Shown here in pieces: positions 1-64,000 of a stretch of 64,000 bases of DNA. This DNA comes from Cyanophora paradoxa CCMP329 (lineage: Eukaryota; Plantae; Glaucophyta). The position numbers and the translations under genes are program-made. The notes beneath the pieces are model-generated. The model was not told where the DNA came from and made no database searches. It was given only the letters and a program-made list of their open reading frames with translations. The DNA is taken from positions 1-64,000 of the forward strand of contig QPMI01000173.1 of NCBI GenBank assembly GCA_004431415.1. Reading direction: 5' to 3'. Position 1 is the first letter of the stretch; the number at the start of each line of letters is the position of its first letter.

Positions 1-1932
1 AACATCGCCATCGGTGCGCTGTACCCCGCGCCGAGCGCGGGCGTCCTTCCCGCCGCAGCCGAATGCGTCCCGGTACCCCGAAAGGCATTATCCGCGAGGC
101 GGGCGTCGCGATGAGCGCCATGCCCTTCCTCAATTTCTTCCCCCTCGTGCGCTCCTCGCTTTCCTGCCCTCGTACCCCTTCCCCCGCCGACTCCGGCGCG
201 CCTTCAGGTCTCTATGGTGGCAATCTGCGTCCTTTTGGGGTACTGGATCGTCGTCTTCTCCTTTCTCGCATCCGCTGGCGAGTGGAGCGATAAGACACTT
301 ATCTTCGTGACCTCCCCCCTCATGCGCGCCTGCCTGGTCCGCGTAACCCCCACCTGCCCCCATCCCCCCCCCTCCCCCCCCCCCCACAAATCCCCTATCT
401 GCCGCGAACACCCTTCCGAGGCCTGTCCCCCCCCAGGTGTACCACTTCCTGGGCCTATTCTGGACCCTGTTCCTCATCGAGGCCGTTGAGGAGACGACCG
501 TCGCCGTGTGTACCCAGTTCGCCTTTGTTTGCGCGCCGCATCCCGTCCGAGCCGCGTTCCCAGGGCGCCGTCGCGACGTGGTACTTCACCCGCGACAAAA
601 AGGTGCCCCTAACCCCTTCTTCGCCCCCCTGCTCCGCCAACCAGGGCGCCGCGCGCAGAACGGGCTGCCGCCCCGCCCCATCTTCTCCGCGTGGCGTCGG
701 GCCTCCTTTTACTCGCTCGGCTCCCTCATCTTCGGAGCCTTCATCGTCAACCTCGTCATGGTCAGCCGTACCCTCCTCCCCGTGGACGATCGCGCGCCTG
801 CTGAGCTCGGTCGGGGGCAGGTCTTCCGCACGATCTGCGAGTACATCGCCAGCAAGTTCCGCGACGTGCAGAATCCCGTGCTGAAGTACGGCTGCTGCTG
901 CTTCGCGGTGCGCAGCGCCCCGCTCTCCCTCCCTCGCCCTCGCCCCGCCTGTGTTGCTTACGTCCCTCGCCCCGCAGTGCTGCACCTGGATCTACGACCG
1001 CATCCTCAAGGTCCGCCAGACGCCGCGCCGCCCGCCGGGCTGCGCGCCGACAGCGCTCCCCCGCAGGCCGTCAGCCGCAACGCCTACATCCAGGTCGCGA
1101 TCTATGGGACCTCCTTCTGCTCCTCCGCGAACAGGTGCCGCTGGATCCCGCATAACCCCTGCACGTCCTCTCACTCGTCTTCCCTCCCCAGCGGCTTTGC
1201 CCTCCTGCTCCGTAACATCACGCGCGTTGCCGCTGTGAACACCATCTCCGTATGCCCTCCCCCCCCCTTCACCCCCCCCCCCCCAACCCCCACCCCCCTG
1301 CCCCTCCCGTCCCCCCTCCCCTCCCGCACCCCCTCCCTCCCCCCCGCTCGAATCTTCGCGAAGCGCCGCTCACCGACCCCGTCCCTCTTCCTCCAATCAG
1401 GACTTCCTCCTCTTCCTGGGCAAACTCACCGTCGTCTTCGGCACCACGGTACCCCCGTGCTCTTGTAACCCATTTCGTCTGGATTCGAACCCGCTGGCAG
1501 GCGATCTGCGCCCTTATCATGGTCGGCAAGAACATCAACGCCGCCCCCGTCGTCCCCACCTTCATCTGGTCCGCCCGCCCCCCGGCCCCTTCCAAAGTCG
1601 TACCCCCGATGCCCCGCCAGCGCCGTTATCGCGTACACCACCGCTGGCGCGTTCTTTGCTATCTGCCACGTCGCCATCGACACCATCCTCATGTGTAAGC
1701 CTGCCTCCAGCCCGTGCGCCCCGCTGCGCCCGCCGAGCGCCCGCCAGGCTTCTGCGAGGACTGCGAGCGCAACGACGGCTCGTCCGGGCGCGAGTACTAC
1801 ATGTCCGACTCTCTCAAGCGCTACATCGAGACGGTTCACCCCCGCCGCTTCCGCCCGCCTGCATCCCCCGGGCCCTTCCTGATGCGGCCTTATCTCTCCC
1901 TGCAGACACACCAGCAGACGTCGATGAAGTAG
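1..1932 (+). CDS. Choline transporter-like (CTL/SLC44) protein, 3' part; multi-exon, 5' end outside the window
   Basis: Splicing GT-AG introns gives IAIGIIREAG..., YHFLGLFW, VAGAVATWYF, SLGSLIFGAFI, SRNAYIQVAIYGTSFCSSA, DFLLFLGK and IDTILMCFCED.ERNDGS..REYYMS, all typical SLC44 motifs. Stop TAG at 1930-1932. Confidence 0.93.
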
Positions 1933-2151
1933 GGCTTAGTTGAACATCTTTTTCCTTTATAGGCTGCTAGGATCGCTTATTGGAGGGTAGTTAGGATCTA
2001 GTGTCCGTGTCTTTTTCTTTACTGCTCTGCTCGGCCAGCGCCGGCCCCTGGCTATCTCGCTAGCCGTCTGCGCGCGTCCGCGGTGTACGATGACAAGCGT
2101 GCACTGCTCTGCGTGATTCCGAGACGGGCCGCCGGGCGCGAGCGCGAGCGT

Positions 2152-2288
2152 GAGCTGGACGCGCGGCGCTGATATCGATGCGCATGCTGCAGCTGCGCTA
2201 GCTGCGCATGCCTGGCCCCGCGCGCGGGCGCTAGTGCTCGCGGACGGCAGTTACAGCTGAGCCTCGAGCTGGACGCGCGGCGCTGATA
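2152..2288. repeat. 23-bp direct repeat GAGCTGGACGCGCGGCGCTGATA, 2 copies, upstream of the LC8 gene
   Basis: Exact copies at 2152-2174 and 2266-2288. Confidence 0.85.
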
Positions 2289-2550
2289 CTGCCTCGCCGC
2301 GCGCGGGCCCGCCCGGACGGCCGCTATCCATATAGCTGGGCCTCGGCGCTGTCGACAAATTCCATCGACGTCATCACTTGCGCATGCCATGCTCAGCGGA
2401 TTGTAACAACCGTCCGCAGCATGCATATGCGCATGTGCGGCGAGAAGGCCGGAGGAGAAGCCCGGGTACAGGCACTACGCGGCTGCCGGGTACTTGGTCA
2501 CCAAACGCAACTCGCCAGTTTTAGCTCCGCTCTCTCGTCAACTAGCAACC

Positions 2551-3255
<705 letters not shown>

Positions 3256-3780
3256 TGAGTCATGACCAATTCAAGCTTCCTCTTGTGTTGCTGATTTGGC
3301 ATCGTGCAGGACCTCCGCCTCTCCCTCCGTCCCTCCTTTCCCTCTTAGCCATCCCTTGTGCGTAGACAGGTGTGTAAATCTTAGGCCATAAACATTGCAG
3401 CGAATGATCACAGAGTGTTCAAGCAAGCACTTTTCGGGTTTAGGTTGAACTGCACTTTCTCTTTCCCCACTTCCTTCAAGTACTGCTCGGCGCTCGCAGC
3501 ATCGAAGTCTGAAGCAACTGATAGTTCACGGTACACAAACGAAGCTAACCACATCGGAGTTGTTTGTCATGCGGGTCGGAACGGGCGATGGATCGATCAT
3601 TAAACGCAAACACAACGAACGACTGAGATACGAACGCTGGTATGCGAGCAGGCAAAGACGGACGAGAAGCAGCACTTCCGCCGGCGCCTGGAGACGATCT
3701 TTGTGTCTGCGTGGCTTGTGAATTGGGGAATTTGCATTTGGTGAAAGAGGAGTCGGGGGCTGATCATGAGCTCAAGGCAA

Positions 3781-3860
3781 TTTCCTCCGATTAGCGTATA
3801 TTATGTTTTAGAAGCCATCACACAAACGGTCCGGCAATTAAATGTTATCGTCTTTGGAAA
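3781..3860 (-). ncRNA. Box C/D snoRNA, U54/SNORD54-like, copy 1, with non-canonical boxes
   Basis: Terminal stem TTTCC/GGAAA; box C AAGACGA (3854-3848); D' CGGA (3833-3830); C' GTGATGG (3821-3815); guide TAATATACGCTA (3803-3792) complementary to the conserved 18S rRNA segment UAGCGUAUAUUA; box D CGGA (3789-3786). Confidence 0.8.
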
Positions 3861-4030
3861 CTGGCCGAGTCGGTCCATCCGAATGAAAGAAGAAGAAACG
3901 CACACAGAAGGTCTGGCGCCGGCCGGCGCAGGCGAGATCGTGGCCGCGAAACAAGGGCAGACTACTGCTCAGGAGAGTTAGACAGGACTACACGGGATTC
4001 AGCGGTTGGTGGGAGAGTCGCGCAAGTGAA

Positions 4031-4109
4031 GTTCCTCCGATTAGCGTATATTATGTTAAAGCCATCACGCAAGCGGTCCGGCAATCAAGTAGGTTTTCGT
4101 CTTCGGAAC
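4031..4109 (-). ncRNA. Box C/D snoRNA, U54/SNORD54-like, copy 2, with non-canonical boxes
   Basis: Terminal stem GTTCC/GGAAC, a compensatory change relative to copy 1. Same boxes (C 4103-4097, D' 4080-4077, C' 4068-4062, D 4039-4036) and identical guide (4053-4042), while the spacers have diverged. Confidence 0.8.
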
Positions 4110-4383
4110 GCTTTAGGCGGTGCCGCGTCGGGTGCACCTGATTGCTGGGCGTGTGGACGTCGCGTTATCCGCCCGATCGCAGCTTCCCGCGAGCCGATCG
4201 CCGGACGATGCGGCGATCGCACCTGACACGCAGGGGGCGCTTATTGGAGGATGCGATGAGTAACTGCAGCGCTGCGCAGCCGCGCGAAAGTGTGCGTCGC
4301 TAGCGCTGGCGTCGTTAGGCGCTTCCGGGAAATTCCGTGCTGGAAAAAAGAGTCAGGGGTACAATCCAGCAGCTCAGGAAAAA

Positions 4384-4964
4384 ATGTCGACGCCGGCGCG
4401 CCGGCGGCTCATGCGGGACTTCAAGGTGCTGCAGGAGGACCCTCCACAGGGTATCAGCGCAGCTCCGAGGGAGAACGACATTATGCAGTGGGAGGCCGTC
4501 ATATTCGGGCCTGAGGTGCGCTCTGGACGCCCTAGGCCAGCATACACGTGATAGTGGCGCCTGTGCCTCGCCCCCCGGTCGCCGCGCTCGAAGCTTTCGC
4601 GAAGCTGATCCCAGGCACGGCGCGCTGCCGTGGAGCGCAGAACACGCCCTGGGAGGATGGAACCTTCAAGCTGAGCCTTGTTTTCACGGAGGACTACCCC
4701 AACAAAGCGCCCACCGTGAAGTTCCTGACGCGTATGTTCCATCCGAACATCTACGCCGACGGTAGCATCTGCTTGGACATCCTGCAGAACCAGTGGAGTC
4801 CCATCTACGACATTGCATCCATTCTCACCTCCATACAGTCCCTGCTATGCGACCCGAACCCGAACTCCCCAGCCAACTCGGAGGCAGCCCGGCTCTACCA
4901 GGAGAACAAGCGGGAGTATGAGCGGCGAGTAAAGCAGGTCGTAGAAGAGAGCTGGACCTCTTGA
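4384..4964 (+). CDS. RAD6: Ubiquitin-conjugating enzyme E2, Rad6/UBC2 type (2 exons)
   Basis: [14 protein letters not shown]...WEAVIFGPE, intron 4516-4640, then [11 protein letters not shown]...[25 protein letters not shown]...[17 protein letters not shown]. Confidence 0.96.
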
Positions 4965-5659
4965 CCGCCCTTGCGCCAACGCCGCACAGCATGCAACCGC
5001 TCAGCAAGAGGGCGCGCCCAGCATCGAAACGCGTGCAGCTAGCGGCGCCTCCTCTCCGGCCGTCCTCTTCCCGCCCTAGGAGCACCTTCTCCCCTGCGCT
5101 CTGCCTGGGCTTTCCATCGCCTTCCTTCCTTTTGGCGCCTATATCTCACTCCTCGTCGCATCAACTTCAGCCCTTTGTCTCCATCCCATGTTCCTTTCCT
5201 CTTCATGTTCTGCTGTCGGCGGTACCAACTGTAATTGTACGTTCCTTTTTTCTTGCACCTGCACGCGTTTTGCCGGGCGTTTCTTCTGGCCCAGTTCTGG
5301 GTTGCGCTCCTTTCGACTTGATCTGCTTCAATCCGTCTTATCCACTGGTCGTCTCGTTTTGTCGGCTTCCGTGGCCGTAAGCTTTCACCCTCGGGCTTTC
5401 AATTGGACAGGCCGCGGCCTAGGGCCCTGGCGGTGCTAGAACAGCGCGCGCGCGACCCCTCAGATCCGCTCAGATCAGATCCTCAGAGCATGCTTATGAG
5501 AAACAGGGCATGCACGGGAGCCGCATGCGCAACACCGGCAACTTGCTAGCGGGGGCCCGGGCGGGGGTGCGAGACGGGGTACAGCGCGTCTTTCAACTCC
5601 GAACTGGCGACGCGGGCTTAGCCGTAGGAAGGCGAGCCTTGGCTGAGGAAAGCGAGCGC

Positions 5660-7763
5660 ATGGAAGATGCAGCCAGCGACCGCCGCCGCAGGGGATCCGT
5701 CAGCGCTCGCTCAACCCCACAGCCAGCGGAGCCCCAAATGCCCGAGCCGCCGCCTCCTGCGATGGTGAGTGCCGCCCCTTGAAGCCCGCAGCCGGATGGC
5801 CTTAGCTACGGTTTTTACGTTTTTGGCGCAGAACTTCGACCCGTCCAACTTGCGGCCCTCGCAAGCGGCTCCCCGTCCAGAGGTCCAGGAATTCTCCGCA
5901 ATGAGAATACAGCGGTTCTGGCGCTCCCGGACCGTGCGAGCCGCCCAGCTGCGTTCGGGTTGCGATGCTCTAACCCGCGGCCTGCCCGCGGCCCGCAGAA
6001 CGTGCGGATTTACAAGTACTACAGAGATCTTATTTACTTCAGGGAGCGCGGCAACCCGCGCCAAATGCTCAAGAGCATCAACCCTCGCGAGGCGAGTCTG
6101 CTGGACGCGGCGGCCGGCGTGCACGTCCGTTTCCGGCTTGGGGGGGATGCTTTCCCGCCGAAGATCTATTACAAGATCTACACGCATGCAGCGCTGTGCG
6201 ATGTTGGGGCCTTCGCCCCGCGGGATTACACGCAGTACACCAACCCGCGGCCAGCGGATCTCTTCAACAAAGGGCGCTCCCTGCCGCGTGCGCGGCCCGC
6301 GCTTGACCAGCCGACCCCTTGCTTCGCTGCTGACGGCGCGGGGCAGCCGACGGGCGTGCAAACTGGTACAAGCGCGTGGAGAACAACGGATGGCGGCCGG
6401 TCACTGAGACGGTAATGCGGGGCGAGGACAACGTGACGCAGGTAGAAACTCGGAGCTGGGCTCGAAAGCCGTGATGCGCTTCCTTACGATCGGCAGAGCA
6501 CGGCGGCGGCGGCACGCGCGTTCCACTACTCGCGCATCAAGCGGCGCGAGCAGGTGGGGCACCTGACGTTCAGCTTCAGTCGACTGCCGCGTTGATTGGA
6601 ACCCTTTTACAGGTTGCCAAGCAGAAGAAGAGCCGGAAGATCGAGTGGATGATGAAAATGTGGGAGTCAATCGCATCTAGGTGCCCGCTGCTCTCTGAAC
6701 CGCATTTCGTGCAGGTACCGGGAAGGAAAGCAGCGCGAGGAAGGGGACGGCGGTGCGGACGGGCCCCGCCCCGGCAGCGGCGACGCCGACGCCGACGGCG
6801 GTGCGGGTAGCTTTTCCCTCCCCCGGCCCGCACCGGCGGGAGCTGAGCGTGGTGGGCTACAGAATTGGACGAATTCGAGATGGACAGGGAGGCGGAGAAG
6901 CTGCTCCAGTGGACCGCCGGCCTGGACTTCGAGGTAGCCCCTCCCCCCCCCCCCCCCCCCCCCCCTCCCCACACACACACACACACACACATGGCGATGC
7001 CAAGCGTACCCCCCGCAGGACTACCACTCGAACTGGGCGACTTTGGCGACGACGGGGCGCTCAGACGGTGCGCGAAAGAGGGCGGGGCGGTGCTTCGAAG
7101 GGGGCCTCGCCAACGGGGGCGGGGGCACTCAGGGATGGCGCACCTGTTGGTGCCCCAGTTCCGGTTCGAGGACGAGCTCGACATGGACGACGCATACCCG
7201 TACGGGGGGCTACCCGCGATGTGCGGCCCCCCACGCGCGCAGGCCGGCACAAGCCCCCTGACGCCCCACTCCCCGCCCGCAGGCCGGAGATGCAGCCTGC
7301 ACCATCGCCGTCGCCGCCGCCGCCGGCAGCCGCTGGCCACGCCGGCTCGAACGGCTCGCTGCAAGGCTCGTCGAAGTCGGGCAAGAAGCCGGGCGCGAGG
7401 GGGGATACCCCGCCGGCGTCGGCGGGGGCGCCCATCGAGCCCTGGGATCGGTCTGTCCCGGCGAGCCCCTCAGTCCCGCTGGCCGTCGCCCCGCCCGCCG
7501 CCGCGGCCGGAGCTTCCGGCGGCTCGGAGAAGGGGTCTCATCGGGGGCCCGGATCGGACAAGGGCGGTGCCGGGTCGGAGAAGGGCGGGACGGGCGGCGT
7601 GCCGGCGGCCTCTGGCTCGGAGAGGTCAGCGGGGGCCCCGTCGGGAGGGGCGGGGCCAGGCGGGCTCGGCTCGCGGCCGGCCAGCGGGAGCAGCGTGGCG
7701 TCGTCGGCGGTGGCGTCGGAGAAGCTGAGGCCCGCCCCAGAGCCCATCGGCGCGGGGGGCTAG
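5660..7763 (+). CDS. C11orf65/MFI-like IQ-motif protein with a low-complexity C-terminal tail; multi-exon, start uncertain (5660 or 5738)
   Basis: IQ motif AMRIQRFWRS, plus INPREASLLDAAAGVHVRFRLGG..FPPKIYYKI, WYKRVENNGWRPV, FHYSRIKRR, KIEWMMKMY and LLQWTAGLDFEDY..W. These match my recollection of the C11orf65 family. Confidence 0.85.
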
Positions 7764-7997
7764 GCGCTGGCGCCGGCGTCGAATCGCGTGTTTTTCTTCT
7801 CCCCTCTTTCTTTTCTTTATTCAGTGCAAAGCCGCACACGTGCTGCCCGCGCGCACGAGCTAGAGGGCTCGGAGATTGAAGCGGACCATTCTCGCCGGCT
7901 TGGCCATGGAATTCGAATTCGGAGCTCGAGTTTTGTGGGGGCTCGGGGGTACAGTCAGAGACTCTGAGAGCCCTGGCCGGGGTTCCAGTCGACGTCC

Positions 7998-10900
7998 ATG
8001 AAGCGAACTGCGGATGGCGAGCCTAAGGCAGCGCTTGCAGCTGCGCAGGCGACCGCCCCAGCGGCAGCGGAGGCAGCGGAAGCGGAAGCGTCAACTGATC
8101 ATGACGAAGTCTCCAATGGGCCGAGCCTCGACGACTTGCCTGACGAGCTGCTGCTGTCAATCATACAGCGTGTTGGCATGCGCTCAGCGCTGTGCCGGGC
8201 GCGCTTGTGGGCTGTCAGCAATCGCTTCGCCCGGCTGCTCGACACGGTCAAGTGGACGAACCCGGACGGCTTCCTGCAGATCCCAGTGAGGATTCTCGAT
8301 CCGCGACCTGACACGAACGCTGATGTTCTGGCCGTGGGCCAAAAGGAAGCGAAGGATCTAGAGGTCCTGGCGAGGTCAGTCCCACGCTTATGCGCGCTTA
8401 CACCTCAATCATTCTCTGCAATACACAAGCGTTGCGCGCTTGGCACTCATCCGCCGCTGGCCGCTTACGCCACACCGCAGGCTGCTCAAGCGCCGCATAC
8501 TGGCGGGCCCGCGGCGCCTGGCGCTGCTGGTGGACGTCAACAGCAGCTTCCTGGTGGGAGCGGTCGGCCATCGCGGGCTCGCGCGGCTCCTGCGGGCGGT
8601 CAAGAGCCTCGGGACAGTCGAGAAGCTCGTCATCGAGCTCGGTACCGTCGTCGATTCCCCCAACGGGTGCACGTGGCCAGGCGAGCTCTTCGCGTGCATC
8701 CTCTCCGGTGCGACTCCGCTCTTCTCCGCCCCGCCCCGCGCGCGGGGCCGCCCGGCGTGAGGCACGGGCAGCGATGGAGGGGTCCCGCTCGCTCCGGTCG
8801 CTGGACTTCGCGTCGCAGCGGCCCAAGCAGGGCCTGCGCCCCAAGCTCTGCGCCCTCGGCATGCCCGACCAGTGGCGCGCACTCCTCTCCACCCTCCCTG
8901 GTGCCCTCCACGTCGCCCCGCCTCCTGCACGCGCGCCTCACGGGGCCGCGCCTGCAGCGCTGACGTCGCTGCGGCTGCCGGCGACCGGCTTCGGGCGGGA
9001 TCATGTCACCGCCGTCGCCGCCTCCGTACCCCGCCTCGAAGTCCGCCACTTCCCGCTTCCTTCCCCCCCCCCCCCCCCCCCCCTCCCCCCCCCCCCCCCT
9101 CCAACCCCTTCCGACTCCTCTTCCCGCAGGTCCTCTCGCTGGGCGTGGCGGAGGCAAATGCTCTCCTGCCCTCGCGGCCCTCCCCGCCCTCCGCAACTTT
9201 GGTCCGCCAGTCCGAACCCCAACCCATCCAGTCCGATTTCGCTCGATGCCGCGTTGACCCGGGATCGATCCAGGGGCCTTCCACAACCCGCGCACGTTCC
9301 GCGACCGCTTCTTCTCCTTACCCGTCGAAGGTCCCGCCGCCCTCAGCCTGCGGTAGCCCCCCCCCCCTCCCCCCTCCCCCCCCCCCCCGCCCCTTGCCCT
9401 CCCCACTGCGTACCCCCTGACCTCCCTTTTCCCCCCGGGTACAGCTACCTGACGCTGGAGGGGGACACGAGCGCCGAGGCGCTCATCGCCATCCAGCGCT
9501 ACGAGCACCTCGAGCTCCTCAAGCTCGGGGTGCGCCCTCCCCGGCGCCCCGCCCCCGGCCTGGACGCCACTCGATTCTCCTGGTCCCAGTGCTCCGCCGC
9601 TCGCTCGAGCCTGCCCTTCTGGGACTGCCGGCGTCTGCTGAGCCCCGGACCGCCTCCCCCCTGCAGCTGGTGCAGGAGACGGTCGTGAACTGCCTGCACT
9701 TCGTCGAGCACCTCAGCCGCCTCGCCAGGCTCCGGTTCGCATCGCCCCGGGGCCCTCTCGTCGTCGCCCCGCCCCCCGCGCGACGCCCGCGCAGAGACTT
9801 CCGGGTGACGCTGCGGGGAGACGGGCGCACGTTCCTCGAGGCGGTGGCGCGCGCCGCCGACAGGATGCCCGCCCTCGAGGCCCGCCCCGCGCCCCTCCCA
9901 GCGCCCTGCCCCTCGTCGCCCACACCCTCGCAGGCCTTTCGCGCCGTCTTCGAGCGCGAGGTGGAGAGCGCGCGCGTTGCCTTCCTCGCCAACCACTTCC
10001 CCAAGAAGCTGCTCGGCTGGGAGCACCGCGCCTGCGGCACCCCCCTCTCCCTCCACGAGGCCCAGGTCCCCTCCCCCCGCCCGCCGCGCAGCCCGGCGCC
10101 GCCCGCGTCGAGCGGCGCGGGCAGGCGCTGGCGGGGTGCGAGCGGCTCGAGCGGGTGTGGCTCTGGCACGACGCGTCGCAGCCGCTGCCGCGCGGCGCCT
10201 TCGAGGCCCTCGGGCGGCTCCGGGAGGAGAAGTTCGGCTCGCGGCTCCGCATCTCCCTCCTCGCCGCGAACCCGGAGCAGGTGGCGCCCCTTCCCCGGAG
10301 CCCTAGACGGGACCACACTGCAGAGGCCGCGCCATCCCGGAAGCGGGCCGGGGGTGACGGGGGGGCAGGGGGAGCGGGCGCGCGGGGAGCTGGGGGAGGC
10401 GGTGCCGCACGCGGCGGTGGAGGTCGTCGCGGGGCAGCGCGCCGTCCCCGTCGTCCCCGTCGTGCGCCCCCCGCCCCCCGCCCGCCCCCGCCCCCGCCCA
10501 CCCTCTACCTCCCCTCCTCTACCCCTGCTCGCCCCTGCACTTGCTCGAGGCCCGCCTGGCGCTAGCTCCCCTGCCCCTCCGCCTCGGTCTGCCTGCGCCG
10601 GGGGAGCCGCTAAGCGGCTGCGCAGGGCCCCGCCCACCCGCTCCTCCAGGCACAGCAGCAGTTCCAGCAGCAGGTGCCGCCCCGATCCCCCGGCACGGCG
10701 CGGGAAGAGGGGTAGCGTGCTGAGGCGGCCCCGCGCAGATGCAGCAGCAGCAGGCGGTGGCGCAGCAGATCCAGCAGCAGGCCCTCCAGCAGGTGCGAGG
10801 CTGTCCCCGCCCCGGGCTAGAGCGCCCTCCTCCCTGCCCTGCTTCCTTCGCCGAGGCCGCCCCGCTCCGCCCCGCCCCGGCGCAGGTCGCCCATCTCCAC

Positions 10901-11316
10901 CAGCAGCTGCAGGCCCAGCAGCAGATGCTGCAGGTTCGATTTCCCGCGGGCCCCCTCTTTCGCTTTGTCCGCGTGGAGGCGCTGATGGGGGGGCAGGCGC
11001 AGCAGGCGCAGCTGCAGCAGCAGACGACGCAGCTCCAGCAGCAGAACGCGCAGCTGCTCGTCGCCGCCCAGCAGCCGGTCCGAGCCCCGGCGCGCCCGCC
11101 CCCGGCCTCTCCGCCCCTCACGCGCCAGCGCCGCAGGCGAACGCGCCGGCCATCGTGCAAGCGCTGGCGCCGCTGCAGGGGGTGCAGGTGCAGGCGACGA
11201 CGCACACGCACACGACGCACGCGGTGCAGGCGCAGCTGCTCGTCGTCCACCACCACACCCACCCCCACCCGCCCGGGCCGCACCCGCCGCCGCCCCCTCC
11301 GGCCCCGCACTCGTGA
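7998..11316 (+). CDS. F-box protein with an LRR-like body and a Gln/His-rich C-terminal tail (F-box A); multi-exon
   Basis: F-box SLDDLPDELLLSIIQRVG...LWAVSNRF; LRR-like segments (LTSLRLP, LELLKLG, CERLERVWLW); QQQ-rich exons at 10650-11070; ends HHHTHPHPPGPHPPPPPPAPHS*. Confidence 0.75.
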
Positions 11317-11720
11317 CCCTTGACGTTGATGTCGACGTCGACCGTCGTGCCTGCTGTCCTACTGCACTGCGGCGCTATATCTAGTCGGAGGGGTGGGGAG
11401 AGGTGTCGAAGCCCTAGCCCGAAGCCCGGGCCCGAATCTGAGCCCCGGCAAGACAGCCTGGCCTCGAGCTCTCATGATCACCGCCCCCGAGATTGCGATC
11501 CCTCTGTTCAGGTTGTTTGTGCACAGAGCGGCGGGCCCAACAGGGGCCCACGCCCCAACTCGACGAGGTTACTCTATAGCTTCTATAGCTAGCTGCAGCG
11601 GCCTCCCCCAAAAAAACACGGAGAGGCCGTGGCAGGGTAAGGGAAAGCCAAGCCTGCGCGAGATGCGCCACGGGGCGCCACTGCAGCTGCCGCGGCAGTG
11701 CCGTTCGTTGGGGGGAATGG

Positions 11721-12780
11721 CTAGAGGGCGTTGCGCTCCGCGAGACGGGCCATCAGCGCCGACTCGCGCAGCGCGAAGGTCACCTCGTCGCTCGGCACCG
11801 CCAGCCGCACCTGCGGGGCACGCGGGGGCGTGAGACTTGGGGGAAGGGGGGGGGGGGGGATGGGGGGGGGCAGAGTGCGGGGTACGGCGCGCCATGGCGT
11901 GGGCGCCGAGCGGGGCGCCCTCGACGCTGACGAGGCGCAGGGGGGCGAGGGTCTGCGGGGGGCGGGGGCGCCGGGTGGGAGGGGAGCGGGAGGAGCGGGG
12001 GCGGGGGCGGGGGCACCTGGGTGAGGAGGCGCCTGAAGTCGGTGCCGGAGAGGGGCGCGAGGCCGTACTTCCCGCAGAAGTCCCGGTACTGCCCCTCCAG
12101 CTGGGGTACACGCCTCAGCGGCTCGGGGGGGCGAGGGGGGGGGGGGGGGGGGGGGCACCGTGTGGTAGGGCATGTCGGGGTTCGAGCGCGCGTTCGACAG
12201 CGTCGCCGCGCAGTAAAGCAGCGCGTGCGCCTGGACGCGAGCGGGGTCGGGCCCCTCCTCCTGGTCGAGCGCGAGGAGGGGAGGGGCGGACCTGGTGCGA
12301 GGCGGCGGCCATGGTGGCGACGTAGGGCGACGAGTACCCCTCCTTCATCGCCGCGTCCACGTGCCGGATCTTGACCAGCCGCTCCTGCAAGGGCCCGGCC
12401 GGCCGGCCTGTCAGAAGAGGAAGAGGAGCGGCGGCGGGCCTCGCGCCCTCCCGCCCTGCTTGTTCCCCGGGCGGGGGCGGGGGCACCTCGGGGGCCTTGG
12501 CCGGCTGCTGCGAGGGCCCCGCCGAGGCCGAGGCGCCGGCCGTCGCCGCCCCCTTCCCCTTCTCCTTGCCCTGCTCCTCGCCTCCCTCCTTCCCCTTCTG
12601 CTTCCTCGAGCGGGGCGGGGTCGGCGGCGTCGGCTTCAGGTCCGCCAGCCGCCGCTTCTTCTTCCCCCCCGTTGCTGCTCCCTCCTTCTTCCGCTTCCTC
12701 CCCTCCGCCTCCTCCTCCTCCCCCTTCTCCTTCTCCTCCTCCGCTGCTGCTGTCACCGCCGACGATTCCGCCGCTGCCGC

Positions 12781-12811
<31 letters not shown>

Positions 12812-15800
12812 GCCGCCGCTTCCCGGTCTTGCTTCTCGTAATCGCGCTCCGCAATCTCGCAGGCGCGCCTGCCAACGCCGCCGCGGGGTGAGGAGACGGG
12901 GCGCGCGGGAAGCTAGAGATGACAAGCGGGGGCGACGGGACCTGCAGATCTCGAGGGCGCGGCGGACGTCGCCGGCGGCCGAGGCGACCTGCGGGGCGGG
13001 GGATGAGGTCGGATTAGATGCGGTCGAGTGGGGCGTGCTCTGTGGGGAGGGGATGGGGATGTGGCGGGGACCTTGCGGGAGACGAGCTCGACGGCGTCGG
13101 AGTGGAAGCACTTCACGTCCCGCACCCGGCTCTCCAGGATCGTCCGGATCTGCCCCCGAGGCACCCCTCACCACCCCGACCCTCGCCTCCCCTCCCGAGC
13201 GCCGCCGCCCCGCACCTGCTCCCGCGTGTAGGGCGCGAAGGTCACGCGCGTGAGGCCTGCGCGAGGGGGGCGGTCCGGGTCAGAAGCCCATCCCTCCCGC
13301 GGCGTCCCGAGGTGCCGGGCGAGGGAGGCAGCGGAGAGCGCTGGGGCTAGCACTCAGCGTGGCCGGGGCGGGGGGCGGTAGAGGGGGTGGAGAGGTGGGC
13401 GGGGGGGGCGGGGGCGGACTGAGGCGGGAGACGATGCGGGGCAGCATGCGCTCGGGCAGGTCCATCGTGTTCGCGATCCCCAGCACCACAAGCTGCCGTC
13501 CGTGCCGAGCAAGGGGGCCCGTGAGGCCGGCAGCGCCGGGCGGGATGGCCGGTGGCGGGGGGCAGGCACCTTCGCGTGCTTGCGCGTCGGCCAGTCGAAG
13601 AGGTTGTAGAGGACGGTCTGGTTGGGGCGGGGCGTCGGTGGGTGCAGGTGGCCTTGTGGGCGGGGAGCGGGGGGCACCTGCTTGCGGGTGACGAGGAGGT
13701 CGAGCTCGTCGACCAGGAGCACGCTGCACCCCCGGGGTCAGAGCTGCCGGCGGGGGGGCGCGCGGCGCGGGGCAGGAGGCGGGAGGGGCACGGCCGGACC
13801 AGCAGTTGCGCTTCGGGGCGGCGGTCGAGAAGCGCTGCTCGAGAAGCATGGCGGCCTGCGCGCGGTGCGGGATCTTGGATCGAATGTGAGGGCGGCGCAC
13901 AGGGCTTCAGACCTGGGCAGGGGACGCCCGCTTGCCCGTGAGCGCCCGGTACAGAACACAGTACGCCTTTGCAGGGGTACAGGTTACGAGGATCGGGAGG
14001 CAGGGTCGAGCAGGAGGTCAGGAGAGGGGTACGGCACCTGCTGGGGCTCATGCAGGCGCATTCCGTTGATCTCCACGAAATCGAACTCGGGGAGATCCTG
14101 GGGGAATGGAGGAGGACCGGCGTCGGAGGAGGGGATGGGGTCCGCCTCGCGCGCGGCGCCGGTTGGGCGTACCCCGGCGTCGGCGCTGCGGCGAAGCGAG
14201 CGCAGGACCTCGTAGACCGTCGCGGTCTTCCCGGTGCCCGGTACCCCCGAGATGTCTGCGGGCGGCGGTGGTCAGCGGCATGAGGCCGGAGCTATGAGGG
14301 CGATTTCCGGGGGTCGCTCACAGAGGCAGGAGCCCTTGCCCTCGCGGCGGATGGCGCCCTCGAGGAACGTGTGCACCGCCTCGCGCTCGCGCTGCGAAGG
14401 AAGGGGGTACCGCTCAGAACGGGGTACGGGTTGAGCGCCTGGGGGGATACGTGGCGCACTTGGCGGCAGGGCATGGACGTGGGAAGGGCGGAGAGGCGAA
14501 GCTGGAGGCTCGCGGCTTGGAAAACATTCTGCGGGGAACACGAAACTCAGGGGCGGCGCCGGGCGGTGGCGGTACGCTGACCTCGGTGCGGGGCTGGTTG
14601 GAGGGTGTACCGTCGAGCCAGGCGCCCGACTCCCGGGCGCAGGGCCGGGCCCCGCCCTCCGCCTCCTCCTTCCCCTGGCCATCGACCTTCTCGCCTGTAG
14701 CCCCCTCGGCGTCCTTGTAGTCGTACGCCCCGACGTGGCTCCACTTCGACAGGTCTACGCTCTCCGCCTTCCGCTCAGTCTGCGCGGGCGCTCAGCGGCG
14801 CTGCGCCGCCGAGGGGCGCGCCGGGTCAGGCTCTTGGGGGCACCTTCCGGGGGAACGCAAAGCCGGCGACGCGGCGGACGCGGGCGGTCGTGGAGGGCGC
14901 CCGCACGCGCTTGGGCGCTCCGCCCCCGTTCTCCTCCTCCTCCTCGCTGCACGCGTCGCCTGCCTCCGACTGCGCCGGCCGCGCGTCGGAGGCCGCCCGG
15001 TAGGCCGCGCTCGCGGAGGCGGCGGCCATCGCCCGCGCACCTCTTCGCAATCGACGTTTTCGTCGAACTCAGCGTCATCCTCCCCATCCTGCCGGGCCGG
15101 TCGGCGGCGGGGCGCAGCGATGCGCGGAAGCGACGCGCACGTCGTCCATCTCGCCGCCGCCGCACTCGCTGGCCTCGCTGTCGCTCTCGTCTTCGACGGC
15201 CGACCGCACGCGCGCGCGGCTGACCCAGTCGAGCTTGAGACCCGCCAGCGTCGTGAAGCGGCGGGTGACCACGTCGTACTTCGCGCGGCTGCCACGCCGG
15301 TGTCAGGAGCGCCCTCGCTCGCGAGCGAAATAGATCGCTCCGCACCAGAAGAACTCGTCTTCGTTGAAGTTCACCTCGTTGGCCCGTTCCCGCGCAATCA
15401 GCTCCGACCAGGGGAGCACGCGGCAGACGCCCAGGAGCACGTCGCAGTCGTTCTCGTCCTCGTGCGTCGACTCGAAAACCTGCCGCGCGCTCGCACGGCG
15501 GCCCGGGGATCGCACGGCGGCCCGGGACCGCGCGCCGCGCAGCGCACCTCCCGCTCGTGGTGCATCGAGAGGCGCCCCCAGTGCGTGTCCTGCGGGCGGT
15601 AGTACCAAAGAGCGGTAATGCCGATGCGCTTCGCCTTGTTCTGCTCCTGCCAGATGCTGCGCACGCACGCGGGGACGCGTCAGCGCTGGTCGCGGGCTAT
15701 GCGACACAGAAGCAGCGGCGCCTTGTGATCTTGCAGATGTGCGGCTTGTCCGGATCATCTCCTTGCAAGAAGACGGTGTCATCGACGAAGAAGCTCTCCT

Positions 15801-15987
15801 CGCCGCAGCGCAGGCAGTTGTAGAGCGTCCGAGCCGCCGCGCCCTTGCCTCTGCGCGCCTTCTGCTGGCCGATGGGCGTCTCTACGACATATTCTCGTTG
15901 CATGTTCCTGTTCACGCCGATACAAACGTCCTGGCCGCGCTCGCTGGCGGCGCGTGCTTTCGGCGGGAAGTCGTTCTGGGGGTACAT
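11721..15987 (-). CDS. ORC1: Origin recognition complex subunit 1 (BAH + AAA+ + winged helix); multi-exon, start at 15987 or 15903
   Basis: BAH domain (WYYRPQDT...[23 protein letters not shown]); Walker [15 protein letters not shown]; Walker [15 protein letters not shown]; VLYNLFDWP; [21 protein letters not shown]; [12 protein letters not shown]. Confidence 0.93.
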
Positions 15988-16077
15988 GCTTGACGGATAC
16001 CGGTACCCCAGACAGCGAACTTCTGAAATTCAACTTCACCGCGGGTCCATACACATACGCTCAGCCGCAGTCAAAGA

Positions 16078-18250
16078 ATGGAGCTGGACGACGGCGCCAG
16101 GTCGGACGATTGCGCCAGGTCACCCCGCCGCAAGCGCCAGCGATCAGACGCGCCCCACGCAGCAGCAGCAGCGCCGGCCCTCGAACAGGGCGTTCCGGCG
16201 CCGCACGCAACTGCAGCTGCAGCGTCCGCGGCCGCAGTACAGGGCGATGTGCTGAGCGCACTCGAGGCACTTCCCGACGCAGTCCTCGCGGAGATCCTAA
16301 AGCACCTCGGTGTCGTGGAGGCGGTCGTGCAGTCGCAGCTGTGGGCGGTGAGCCGGCGCTTCCAGCACCTGCTCGAGAGGGGCGCCGTTGATTTCCACGA
16401 GATCTCCGTCAGCTTGACCGCAATCGATCGCCGCGATTGCGACGATGAAGTCGCCCAGCTCGCACACGAGCAAACGCGCGCCGCGCTCATGCTGGCTCGC
16501 GCCGCCCGGCGCGGGCTTCTCCCCTGTATGCGCACGCTCAAGGTCAACTTCACGGTGCGCGGCATCGGCTTCGCGTTCGGGACGGAGGCTTTCACCGCGC
16601 TCCACGACCTGCTCTCGAGCGCCCGGCACGCCGCCCACGCCGTCGCGGTCAAGGCGGAGGTCGCCGCGGGCGCCGCGCAGCCTTGCTCAAACGACTTTAG
16701 CGAGGAGATCTTCAGGGGCGCTCTGACAGGCGAGCGCGGCGCCGGCTCCGAGGCTCGGACCCCCATCGTTCCGCCCCGCACTCTCCTGACGGGGCGGGGG
16801 GGGCGGCGGCGCAGCGCTCGGGGGCTCCCGCAGCCTGCGGAGCCTGCGCTTCGACTTCCCGGATGCCGGGGACGATCACCAGGCGCTAGATATGCCGGAA
16901 TCCCAGCTCGGGAGCGCCCTCCTCGGAGTGAAGCGTGCGCCAGCCGGGCCGGCCGGCTGGTCCGCGCCCTCCGGCCCTCTGATCGGTGGCGGGGGCGTGC
17001 AGACGTGAGGAGCCTGTTCCTGCCTGCCGGCATGCGGGTGACGAGGCGGGGGCAGGAGGTGCTCGCCGAGACGCTCCCCGGGCTCGAGGAGCTGGGGGCC
17101 TTCCTCGCGGCGAACACCCTCGCGCCCCTCGCCGCCCTCGCCGCCCTGCGCCGCCTGGAGATCCGGGACTGCATCAGCGACAGGCTCTTCGAGCTCCCCG
17201 AGATGCCCAGCCTCCGCTTCCTCTTCGTGCGCCCGGGCCCCCTCTCACCTCCGTCCCCCCGCCCCATCGTCTCGCCCCGCCCGGGGCGCCCAGCTGAAGC
17301 GGGCCCCGGGTACCGCAGATCCCGGACGTGGACCTGGCGACCCTCGCGCGGGCCCCCAACCTCGAGACGCTCGGCATGAACGTGCGTACCCCCCTCCCCT
17401 CCCCCCTACACCCCCGCCCAGCCCCCGCCCCGCCCCCATGCAAGCCCCTCCTCTGATCCGGAGACAGCTGAGCAAGGACAACGTGGGCCCCTTCGACGGG
17501 ATGACGGGGCTAAGGCAGCTGAGGACGCTGCGCCTCGGCCTCTCCGACGCCGCGCACGTGCCCCGCCTCACCCCCGCCCTCGCCTCCCTTCCCGACCTCC
17601 AGGTTCGCTTCCAGTCGCCCCGCAAGTTTTCCGGCGCTGAGCTTTCTTCGCAGCTGCTGGACGTGGCGCTGCACTGCGCGGTGGAGTCCCGCCCCGTGGC
17701 GCGGCTCGTGGCCGCCGGCGCGCACGCCCTGCGCCGCTGCACGTACGCCGTCTGCTGCGCCGTGCGCCCGCCCCCCAGCCGCGCCGCCTGCAAGACCAAT
17801 CAGCCAAGTAACGTCGGGGCGCAGACGGCGCTGAGCGAGGAGGAGGGGAGGGCGCTGGCGGGGTGCGGGAAGCTGGAGAGGGCGCACCTGTGGCACCCGC
17901 TGGGGGAGGCGCTGGAGGTGGCCCCCTACCGGAGCCTCGGGCGCCTGCTCGAGAGGGACTTCGGCGAGCGCCTCTGGATCGCCAACGCCAACGCCCAGGG
18001 GCGCGAGGCCCTGCGCCGCCTCGCGCCCCACGCCCGGGGCGACGAGCGCGGGGCCTCGGGGCGCGGCGCGCTCCCCTTCGATATCCTCGCCTTCGATTAC
18101 TTCGATTACTTCGGCGCGGCTGCCGCCTCGGACGCCTCGGACGCCTCAGACGCCTCGGACGCCTCGGACGACGACGGCGACGGCGGCTCCTCCGGCGCCG
18201 CCTCCAGCGCCCTCCTCGCCGCAGTGCATGATGTGCCGGACTCGGATTGA
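16078..18250 (+). CDS. F-box/LRR-like protein (F-box B), paralog of F-box A; multi-exon
   Basis: LEALPDAVLAEILKHLG...LWAVSRRF; LRRLEIRDC; LAGCGKLERAHLWH, matching LAGCERLERVWLWH in F-box A; (ASD)n 9-bp repeat near 18124-18170. Confidence 0.75.
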
Positions 18251-18662
18251 TTGTGATCTCGATACAGGCCCCGAAAGTGCATGGTCACGTTCCCACAACC
18301 CGAGCCTCATGGCCTAGCCTGACAACCCGATCGCGACTCTGCGAGCCTGATCATGATCATGTGCTCGAGAGCCTAGGTCAGCTGCAATAATCATTGAATT
18401 ATATACGTAATAGTCGTTATATACCGTAGTAGTAGTACGTAATATTAATAGTCGTGCAATGATCTCAATTGCAATTGCAAGCTTCAGCTGGGTATGCATG
18501 CGCAATTCGTGTAACTTGGCAATGCCTAGATCTAGAGTCTTAACTAGTAAGCCTTGAAGCTTCGTGATCAGTCTGAATTAGAGCGGCTAGAAACTTTTTG
18601 AAATCGCGGAAGCTGTAGAAGTCATTCAAATCATCGATCACGACGAACGCGGAGCAGTGCAG

Positions 18663-19867
18663 CTAAGGCTGCGGCGGCGCCTGTGCCGCGTGCTGGACCC
18701 CGGGGGCGGCGGCAGGGGCGGCGGTGGGCGTGGCGCTGGGGGCGAGGGCAGAGGTGGGGGCAGGAGCGGGGGCGGGGGCGGGGGCGGGAGGGGGCGGGGC
18801 GGCCCCCGGCGGGGGCGCTAGGGGCACGCCGTGCGCCTGCAGCAACCGTGTGGAGCAGGTGCGGGAGGGCGCCCTGGGCCGGGCCAGCACCGTTGGCCGG
18901 CCCCAGGGAAAGCGCCAGGGGGGCAGCCAAGTGCACGATCATGTGCTGCGGCTGCTGCGGCTGCGGCTGCGGCTGCGGCTGCAGCTGCTGGGGCGGGGGC
19001 GGGGGCAGCTGGACGGCGAGGTGCTGGAGGTGCTGGAGGTGCTGCTGCTGGAGGTGGAGGTGGATGCCGAGCTGCTGCTGGAGGTGCTGCTGCTGGACGG
19101 CGTGCACGTCCACGCCCTCCCCGTCCATTCACCGCGCTCTCCCCGCCCGCCCCCGCCCGCCCCGCCACCCGCTCTTGCCAACCTCTCGGGCGCCCCGGGC
19201 GGGGAAAGGGCGTAGAGAGAACACACTCGGGAGAGCACGATCTCGGAGTGGGGCAGGAGCTCTTTTAGCTCTCTCCGAGCCAGCTCGGCCTAAGAGCTCG
19301 CGTCAGGGCGCCAGGGGGGGCCAGGAGGGGGACAGGAGGGGGCGGGAAGGGAGGGAGGGGGAGGGGGGGGGGGGGGGGGGGGGGGAAGTACGAGCCTGCT
19401 CGGGCTGCCGTCAAAGATGCCGACTCTCAGCGAGCTCCCAAACTCCGCCGCGCGGAGCCGCCCGAGGGCCTCGAAGGCGCCGCGCGGCACCGGCTGCGAC
19501 GCGTCGTGCCAGAGCCACACCCGCCCGAGCCGCTCGCACCCCGCCAGCGCCTGCCCGCCCCGCTCGACGCGCGCGGCGCCGGGCTGCGCGGCGGGCGGGG
19601 GGAGGGGACCTGGGCCTCGGGGAGGGAGAGCTCGAGGGCCGGGGGGTGAGGCAGAAGCGGTGGCGCCAGGTGCGGAGGGCGCGGCGGCCGGGGAGACGAG
19701 CGCAGCGGACCAGAGGCGCGCCGCACACAGAGCCTCGCGGAGGCCGAGGCGCTCTACAATCTTCACTCGAAGCTCGTCAGTCAGATTGTCGAGCGTCGAG
19801 GGAGCCGGAAGCGTCGTGCACGAGGGCGCGCGACGCGGTTCGGATCTCCTTCCGCCGTACGCTTCAT
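18663..19867 (-). pseudogene. Internally deleted, frameshifted F-box paralog (F-box C)
   Basis: The start MKRTAEGDP (cf. MKRTADGEP in F-box A) is out of frame with the F-box TLDNLTDELRVKIVERLG. The sequence then jumps to a segment near-identical to 10050-10250, including its intron. A poly-Q/H tail lies at 18930-19110. Confidence 0.6.
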
Positions 19868-20025
19868 CGCATTCGCCGGCCGCAAGGCCCGAGCTTGCGG
19901 CGAGCTCGCGAAATCGGGCCGCCTGCGTTACGGGGCCGAAACCCGGCGAACCCGGCGAACCGGAGGCAGGGGGTATGCGGAGCCAGGTCGCGTTCTGTAC
20001 CCACATATACCAGGAAAAAAAGAAG

Positions 20026-20613
20026 ATGACTTGCTTCTTCGTGTCGCCGTCGAGATGGGCCGCCTCCGGTGGCGCGCCCGTCATATGTTCAGCCGCGGGA
20101 GATCAGGCGCCACCTCAGCCGCAGCCTCCTCCGCCCGCGGCCCGCACTTTCCTATCGAACGCCGTCGTAGAGGCCCTCGCAGCGTCATTCTGCAGGGAAT
20201 GGCCTTTCAGAACAGCTGGGAATGGTGCGGCCGAGGTCATCCTCGCATCGTTTGGGCGCAATTCTCCGCGCATCTCACCGCGTACGCCAAGCGCTGACGC
20301 CTGCAATGCAGATGAAGAGATGCACAGGCATCGAATCAGCCCAAAATCCCGCCCGCGGCACCCGCACCAGCCAGGCCCCACCCAGCCGGCGCCGGCACCA
20401 GCGTCGGCAGCGCCCGCGCCTCTCCGGCGTCCCTCGCCGGAGGAGGAGGCGCGTGTACCAAAGATCAGCCCAGATCAGTGGCCGCCGCGCCGCCCCGGCT
20501 CGACCTACCCGCCGCCCGCCTCACCGCTGGCGTCCCCGCCCCCACTGGCGTCGCCCGGTCCGCTGGACGTGGAGAGGTTCCTCCGTGGAAAGGTCGCCCA
20601 GCTCCGCGACTAG
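20026..20613 (+). CDS. Hypothetical small Pro-rich protein (probably 2 exons)
   Basis: ATG at 20026, a plausible phase-1 GT-AG intron at about 20225-20311 with a GCTGAC branch, and an ending of LDVERFLRGKVAQLRD*. No recognisable homology. Confidence 0.35.
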   Translation: MTCFFVSPSRWAASGGAPVICSAAGDQAPPQPQPPPPAARTFLSNAVVEALAASFCREWPFRTAGNGAAEVILASFGRNSPRISPRTPSADACNADEEMHRHRISPKSRPRHPHQPGPTQPAPAPASAAPAPLRRPSPEEEARVPKISPDQWPPRRPGSTYPPPASPLASPPPLASPGPLDVERFLRGKVAQLRD

Positions 20614-21787
20614 CCACGCTTGTGATGTACCGGCCCAGACCCCCGCCCCACGCCAGACCCTCCTTGCAACTTGTACAGCAGTGTGAATTTCAGTTCCGCG
20701 TCCATTTTCTCAGTCATGTACAGCAGTGTATCATTTCCTCGTCCGGCGTTCTGCAGCCGTCTCGCTAAGTAGCATCTATTTCTTGCGTTGGCCCAGTGCG
20801 CCGGCTCATGCTTCAACACTGAGTTGTAGAATAAAGCTTTCTCGGCACTGCATTGGATCCGGATCAAGATTCCAGAACTCAGCGGCTCGAGATAAGTTGA
20901 TAGGCAGTGTAATTGTGCGAATAGGAACCAGCTGTGCGCATGCGCACACTTACTACATGGACGTATACACAGTACTGCCGGTAGTGTGCTCTAGATCTTT
21001 TGCAATTATATTACAATTGGAACTTGCAAGGTAAATTCTCCGTGAATCTGAAGCCGAATACTCGGACTCTGGTATCGATGATCCCGCCCTGGACTCCCGC
21101 CCGCGGCCCCGGGCCCCATCAGACCGGGCGCCTCCATAGCTTAGCCTAGTTGTTACGTATACTAGCTTATGATAAAGCCTTGAAGATCCATACGGCATTG
21201 GTCATAATCACCGGGTATCTCGCTATAGATCTAGATCTCTCTTGCCGCATGCGCAGTGCGGTAAATATTGAACATCATGCAGGCCTAGGCGAACGTACAT
21301 GTACAGGTAGGCATCAGAGCACAAGCGAATTTAACGACTATACTACGCATGCGCAGCGAATTCGAACAGAATTTCGATAGCAGCAGGTCACGCCGGGGGC
21401 AGTCTCACCGTGGCGCCGCTGCGAAGCGATAACGACGGCGACAAAACAAGCTTTACATACGACGAGAAATCTACGCACGCAACTACAAACATACCTACCC
21501 AAGCTACTTTAAATAAGGGTAACTGACTAGACTACTAACTAGAAGGCGCCTAAGCCGGTACGAAAAGAAATGAGTGAACGAATACAGGTACAAGGCCCCA
21601 GGGCGGGGGCCGAAGAGCAGAGGCAGAAGCAGGAGGGAGGGAGACTAGGAAGACTCTGAGAAGCAAAGAGGCGGCCGGCCCCCGTCGAAAGAAGGAAGCG
21701 GGGCGAGAGAGCGCGGGGGCGACAGCGCCGGGGGCGCCCTCCGGGGGCCGAGAAGCGGGCTCCGGGGCGGCGGAGGCGGCGGCCGGG

Positions 21788-23124
21788 CTAGAAGCGGGGC
21801 ACCTGGAGGCCAAGGTTCTTGGAGAAATCGTCCGCCCGCAGCGTCCGGAAGGCCGCCCTGCGCCCCGCACCGCCCCCGCTCGCGCCCCCGCGGGGAGGGG
21901 GGGGGGTAGAGGCGCTACTGCGCCAGAGGGGCGGCCGGTCTAGGGGCCTAGGGCGCTCTTCTCTGCTTTCTAGTTCCAAGCTGCGGCCCCCGGCGAGCGG
22001 GGCGCGGCCCCCGCGCACGTGAAGGGCCGGTTCGAGACGGCCTGCCCCGAGCCGCTGTCCCGCAGCTTGTACCGTTCCTGGAAGTCCTTGTACTCCTGAG
22101 GGCGGGATGGGTCGGGGTACGTCGAGAGGGAAGGGGCGCGGGGCGCACGCCGTGCTGGAGGAACGGTATCTTCTTCCTGCTCGCGAACTCCTCGCGGGGG
22201 TCCACGGCCCGCCGCACCACCGCCCGGAACGGCGGCCGCAGAGGCTTCGGAAGCGAATTGGGCGTACCCGCCCGCGCGATCTGGCCTCGGGCGCCTCAGA
22301 TCGATCTGATCTGACCTGACCCCTGAGAAGGGCAGCGCGCACGTCGGCGATAGACGGGGGACCGCGCGTCTCGGGCCGCTGCTCGCGCATGTCGGACTGG
22401 CTCTTGGCCGCCTGCAGCTTGAGCGTGTCCTGCGGGGTGGGGGCGCGTCAGGGAAAGGGTCCGGGGGGTAGCGGGCGGGGTGCGGTGTGTGCGGGGGCCG
22501 GCGGCGCACGTCTCGGACGCTCCGTATGTGGAGGACGAAGGGCTTGGGGTTCGGGGAGGGGGAGGCAGCGGGGGCGGGGGCGGGGAGCTCGCCCTCCGAC
22601 CGGAGCGCCTCGCGGAGCGAGGGCGCCGAGCTCGTGATCGACCGGGGCGCGAGGCTCTGCGCCGTCCTCGACGTGCGGAAGGACCCCATGCTCGTCCCCG
22701 ACCGCGCCCTGCGCGCCCCGCGCCCACCGCTCGGCGCGGCGCCGGCGCGTCGGCGGGGCGGCCGGGGGCGGCTCACGTGTCGGAGCGCAGCAGGGACATC
22801 TGGCGCTTGATAGGGTCCTCGTCTGGCGGAGCACATCAGACGGGAATCCGAAGAGCGTGGCGCAGAACTGCAGCTCACAGGGGTCCTTCTCTAGAAGCAG
22901 CTCCGACATCGTCTTGATCTTCACCGTGTAGTCGCTGGGCGTGTGGATGGCGGAGACCCACCGCTTCGAGTGCGAGCTGCGCTCCGCCGGCGGCTGTCCG
23001 TTAAAAGCGAGCCGCGCGGGAGAGAAAGAGGTCTAGATAGGTCTGCGAATTAACGGCTCGCGCGCGGAGCGCGGCTATCAGTCGACATCCGGGCGCGGGC
23101 ACTGGGTCGGACACGGAAAGCCAT
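21788..23124 (-). CDS. Hypothetical multi-exon protein
   Basis: Chain of exons with GT-AG junctions: MAFR|PPAERSSHSKRWVSAIHTPSDYTVKIKTMSELLLEKDP|...|DTLKLQAAKSQSDMREQRPET...|EYKDFQERYKLRDS...|FRTLRADDFSKNLGLQVPRF*. No family recognised. Confidence 0.55.
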
Positions 23125-24093
23125 TCTATGTTACTTCGAGCCTACGGGACCGCAAACTCCAGTGGCAGGGGAGCTTCTCGGCCCGAATCTCATATGTCTG
23201 AACTCGCTGGCGCCGAACTCGCCTCGGGCGCGCGGCCGGGCAGGGCGCACCTCTTGGTGCTCCTGTTGGTCTTTTCTCCGGATGGAGATGTGTTCAGGGC
23301 TGGGAGGAGACCGCTCGCGCTTCGGGACACGGGTTGCTCATCGTCGAGGCCTGCGGCGCGCGCTTTATCAGCTTCGAGCTCATCGCAGAGGTCACTTTCG
23401 ATCCCGGCTAGCTGAAATGCTGCTGGGCTGGCTAGGCCTCTTCTGCTGCCCGTGGAGTTTCGAACTGGAAGTTCCCGCCCGCCGCCCGCGGCACGCGGGG
23501 CCTAGCGAGCGCGCCAGCCTATCATCGGCAACACACCGTGGAGCGACAGCGACCCCAGGCCGCTCGCCATCGCTAAACTCGACAGCCTCCCGCAGATTGC
23601 TCGGCGCCTGTACCCGGGCACGCCGCTTGGAGCCCCGAGCTCGAGCAGCTCCGGGGCCCGGGGCACGGGGGCCGGGGCCCGGGGCCCGGCCCGCCGGCGC
23701 CCGGGCCCCGCCGCCGCCCCGGGCCTCCGGCCGGGGACCGGCCCTAGCCTCCGGGATCCTTCGGCGACAATCGAGCTCGAGACTGCGGCCAGCGCTAGCG
23801 CGCGCGGCTGAGCGCGCGCGGGACGTCGACCGCGCTGCCCGGCGCGGCGCGGGACCTTGCCTGCAGGGCCGGGCAGGCCCAGTGCAGGGCTAGCTACTGG
23901 TGGGCTAGCGCTAGCGCTGCGCCCGGCGGCACACGTACCGGCCGCGGCCCGCTTGCATATTTGCATTTCAAGCGTCGTGCACCGATCGCGAGTCCGGCCC
24001 TCAGCAGCTGCACTACGTGGCGCACGCTCGATCGGGCCGGCGCCGGGCGCCCCGCCCCGGCCCCGGGGCCTGCCGGGCCGCCCGGGGCTCGAT

Positions 24094-27000
24094 TCAGGGG
24101 GATCCGGAGGGCGGCGGGAAGGGCGACTCGATGGTGCCCCTCGCGCTCGGCGGCGGGCCCGGGCCGGGCGGCCCCAGCACGGGGCTCCCCGGGGCGCGCA
24201 GGGCCCTGAGGGTCCCCCCGCGGGAGGCGGGGGGCGACGCGGATGCCGCGGCCTGGCGCGAGGGCGAGGAGGAGGCGGGGAGGGGGGGGTTGCGGGCGGA
24301 GCTCGAGCTCGAGGGGGGCCCGTAGAGCGCCGCCGCCGCCGCAAACGATGCGACCGCCGAGAGCGGCGCCACGCCCGCCGAGGGCCTGCACGCGCGGTAC
24401 GCGGCTCGCAAGGCGGCGCCGCGCGGGGAGCGGCGGGGGCCACTCACTTGCGGCCAGCCGAGGGTCTCAGGATGGGGCCGGCGGTGGGCGTCGAGGGGGA
24501 GGGGTCGATACGAGGGGTGCGGGGCGGGTCGACGGGGAGCAGAGCGGCGAGGAGTCCTCGGCGGAGGGACCCGGGCTGGAGTACGGCTACGGGGGCCCCC
24601 GCAGAGGCCGAGCCGGGGGGCCCGAGGAGCGGGGGCCCCGCGGGTGGGGCGCCGGGTGCGGGGGCGCGCAGTTGCGGTGCGCGCACGGGCGACTGAAGCG
24701 CGGGCGGGGGTGCGGGAGGGGCAGAGGGCGTGGGAGGGGCAGAGGGTGCGGGAAGGGCAGGGGGAAGGGCAGCGTCGTGTACGAGGCGCGGCGCTGAGGA
24801 CGACCCGAGGGGCTTCCGGGAGCGCGGGGGGGTGCCGCGCTCCTCGCCCGGAGGGCGGTGGAGAGCAGGGGAGCTGTGGGGGGCGGGGGTGAGGCGGGCG
24901 GGTGGAGACTGGAGGGGCGCAGAGCGCGCCTGACGTGCCCGTGGAGCGCCCCCCGCGAGCCCCCGCCCCGAGCCTCCGCCCCCGCCTGCCGCCCCGCACG
25001 CCCCGCCTGCCCCCCGCAAACCCTCCCCTCTGCACCCGAACCCGCAAAAAGGGCGTCCCTCTCCTCTTTCGCTCCCGGGCGGGCCACAAGCTGGGACCTG
25101 GGTTTGCGCGAGAGGTTGAGAGGAGGGGAAGGGGCGAGATGGGGGTACACGCCCACCGGTACGCCGCGAGCTCGCGGAGGAAGAACTTGAAATCGGGCCG
25201 CCTGTGGGGCAGAACCGGCGTCAGATGCTATTTGACGGGGGTACGCGGAGGCAGGTGGCGGGGGGAGGGGAGGGGCACCGAGAGGGGTCGCGCTCCCAGC
25301 AGAGCTCGGTGAGGCGGCGGAGGCGGGGCGGGCAGGAGGCGGGCAGCTCGAGGCGGCGGCCCTCCCTCAGAACCTGCGGAGCGTCGCGGCGAGCAAGGCG
25401 ACGGGCTGGAGCGAGGGCGCGGGGCGCGCGCCATGCGGACGATGTCCGCCCCCTCTACCCCGACCCACGGCAGCTGCGGTCCCGTCCCGTCAGCAGCTGG
25501 GGGGGAGGCCGAGGAGGGAGGGAAGGAGGGAGGGGAGGAGCAGAGGAGTACGGCGCGCCTGCTCGGAGACAAGCTCCCAAAGGAGTACCCCGAAGGACCA
25601 GACCTCGCTTGCCTCGCCGGGGGTACCCCCGCCCAGAACCTCCGGCGCTTGGGGGGAAAGGTGGGGGGGGGGCGGGGGCGGGGGGACAGAGGAGTAGGGT
25701 TGGCGGAGAGGCGAGGGGAGACGCGGGCTGCGAGCGCACCCATCCAGGCGTGCGTGCCGACGTTGCCCATCCCCGCGCCCCCGCCCGCCCCCACCTCGCC
25801 TCCCCCGGCAGCCTCCTGCAGCCGCGCACTCAGGGGCCCGGGGTGCGAGTGGAAGAGAGGGGGATGCAGCGCGCCTCGTCCCCCTCCTCGTCCTCTTCGG
25901 AGCCTCCGGCGGGGCGAAGGAGGCGCCTGTACCCCGCTCGCAGTGAGGGCGGCGAGGCCCCAAAGCTGCGCTTGAGAAGCTGCGCACCGCCTGGGGCGGG
26001 CGGGTGTGGGGCCGGGAGCCCCCGGCCGTGAGCGAGTCGCCAGCGTTCTCGCCAAGCCAAAGTCACCGAGCTTGGCTCTGCGTACCCCCGGCCGGACCGA
26101 ATCGGGTCGCAAGCGGCGCAGGAGCTGAGGTCCCAGGCACGTCCTTCCCCAGTGGGCCGCACCGGCCATCCGCAGCGATGAAAACGTTGAGCGACTTCAG
26201 GTCCTGCCCCGCGTTGTCATCAGCAGGGGTACGGGGAGAGGGAAGGCGGCTACGGGCTCGCCTGGTGGAGGACAGGCGGGTCGGCCCCCCCGCCGAGGAG
26301 GTACGCCTGCACCCAGGGAGGATCGGGCCAGCGCGGAGGTACGAGGGGGGTTACGCTCACCTCCGCGCGGCACACGTCGAGGGCGACCTCGACCTGCGGA
26401 GTACCCCGGCCCCGTCGATGCCGGCAACCCTGGGAGGAGGGGTACGCGCCTTGTAGAGGAGGGGCACGCGGCCAGCGCGCTCCCTCAGGAACGCCGCAAG
26501 GTCGCCCCTGCACCCCGCCCCGTCGGGGGAGAGGAGGGGGAGGAAGGGGGGAGGGGGGGGGGGGAGGCGGGGGGAGGGGGGGGGGAGGGGGGCTGCGCGG
26601 CGTGGAGGGGCACGGGGACGGGCCTGGGGAGGTACTCAACAGCGAGTATGGGGGACTCGAGGCCAGCGGCGGCCAGGGCCTCCGCCCGCCCGCACGCCCC
26701 GACCAGCCGCACCTGTACCCCCAACTCGAGAGGGGCCACGCGCAGAGCAGCGAGGAGGGCGCTCACCACATTCTCGTGCCGCAGCCGCCTGCAGGGGGGG
26801 GGGGAGGAGGAGGAGGGGGGAATAAGTGTCGGCGCGTGTGGGCAGCAGCGCATCCGAGAAAGACGGACCCCATGATGGCTGCCTCCTCGGCCAGGTGGGG
26901 GCCGAGGCGCTCGCGGTTAGGGGGGTCCACCATCTTCACCGCCACCTGCGGGAGCACCGGGCTCGGCGCGGCCGGCTGCGGGGGGCGCGTACCCCCTCGC

Positions 27001-28330
27001 GCACCTGGCGCCCGCGGTGCGTCGCGAGGAAGACGCCGCCGGAGCGGCTCCGGTGCAGGAGGCGCACGATCGTGACCTGCGCCCGCGCCCGGCCACGTCG
27101 CTGGCGGAGAGCGCGAAAAGCCCTCACGGGGGTACGCCCGCACCTCAGAGGGCTCGATCTCCGGAGAATCTGTTGGGGGTGGAACCAAGGGTAAGGGGAG
27201 AAGAGAGGGGGTATCGGTGGTGCCCATGGGGCTACGCCGGGGGCAGGGGAGGGGTACCGGAGGCGCCGGAGCGAAGGGCGCGCTCGAGGGCTTCCAGAGC
27301 CGTAGCCGTCCGCTCGTCCCCCTCCGCCAGGAGGTACCTGCAGGGTACAGAGTCGACCCTGGCTCACAGGACGCGGAGGCTTACGGGGACGAGGCGCGCC
27401 CGCGCGTCCGCTCGACGAGTCTGAGGCACTCGGCCGCGTCGCTCGCGTCCGCCATTCGATCCCGGTCCGCCCTCTGCGCAAGGGGAGGGAAAGGGAAGGG
27501 GGGAAGCGATTCAGAGAAGGGGGCAGAGGAGCGTGCGGGCGGTGGCGCGCCTGGAGGTGTGGCAGGCGGCGCTGCAGGGTCCTCCGGTCGAGGTCTGGGA
27601 GGAGGGAAGGCTTCGGTGGCGGGCGGGGGAGGACGGGGCGAGGGGCGCTCACCCTCGTTCTGCATGTCGGCGGAGGGATCGGAGAAGAGGACGGGCGGCA
27701 GCTGCGCGGGAGTCGGCGCGGCCGGTCGCGCGCGGCGCGGGGCGGGGGCGCCTGCGGCTCGCCGGCCTCGCGCAGGGCGCGAGCCCAGGCGTCGACACGC
27801 TCGCCGAGCCGAAGAATGGAGATCCCCTCGTGGTAGAATTTGATCGCCTGGACGTACCTGCGCGCGCGGAATTGAACGCCGGCGCGCCCCGCCCGAGCGC
27901 GGCCGTCACCACTCGTCGTCCCGTCGCGCAATCAGGAGAGCCTCGGCTTCCGATGCAAGCTGTGCCGCGGCCTCGACCGCCGGCGAGCTCGAAGCGCCCT
28001 CTATGGCGTCACTCGTCGATCGGAGGGTCCAAGCGGCGCGCGCCTGCAGCTGGGCCACCGTACGGCCCATCGCATCGAGCCGCCTGCGTACACACACCCG
28101 GTGAACGCTGCTACCCCGCGCACGGATGCGACGCACTTAGCGAGGGCGGAGAGCCGGAACTTGTTGACGTCCGAGCTTTGCCCGCTTCGTTTGAGCTCCG
28201 CTGCCACCTTCAACAGCGCGCGCGAGACGTCACCGTGCCTGGCGTTCGCGTTCAGCATCGCAGCCCGCGGCTGGACCCGCCGGACCGGCTTATTCGAATT
28301 CGAAGTCGCGCGCACCTCCCCATCGCTCAT
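24094..28330 (-). CDS. Tyrosine-kinase-like (TKL) protein kinase, non-RD type, with an N-terminal helical region; multi-exon, ends approximate
   Basis: VAVK, AEEAAIM, LRHENVV, VEYLP, HQDLKSLNV, AKLGDFGLAR, GTHAWMAPE, VWSFGVLLWEL..QLPW, CWERDPSRRPDF. Confidence 0.88.
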
Positions 28331-29594
28331 GGTACGAGTCAGCTCGCTCGCCGTGGCCGGCGCTAGCACAGCATCGATATCTACGGGTACAGCTACTATT
28401 TCGCTGAACGACTTGGAGCTCGCGATCGAGCTTGAACGCGACTTGAGCTTGACCTCCCAGCCCGGCTCAAGCCTTGGTTCAGCCTTGCAGTGGCTCAAGC
28501 TTAAGCACTTGACTCAGTGACGGCAAGCCGCAGGCCTACTTAACTCGGAAGCAGCGCGTGGCCCTGAGCTCGAGGCTGCGAGGAGCTCGAGATGCATATG
28601 CATGAGGAGCGGATCCGGACCCGGGAACTAGTACTCGACGACGCGCCGGCGCCACTACTGCGCTGCGCATGCGCATGCGCATGCATATGCTTGATCATGT
28701 TCAGAAAAAAATCGATTTTTTTGGTACGATGGCGAAGTGGCCAGGAAGGGGTCCGAAGGGCTTCTCCTTTCCTCAAGGCCGACTTGCCAGTTGCAATATT
28801 AATTGGAAAGAAATGCATTGATCATCGGATCACAAATATCATTATAGAGGATTCGAACTCTCGCTGCGGCCCAGGGCTGATACAGCTAGATGACGTCGAC
28901 ACGTGCACTGGGCGTGTGACATATATATAGTATAGAGCCGCTGGTACCGCGGCCGGTTATCATAGTATTCCGGATTTTCTGCTGATCATGATCCATGGCC
29001 AGATAAAACCTTGGTGCTCTTGAGAAGATCTACCGTACTGGGATAAACACAGCTTGCACTGCAGCTAAAGCTAGAGCTAACGAAAGTCCAATTCAATCAC
29101 TACATCCTTATAATATCAAAGGATCTAGATGAAACCGTTGAACTCTCATCATAGTATCAAATGGCGATGATCAATATCACGGCATGCGCACGCCATTGAA
29201 ATTGACCCTACTAGGCTAACAATCGCGTGGAGACCACTATAGCACATACATGTACATGCACTCATTATCTCAGAAAAGCAGAAAGCCAAGAGATCGATGG
29301 CTCGGCGAAAGAGTGAGAGCGAGGATAAACTGTTTTTGTAAACTGGTTACATATATAGCGCTGCTCATCATGGCATCTCAGAGAGCTCGAGAACATTAAG
29401 CTTGAATCCGAACAGCTTGAAAAACAAAACCCAAAGTGCCTGCTGGTGCTACCTTGAACAGCGTTAATGAAGCCGCCTTGGACGCGAAAAGATAAACGTA
29501 AGCTTCGATCAGTAGCTGATTTCGAATTCACGAGCCCGACGCTTGACTGGTACTCGGAGGAGCCTCGGAGGCCGTGGGAGGGGGAGCCTCATGA

Positions 29595-32500
29595 TCAGAG
29601 GAGGCTGGCGCCCAAGAGGAGGCGGCTCCTGTCGAGGAGCTCGCGGGCGGCCTGGGGGTCGGGCTCGCCCGCGGCGAGCTCCTCGAGGGCGCGGGCCTCC
29701 CAGGCGGCGAGGCCGGCCTCGCGGGCGGCGACGAGGGCGCGCAGGGCGAGGCGCGCGGCCGCCTCGGGGCGCCCCTCGAACTCGCGCTCCCAGACCGCCC
29801 GCTGCACCAGCGCCGCCGCCTCCAGCAGCCGCCGCTGCCCGCCCCGCCCCTGCTCCCCCTCCAGCAGCGCCAGCAGCCGCCCGTACTGGCCCCGCCGGCC
29901 CCGCATCGCCCCCGCCCGGCGGAGCTCCCACACGCTCGCCGCGCTCGAGCTCGGGCGCGCCGGCTGCTGCTTGGCGGGCGCCAGCTTGGAGAGCAGGCGG
30001 GAGAGCCAGGACCCGGGCCCGCCCGTCTGTTCCACGCCCGCTGGCCCCGCAGCCGATACGGGTGAAGCGGCCGACCCAACGTCGTCGGCGTGGCGGCGGT
30101 GGGAGAGGGCGACGGCGTCCTGAGGCGGGGTGAGGGGCCGGCGGGCCGGGGCGGGGCGGGGCGGGGCGGGGCGGGCCATGAGGGAGCAGAGGGCGAAGCA
30201 CTCGAGCGGCGCGTCGAGGCCGTCGCCGCCGCCGGCCGCCCTCAGGTACGACTCCGGCCCCTCCAGCGCCTCCTTCAGCGCCGCCTCCTCCGCCCCCGGC
30301 CCGCTCCCCGCCTGCCCACGCCCCGCCCCCCGCCCCGCCCGTCAGCTCCGCCCGCCGCGCTCGGAAGAGGCGCAGGGCGGCGACCTGGCAGACGGCGCGG
30401 GAGAGGAGGGCGGCGGCGGCGCGGCGCTCAACGAGCAGCCCCGTCTCGAAGACGAGGCGATTCGCCCTGCGGCCGCTTTGGTTCGGGTCCCGCCCGCCCC
30501 GGCTCGTCCCCGTGTCGCATGTCCTGCCGCCCCGCTCAGACGGACGACTCCCGAGGCATTCGCTTCCATATTCTGCAGAGCGTTGCGGGGAGCGGACCGA
30601 GCGAGGAGCATGGCGTTCTCGGTCGTTGAGACAGCCTCGGGCGCCAGGCTCGTCAGCATCTGAAGCTGCGCCCGCAGCTGCGAGCGCGAAGCGGAGTCAG
30701 AGAGGCGCTCGGCGCCGGCTCGGGCGGGGGCGGAGGGGCGGCACCAGGGCGGCCCAGCAGAGGTGCGGCTGGGAGGGCGCCGACGAGGCGAGCCACTTGA
30801 GCTCCCGCACCGCCTCGCTGCACTCCCGCAGCTTCCCGCCATCTGAGGCCACGTGAGATCGGCCCGCGGCGAAGAGGGCGAATTCCCCGCAGGGGAGAGC
30901 GAGAAGAGAGGGGTCGGGGTCTGGTCGCTGTGACGCACGGAAGAGGGCGACAGCTTCGATGAGGAGGAGCTCGAGGGCGCCGTGCGCGGTGTGCGAGAGC
31001 TGCCGCAGCGCCGGCCCCCCCGCTCAGGCAGGCAGCGCACGCCGGCGTGTCGGGGGAGGAGGGAGAAGAAGGGGGCGCACGTTCTGCGAGAGGAGGCGCC
31101 CCTGCCTGGCCGCCATGACGGCGCTCTCCACGCGCCCCCGCCCGACCGCCGCGCGCGCCTCGTCCTCCAGCACCGCCGCCTGAGCAGAGGGCGCCGGGCG
31201 TCAGCGTTTCCGAATCCGTTCGCAGGTATGCGAGCAATACTCATGCGACGCATTACTAAGAGCTTTGCACCTTGTGGAGCGTCTGTCGCTCCTTTTGGGT
31301 GGGCAGCACGTGCATCCAGTCCGTCACGAGCGCGCGGAGCCGCGCCGCCGCCGCCGCCGCGAGGCGGCCGCCGACCCACTCGAGGGCGGTGGCGGCGCGG
31401 GCGGCGGCCTCGGCGCGGCGCGCAACGTCGGCCTGCGGCGAGAGCATCGTCCACCGGGCGACCGCCACGCGCGCCGCCCGCGCGTTCTCCCCCGCGTGCC
31501 TGCCCCCCGCCCGGTCGCCGAAGCGAAGACGTCGACGCCTCAGGCGGGGCGCGTCGGGGGGGCGGACCGGAGGAGGCGCTCGTAGACGGCGAGGGCTTCG
31601 TCGCGGCAGTCCTCCTCCGTGAGCTCCCCGCCCCAGGTCGCCTCCCCGCGCTCACTCTCCGCCCCGCTCTCCCCCGCGTTGAGCGCTCCCGCCGTCTCCC
31701 ACGGGGCGGCGACGCCCTCGCTGAAGACCGTGCCGCCCCGCACGCTCCCGAAGATGCCGCCGCCCCGCACGCTCCCGAAGAGGTTGCCGGCGCGCACGCT
31801 CCCGAACATGCCGCCGTCGCGCACGCTGCTGAACGCGTTGCCGCCCCGCACGCTGGCGAACGCCGTCCCACCCCGCACGCTGCAGCCCCGCGTCAGCGCA
31901 CGCGAGGGGGGGGTTTGGAAGCTGTGGGAGAGGGGCGGCGGGCCTGTTGAAGAGGGCGCCCCCGCGTATGCTGCCGAAGGCGCTCTGCGAGGGGCGGCAG
32001 CCGAAGAGCCCCGAGCAGAGCGCCCCGCAGACCGCAGGGTCCAGGTCATCGGGTGCGACCGAGTTGCCCCTGCGCAGCGCCCGTGCGAGAGGCCATCAGA
32101 CCCGACAGCGCAAGATGAACGCAACGCAGCTCAAAGACGCACTGCGACCACGTGCGCGACGCGCGCGTGTGGGCGGAGGCGCAGGCCGCCGCCCGCAGGG
32201 ACAACTTGGCGAAGCTGACGAGCACGAACGATGAGAAGCAGCGGGGACGAGGAAAGGCGGAGTAAGGGTAGAGCCGGATGGCATTGCATATGTCCTCCAC
32301 GGAGGGGGCGCGTGTGCGGGGGCGGGGGCGGGGGCGCACCCGAGGCGCTGCATGAAGAGGGACTGGGCCTCGGCCTTGGCTGCCGGGGCGCCCCCGGGCC
32401 CCGCCGGCGACCTCGGCGACGTCGCTCCGCCCTGCCCGCGCCCCGCCTCAGCTCTCCGCGCGGCCCGGGGCCCTCGCGCGCGACGCTGCGGACCTGCTTC

Positions 32501-35500
32501 GGAGGAGCGCTCGCGGGCGACTTGCGCGCCCGCGGGACCGCCACGAGCTCCGCCGTGCGCGGCCACGTCTTCAGCGTCCTGCCCCCGACACTAAGCGGCG
32601 CTCGCCGTGGGCCTGCGCCAGGCGGGGCCGGCGGCGCACTGCTCGAGGACGGTGCGGGAGGAGAGAAGACGGCCGGAGAGGACGTAGACGCGGGCGAGCA
32701 GCACGGCGCGCATCACCACCTGCCCGAGCGCTCAGACGACGCTGCAGGCCCCGCGCCTCCCTCTCGCAGCCACCTGGCGCCGCCTGAGGGCGTTGGAGGT
32801 CGGGGCGGCAGGGCGCAGGGGGCCGTCCCCCGCCGCCACGCTCCGCGAGCGGGCGATGGCGAGCAGCTCCGCCATGATCCGCCCCTGCGCGATGCGCGGC
32901 GGTGAGACGCCGCCCACCGCACTCTTTCATCCTCTCCTTCAGATTCGCAGACGGCGTTCTGTGTGGCTGCTAATGGGGCGACGGGGGGCACCTGGCGGAC
33001 GCTGCCCTCCTCCGCCTCCGCGCCCCGCGAGACGGAGGCCCGCTTCTTCGTCGACGCCGCCGCCGCCGCGCCCTCGCCCTCGCCCTCCGCCCCGTCCTCT
33101 TTCGGCATCGGCCCGCCCAGCTGGACGGCGTCCTCGAGGGCGGCGATGGCCTTGGTGAGGGAGCCGGACTGTACGGCCGCCTGCCCCGCCACCGTCAGGA
33201 AGTGCACCGCCCGCTCCTTCACCCCCGCGCTGTTGAAGTGCGCCGCCAGCGCCGTCGCCGAGACGCCCATCTGCTCCCGCTCCGCCTGCCGAGGGGGCGG
33301 GGTCGGGGCCGGGGGCGGGGCGGGGGCGGGGCGGGGCGGGGCGGACGGGGGAGAGGGCCTCGAGGGCGGCGGCGGCGCGGAGGTGGAGGAGGCGGCGGCG
33401 CTCCTCGGTGAGGCGCGCGTAGAGGATGTCCCGCGTCGCCCCGTGCAGGAACCCGAACAGCCCGCCCCGCCCCGCCCCCTCCCCCGCGTCCCGCTCGAGG
33501 ATGTCCAGCCCGCTGCCGGCCGAGCCAACGCCAGGTCAGAGCGAGTTGGGAGGGCGGCGGGCGGAGCTGGCGGACCTGCCGACGGACGACGGCGCCCCGC
33601 CGCTGTTCCCCGCGACGGGCGAGTGCGCCGCCCCGGGCGAGGCCGCCGCGCCGTCCACCGTCATGGGCGAGCCGGCGCCGTTCTCCCGCTCCCGCGATCG
33701 ATCCCGATCCAGCTGAGCGGGGGCGGGCGCGACGGGCAAGGGCAGGGGCGACGCCCCGGGGCTTTGCCCGGTCAGCCCGCTTGCAATGCGCGGCGTCCCG
33801 CCGCCGAGCGGCGACTCCGACGCCGGGATCATCGACTGCGAGCGACGCTGCGGGACAGCTCGATCGTCAACGGGAGCGAGTCTACAGGGGAGACGCCATC
33901 AGAAGGGCAGAATGGGATGGGCGGACCCGGCGCCAGCCGAGGAGCGTGGCGGCGTCCTCGCCTCCGCCGCCGCCCGCCAGCAGGCTCGACTTGCGGCTCG
34001 GGACCTTCGGCTGCCGCTCCATGAGCCACCCGTTCTGCGTGTCGGCCGCGTGCGCGAGGGGGTCAGACATACACCGGGGGCCTGCAAGTTCAGCGCTAGA
34101 CGGCAGTGCGCACGTCGACGAGGGCGCGGATGCGCTCCGCGACGCGCGCGACGCTCTCCTCGCCCTCCTCGCTCGCCGGGAGGTCCGGCCCGCACACCGC
34201 CGCCGCGATTGGCACCTGGCCCCTCTCCGGTGAGGCACGCGCGCGCCGACTTGGGGCGGGGAGGGCGGGGGGCGCACGGAGAAGGCGCTGGAGAGGACGG
34301 AGAGGAGGCTGCAGACGAGGGCGTCCAGCGGGTCCATCCTGCCCGCCCCCGTCGCGATCGTCAGGGGCAGGCGGCCGCTCCGGCAGCTCCCGGGGCGCAC
34401 GCGTCGAGGCGGCTGAAGACGACCTTCTCGAACGAGTCGGGCAGCGCCGTCGTCGCCGCTGCGCGCCCCCGGAGCGCCCCCAGCGAGCGCGCGATCACCG
34501 CCTCGCCTGCGCCGCGCCGGGGCGCGCGTGAACGGCCGAGGCCGGGGGGGTGGGGGTGGTGGGGGGGGCGCGTGAACGGCCGAGGCGGGGGGAGGGGGGG
34601 GGGGGGGGGCGCGTGAACGGCCGAGGCGGGGGGGGGGGGGGGGGGGGGGGGGCGGGGCCGGGGACCGGTCTTGGTGGCGCCCAGCTGGGCGACCTCGGCG
34701 ACGTCCTCCGAGTCCAGCGACACGATCCGGCCCTGCGGCGCGCTGCAATGAGAGGGCGGGGCGGGGGGAGACGGCTCTCGTTGGCCTCGCCGCGGCGCGC
34801 CTTCGAGACGGTAATGGAGCGGTGCAGCATGAGGACCTCGAGCATGTCCAGCATGCGCCCCGGGTTGCCCCGCGCCTGCACGTGCAGCGTGTGCACCAGC
34901 CACTGCGCGGGCAGTTGGGATTGAATGCCTCAGCGACGAGGGCTCTATTTCCATGCCTTCTCGGGGGTGAGGCCGTCGGGGCTGCGGACGGGCCCCGCCT
35001 CGCCGGGCGGCGTCGAGAGGGCCGGCGCGGCGTCCTCCTCGTCGACGGAGGCGATGTCGAGGCCGATGGCCGCCGCCACGAGCGCCTCCGCATCCGCCTC
35101 CCCCATCGCCCCCAGCGGCAGCACCTGCCGCCGCTCGCAATGTTAGAGCTCGAAACGGAGTTCGTTCGTTCAGAGCCGGTTGCCGGCGTGCTGCGGTCGC
35201 AAGCGTCGCACGCGCCTCGGTGGAGGGGTGGGCGAGGATGCGGGAGCAGGCGGGCGACTCGGGGATGGTGCGGGCGGCGGTGGTGGCGAGGAAGGCGCAG
35301 GGGCCGCGCGGGAGGCGGTGCAGCTCCGCGAAGAGATCCAGCGACGCCCGGTCGAACCTGCGCGCCCCTGAGCCCCGCCCCCCGCAGCCGCTCGCGGTCG
35401 TGGAGCATCCCATGGCCAGCGCACTTGTCCACGTCTTCTAGAACGATGACCGTCTGAGCGGGGCCTCGTAAGCCGAAGGATCGGAGCCGAGACTGCGCGG

Positions 35501-38500
35501 CGCGCGCGCACCGGCTCCGCCTTGCACTTCTTGTCGAAGAGACCGACCAGCGCCTGCGCGAATCACAGCGTCAACGCCTCGCGGCCACGCGACAAAGACA
35601 GGACAAGAGGGAGACAAGAAAAGAAGGGGGCGGACACGCATGGCGCGGCTGCGCTCGCCGCTGAAGGCGGACGCGTTGGACTGGGAGGCGGCCGCGCTCG
35701 AGCCCTCCGCCCCCGACGCCGATGTGAACGCCTCAATCCCGGAGTCTGGCGCGGCGGCCGCCGCCAGGCGAAGCACAGTCAGAGTTGCGCCAGAGCGCGA
35801 GCTGACGTTCAGTCCTAGCGCGGCCGTTCCGGCAGCGGGGCCGAGCCGAACACAATATATGATTTCGATGCGGAGGGTGTGGACGGACCGGGGTCTTCGC
35901 CAAGGGCGACGTGTGCATCTAGGCCGAGGCCTAGGCTTGAGCACACGATTTCGGCGTAGATTGCCAGCGACGGCTCCAGCCCGAAAAGCGCCTCCACCAC
36001 TGCACCGCCCCGCGTCAGTCCCCGTCGCAGCGGATGCTAGCGGACAACACGCTAGCTTGGAAGCTTAAGCCAGGTCATGCATATGGTCAATAGACGGTGC
36101 TTCGGATTTGTGGGATGGGGGCGCGGGGGCGGGGCGGGGCGGGGCGGGGGGGCTCGCCGGCGCGGAGGACCTCCCTGTGGAAGCGCGCGTCGAGCTCCCG
36201 CGCCCGCTCCGAGCTCTGCCCCCCCCCGCCGCCCTCAGGGTCTCTTGCGGCGAGAGGCTCCCACGCAAGTTGCAGCTTCCTAACGAGCGCTGCGGGCGGG
36301 AGCGGGGGCCGGGGCGGGGCGGGGCGGACCTGGCCGTCGATGGAGGCGGCGCGGCGCCGGCGGACGGTGGAGAGGAGGTCGCCCCCGGGGGCCCCCGGCA
36401 CGCCCAGCCGCCGCGCCGCCCTGCCACCCAAGGGGGGAGTTTCGAGGAGGAGGAAGGGGCGTTTGGGAGGAAGGCGCATGCGCACCAGCGGCGCGGCGGC
36501 TTGAGACGCGAGGCGAGGCCGGCAGCGCCGGCGCCGGCCCCCGACGCGGGGCTCACCTCCTCCTCCTTGGGGGGCGGGGAGCCCCCCGGGGCGCCCTCGG
36601 GCGCGGTGGCCTCCCGGTCCGACGCGCTGCCGTAGACCTGCGCGCGCTCCCCTCAGCTCCACGCTCCCCCGAGCTCGCTCCGGGCGCCGGGGAGCGAGCC
36701 TTCGCGGAGAGGCGGGCGAGGGCGGGGCGCAGGGCGAGGGCGTCGGCGACGGCGCCGCGGAAGGCGGCGAAGGGGACGCCGTCATCGGGGTCGCTCTCCG
36801 GCAGCTCCGGCGGCCCGCTCCGCGCGCTCGCCACGAGGACCTGCCGCGCAGCCCAGGCCGAAACGCTTCAGGTGGGCGCCCGCAGAAGTAAGGCTCTGGA
36901 GTCGGCTCCACTCGACGTTGGACAGAGGTGGAACTAGAGGTGGGACTAGAGCTGGAGCTGGAGCTGGAGGGGAGGGGAGGGGAGGGAGAGGGGGTGCGCG
37001 GGCAGCGGCAGCGGCTCGCCCGACGGCGTCGCACCTTGACGCCGGCGACGGTGGGGAGCCAGGCGGCGACGAGGTTCGCGAGGGCCGACTTGCCCACCCC
37101 GGGGCCCCCCTCGACGAGCAGCAGGCGCCGGCCCGGGCCCTCTCCGGGCTCGCCGTGGCCGCGCAGGGGCGCCGGGGGGGCGCTGGGCGGGAGGAGTGGG
37201 CGGAGGCGCTCGCAGGAGAGCACGAAGTCCTCCAGCGCAAGCAGCTCCGAGTGGCGCCCGACGAAGCCCTCCGCCTGCCGCCCCCGATGAGGGCTCGAGG
37301 GGATGAGGTGCAGAGCGGGCGGGGGCACCGCGGAGAGGGGGCTCCACGTGAGCGAGTTCCGGCCCGGGGCGCCCCGCTTCCGCACGCTCGAGGAGCGCGA
37401 AAAGGTCGACCCGACGCTGTCGCTGCGGCGCCGGCACCGGCGCCGGCCGCGGGTGAGGCGACAGCGCGATGCGTCCAGGGGATCGTTCAGCGCAGAGGGC
37501 ACAGCGTTCTGTTTACACGAGAGATGATCTAAGAGCTTTTTCCGGCTTTGTGTAGTTTGAGCTCCGTAAGAGGTGGGGGTGTGGGGGGCGGATACCTTGG
37601 GAGGCGCGAGCTCTGCTGCGAGGAGTTGCCCCGCATGGAGCCGCCGGCGGCGCCGCTGGCGAGCCACGCGGGGTCCATCCCAGCCGCGAACCCGCCGCCC
37701 CGGCCCGACTCGTCCCCGCGGGGAGTCAAGTTGGCATTCCTGCGCGGAGCCGAGTCCCGAGGCGCTCCAGTCAATTCGCAAGCGGTTCCACGAGTCGCAG
37801 AGGGTGGAAGCTCGCGCACCGGCCGCGATCTCGGAACCTGAAGCTGCGCCCGCGGTTCAGGGAGGAGATGCCAAGGCCGCTGGCGAGGCTGAAGGAGAGG
37901 GTGGGGAGGGCGAGGGCCTGCGCAGAGGCGTCAGAAGAAGCCCGCGAGCTGGAGGAAGGAGCGCGCCTGCTCCAGGGCCGCCTCGGGGAGCTGGCAGCGC
38001 ATCGGGGGCGTCCCCGGCTGCGAGCCGCCCTTGGCCGACCGCTCGACTCCCGACCCGCTGCGGGGCGTCGGCCGCCGACGTCAGATTCCGTGCAGAGCCG
38101 AAGCTTAAGAGGTGCGGCGCACCTCTGTGGCGGGTTGTCGTCGTCGGAGGAGGCCGGTGGCCAGTTCGCGAAGCTCGGGTACGAGTTGTTCAGGCGCATG
38201 TTCGCGCCGGCGAGCCGGGGCGACCCGCGCTCCCGCTCGGGCATCGCCAGCCGCTGCAGCGGGCTCCCCGGGGCGCGGGGCAGCAGCACCGGGCTCCCGT
38301 TCGACATCGAGACGGCCGTGCTCGCGCTCGCGAGGCTCTCGGGGACGCTGCCGAGGCCGCTGCCGAGGCCGCTGCCCGGGCCGCTGCCGCCGCCGAGGGC
38401 GTCGACGGGGAAGTGGCCGGGGACCTGCGGGCGGATGCTGGGGGAGAGGCTGGAGGGCCGCTGGCGCGCCGAGCTGCCGAGCGCCATGTCCGACGACGGC

Positions 38501-41500
38501 CGCAGGAACGTGATCGGCTGGAACTGCGGCTGCGCGACACCGCCAGCGACAGCCGACTCCTCCAGAGTCCTCCCCGGCGCCGGCGGCGTGTCGCGCCGCG
38601 CCGCGTCCGAGGGCGACGCCGGCCGGCCGTCGCCCCGCGCCATGTGCAGCTGCAGGTCCACGATCTCGGACACGGGCGACTGCGGCCGAGCCGCGGGGGC
38701 CCTCCCCTCGCCAGCGACCCGGTCTTCCCGGTCTTCCCCGGGCGCTCCGCCCGTGCCGATGCTTGCCAGCAGCCGCGTGGTGAGCGACGCCCGCGGCGCG
38801 TACCCCTCCACCCTGAACGCCTCGATGCCCTCCTCCTTGCCCTTCACCGCCACCGTCCCTGCCCGCCCCAGCGGCGTCGGCGCGGCTCGCGTGTGCGGGG
38901 GGGCGCGGGGGCCGCCTGGGGGCGGACCCAGCGGGGTGACGAGGAAGGGCTCGGGCTGCGGGAGCGCCGCCACCGTCGCCCGGTCCACGACGATGCCGCG
39001 CCCCAGGCCCATCAGCCGGCTCGCCATGTTGATCTGCAGCCCCGGCCCCCGGCCCGCCCGCTCAGTGCCCTGCGGCACGGGGCGCGGGGCGCGGGGCGCG
39101 GGGCGCGGGGCGGACCGGGTCACCCAGCACAGTGTAGTCCGCCCGCGCCGCGTTGCCGATCTGGCGGCGCGTGAGCCGAGGCGAGTCGCCAGCCGCACGC
39201 GCCGGGGCGCCCCGCCCGCACCAGCCCGCAGTACACCCGCCCCGACGTGATGCCGATCGCGACGGCGCCGGTGCCGATACGCGCGAGCGCGGTCCGGATG
39301 CGAATGGCGGCGGCAACAGCGCGCTCGCCGTCGTCGGTGTGCGCTTGGCTCACGCCCCACGTCGCGAACGCCTGCGGGAGCGTCGTCGGCGGCAAGTGGG
39401 GCGGCGGGGCGAGGGGAGGCCGGGGCGGGGCGGACGGTGGCGCCCTTGTCGTCGACGAGGAACTGGCGGAAGGAGCCCTCGGTGTCGGCGACGGCCGACT
39501 GCACCTCGCGGATGCACGCGTCGAGCACGCCGAAGGGGTCGGAGGCGGGGGGCGTCGACGGGGCGTCCGAGTCGGGCGGGGGGAGGAAGCCGGCGAGGGA
39601 GACGGAGGCGAGGATGGAGCGGACGCGCCCCGCGCCCCCAGAGACCGCCACCGCGCGCGCCACGTCGAAGGGGAGGGGCACCTGCACGAAGGCGGCCGAG
39701 ATCGTCCGCAGCTCGCTCCAGAACCTGGCCACGGGAGAACTCTGTTAGAACGAAACGTGTTCGGTCTATCGTATCGCTGTGCGTGGAACGCACGTGGACA
39801 TCGGGTTTCCCTGGAGGAGCCTGAGGACTTCTTCGGGTACGTACGGCCCGAGCCGCTCCGCTTCCCGTGGGTCGACCACGCCCAGGGGCGCCCCCGGCGG
39901 CCACACGCCGCCAAACCCCTCGATCCGACGCGCGGCCCCGCGCTCTGTTTCCGAGCGCAGAAAACCGGCGGACGAGAGCTGCCGGGGCGTTAAGATTCGG
40001 TTTGCGGTGCGTCGGAGGGGCAGCAGAGGCTGCAAGACCGCGGCTCACCTCGCCGAGCGAGATGACGTGGAAGTGCTTGTCGTCGCCAGCCTTGGTCGGG
40101 TTCGCTGCGGGGATCGGCTGCACGGTGGCATCAGAACAAAATGCGTTTCAAAATGATGTCGCGATTGCTATCATAGTATGCACCCGCCGCACGGATATCC
40201 TCAGAAAGGCGCTGACGTGCACGGCGACCTGGCCGCTCTTGGAGAGGCCGATGCCGTCGGAGACCTGCGGGGGCGGCGGGCTGAGGGGCGGCGGGCGGGG
40301 CGGGGGCGGCCGGGGCGGGCCTGCTTGACGGGGAGGCCGAGGAGGACCATCTCGCGGCGCGAGGGGAGCCCCGCGTGCAGCTCCAGCACCGTCCCCATCC
40401 CCAGCGCGCAGTGCAGCCTGCCCGGCCTCAGCGCTCGGCCGCCGCGCGGGGGCGCCGGGGCGCACGAGAAGTGGACGCTGTTGGAGACGGCCTTGAGGAG
40501 GCGCGCGGCGCACTCGAGGGCCGCCGACGCCGCCTCGTCGGCCCGCGCGCTCGAGCCCCCCGCGTACGGCTTCATCAGCGTGATCGCGTCGCCCTGCCGG
40601 TTGGCGTCGGGCGGGGCGGGGCGGGCCGGGGGGCGGGACCGGGGCGGCGCACGGCGAATTTGATGGCGTCCATCTCGTACTCGGCGGCGATGGCGAGCAT
40701 GTCCGCCAGCACCTCGTTCACCTTCCGCGACAGGTGGTCCGCCTGGCCCGCCCCGCCCCGCCTCGGTCGCCCCGAGCTCGAGCGCCCCGCGCGCGCGCCC
40801 CCGCCCACCGCCCCCGGCGCACCGCCCACCGCTCCCGCTCCCGCTTCATTCGCTCCTGCGCGTCGACTTTGTTCTTCTTCCGACGCGCGATCACATCCAG
40901 CTCTGCCGCCGTCAACTCGGCTGCGTTTCGTCAGCTTGGCGCGCGGGCGTGCATCCGGCAGCCGCGGCGCACCCCTCTCCTCCTCAGAGTTCGATTCGAT
41001 TTCAGCTGAAGCGGGGTCCGAGTCTTCTTCCGAGTGGACGCCCCCAACGCCCTCCGGCGCCGCCGCCGCCGGCTCCGGTAGCTGCAGTCGCAGTTCAAAC
41101 TTGTGATCAGCGCGGCCAGCCCGGAGACGGAAGGGTCGCGGCGCGCGCGGCGGTCGGACCTCGATGCTGCCCTGCTCGCTGACGCGGCGGGCGCGGAGCT
41201 GGGGCGGGGGCCCCGCGTTGGCGTCGGCGACGAGGCGCGAGGCGAGGGCGCTGAAGCCCGACAGGTCCGCCACCAGCAGCACTGCGCCCCGCCCCGCCCG
41301 CGCCCCAGTCGGCCCCGGCACGCGCCCCGCCCGCCGCCCCGCCCGCCGCCGCGGCCGCCCCGCTCGCACCGGCCTCGTACGTGCGGAAGGAGCACTGCTG
41401 CGGGTCGACCTCGAGCTCGCTCGCCTCCGCCTCGCCGGCCGACGGCGGCGCGCGCCCCGCGTCGATGCGCAGCGCCTGCCGAAGCGCCTGCGGCACGAAG

Positions 41501-41535
41501 GCCGCCAGCGGCGGTGGAGCCCCCTGCCCAAGCAT
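29595..41535 (-). CDS. Soluble adenylyl/guanylyl cyclase-like protein (ADCY10/sAC architecture: two class III cyclase domains, STAND NTPase, helical/TPR-like tail), copy A; start uncertain
   Basis: C1: VADLSGFSAL, IKFAGDAIT. C2: SELRTIS, RQFLVDDKG, IGITSGRVYCGLIGNAARADYTVLGDPINMASRLM, VKGK. NTPase: FVGRHSEL, Walker A VEGGPGVGKS, Walker B VIVLEDVD (about 35428-35452), ARGNP, FGFLHGATRDILY. Confidence 0.88.
31728..31885 (-). repeat. Coding 24-bp tandem repeat encoding (F-x-S-V-R-G-G-x)n in cyclase copy A
   Basis: Six CGCACGCT cores at 24-bp period, translating as CSVRGGTAFASVRGGNAFSSVRDGGMFGSVRAGNLFGSVRGGGIFGSVRGGTVF. Confidence 0.8.
34524..34627. repeat. Intronic 19-bp unit GCGCGTGAACGGCCGAGGC, 3 copies separated by G tracts
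   Basis: Copies at 34524-34542, 34568-34586 and 34609-34627. Confidence 0.85.
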
Positions 41536-42413
41536 CGCCTGGCGCGCGCCGCCAGCGCTTGTGCGGGCCTGAAGCTGCTACCTTCGCTGCTCGGCCGCGA
41601 GCGCTCGTTTCGGACAACGGGACACGCGCCGCCTCATCATCGTGGCAAGCTGAAGAGCCGCGACGCCCCGATCTCGTGCGGCGCTGCTGCGGGGGCTCAA
41701 AGAGTCTTTCCCTTCTGCTCACTTGGCGTACCGCGCAGAGCGCGTACTAGCTGCTGCCGATCGGTGATTCGAAGATCTAGAGGAGGATGACGACACGCCT
41801 CCTTGTGCCAGCTCGCTCGCGCGCGCGCGGCGTCGCGCCCGAACAGCAGCTGCGCGCTTCGATGCAGCTGGCAACCCGCGCCTTCGATGTTGGTCGATGT
41901 CCCGCGGCCGACTGTAATGCGCAGAGGCCGGGAATCGAAACAAGTGCCACGGTGGGCTTCAAGCGGCTGATATTGCGCAAACCGCTCTGCAGCTAAAATC
42001 ACCTTGGCGAGGGCCGGGCCGGGCGCCCCGCGCTGCTCGCTGCTGCCGCAGTGCCGCTGTGTTGCGCTGTTGCACTGCGACAAGTTACTAAGCAAAGCGG
42101 GGTATCGCGCATAAGTTGATAAAGCTGCCTGGGTCGACGACTCGACGACGTCGACGAGTCGACGACTCGACGTACGTACGGCACTGGCAGGGTTGACGCC
42201 GCCGGGCGCCGGCGCCGGCTCCGGCACTGAGCAGTGAGCACTGCACTCATCATGGCATGCTCATCTATCGCGATCGCCGAGTCGGTTGCACATGTTCATG
42301 AGCCTGCAGGCGAGCTTTTGGAGCCCCTTTGAATCTACGCGCCTCTTCAAAGATGCCGAGGGTACACAGATCTCAGTTTGAGAGGGGTACAGCCTCATCG
42401 AGCCGGCGGCCTG

Positions 42414-43080
42414 ATGGAGGCCGCGCTCGAGGAGCTCGAGGCGCTGCGGCTGCCTGCGGGGCTTGCCGACCTCTACGCGAACGCCGCCTACGCCGGTGCG
42501 CACCGCTCGACCCCGCGCGGCCTTGGACGCGACACGAGCGCGAGCGCAGACCCGCCGGAGGAGCCGAAGCAGGTATCGGAGTTCCGCGAAGCAGCCGAGC
42601 GGCGCTGGGCGGCATGCGGCGCCGCCGCGCGGGGCCTCGAGCGCGTCTCCGCCGAGCACGAGGCGAGCGGGCGCCGGATTCCCGCCCGCCTCGCCTGAAC
42701 GCCGCGCAGCGCTTCGTCTCGGCGGTGCTCGTCCGCTGGGGCGCGTATGGCCCGGAGACGGCGTGGTGGTCCAGCGCCGAGTGTAGGCGCCTCGCCGGCG
42801 GTGCGGGGGCGCCCCGAGCGAGCAGCACGCGAGGCGCTCACTTACGCTCGCTCGCTTACTCGTTGACGCGGCAGAGGCCGTCGCGGAGGCGATGCGCGCA
42901 TGCGGCGCGGCGAGCGCCGCGGACCTGGTCGGGCCGCGCCTGGCGCCGCTGCTGCAGTCCCTCGTGGAGGACATGAAGCGCTGGCGCCAGCAGCCCGACG
43001 CCGCCCGCGCCGCTCTTTCCCTCATCGTCGCCTCAAAGGTCCGCTCCCGGTCGGATTCGCACACCCCCTCCCTTCGAAAT

Positions 43081-43111
<31 letters not shown>

Positions 43112-44865
43112 TTCGCCCCCAATTGGCGCCCCAGTTCCCGCACGTCGGCCCCGCCATTGACGTCGAGCTGCCCATGTGCCTCAACGTCCTCGACGACTAC
43201 CGCGTACCCCCAGCCCCCGCCCTCTTCTGTGAAACCCTCCCCTCCGGATTCGAACCCGTGGCAGGTGGAGAGCAAGACGGCCGCTGTGCTTGCCCTCCAC
43301 CACGTCGTGAGGGAGAGCACCCCCTCGCAGCTCCGCTGGCACGGAGACCTCATCCTCCACGCACGCTTACCCCGCCCATCCGTGCCCGCCCCACGCCGAC
43401 GGTATCCCCCTCTCGCCCGCAGACCCTGGAGGGCCTCCTCACGTACACGGATGCCCCCCTCGTCGCCGCGGCTGTACCCTGCCTCCTCGACGCCCTTGCG
43501 GCGATCATGCCCCTACCCCCTCCCCCTGCGCCCCCCTCCCCCGCCTCCCCCTCCAGCCCCCAATCACCCTCCTCTCCCTCGGACCCCGTCGGCCGCCTGG
43601 TCACCCGCCCCCGGGCGCGTGCCCCCGGGCGCGCCGCCGTGGCGCCGCTCTTCGCGCCCTCCGTGGAGAGGCACTTCGCAATCCTCGAGCGCCTCCTCGA
43701 CGAGGCGCGCCCCCGCCTGCTCCCTCCCGCGCGCACCCCTCCCCCTTAGCTCACCCTCCCTACTCCCCTCGAAGGTCTGGCGCCCCTCCTCGTGCGTGCC
43801 CCCTAATGCGATACACCCCGGTACCCCTTTTCGACGGCCCCCGCAGTGTGCAGAACAAGGTCGTGCACATTCGGTGCGCCTTCCGCCGGGCCCCGGCCTG
43901 CGGCACGCCTTGTCGGCGCCGACCTCTCCGTCAGGGGCGTGCAGCGCATGGTCTCCGACCTGGGGACCCGCACCGCCTGGCACCTCAAGGCGCCCCCCCG
44001 CCCCCCCCTCCCCGCCCCCCGCGTTGCGTGTACGCGCGAGGGGCGGCTAAGCGGGGGCCAGAGGGCGGCGGAGGTGGCGGGCGACGCGCTGGGCTCGGCC
44101 TACGAGGCGACGCTCCTCGCGGCCTCGGCCGACCTCGTCCGCGCCCTCGCCGACGCCTGCCCCTCCCGGTCCCCCCCGCACCCCTCCCCTCTCTCTCCTT
44201 CTCTTCTGACGCCCGCCAGCATCGCCGGCCACCTCCGCGACATCGTTCGCGGCCTCGCCAAGGCCTACGCCGCCTCGTCCGCCCCGCGTACCCCTCCCCC
44301 TGAACATTAATTCCAGCACCCACGCCTGCGCCCCAGGGACGAGTCGGACGAAGCATCTCGCGGCGCCTGCCGCGCCCTCTGTAAACACCTCTTACGGCGC
44401 TCCGGTTCCGCGTTCCGGGTACGCGGTTTGCGCTTTTTCGCGGGTGCCGCCTCAACTCACACCAATGCTGTCGAACCCTAGGAGCTCCACGAGCAGCTAG
44501 CGGACGTACCCCAGGTTCGCCTGCCCCTGACCGCGTTCGAAGTCTTGCTCGACCTCATCTTCGTCTTCGACGGGGCCTGAATGGATTAGCTGCGGGGCCT
44601 CTTCGACGGGGTACCCCCCTACGACTCGGAGGAAGGACGGGCGCTGGTGGAGGAGGGTGAGGGGGCGGGGGCAGGGGACGCCCTCACGGAAGCCTTCCCC
44701 TGGCTGCGCCCCTGGAGCCCGGTGAGCGGCCCGGGGGCCATCTCGCGGCGCCGAGCGCTGACGGGGGCGCAGAGGGCCGGCGAGGGGCAGCTCGCGAGCC
44801 TCGAGGCCTGCCCCGACTGCGCCCGCCGGGACGCCCGCCTCTGGCGATCCTTCTGCACCCGCTAG
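42414..44865 (+). CDS. TTI2: TELO2-interacting protein 2 (TTT complex HEAT-repeat subunit) homolog; multi-exon, last exons approximate
   Basis: LPMCLNVLDDYRVESKTAAVLALHHVV...LRWHG, AVPCLLDAL, DLGTRTAWHLKR and ACPSRIAGHL match TTI2 motifs as I recall them (DDY..ENK.LG..CLHHI; LG..TVRHLKR; WPR). Confidence 0.75.
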
Positions 44866-45950
44866 CTGCGCCCCACTTCCCAAGTCAACGCCTTCCCCCA
44901 GGCTTCGTCGTGTTGCTGGGGGACAGCGCTCTCGCCAGGCTTCGTCGGGAGTTTCTCCTGGGGCCGGGGCCGGGCGCGAGCACCTCGCGATCGGGCTGCG
45001 GCTGGCGGGGCCGGGCGGGGGCGGGCGGGGCCTGCAGGCGGCCCGCCTCAGCGCCGCCTCGGACGCCCCCTTAAAGCTTCGCCCTCTGGCGGTCCTCCGC
45101 CGGTCCCCGCCCCGCCCCGCCCCGCCCCGCCCCGGACCGCTGCATATGGATGCAGCTCGAGGGCTATAGCTAGCTATATATATAGCTCGAGCTCCGATTA
45201 TCGAATTTCCGTCGATACATGTGTCGCCAGTGCTCCGATCGCGAGGCTCCCTGCACGGCCCTCAGCGCTAGCTGCAGGTGTGAACCGTCTGATCTATATC
45301 GCTCAAGCTTGAGAAAAGCTTAAGGACCGGTCGGCGATAACGTCAACGTATACGGCCCCGTCGGCCCTGTGACGGCCGCGGATGGATCCGGAGCTCGATC
45401 GCGATCGGCTCAAGGCGGGCAACGTTTTTTAACCGCGGCGCCGGCCGATATCCCCAGGGCCGCGCCGCGGGCCCGCTTACGTAGGGGCTCCCGCCCAAGA
45501 CGCGCTCCACTGAGCCAGGTGCACGTACAGCGCGCGCGCGCAAGTGCTCGAGATCTAGAGAGTCGATCTGCTGATCAGGGTGGGAGGCTCATCGATCGAG
45601 CTCGAGTGCGCCCCCGCGTTTGCTTTGATTTGGATCTCGCGATCTTTCGAAATTCGATTTCGATCTGACCCCTTTTTCGCAGCCTCCTGTGCATGTGCAT
45701 GCGCCCGGAGCATGCTCTACCCCGGACGCTCTTTCGAATTCATTCGAAGTTGCGAGGGGGAAGACGTCGACCGGGGGTGCTGTGCAACTCGAAAGGGCGG
45801 CTGCAGCCTCTGGACAGATGCGCGCGCATGCCGCCTTAGCCGTAGATCGGCGTCACGCGCGCTGCAGCTGTAATATCGATCGGCCGCCGCCGCTCAAGCT
45901 CTCAAGTGCACGTGCGTGCAACTTAAAGCCTTGAAGTTAGCACAGCCTAG

Positions 45951-45988
45951 TAGGAGCGAGCTCGAGGCCTAGGAGCGAGCTCGAGGCC
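45951..45988. repeat. 19-bp tandem duplication TAGGAGCGAGCTCGAGGCC upstream of cyclase copy B
   Basis: Copies at 45951-45969 and 45970-45988. Confidence 0.85.
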
Positions 45989-46328
45989 AGCGCGGAGTGC
46001 GGTTTCGCCTTTCCGGATCAGTTCGGGAGTGCAGCAGCGCGTCCCAGCGGAGCTCGATGATCATGATTTTGAAGTGCAACAGCGCATCGCAGCTGGAGCG
46101 GAGCTCGCGGCCGCGGGAGCACGTGTAGGTCAAGTTGGAGTTGAACCTTAGCTGCAGCGTCGCGCTTTGTGAGCCATCGATAAAAGGGGGCCGGAGCTGA
46201 TCAAGCGCGAGAAGCGGTCATGCATATGGTGCATATGTCGACCAGCGCGCCTCCCGATAGCAATCTCGCGCCAGCGTAGGGCAGTTCAGGCCCAAACAGG
46301 CGCTGGCAGTGCTAGTGCGCGCCAGGCG

Positions 46329-49300
46329 ATGCTTGGGCAGGGGGCTCCACCGCCGCTGGCGGCCTTCGTGCCGCAGGCGCTTCGGCAGGCGCTCCACATC
46401 GACGCGGGGGGCGCGCCGCCGTCGGCCGGCGAGGCGGAGGCGAGCGAGCTCGAGGTCGACCCGCAGCAGTGCTCCTTCCGCACGTACGAGGCCGGTGCGT
46501 GCGGGGCGGCGGCGGGCGGGGCGGCGGGCGGGGCGCGTGCCGGGGCTGACTGGGGCGCGGGCGGGGCGGGGCGCAGTGCTGCTGGTGGCGGACCTGTCGG
46601 GCTTCAGCGCCCTCGCCTCGCGCCTCGTCGCCGACGCCAACGCGGGGCCCCCGCCCCAGCTCCGCGCCCGCCGCGTCAGCGAGCTCGGGGATCCGGACGC
46701 CGAGGTACCGCCCTGCGCCCGCGCCTCTCGCTTAGCGTGCGTGGGCTCAGTTGGTGCCCCGACCCGCAGCCGGGAATGCCTACGAGCGGTCAAGATGACA
46801 GTGATTCGGATGACGAAGCGAGCTCCCGATCCAGTGACTCCGTCGCAAGTGCGCGCGCGTGGCGTTCACCATCTCATTTAGCCTTCTGACCTGAGCCCCA
46901 GACGGCGGGAATGAAGACGAAAAGCGGCGGCGGCGGCGGCGGCAGTCGCGCGAGATGGTTCGGGAACGGGAGCGAATGAAGCGGGAGCGGGAGCGGTGGG
47001 CGGTGCGCCGGGGGCGGTGGGCGATGCGCCGGGGGCGCGCGGGGCGCTCGAGCTCGGGGCGACCGAGGCGGGGCGGGGCGGGCCAGGCGGACCACCTGTC
47101 GCGGAAGGTGAACGAGGTGCTGGCGGACATGCTCGCCATCGCCGCCGAGTACGAGATGGACGCCATCAAGTTCGCCGTGCGCCGCCCCGGCCCCGCCCCC
47201 CGGCCCGCCCCGCCCCGCCCGACGCCGGCCGGCAGGGCGACGCGATCACGCTGATGAAGCCGTACGCGGGGGGCTCGAGCGCGCGGGCCGACGAGGCGGC
47301 GTCGGCGGCCCTCGAGTGCGCCGCGCGCCTCCTCAAGGCCGTCTCCAACAGCGTCCACTTCTCGTGCGCCCCGGCGCCCCCGCGCGGCGGCCGAGCGCTC
47401 ACGCCGGGCAGGCTGCACTGCGCGCTGGGGATGGGGACGGTGCTGGAGCTGCACGCGGGGCTCCCCTCGCGCCGCGAGATGGTCCTCCTCGGCCTCCCCG
47501 TCAAGCAGGCCCGCCCCGGCCGCCCCCGCCCCGCCCGCCGCCCCTCAGCCCGCCGCCCCCGCAGGTCTCCGACGGCATCGGCCTCTCCAAGAGCGGCCAG
47601 GTCGCCGTGCACGCGAATACTTTCCTCCGAATCTCCATATGGAGGGCGAGCGTTGGCCCTCTCGGAGGCGCTTTCCCCTCCAATGTGAATGAGGGCCGGG
47701 GGCAGTGCCTCGCGTGGAAGCAGGACGGCGCGGACCGCAAGTTCCACATCGTTCAGCTCGACGACGACGACGTCCGCTCCATCCCGCCCTCGCCCTCACC
47801 GCTCCAGCACACCCTTACCTCCATCTCTCTCTCAGCTCCTCTCCAGCCAACTCTTCTCCCGGGAGCGGCCGCCCGCGGCCCGATCGCCCCCTTCGGCCTC
47901 CGCCCTCGCCCTAGGCCTCGCCATGGGGAGCGCCGCCGGCCTCAGGCTTTGCCCCTACGTCCCGGAGGAGGTTCTGCAGCTGCTGCAGGGAAACCCGATG
48001 TCCACGTGCGTTCCACGCACAGCGATACGATAGACCGAACACGTTTCGTTCTAACAGAGCTCTCCCGTGGCCAGGTTCTGGAGCGAGCTGCGGACGATCT
48101 CGGCCGCCTTCGTGCAGGTGCCCCTCCCCTTTGACGTGGCGCGCGCCGTCGCCGTGTGGACGGAGAGCCGCCGGTACGATCGGTCTCTCTTTCTTATAAA
48201 ACTACGCTTGTCGCCTTCTCCGCATTGGAGCGAGGCGGCGGCTGGCGGCGCAGGTCGCGCTCGCGGAGGGCCTCCGAGGCGAACGGGACGCCCGTGTTCG
48301 ACCTTTCGGGGCCGGCCGACGCCGAGGAGGCCCCGGCCTCGCTTCGCACCCTTGGCGCCGCCTCCGACCCCTTCGGCGTGCTCGACGCCTGCATCCGCGA
48401 GGTGCAGTCGGCCGTCGCCGACACCGAGGGCTCCTTCCGCCAGTTCCTCGTCGACGACAAGGGCGCCACCGTCCGCCCCGCCCCGCCCTCCCCCGCCCCG
48501 CCGCCCCACTTGCCGCCGACGACGCTCCCGCAGGCGTTCGCGACGTGGGGCGTGAGCCAAGCGCACACCGACGACGGCGAGCGCGCCGTTTCCGCCGCCA
48601 TTCGCATCCGCGACGCGCTCGCGCGTATCGGCACCGGCGCCGTCGCGATCGGCATCACGTCGGGGCGGGTGTACTGCGGGCTGGTGCGGGCGGGGCGCCC
48701 CGGCCCGCGGCGTGCGGCTGGCGACTCGCGTCGGCTCACGTGCCGCCAGATCGGCAACGCGGCGCGGGCGGACTACACTGTGCTGGGCGACCCGGTCCGC
48801 CCCGCGCCCCGCGCCCCGCGCCCCGCGCCCCGCGCCGCAGGGCGCTGAGCGGGCGGGCCGGGGGCCGGGGCGGCAGATCAACATGGCGAGCCGGCTGATG
48901 GGCCTGGGGCGCGGCATCGTCGTGGACCGGGCGACGGTGGCGGCGCTCCCGCAGCCCGAGCCCTTCCTCGTCACCCCGCTCGGTCCGCCCCCAGGCGGCC
49001 CCCGCGCCCCCCCGCACACGCGAGCCGCGCCGACCCCGCTGGGGCGGGCAGGGACGGTGGCGGTGAAGGGCAAGGAGGAGGGCATCGAGGCGTTCAGGGT
49101 GGAAGGCCTCGCCCAGCGCTCCTCCCTCGCCAGCCGCCTGCTGGCGACGCTGAGCTCCAGCGGCGCCGGAGCGGGCGGGGGCGAGGCGGATGCGCCCCGG
49201 GGCTCCCGCGTCCGCCGGAGGAGCTCCTTCGCGTCGGTGGAGGGGGCCCAGGGGCGCGCCTCGATGGCGCGGCGCGTCTCCCTCGCGCCCCCGCAGCAGC

Positions 49301-52300
49301 CCGACCTGCCTTCTTCGGGCATCGATATCGCGGCGGCAGCGGCGCGGCGGTCCAGCACGGGCATGGGGCACGGCGACTCGCTCGGGGCCGAGGCCGCCCC
49401 GCGCCTTCTCTTCTCGGCACCGACGCCGTCGTCGCGGTCCCGCTCGCGCGCCTCGCTCACCCTCGCCGAGCCCCAGCCCGAGCCCGAGGAGCCGTGCGCC
49501 GCCTGCGACGAGCTCGAGGCGCGCCCCTTCAACTCCCCTCTCTTCCCTCCTCTCCTTTCCTTCCTCTTTTTCTTTTTCCTTCTTCTTCGTCTCGAAAAAA
49601 CGCTTCTCGCAACTCACTGCCTACTAGGGCGTGCGGGCGGTGCCGGTGGTGCTCAGTCCAGCGCACCGCTCCTCTTCGCCCATGCTGCGCGTCTCGTCGC
49701 CCGAGCTGGAGGATCTGGAGGGGGCGGACCTGCGGGGGCCCCACCCCCTCTCCCCGCCCCTCGCGAGCGCCCCGCAGCCCTGGCGCTTTCCCCCGGGGTG
49801 CGGGGATCACTGGGATGAGTCGGGAGGGCCCCGCCGGCTCGACGGGGGAGGGGGCGTCGCCTCGGGCTTCGGTGTGGACCTGCGCCTCGACGTCGATGAG
49901 CCGGAGAGCGGCACGAGGTGCGCGCCCTCGACCCCGAGCCGCCCCCGCCCCGCCTCCCTCCCCTCCTCACTCGCCCCTCCCGCCAGCGCCTGCTGCGCCG
50001 CCGAGGCCCTCTCGCCTGGCGCCCTCCCCAGTCTCCCTTCCGACGATGCCGAGGCCTCCGCCGCCGGCTCCCGCGCCTCCCTCGCGCTCGCCTACCACGA
50101 GACCGCCTCCCAAGCCGACTTCTTCTCTTCTCCGTGAGGGACCCCGGCCCCTCTGCGTTTCTCTGCGTCATCACAAGGCACGGGATGCGCAGGGCGCGGG
50201 GGCTCGGCTCCCTTCAGAGCCGCGGGAGCGCCGACGACATCCTCGCGGCGACGGAGACCGAGCCGCGCTCCTCTCTCAGCAGCCGGCGGCCCTCCCGCGC
50301 GCTGCCACCGCCCCCGGGGCCCCGGCCCCGCAGCCTCTCCCGCCAGATCAACGGAAAGGCGCGACACGCTCGCGGACGCTCGCTCAGAGCTCCTTTAGCT
50401 TCCGCCGCGCCTCACTGAACGCTTCGCTTGCTGCAGGTCTTCTTGCGCAACTCGGACGCGCACCGTTTCGAGCACTCGCACGCGCGGGCCGGTGCCGTCC
50501 TCTTCGGCGCTGGGCGCTCCTGGAGCCCCCTCGCGCCGGTGCGGCGCCCGCCCGCGGCCGCCTCCCCGCTGCCGGCGCCGCCTGAGGCCTCGATCCGAAC
50601 TCTTGTCGCAGGCGGACGGATTCGTCGGACGGCACGCCGAGCTGCACGCCATTGAGGACTTCGTACTCTCCTGCGAGCGCCTCCGCCCGCACCTGGCGTC
50701 GGGCGCCCCGCCCCCGCCCATTACCGCCCCTGCCGCCGCCTCGCCGCACGTCCTCTTCATCGAGGGGGAGGGCGGCGTGGGCAAGTCGGCGCTGGCGAGC
50801 CTCGCCGCCGCCTGGCTCTCCTCCGTCTCCCGCCTCCGCCTCGTCTTCGTCGGAGGGCGCCTCGCGGCGCCGGCAGAGGCCGGCGAGCCCGGGCTGGAGG
50901 AGCCGGCGCCCTTCCACGCCTTCCGCGCCGCCCTCGTCGACCTCCTCGGCCTCAAGCCCGTGCTCGCCGCCATCGCCGCCGCCCTCTACGGCCGCAGCGG
51001 CGCCGGGCCCGACGCGGCGCCGCCCGGCCCCGACTCGGCCTCCCCGACCTCGCGCGACCCGCTCGGCGCCGGCTCGCGCTTCCTGCCGCCCCGCCGCCTC
51101 ACAGCGCCGAGCGCGCACGCCGGGGCGGACGGGGCGGCCTCTAGCTCGCGCAAGGGGGCGGGGGCGGGGCGGGGGGACGAGGGGGACTTGTACTGGGACC
51201 GCGCCCGCGAGCTGGACCGGCAGTTCCGCCACGACGTCCTCCGCTCCGGTGCCGGAACCACCGCGAAGCCCAGCAAGTCGAAGCTGCCGCGAGCGCCTTC
51301 TCACTTGCTCGTCCCCGCCCAGTGATCGAGGCGCTCTTCCGGCTGGACACGGGGCTGGCGATCCACGCGGAGGCCCTCTGCGCCATCCTCCAGCTCTTCG
51401 CCCTCCGCACCGCCGGCAGTGCGCGAACTCGACCACCGTGCTCGAATCCGAGCAGAGACGGGCTGACGGTGACCGTGCTCAGACTTGGGGACGGATCCGC
51501 CGTCGAGCGCGGACGACTCGATCGCGAACGCGACCACCGTCGACGAGGCGGGCAGCCGCAAGAAGCAGCTGCAGGTGCGGCGCCGGCCTCGCTCTCGGGG
51601 CATCGAAGGCAGGCTTGCGCCTGCTGAAGCGGGCCCGTGCGCGAAGATCGTGCTGGGCGTCCTGCCGGTAGAGCGCGTCTCCTCGCACTCCCCTCTGCCG
51701 GTAGAGCGCGTCTCCTCGCACTTGGGGGGGCAGGGCGAGCAGCAGAAGGGCTCCCTCCTCTCCCTCGTCTCGTCCGGGGACTCGGGCGGCGGGAGCGCGC
51801 ATCACTCGGGGAAGGCGTGGGCGGCGCCGGCCTCGAGGGACGGGGGCGACCTCCACGTGCAGCCCGACGGAGCGCAGGCCCGCGGGGCCGGGGCGGGGGA
51901 GGGGGCGGGGCGGGGGGGGCTGTTCGGGTTCCTGCACGGGGCGACGCGGGACATCCTCTACGCGCGCCTCACCGAGGAGCGCCGCCGCCTCCTCCACCTC
52001 CGCGCCGCCGCCGCCCTCGACGCCCTCGACCCCGTCCGCCCCGCCCCGCCCCGCCCCCGCCCCGCCCCCGGCCCCGACCCCGGCCCCGACCCCGGCCCCG
52101 ACCCCGCCCCCTCGGCAGGCGGAGCGGGAGCAGATGGGCGTCTCGGCGACGGCGCTGGCGGCGCACTTCAACAGCGCGGGGGTGAAGGAGCGGGCGGTGC
52201 ACTTCCTGACGGTGGCGGGGCAGGCGGCCGTGCAGTCCGGCTCCCTCACCAAGGCCATCGCCGCCCTCGAGGACGCCGTCCAGCTCGAGGACGACGTCCG

Positions 52301-55300
52301 CGCCGAGACCTCCCGCCCCGCCCCGGCCCCCGCCCCTGCCGGCGCCGCAAGAGGAGCCGTCGCCTTCGCCGCCGGCACCGGCGACGACGAGGAGGAGGCG
52401 GCCGGCACGCACCGGTGCGCGCTCCGCTCGGGCCCGAGTGAGGCGCCCCGCGCGGCTCATGGGAAGGCGTGGCGATGGCAGGAGCCGGGGCGTCGCCTCG
52501 CCGAATGGGACGGGGGGCAAGGCGCGGGGCTTCTTGCGGGGCCTCCTCTCCTCCGGCAGGGGGCCCGACCTCGCCGACCGCAGCGTCCGCCAGGTCCGCC
52601 CTCCGCCCGTGCCCCTCGCCCCTTCTCCACATCCCCGAATCCCTTTTGCTTTGGTGAATTACCGGCCACAGTCTCTAGACACCATCACTGCGGGGGCTCC
52701 CCGAATCTCTTTGCTGGCGAGGAGTAATCTAGCTAAATATATAGGCCTAGTCTCCAACTGCGCAACGCCATAGCTCTAGCTCTTCGTGCTCGAGTCAGAT
52801 ATCGACTATACATGAATTTCGCTGGTTCCCTACGTGCCAGGAGGTCGAGGCTGCAGCTGCTGGGTTTCGAATTCGCAGTAATGACTCCTCGCGACAGGGC
52901 CGCATGATGGAGGAGCTGGCGCGCATCGCGAAGCACCAGCGGGGCGGGCGGGGCCTGCAGATCAGCGCCCTCGAGAGGCGCCAGGCGAGCCCGCGGCCGC
53001 GACCGAGCGCGCGCGCCGGATTGTCTTTCTCCTACGACGGAAGATAATAGAAGCGCCACGTAATGCTGACCAACCCTACAGCTCACGGTTGCGCGGTTGC
53101 GCAGGTGGTGATGCGGGGGGTGCTGCTGGCGCGCGTCTACATCATGTCGGGTCGCCTCGTCGCCTCGCGCCGCGTCCTCGAGCAGTGCGCCCCCTCCCAT
53201 ACATCCATCCCCCTCAACGCCCATTTCTATTCCATTCCCCCTTCCCTATTTACTCTCCGCATCCGGGCATCGAGGCTGATGCACATCTACGTTCCCGCCT
53301 CCGTTGGCAGGGCGCTCGAGGCGTGGATCCGCACCAAGAAGCTCGTACGCGACGCCTCGAGCTCGGGGGTGCGGCGCGGGGGCCGGCCCTCCGCCTTCGC
53401 GCACCTGCGGGCGGTGCTCGCGGCCGCCGGCGCCGTCCGCGCGCATCGCCTCTCCTACCCGCTCGCCACCGTCTCCTCCCTTCCCTCCTCCATGTGCGTT
53501 GCACTCGCCCGGATCGCCCGACCGCCGCTGAAGAGGCCCCAGAAGCGGCGGCGGGGCGGGGCGGCGCGCGAGCTACCAGAGCGGCGGGTGCAGCCTGCGC
53601 TTCGGCTGCGGCGGCAGCGCGCACGCGGGGAGCGTGTGGGGCAGCATCCGCAGCGGCTCCCTGTGGAGCGCCAGCGTGCGCGGCGGCAGCGTCTTCGGGA
53701 GCGTCCGCAACGGGACCGTCTTCAACCACGCCGACCCGCTCGGAGGGGGCGAAGCAAGCGGAGCGCCTGCAGCCGCCGGCCACGGCGAGCGCCGCGGGAG
53801 CGCCGGCGCCGTCGACGCGCGCAGCGCGGAGGCGGCCGTGGCTGCGCCTGCGACGCAGGGGCGCTTCGACGACGTCGGCGACGGGGCGCGGCGGGCGCCC
53901 GTTCACGCGCACTTCGACGCGAGCCTCGGAGCCGACTGCACGGAGGAGGGCTGCCGCGACGAAGCGCTCGCCCTCTACGAGCGCGTTCTCAGGTGCGCCC
54001 CCCGACGCGCCCCGCCTGAGGCGTCTACGTCTTCGCTTCGGCGACCGGGCGGGGGCAGGCACGCGGGGGAGAACGCGCGGGCGGCGCGCGTGGCGGTCGC
54101 CCGGTGGACGATGCTCTCGCCGCAGGCCGACGTCGCGCGCCGCGCCGAGGCCGCCGCCCGCGCCGCCAGCGCCCTCGACTGGGTCGGCGGCCGCCTCGCC
54201 GCGGCGGCGGCGGCGCGGGTGCGGGCCCTCTCGGGCGACCTGATGCACGTCCTCGCGGCGCACAAGGAGCGCGAGATCATCCACAAGGTGCGAAAGGCAG
54301 GGAGGGCGAGGGGGCAGCAGCCTCGCTCTGGGGCCGACCCGACGGGCCCCTCCCCGGGGGGCGCAGGCGGGGGTGCTGGAGGAGGAGGCGCACGCGGCGG
54401 TCGGGCGGGGGCGGGTCGAGGCCGCCGTCGTCGCCGCCAGGCAGGGGCACCTCCTCGCCCAGCAGGTCCGACGCCCGCCCCGCCCTACAGCTGCCTCCGC
54501 CCCCGCCCCGCTCCCAATCTATCTCTTCTCACGCGATCTCGAAACTGAAATCTCCCGTCCCGGCGAAGTTTCTCACTTAAGTTCTTATAATTATTCTCAC
54601 AATAACATCGGTCTATAGCTGATAGCTGAGCCCATGCCGTCCTGCTCTCGTGCCGTACGCGACACTGTCGTCGCCATAAGAGGGAGCGTGGGCGCCGGCG
54701 GCGGGGCCCGGGGCCGAGGGGCGGGGCCGGGGCGGCGCAGGTGTCGCACAGCTACAGCACCCTCGGGCTGCTCCTCATGGAGGCCGCGGCCCTCTTCCGT
54801 GCGCCCCCCGCCCCCTCCGCATCCCAGCTTCCCAGCTTGTCGCGCTCGCTTTCCGACGCCAAATGTCCTCGCGGAGCAGACGGGGGCAGGCTGCGGGAGT
54901 GCAGCGAGGCGGTGCGGGAGCTCAAGTGGCTCGCCTCGTCGGCGCCCTCCCAGCCGCACCTCTGCTGGGCCGCCCTGGTGCCGCCCCTCCGCCCCCGCCC
55001 GAGCCCGCGCCGAGCGCCTCTCTGACTCCGCTTCGCGCTCGCAGCTGCGGGCGCAGCTTCAGATGCTGACGAGCCTGGCGGAGGAGGCGGTCTCCACTGC
55101 CGAGCACGCCCTCGTCCTCGCAAAAACGTGCCCCCTTCAATTTCTAATTCAGCGTCTCCGGAACCAACGCACAGGCGAGCTCGAAAACGTGTGACGAGCG
55201 CGCATGCGGGCATGCGCAGGTGCGACATGAGCGGGCACGGGCACCGGGACGCGCACCAAAGCGGTCGCAAGAGCGGCGCCAAGCTCGTCTTCGAGACGGG

Positions 55301-56090
55301 GCTGCTGGTCGAGCGCCGCGCCGCCGCCGCCCTCCTCTCCCGCGCCGTCTGCCAGGTCGCCGGGCTGCGCCTCTTCCGAGCGCGGCGGGCGGAGCTGACG
55401 GGCGGGGCGGGGGGCGGGGCGTGGGCAGGCGGGGAGCGGGCCGGGGGCGGAGGAGGCGGCGCTGAAGGAGGCGCTGGAGGGGCCGGAGTCGTACCTGAGG
55501 GCGGCCGGCGGCGGCGACGGCCTCGACGCGCCGCTCGAGTGCTTCGCCCTCTGCTCCCTCATGGCCCGCCCCGCCCCGCCGCGCCCCGGCCCGCCCGCCC
55601 CTCACCCCGCCTCAGGACGCCGTCGCCCTCTCCCACCGCCGCCACGCCGACGCGGCGGTGGGCGACCCGGCGCCGGAGGCGGGCCGCTCGTGGCTCGGCG
55701 GCCTCCTCTCGCGCTGGGCCAGGGGCCGGCCCCGCCGCGCCCGGCGCCGCCCTCGCTGGCAGCGCGCTGCGCGGGGGCGATGCGGGGCCGGCGGGGCCAG
55801 TACGGGCGGCTGCTGGCGCTGCTGGAGGGGGAGCAGGGCGGGGCGGGCAGCGGCGGCTGCTGGAGGCGGCGGCGCTGGTGCAGCGGGCGGTCTGGGAGCG
55901 CGAGTTCGAGGGGCGCCCCGAGGCGGCCGCGCGCCTCGCCCTGCGCGCCCTCGTCGCCGCCCGCGAGGCCGGCCTCGCCGCCTGGGAGGCCCGCGCCCTC
56001 GAGGAGCTCGCCGCCCTCGAGCCGGACGCGGCGCAGGCGCGCGAGCTCCTCGACAGGAGCCGCCTCCTTCTCAGCGTCAGCGTCATGTAG
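46329..56090 (+). CDS. sAC-like cyclase-STAND-TPR protein, copy B (inverted paralog of copy A; lacks the Walker B to GxP/winged-helix region)
   Basis: Same cyclase motifs as copy A; FVGRHAEL and Walker A IEGEGGVGKS; then runs in frame from IVLGVL (about 51650) to GGLFGFLHGATRDILY (about 51915); ends ELLDRSRLLLSVSVM*. Confidence 0.82.
51662..51722 (+). repeat. 28-bp direct repeat CTGCCGGTAGAGCGCGTCTCCTCGCACT, 2 copies at 33-bp period, at the deletion point of copy B
   Basis: Copies at 51662-51689 and 51695-51722, encoding LPVERVSSH twice. Confidence 0.9.
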
Positions 56091-57292
56091 CGGGCCGCGC
56101 CCCGCGCTGCACCCCGCTCGCGGTCGGCTGCGTCCGGCTTGCCGGGCTATCCAGCTCTCGATCGCGATCGCAATCAGGAGCACGCGCACGTCTGCAGCCC
56201 ATCTGCAGCTGCAGTTGACTGGTTGTAAAACAACACCTTGTATAGTTAGAACAGGACGGATCGGAAGAGTTCGGCTGCAGTTTTTTCGCTAGATCTAGAA
56301 GAAGGCTCGCGCCGGCGAGAGTGTACGTATACGTAGGCAGTTTCTCTACACGTCGTTTCACTGGTGTCGCTTGCGCGCGATCATTGATTTCTATCGCATG
56401 TGATCGCTCTCAAATTTTCCAAGTCTGTACTACGGTAAGATTTATACGTAGCTGCAGGTCGCAAGATGCCTACGCTTTCATGATCATGCATGCGCATATA
56501 TTTCATTCGATGATCCGCTTCCAAGTCTCTTTTCTGATCATCATCGGCGCCAGAAGGGACTTTGACTTGTTACGGATTTTAATCATGAGCTCGAGACTCG
56601 AGTACATATGCATGTACAGTTGCACAGATTGATGAGCTGTGCATTTGAATTTAATTTAGACGAGACATATCATATTATGCATCGATTTCTTGCCAGCTGC
56701 AGCTGCATGCGCAGCTGCAGTTCACGTTGCAACTTCTGGCAAAGGAGTACTTATACGTAATATTACGTATACCTATCTATAGCTACGCATACGTAAACAG
56801 CTGCAGATCATAATATTAATTTCTATTCCCAGTAGCTGGTCGACTTCGAATTCGTATTCACCAAGTCAATGCATATGATTACTTGTAAACACGTGCAGCT
56901 CCGATTAATTATATAATGAACGGAACAGGGACACGGCAGTTGCACTGCCCCTGCTGTTGGAGGGGGAAGGACCTCTATTATAACGCGTACGGTTGATCAT
57001 GAGCAGAAAAGGTCATGATCATGATCAGGTTAACGTTAGCCGAGACTCTGACTCTTGTAGAGCCTGCAGCTGTATACTATGCGAACGCCTGCTGGCGATC
57101 GACTCACCGAGTCGGCGAGCTCTTGGGACCAGAAGAGGACTTGCAGGACAATCGATATCGGTTAGATAACTAAGTTCTAGGTCTTCGACTCGCCCCCGCG
57201 TCTTGGGGTGTTCAACAATTGCAAAGCCTTGAAGAGAGCATCTTCAGGCTGCAGCTAATGCTCGCTAGGCGTAGACGTGCCTCCCGGATCCG

Positions 57293-57540
57293 CTCCGCCC
57301 GGCGAGCCGCCGCCGCGCCGCGAGCCGCGCCGCCGCCCGCCGCGCATCCGCCCCGCCCGGCGAGCCGCGCCGCCGCCCGCCGCTCCTCCGCCCCGCCCGG
57401 CGAGCCGCGCCGCCGCCCGCCGCGACTCCGCACCATGGCCACCCGGCGGCCGCGCCGTCGCCCGCCGCGACTCCGCAGAGTCCGCACCGCCCGGCGAGCG
57501 CGTGGCCCCGGCGCCGTCGCCCGCCGCGCGCTCAATGATC
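57293..57540. repeat. GC-rich ~40-bp minisatellite embedded in AT-richer intergenic DNA
   Basis: Unit TCCGCCCCGCCCGGCGAGCCGCGCCGCCGCCCGCCGCnnn at 57347-57386 and 57387-57426, with degenerate copies on both sides. Confidence 0.8.
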
Positions 57541-58500
57541 TTGTTGCCTGTGTAGTTATACAGCTATAGATCACATGCCCGCCACGCGCCTGCCTCGCTG
57601 CCGGTCTAGCGGCTCAGCCGGGGGCCCTACGAGCGCAAGCGAACGGCGCGCCTCTTTTGAGCAGGCCTGTGCCCCCGCAGGAATCGGCGGGGTCGCTGCG
57701 GGAGTCGGTCGGGGAGCGGCGCCGGAGCGTTGCGTTCCGCGAGACGCCGTCGCGCCGCGGTCCGCCGGGCGCATTCGGAGCGCAACGGTGCTGGAAGCCG
57801 CCCCGCGACTGTGCGCCCGCGACTAGCATGCATATGGGTTCGGACTCCGGAGTTTAACGTTGCCGCGGGCCGCGCCGGCGCCGCGCGCTGCATGCACTGC
57901 AGCTGCGCGATCAGGGACGGTCATAATATACCCCCCCTCCGGCGGGGTACGGCCCCGTACGGGCGCTATATATGCATGCAAATGCTGGGATGAATCGCAT
58001 AAATCGCATACGAAATCGATGTATATGATGACGACCATATCGCATTAAAAACAATTAATCTGAATCGGCCGCCCAATTTGGCCAATCTGATTTGCGCTTT
58101 GCATTGCCGGGTACCAAGTAGCTTGGGGCTAGTAGCGTGTTGCCAAGAGCTTTCGGGTACAGCGTTGTTGACCGTATGGGCAAAGCTTACGAAGACTCGA
58201 AGCTTAAGACTCGAAGCTTTGGGCGCGCAACGCCGCGCATGCGTTTGCGGCGCCGGCATGCCGCAGTGGCGGCAGTCCTAGCCTAGTAGTGCGCGCGCGG
58301 CCCAGCGCCGGCAGCGGCGGTCACGCTCCGTCGGGCCGCTCCTAGCCTAGTAGGCTTGCGATCGACTGCAGCAATTGCAAGCAAGTGCACTGCGCACGCG
58401 CGCGGGCGCCGTCACGCGAATTCCCGACCTTCGGAAGCTGGCAATCGTCTGGGATAGCCCACTAGCGTAGGAGCAGGCGCGCGCGTGGTGGTCGGGGGAG

Positions 58501-61500
58501 ATGGCGCGCGGCGCGGGGCCCGGGGCTCGGGGATGGCGGCTTTCGCACGTCGTTCCCCTGCTTATCGCCGTGCTGTTTCACACGGTTTCGGCCGCCGTCA
58601 TCGACGTGAGCCCCGCTTCCGCTGGCGGCCTCGCCGCAGGTTCGTCGCTGCCCCGCGGCCGGCTTTCATCGCCCGGCTCACGCCCGGCGCAGCTGTGCAG
58701 AGGGCGGCGGCGGGCGACACTCTGCGGCTGGCGAAGGGGACGTACCAGACGGCCCAGCTGGAGCCTGCCGTGGCTGACCTCGTGATTGAGGGCGCCACAG
58801 GCGCGGCGTCGGACGTTGTCCTGACGCCCCCGGCCGGCGGGGTCGGGCGCCTCCTCCTGCTCCGCGATGCCGCCGCCCGCTTCCGCCTCTCTCACGTCAC
58901 GCTCCGTGGGGGCAAGGCTGCCGGGGTGCGCCCCCGCCTCGCGGTTCGCGTCGAGGGCCACACGCGCGGGCCGACGGGGCGGCAGGGCGGGTGCGTGCTC
59001 GTGGACATGGCCCGCAACACGAGCCGCGGCGTCCTCTTCTCCTCGGTCGCCTTCGAGTCTTGCTCCGCCAACGCGGCGGCCGTCGGCGCGGCGACGCTCG
59101 ACAAGGCGTACACCCCCAACGCCGGCGGGGCCATCCTCTTCGCCGGGCAGGCCGCCCCCACGCTCCGCGCCTGCAGCTTCACGTGCGCCGGCGATCGGCC
59201 CCGCACCGGCGCCTCCTCACGCCACGGCAGGCGCTGCGCCGCGGTGCTGGGCGGCGGGGCCGTGTGGACTTCGGCGAGGAGCGGTGCGGGGGGTCGAGGG
59301 TGGCGCTGCGGCGTCCCCGCCGGCGCTCGCTGCTGACCTGGACGCCGTCGCCAGCGCCCGTCTTCGAGGACTGCGTGTGGACAGAGAACACCGTCAGCAC
59401 GGGCTTCGGCGGAGGTGCCCCGCCCCCCCGCTCCCCGCCCCGCCCAGCCGCGCCGCCACCGCGCCGAGCCGCGCTCCGGCCGGGCGCAGCGGTGGTGCCG
59501 GAGGAGTCGAGCTCGCCCGTCTTTCGGCGGAACCGCTTCGTGAGGAACTTCAGCGGGGCGGGCGGGGCGGTGGACACGGGCGGGACGGCGACGCCCCGCT
59601 TCGAGGACTGCGTCTTCCTCGAGAACTGGAGCGACTACGGCGGCGGCGCCGTCTACGTGAGCCCCGCCCGCCCCCCCGCCCCCCGCGCGGCCCCCGTTCG
59701 CTCGACCAGTGCCGCCGGCTCGCCCCCGACGGGGGTCGGGGGCGCAGCACTACGGGGACGACCGGGCGGTCTTCGAGCGGTGCCGCTTCGAGGGGAACCG
59801 CGGCGCCTCGGGCGGGGGCGGCGCCGTCATCGTCTCCACCACCTGCCGCCCCACCTACGCCGACTGCTACTTCGCCAACCACACCAACGACGCCTCCGGT
59901 GGCCCCCTCGAGCTCCCTGTCCCGTCTCCTTGCGTCCCGCTGAGCGGCGCCGGCAGGCGGGGGCGGCGGGGGCACCTTCCTGGTGACGGGGGAGGGGGCC
60001 AAGCTGACGATCCTGCGCTCCACGGTGCGGCACACGCCTCAGCAGAGCCGCACGGAGCTCAGACTTGAGCGAGCCGCGCGAGCCGCGCAACCGCGCCACC
60101 TCTCCCGCTCCCGCCCCCTGTTTCCGACGCCAAGGCGGGGCGGGGCAGGTGCGGGACTCGCGGGGGGCGCAGGGCGGCGTCTTCTACCTCCGCGGCGCGG
60201 TCTCCCTCGAGGCGGACGGCCTCGTCGCCGACGGTGCGCTCCAGCCGCGCGATAGAGCCCTCGCACGGCCCTCGCGCCCCCTAGCACGGCAAGCCCTAAG
60301 CCTTGGATGAGGTCCGATAGAGCGCTGGGATGGCGCGAGGGTGGCGGTGAGATGGAGCCTTGGGGTGCGGGGGTGGCGGCGGCGGAGACCGTCGCGGGGG
60401 CGCTGAGGAGGGTGCGGCAGGGGCGGTGTCGACGAACCTCGGGGGCGGCCTGGCCGTCCTCACCAACGACGGCGGCGAGCTCACCCTCCGCAACAGCCGC
60501 ATCTCCAACATGGTCCCCCCCGCCCCCGCCCCCGCCCCCGCCCCCGCACCGCGCGATGCCTCGCCGGTCGCCTCTGACCGGGGGGGGCGGGGCCAGGTGG
60601 CGAGGAACGACATGGGCGGGGCGGTGCTGGCAATGCCGCGGAACGCGCCGCGGCTGCGCATCGAGAGGACGGTCTTCGAGAACTGCACGGCGGCCGACCT
60701 CGGCGGCGTCATCGCCTTCTCGGACGGCTCCCTCGACGCCCTCGGCGCCTCCTTCCTCGGCAACACCGGCGAGTCCGGCGGCGCCGTCGCCGTCCTCGGC
60801 ACGGCCGCCGCGCGCATGGAGGAGTGCCTCTTCGAGCGGAACGTGGCGCGGGCGAGGGGCGGCGCCATCCTCGTCGAGCGCGAGGCCACCGTGCGCGCCC
60901 CCGCACTCAAAGCCCCCCCGAAGCGGAGAGGTTTATCGAACACGCACGAATCCACGACGGAGCAGCGATTAGAGCGACGCCCCAGCCCTTGCTTCCCGCT
61001 CGCGCACGCCGCCGGCCGCGCCTCACGGGGAGCGCGCAGCTCTCCCTCGTTCGCAGCGTCGCCCGCGGCAACTCGGCGCCGATGTACGGGTGCGCGCCCC
61101 GGGGGACCCCTGGGGCGCCCCCTCTGACGGGGCGGGCGGGCAGCGGGGCGCTGTACACGGCGTCGGAGGGCGAGGTGCGCCTCGAGGGGGGGTCCTTCGA
61201 GGAGAACCGGGCGGCGAGCGGGGGCGCCTTCGCGGTGGCCAAGGCGGCGGGGGCGGTGGCGGCCTCGGGCGCCCGCTTCCTCCGCAACCTCGCCGACGTC
61301 GCCGGCGGCGTCTACTACCTCCTCGAGCCCCCCGGCAGCGTCCAGGTGCGCGCCAAGCGACGCCTCCGCCCCCGCGCCCGCCTGACGCCTGCGCGAAGCT
61401 CGCGAACGGGACGGTGGTGGAGGGGAACGGGGCGCGCTGGGGCAACGTCTCGGCGACGCGGCCGGCGCGGGTGGACCTCGCCGGCCCCGCGAACGTCTCG

Positions 61501-63381
61501 GCGGCGCCCGGCGCGGCCTTCACGGTCTCCGTCGAGCTGCGGGACGCCCTCGGGCAGCTCGTCCTCGTCGCCTCCCCGTCCGCCCTTCGCCTTGGCTTGG
61601 CCGTGGCCTTCCACTTCTGATCGCGACTGACGGGCCCCCTTCAGGCCGGTGCTCGTGCAGATGGCTGCGGGGGAGGGCCTGGTGGCGAACACGCTGGTGC
61701 CCTCGAAGCCCTTCGCCGGCGGCCGCGCGAGCTTCGAGATCGACGTGGAGGGCCGGCTCGGCGAGGAGTACGCCATCGGCTTCGGCTCCGACTACGGCGC
61801 CGCCCGCCTCCGCGTCACCGTCCTCCCCTGCCCCCGCGGCTTCGCCACCTCGCCCCTCCCCGACGGCCGCTTCCGCTGCATCGCATGGTGCCCCGGCCCC
61901 GGCCCCGTGCCTCCCCGCCCTGCGCCGACGCGCCGGGCGGCGGCGCAGCGAGCCCGGGACGTACAACCTGGGGCAGGACGGGGTGTGCCGGCCTTGCCCG
62001 ACGGGGGCGACCTGCCCGGGGGGCGGGGCCGTGCTCGCCCGCGACGGCTTCTGGCTGGACCCCGCCTCCATCGGCCGCGCCGCCCCCGCCGCCTACCGCT
62101 GCCCCCGCGGCCTCTGCTGCCCCACCGGCGCCTGCGGCCTCGACGCCCCCTGGTGCGCCCCGCGGCCGGGCGCTCCCCCTCGCCGCGCTCACGGCGGGGG
62201 CAGCGCGGCGCGGCGGCGGGGCGTGCTGTGCGGGGATTGCGAGGCGGGGTACAGCGACTGGGGCGGGGAGTGCACGGCGTGCACGACGCCGCAGCCGGCG
62301 CTGCTCGTCGTGCCCGTCGCCGCCGCCTGCGGCCTCGTCGCCATCTTCTGGGTCGCCAGGTCGCCGCCCCGGCCTCCCCGCGGGCCCCGCCGCTGACTCG
62401 GGGCGGGGGCAGCGCGGGGGACCCGTCCTCGGGGAAGGCCAAGTCGGTGGTCTTCTTCGTGCAGGCCTCGGCCTTCGTCGTCACCGACGTCTCCGTCGTC
62501 GCCGACCTCTCCTGGGACTCCCTCCTCTCCTCCTCCCTCCTCTGCCCCTTCCAAATCGACCCCGTCCACCGCTCCCTCCTCGGCTTCTGGATCCCCGCCC
62601 TCTCCTTCGTCCTCCTCCTCCTCCTCGTCTGCGCCGCCACCGGCCTATCCGTCCTCCGCACCAGGCGCCCCAGCCTCGACTCCACCCTCAGCCGCCGCCT
62701 CTTCGTCACCGCCGTCCAGGCACCCATCCCGCCTCGCCCCGTCCGCCCCCGTCCCGCCTCGCCCGCTCTCACCCGGCCCCGCCCGCAGCTCGCCGCCTTC
62801 TCCTACATCGCCATCGCCAACACGTCAATTAAGTTAAGTAGGACCTCTAGAATGGATTACTGGATTACTGGACCTCAATATTACTGGGTTACTGGATTAC
62901 TGGATCATCGGACCCAGCGTTAACGGCTAGCCGTCATCATCCCATCCGGTCTTACCCGAGCGCGCGCAGTTCCTCGACTGCATCTCCGTTGGCGAGAAGT
63001 GCGCCGCCCGCCTCACCTCAGTGTCGCAATCTTGAGCATCACCCCCGTTCCCCCCCCTGCCTGACGCCCCCGGCCCGCAGCCGCGTGCTGCGCCGCTCTC
63101 CCGCTGTCTCCTGCGACACCCCGGAGTACCGCCGCTGGGTGCCCCTCGCCTGGTACACCCCGCCCCCCGCCCGAGGCCGCACCTCCTGCTCCGCCCACGC
63201 CCCCGGCGCAGGGCGATGATCGCGGGGTACGTGGTGCTGGTGCCGCTGCTCTTCGGGGCGGCGGTGTGGCGGCTGCGGCGGCGTGGCGGGGCGCACCTGC
63301 GCGCCCCCGCGACGCGCCTCCGCTGGGGCGTCCTCTACGCCTGCTACCGGCCCCCGTGGGTCCTCTACGAGGTCCGCCCCG

Positions 63382-63421
<40 letters not shown>

Positions 63422-64000
63422 AGGCTATGCCAGAGGCCGCGAGGGGCATCCGCCGAGCACGAGAGCCGCGTCGCCCTTGGAGCAGAGCACTAGAAGAACC
63501 CCCCCTCCTCCGCCCAGGGGCTCCCCCCTTGCCCCTCGGGGAGGGCTAAACGAGGAGGGGGGGCCGCGGGGGCGCAGGTCTTCTTCATGGCGCGCCGCAT
63601 CCTCCTCATCGCAGTCGACGTCGCCTTCGGCAACAACTTCTCCAACCGCTCCCTCGGTCACCCGCCTACAAGCCCCGCCCGCGCTCACTAGCGACGTTAG
63701 AGTGAAGCGCTCAGAAGCGCCGGCAACGACCCCTCGAGCCGCTCCCGCTGCACGATCTGATCTGATTCGCGCTGTGGGATCTGACGGGGCGGGGTCCGAT
63801 GCGGGCGCAGGGATGTTCCTCGCGTCGACCCTCTTCGTGGCCGTGCACGAGGGGGCCCGCCCCTTCGCCACGCCCCTGGACAACGCCCTCGAGGTGCCCC
63901 CTCCCCGCCCCTCTTTCCTCTCGCAATCTTGCCTCACGCCGTCGCCGGCTTCGCTCGCGGCCCGCAGTCCCTCTTCCTCATCTCGCTCCTGCTGACCTCG
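58501..64000 (+). CDS. Surface/membrane protein: signal peptide, right-handed beta-helix (Pmp/pectin-lyase-like GGA and FxxN repeats), Cys-rich CxxCPxG region, multi-pass TM domain; truncated by the window end
   Basis: Hydrophobic N-terminus VVPLLIAVLFHTVSA; repeated FVRNFSGAGGAV, FLENWSDYGGGAV, FERNVARARGGAI; CRPCPTGATCPGG..VLARDGFW, YRCPRGLC, GVLCGDCEAGYS; TM part KSVVFFVQ, WGVLYACYRPPWVLYE, RPFATPLDNALE. Confidence 0.85.
62853..62908. repeat. Intronic 8-bp tandem repeat (TGGATTAC)n, about 7 degenerate units
   Basis: TGGATTAC TGGATTAC TGGACCTC AATATTAC TGGGTTAC TGGATTAC TGGATCAT. Confidence 0.8.

Follow-up and report, generated by a model that had tools for sequence, protein, structure and literature searches.

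Two box C/D snoRNA-like elements of Cyanophora paradoxa with a variant terminal kink-turn and a predicted guide for the U54 site of 18S rRNA

Two short elements on the minus strand of Cyanophora paradoxa contig QPMI01000173.1 have the layout of box C/D guide RNAs, with other boxes than RUGAUGA (C) and CUGA (D). The question raised by this locus is whether such elements can be guides for 2′-O-methylation, of which nucleotide, and what becomes of the kink-turn on which such RNAs are built. The window analyzed is the whole stretch of 64,000 nt (64 kb) at positions 1 to 64,000 of that contig.

Copy A is a conserved unit of 79 nt (4031-4109, minus strand) and copy B one of 80 nt (3781-3860, minus strand), with a spacing of 250 nt between them. 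In copy A, the edges of conservation coincide with a terminal stem formed by GUUCC (4105-4109) and GGAAC (4031-4035). In copy B, the stem consists of UUUCC (3856-3860) and GGAAA (3781-3785) and can be extended to 8 bp, CAGUUUCC/GGAAAUUG (3778-3863). Read from 5′ to 3′, the first half of each unit contains the 5-nt stem arm, a 3-nt bulge, GACGA, a spacer of 14-16 nt, and box D′, CGGA (4077-4080 in copy A and 3830-3833 in copy B, minus strand). The second half contains a loop of 8 nt, box C′, GUGAUGG (4062-4068 and 3815-3821, minus strand), a spacer of 9-12 nt, the guide UAAUAUACGCUAAU (4040-4053 in copy A and, with identical sequence, 3790-3803 in copy B, minus strand), box D, CGGA (4036-4039 and 3786-3789, minus strand), and the closing stem, the 3′ arm of which starts immediately after box D in copy A. 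This anatomy, established directly, agrees with an earlier note on the same DNA, which had described two minus-strand paralogs of about 80 nt with common boxes and stem.

Box C reads AAGACGA in both copies (4097-4103 in copy A and 3848-3854 in copy B, minus strand). Of its seven positions, two depart from RUGAUGA, with A in place of U2 and C in place of U5; the G, A, and G-A on which the sheared pairs depend are retained. Box D reads CGGA in both copies, as does box D′, and not CUGA; its U-to-G change matches the U-to-C change of box C. With GAA (4102-4104) in copy A or AAA (3853-3855) in copy B as the bulge, the 5-bp stem is followed by exactly 3 nt, after which tandem G.A and A.G pairs can form (then, in copy A, C-G and G-C), a geometry proper to kink-turns. 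The internal C′/D′ motif is present as well, with CGGA, an 8-nt loop, and a GUGAUGG that is unchanged between copies. The predicted fold is low in structure (z near 0), as an open guide RNA should be.

The two units are 84% identical in a global alignment. Their flanks of 60-100 nt show 44-52% identity, equal to the shuffle mean, and conservation therefore begins and ends at the stem arms. The 17-mer made of guide plus box, AATATACGCTAATCGGA, occurs exactly twice in 64 kb (0.02 occurrences expected by chance). Copies A and B differ by eight substitutions and two to three indels, none of which touches any of the four boxes or the 16 nt preceding box D. Assuming an even spread, the chance that the changes spare all 20-22 nucleotides of the boxes and the 16 nt of the guide is (42/80)^8 to (42/80)^10, or about 0.006-0.002 when calculated by hand. 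At the two extreme ends of the unit, both nucleotides are substituted (G-C to U-A), which makes a compensatory pair in the stem; the other changes sit in the bulge, the D′-side spacer, the D′-C′ loop, and the spacer after C′. The diverged spacers and the co-varying terminal stem (GUUCC/GGAAC and UUUCC/GGAAA, with unchanged boxes), already remarked upon in the earlier note, are thereby confirmed. The pattern itself is directly observed. It is what paralogous guide RNA genes under selection usually show, and it speaks against free decay.

We did not find rRNA genes of the host organism within the 64-kb window. The guide was paired with stand-in 18S sequences from other species, namely eukaryotic rDNA contaminating bacterial assemblies, found by using the 18S segment as the pattern. 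Ten contigs of plant-associated or environmental origin were used (L009, L010, L018, L032, L034, L035, L039, L060, L069, and L085), two of which are confirmed as complete eukaryotic SSU/5.8S/LSU units; contigs from human-associated samples, possibly human rDNA, were left out of the pairing. As a contamination of public assemblies, at least 90 contigs filed as bacterial or archaeal (L009-L088 among them) carry eukaryotic 18S rDNA. In viral contigs, the 18S segment was not found.

The D-guide forms 12 contiguous Watson–Crick pairs with AAUAGCGUAUAUUA in eight eukaryotic 18S rRNAs and 11 in two plant 18S rRNAs, as the earlier note had predicted for 12 nt of a conserved 18S segment. Across the ten stand-in sequences, the paired segment is UAGCGUAUAUUA, and the runners-up within some 8 kb have 6-9 pairs. 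Among shuffled guides, 9 of 3000 (0.3%) reach 12 bp anywhere in the 8-kb rDNA locus. An antisense element of at least 10 nt, here with 11-12 Watson–Crick bp on the 18S of ten other eukaryotes, is thus combined with the fifth-nucleotide rule: C4044 of copy A, five nucleotides upstream of box D, is the partner of the target G. This target nucleotide, opposite guide position 5 as counted upstream from CGGA, is the G of UAG at position 598 of one plant 18S; the geometry of guide and target follows directly from the pairing. In Arabidopsis, 18S Gm599, guided by AtU54 and mapped by RiboMeth-seq, is the equivalent of human Gm644 (PMC8053127, PMC8583080), to which SNORD54 has been assigned (PMC11550049). 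The predicted target (plant 18S 598) matches this site of Arabidopsis Gm599/AtU54 and human Gm644/SNORD54. The assignment made earlier, in which the D+5 rule counted from CGGA selects the G of UAG at the U54 site, is correct by the pairing and by the published methylation sites.

The label "U54-like" given to the elements holds for the target site (the G of CCAAUAG*CG) and fails for the family, since the Rfam U54 model has no match at E≤10 on positions 3000-5000. The Rfam snoRNA families as a whole likewise give no match, either in the whole 64-kb window at the gathering score or on 3000-5000 at E≤10. With human U54/SNORD54 and Arabidopsis AtU54, the elements have in common the predicted target G of CCAAUAG*CG, a guide beside box D, and a similar small size. 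They differ from them in box C (AAGACGA instead of RUGAUGA), in boxes D and D′ (CGGA instead of CUGA), and in being unmatched by the covariance models at E≤10. We regard it as probable, from the sequence, that these are two paralogous box C/D snoRNA genes that direct 2′-O-methylation by fibrillarin of the 18S G corresponding to the Gm599/Gm644 (U54/SNORD54) site. As regards the "functional methylation guide" of the earlier note, the anatomy, size, conservation, and guide–target geometry match those of a box C/D guide aimed at the U54 site; from these features we infer production of the RNA, assembly with the core proteins, and methylation.

On the D′ side, copy B contains an antisense element, UUUAAUUGC (3834-3842, minus strand), that can form 9 bp (one G.U) with the 18S segment GCAGUUAAA, a match not significant alone; GCAGUUAAA lies 22 nt downstream of the main guide target. 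The corresponding element of copy A, CUUGAUUGC (4081-4089, minus strand), makes a weak pairing of 8 bp (two G.U) with the same segment when paired by hand. The two A/B substitutions in this element are both transitions, one changing U-A into U.G and the other a terminal A-U into an A/C mismatch. As a second methylation guide, the element would select the equivalent of human U666 or Arabidopsis U621, which is no listed methylated site, and with respect to Am623/Am668 it is 2 nt away and out of register; this role was rejected.

C/D snoRNPs are known to be aided by extra pairing beside the methylation site (PMC3116282). One could propose on this basis that the RNA is of the C/D type with mainly a non-methylation role, for example as a chaperone of the 530-loop-proximal region of 18S acting through two antisense elements. 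The 8-9 bp with GCAGUUAAA, 22 nt from the main target, and the two substitutions, both transitions, would be in line with such a role, and the weakened terminal K-turn would then reflect another protein set or other dynamics. However, 9-bp matches with the same score are present elsewhere in the rDNA, and the main guide fits the fifth-nucleotide rule at a site methylated in plants and animals, for which methylation is the simplest role; a mainly non-methylation role is in our view quite improbable. Because equally strong matches occur elsewhere in the rDNA, the D′-side pairing may be at most accessory and is perhaps due to chance.

For a methylation guide at the U54 site, the proposed mechanism would be as follows. 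The 5′ and 3′ ends would pair as a stem of 5-8 bp, and the adjoining GACGA and CGGA would form a kink-turn with its 3-nt bulge, the sheared G.A and A.G pairs, C-G, G-C, and A-U. This kink-turn would nucleate the assembly of Snu13, Nop58/Nop56, and fibrillarin, and the inner C′/D′ motif (GUGAUGG/CGGA) would be a second, more canonical one. The 12-nt guide beside box D would pair with 18S so that the target G faces nucleotide 5 of the guide.

In K-turn nomenclature, the C stem of the terminal motif ends with C:G and is followed by the loop G/A-A-A, with G.A at 1b.1n, A.G at 2b.2n, C-G at 3b.3n, G-C at 4b.4n, and then A-U. The terminal stem, the 3-nt bulge, the tandem sheared G.A/A.G pairs, the G-C at 4b.4n, the purine at loop position 2 (an A in both copies), and the internal C′/D′ motif are as in a canonical box C/D kink-turn. 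The differences are at loop position 3, the pocket nucleotide of Snu13, which is A and not U in both copies, and at 3b.3n, which is a Watson–Crick C-G and not U.U in both copies. The earlier note had described the same combination (bulged U to A and U-U to C-G in both copies, with the tandem G-A pairs kept), and the sequence bears it out. The C′/D′ motif has the canonical U at loop position 3 and a U.G at 3b.3n with box D′. The change from U.U to C-G in the terminal motif probably went through a U.G state like the one in C′/D′. We note also that D′ followed by CC (4075-4080 and 3828-3833, minus strand) gives GGACC, in which the 1n adenine of C′/D′ is in a GAC context; in human D′ boxes, this context is linked to N6-methylation and to blocked 15.5K binding (PMC5579392), a parallel that is speculative here. 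At the terminal box D, the next base is G and no such GAC site exists.

What is known of canonical motifs indicates how much each change should matter. Both Snu13/15.5K and L7Ae strongly favor U in the pocket, where the base is contacted by E61 and K86 of 15.5K. Mutating the pocket residue harms binding, SELEX with Snu13 nearly always selects U.U, and A or G at loop position 2 raises the affinity for Snu13 (PMC1874613). In human C/D boxes, U:U at 3b:3n and G:C at 4b:4n are strongly conserved (PMC5689011). That the pocket U and the U-U pair matter, as the earlier note assumed, agrees with both sources. Watson–Crick 3b.3n pairs, C-G included, block folding in metal ions alone; the K-turn of human U4, with G-C at 3b.3n, still folds upon L7Ae binding, 15.5K being its natural partner (PMC4382518). 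The C-G pair of the present motif should leave Snu13 binding unblocked, because the 15.5K-bound U4 K-turn has a Watson–Crick 3b.3n pair. After the work of Watkins et al. in 2002, the cost of losing U.U is reportedly to be expected at the later Nop56/58 step.

The kink-turn of the U4 snRNA 5′ stem–loop is thus a relevant comparison, with its Watson–Crick 3b.3n pair and its binding by 15.5K/Snu13. By the rules of PMC4382518, such a K-turn needs protein and cannot fold in Mg2+ alone. Unlike the motif here, U4 has G-C instead of C-G at 3b.3n and retains U at loop position 3. Its stem II is short and capped by a pentaloop, and it recruits Prp31 and not Nop56/58. In Haloarcula Kt-7, the loop sequence is GAA, as in copy A, which would show that an L7Ae-family pocket is able to accept A at position 3. 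Kt-7 differs in having A.G at 3b.3n, in folding without protein, and in being a ribosomal motif bound by archaeal L7Ae and not by eukaryotic Snu13. Of the two changes, the A at loop position 3 is the more surprising one, and published data would predict weaker Snu13 binding by the terminal motif. Since both changes are common to the two copies and kept under selection, the variant motif is presumably good enough in vivo.

A different conclusion could be drawn from the same changes: both copies might descend from one mutated copy and be non-functional or crippled, while a canonical U54-type gene elsewhere does the methylation. Boxes C and D indeed deviate at positions important for Snu13 binding and assembly (PMC1874613, PMC5689011), and an Rfam match is absent. 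Decay, however, would not predict a U-to-C change matched by a compensating U-to-G change. The flanks have been randomised since the duplication, yet none of the 10-11 changes falls in the boxes or the guide; the stem has changed by a compensatory pair, and the C′/D′ motif is intact. We consider crippled copies unlikely. The element is best described as a predicted U54-equivalent guide by its target, without detectable homology to U54, with a terminal kink-turn that is doubly deviant but compensated.

The genes on both sides are on the plus strand. Upstream, at 2790-3248, is a gene which we take to be that of a dynein light chain of the LC8 type (stop at 3246-3248), and downstream, at 4384-4964, one which is presumably that of a RAD6/UBC2-type ubiquitin-conjugating enzyme (E2; ATG at 4384, stop at 4964), both as read by eye from the exon translations. 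Their introns are short, the 5′ sites being GTGCG/GTGAG and the acceptors CAG. Both snoRNA copies occupy the strand opposite to these neighbors and so lie outside the introns of either. The distance from the start of copy A to the E2 start codon is 275 nt, and for this reason the snoRNAs probably belong to a minus-strand transcription unit of their own, divergent from the E2 gene. The non-conserved spacer between the copies (3861-4030, minus strand) contains splice-like signals, CTAAC at 3977-3981, AGs at 3962-3969, and GTGCGT at 3898-3903. Further ones on the same strand are CAG/GTGCAC at 4137 or CAG/GTGCGA at 4222, and CAG at 3707-3709. These minus-strand signals (3700-4225) resemble those of the neighboring genes in being of the GTGCG type. 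A non-coding minus-strand host may carry each copy in a separate intron, 66-74 nt upstream of a 3′ splice site. The putative host transcript has no obvious reading frame and is antisense to the gap between the two plus-strand genes; exact-protein lookup of a spurious ORF over copy B returned no record. A tRNA–snoRNA dicistron is ruled out, as the window is without tRNAs.

This setting also brings up a reading with no RNA gene, in which a DNA element, such as a promoter or other repeat, was duplicated between the two plus-strand genes and resembles a snoRNA by chance. A location 275 nt ahead of the E2 start codon, where a promoter may lie, and the presence of only two copies in the 64-kb window would suit it. 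Against it are eight snoRNA features ordered in register, a 12-nt antisense match that falls on a known methylation site, a compensatory change in the terminal stem, and a conservation that ends exactly at the stem edges; together they make it very improbable. Elsewhere in the window, a large inverted duplication (37167-41547 and 46317-50719) is made up of eight blocks in collinear order, which are 112-612 nt long and 80-99% complementary, with arms about 5-13 kb apart; it is probably a gene-bearing segment present twice in inverted orientation. Long poly-C or C-rich tracts and a (CA)n run are found at 346-397, 1241-1350, 6926-7005, and 9018-9417, in a sequence that is very GC-rich (70-77%).

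Taking the two units as methylation guides, we searched for others of their kind. Box-and-stem scans together with an rRNA-antisense scan gave no further such unit in the 64-kb window; the weak candidates at 58020-58096 and near 28982 are without proper box or stem arrangement. In metagenomes, the pattern GACGA-N30-60-AATATACGCTANNCGGA has eight matches, all due to chance and on bacterial contigs, either within coding sequence or without stems. One of them (L002) has AATTGCCG in common with the D′ region and lies inside a long bacterial ORF. A metagenome relative was not found, and the comparison is therefore between the two paralogs. In the literature searched, the only parallel to a box D of CGGA or a box C of GACGA was the degenerate C′ box UGACGA of snR107 of S. 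pombe, and we found no paper cataloguing Cyanophora snoRNAs.

The earlier note had gone further and suggested a lineage-specific class of snoRNAs with co-evolved core proteins. The window, with no additional element of this sort, does not support a class, and the co-evolution of proteins is not called for by the C-G pair, since 15.5K already binds a K-turn with a Watson–Crick 3b.3n pair in U4 (PMC4382518). We give little credence to the conjecture of a glaucophyte sub-class of box C/D RNAs that would combine a U4-like terminal K-turn (Watson–Crick at 3b.3n) with a purine in the Snu13 pocket. Within it, assembly could proceed via an altered Snu13 pocket, via a second paralog of the L7Ae family, or with C′/D′ as the nucleation site. 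RNAs of such a sub-class, if it is real, would be invisible to finders based on RUGAUGA and CUGA.

Apart from its boxes, the element would be one more guide for a known conserved methylation site, with an ordinary target. Its interest is that of a natural variant at positions usually taken as fixed. Both the pocket U and the U.U pair of stem II are regarded as requirements for snoRNP assembly that hardly ever vary, and here both are replaced. A naturally selected snoRNA in which both have been replaced, one of them through a compensated Watson–Crick pair, would test how strict these rules are in vivo, and it would also illustrate how motif-based finders miss snoRNA genes in little-studied lineages.
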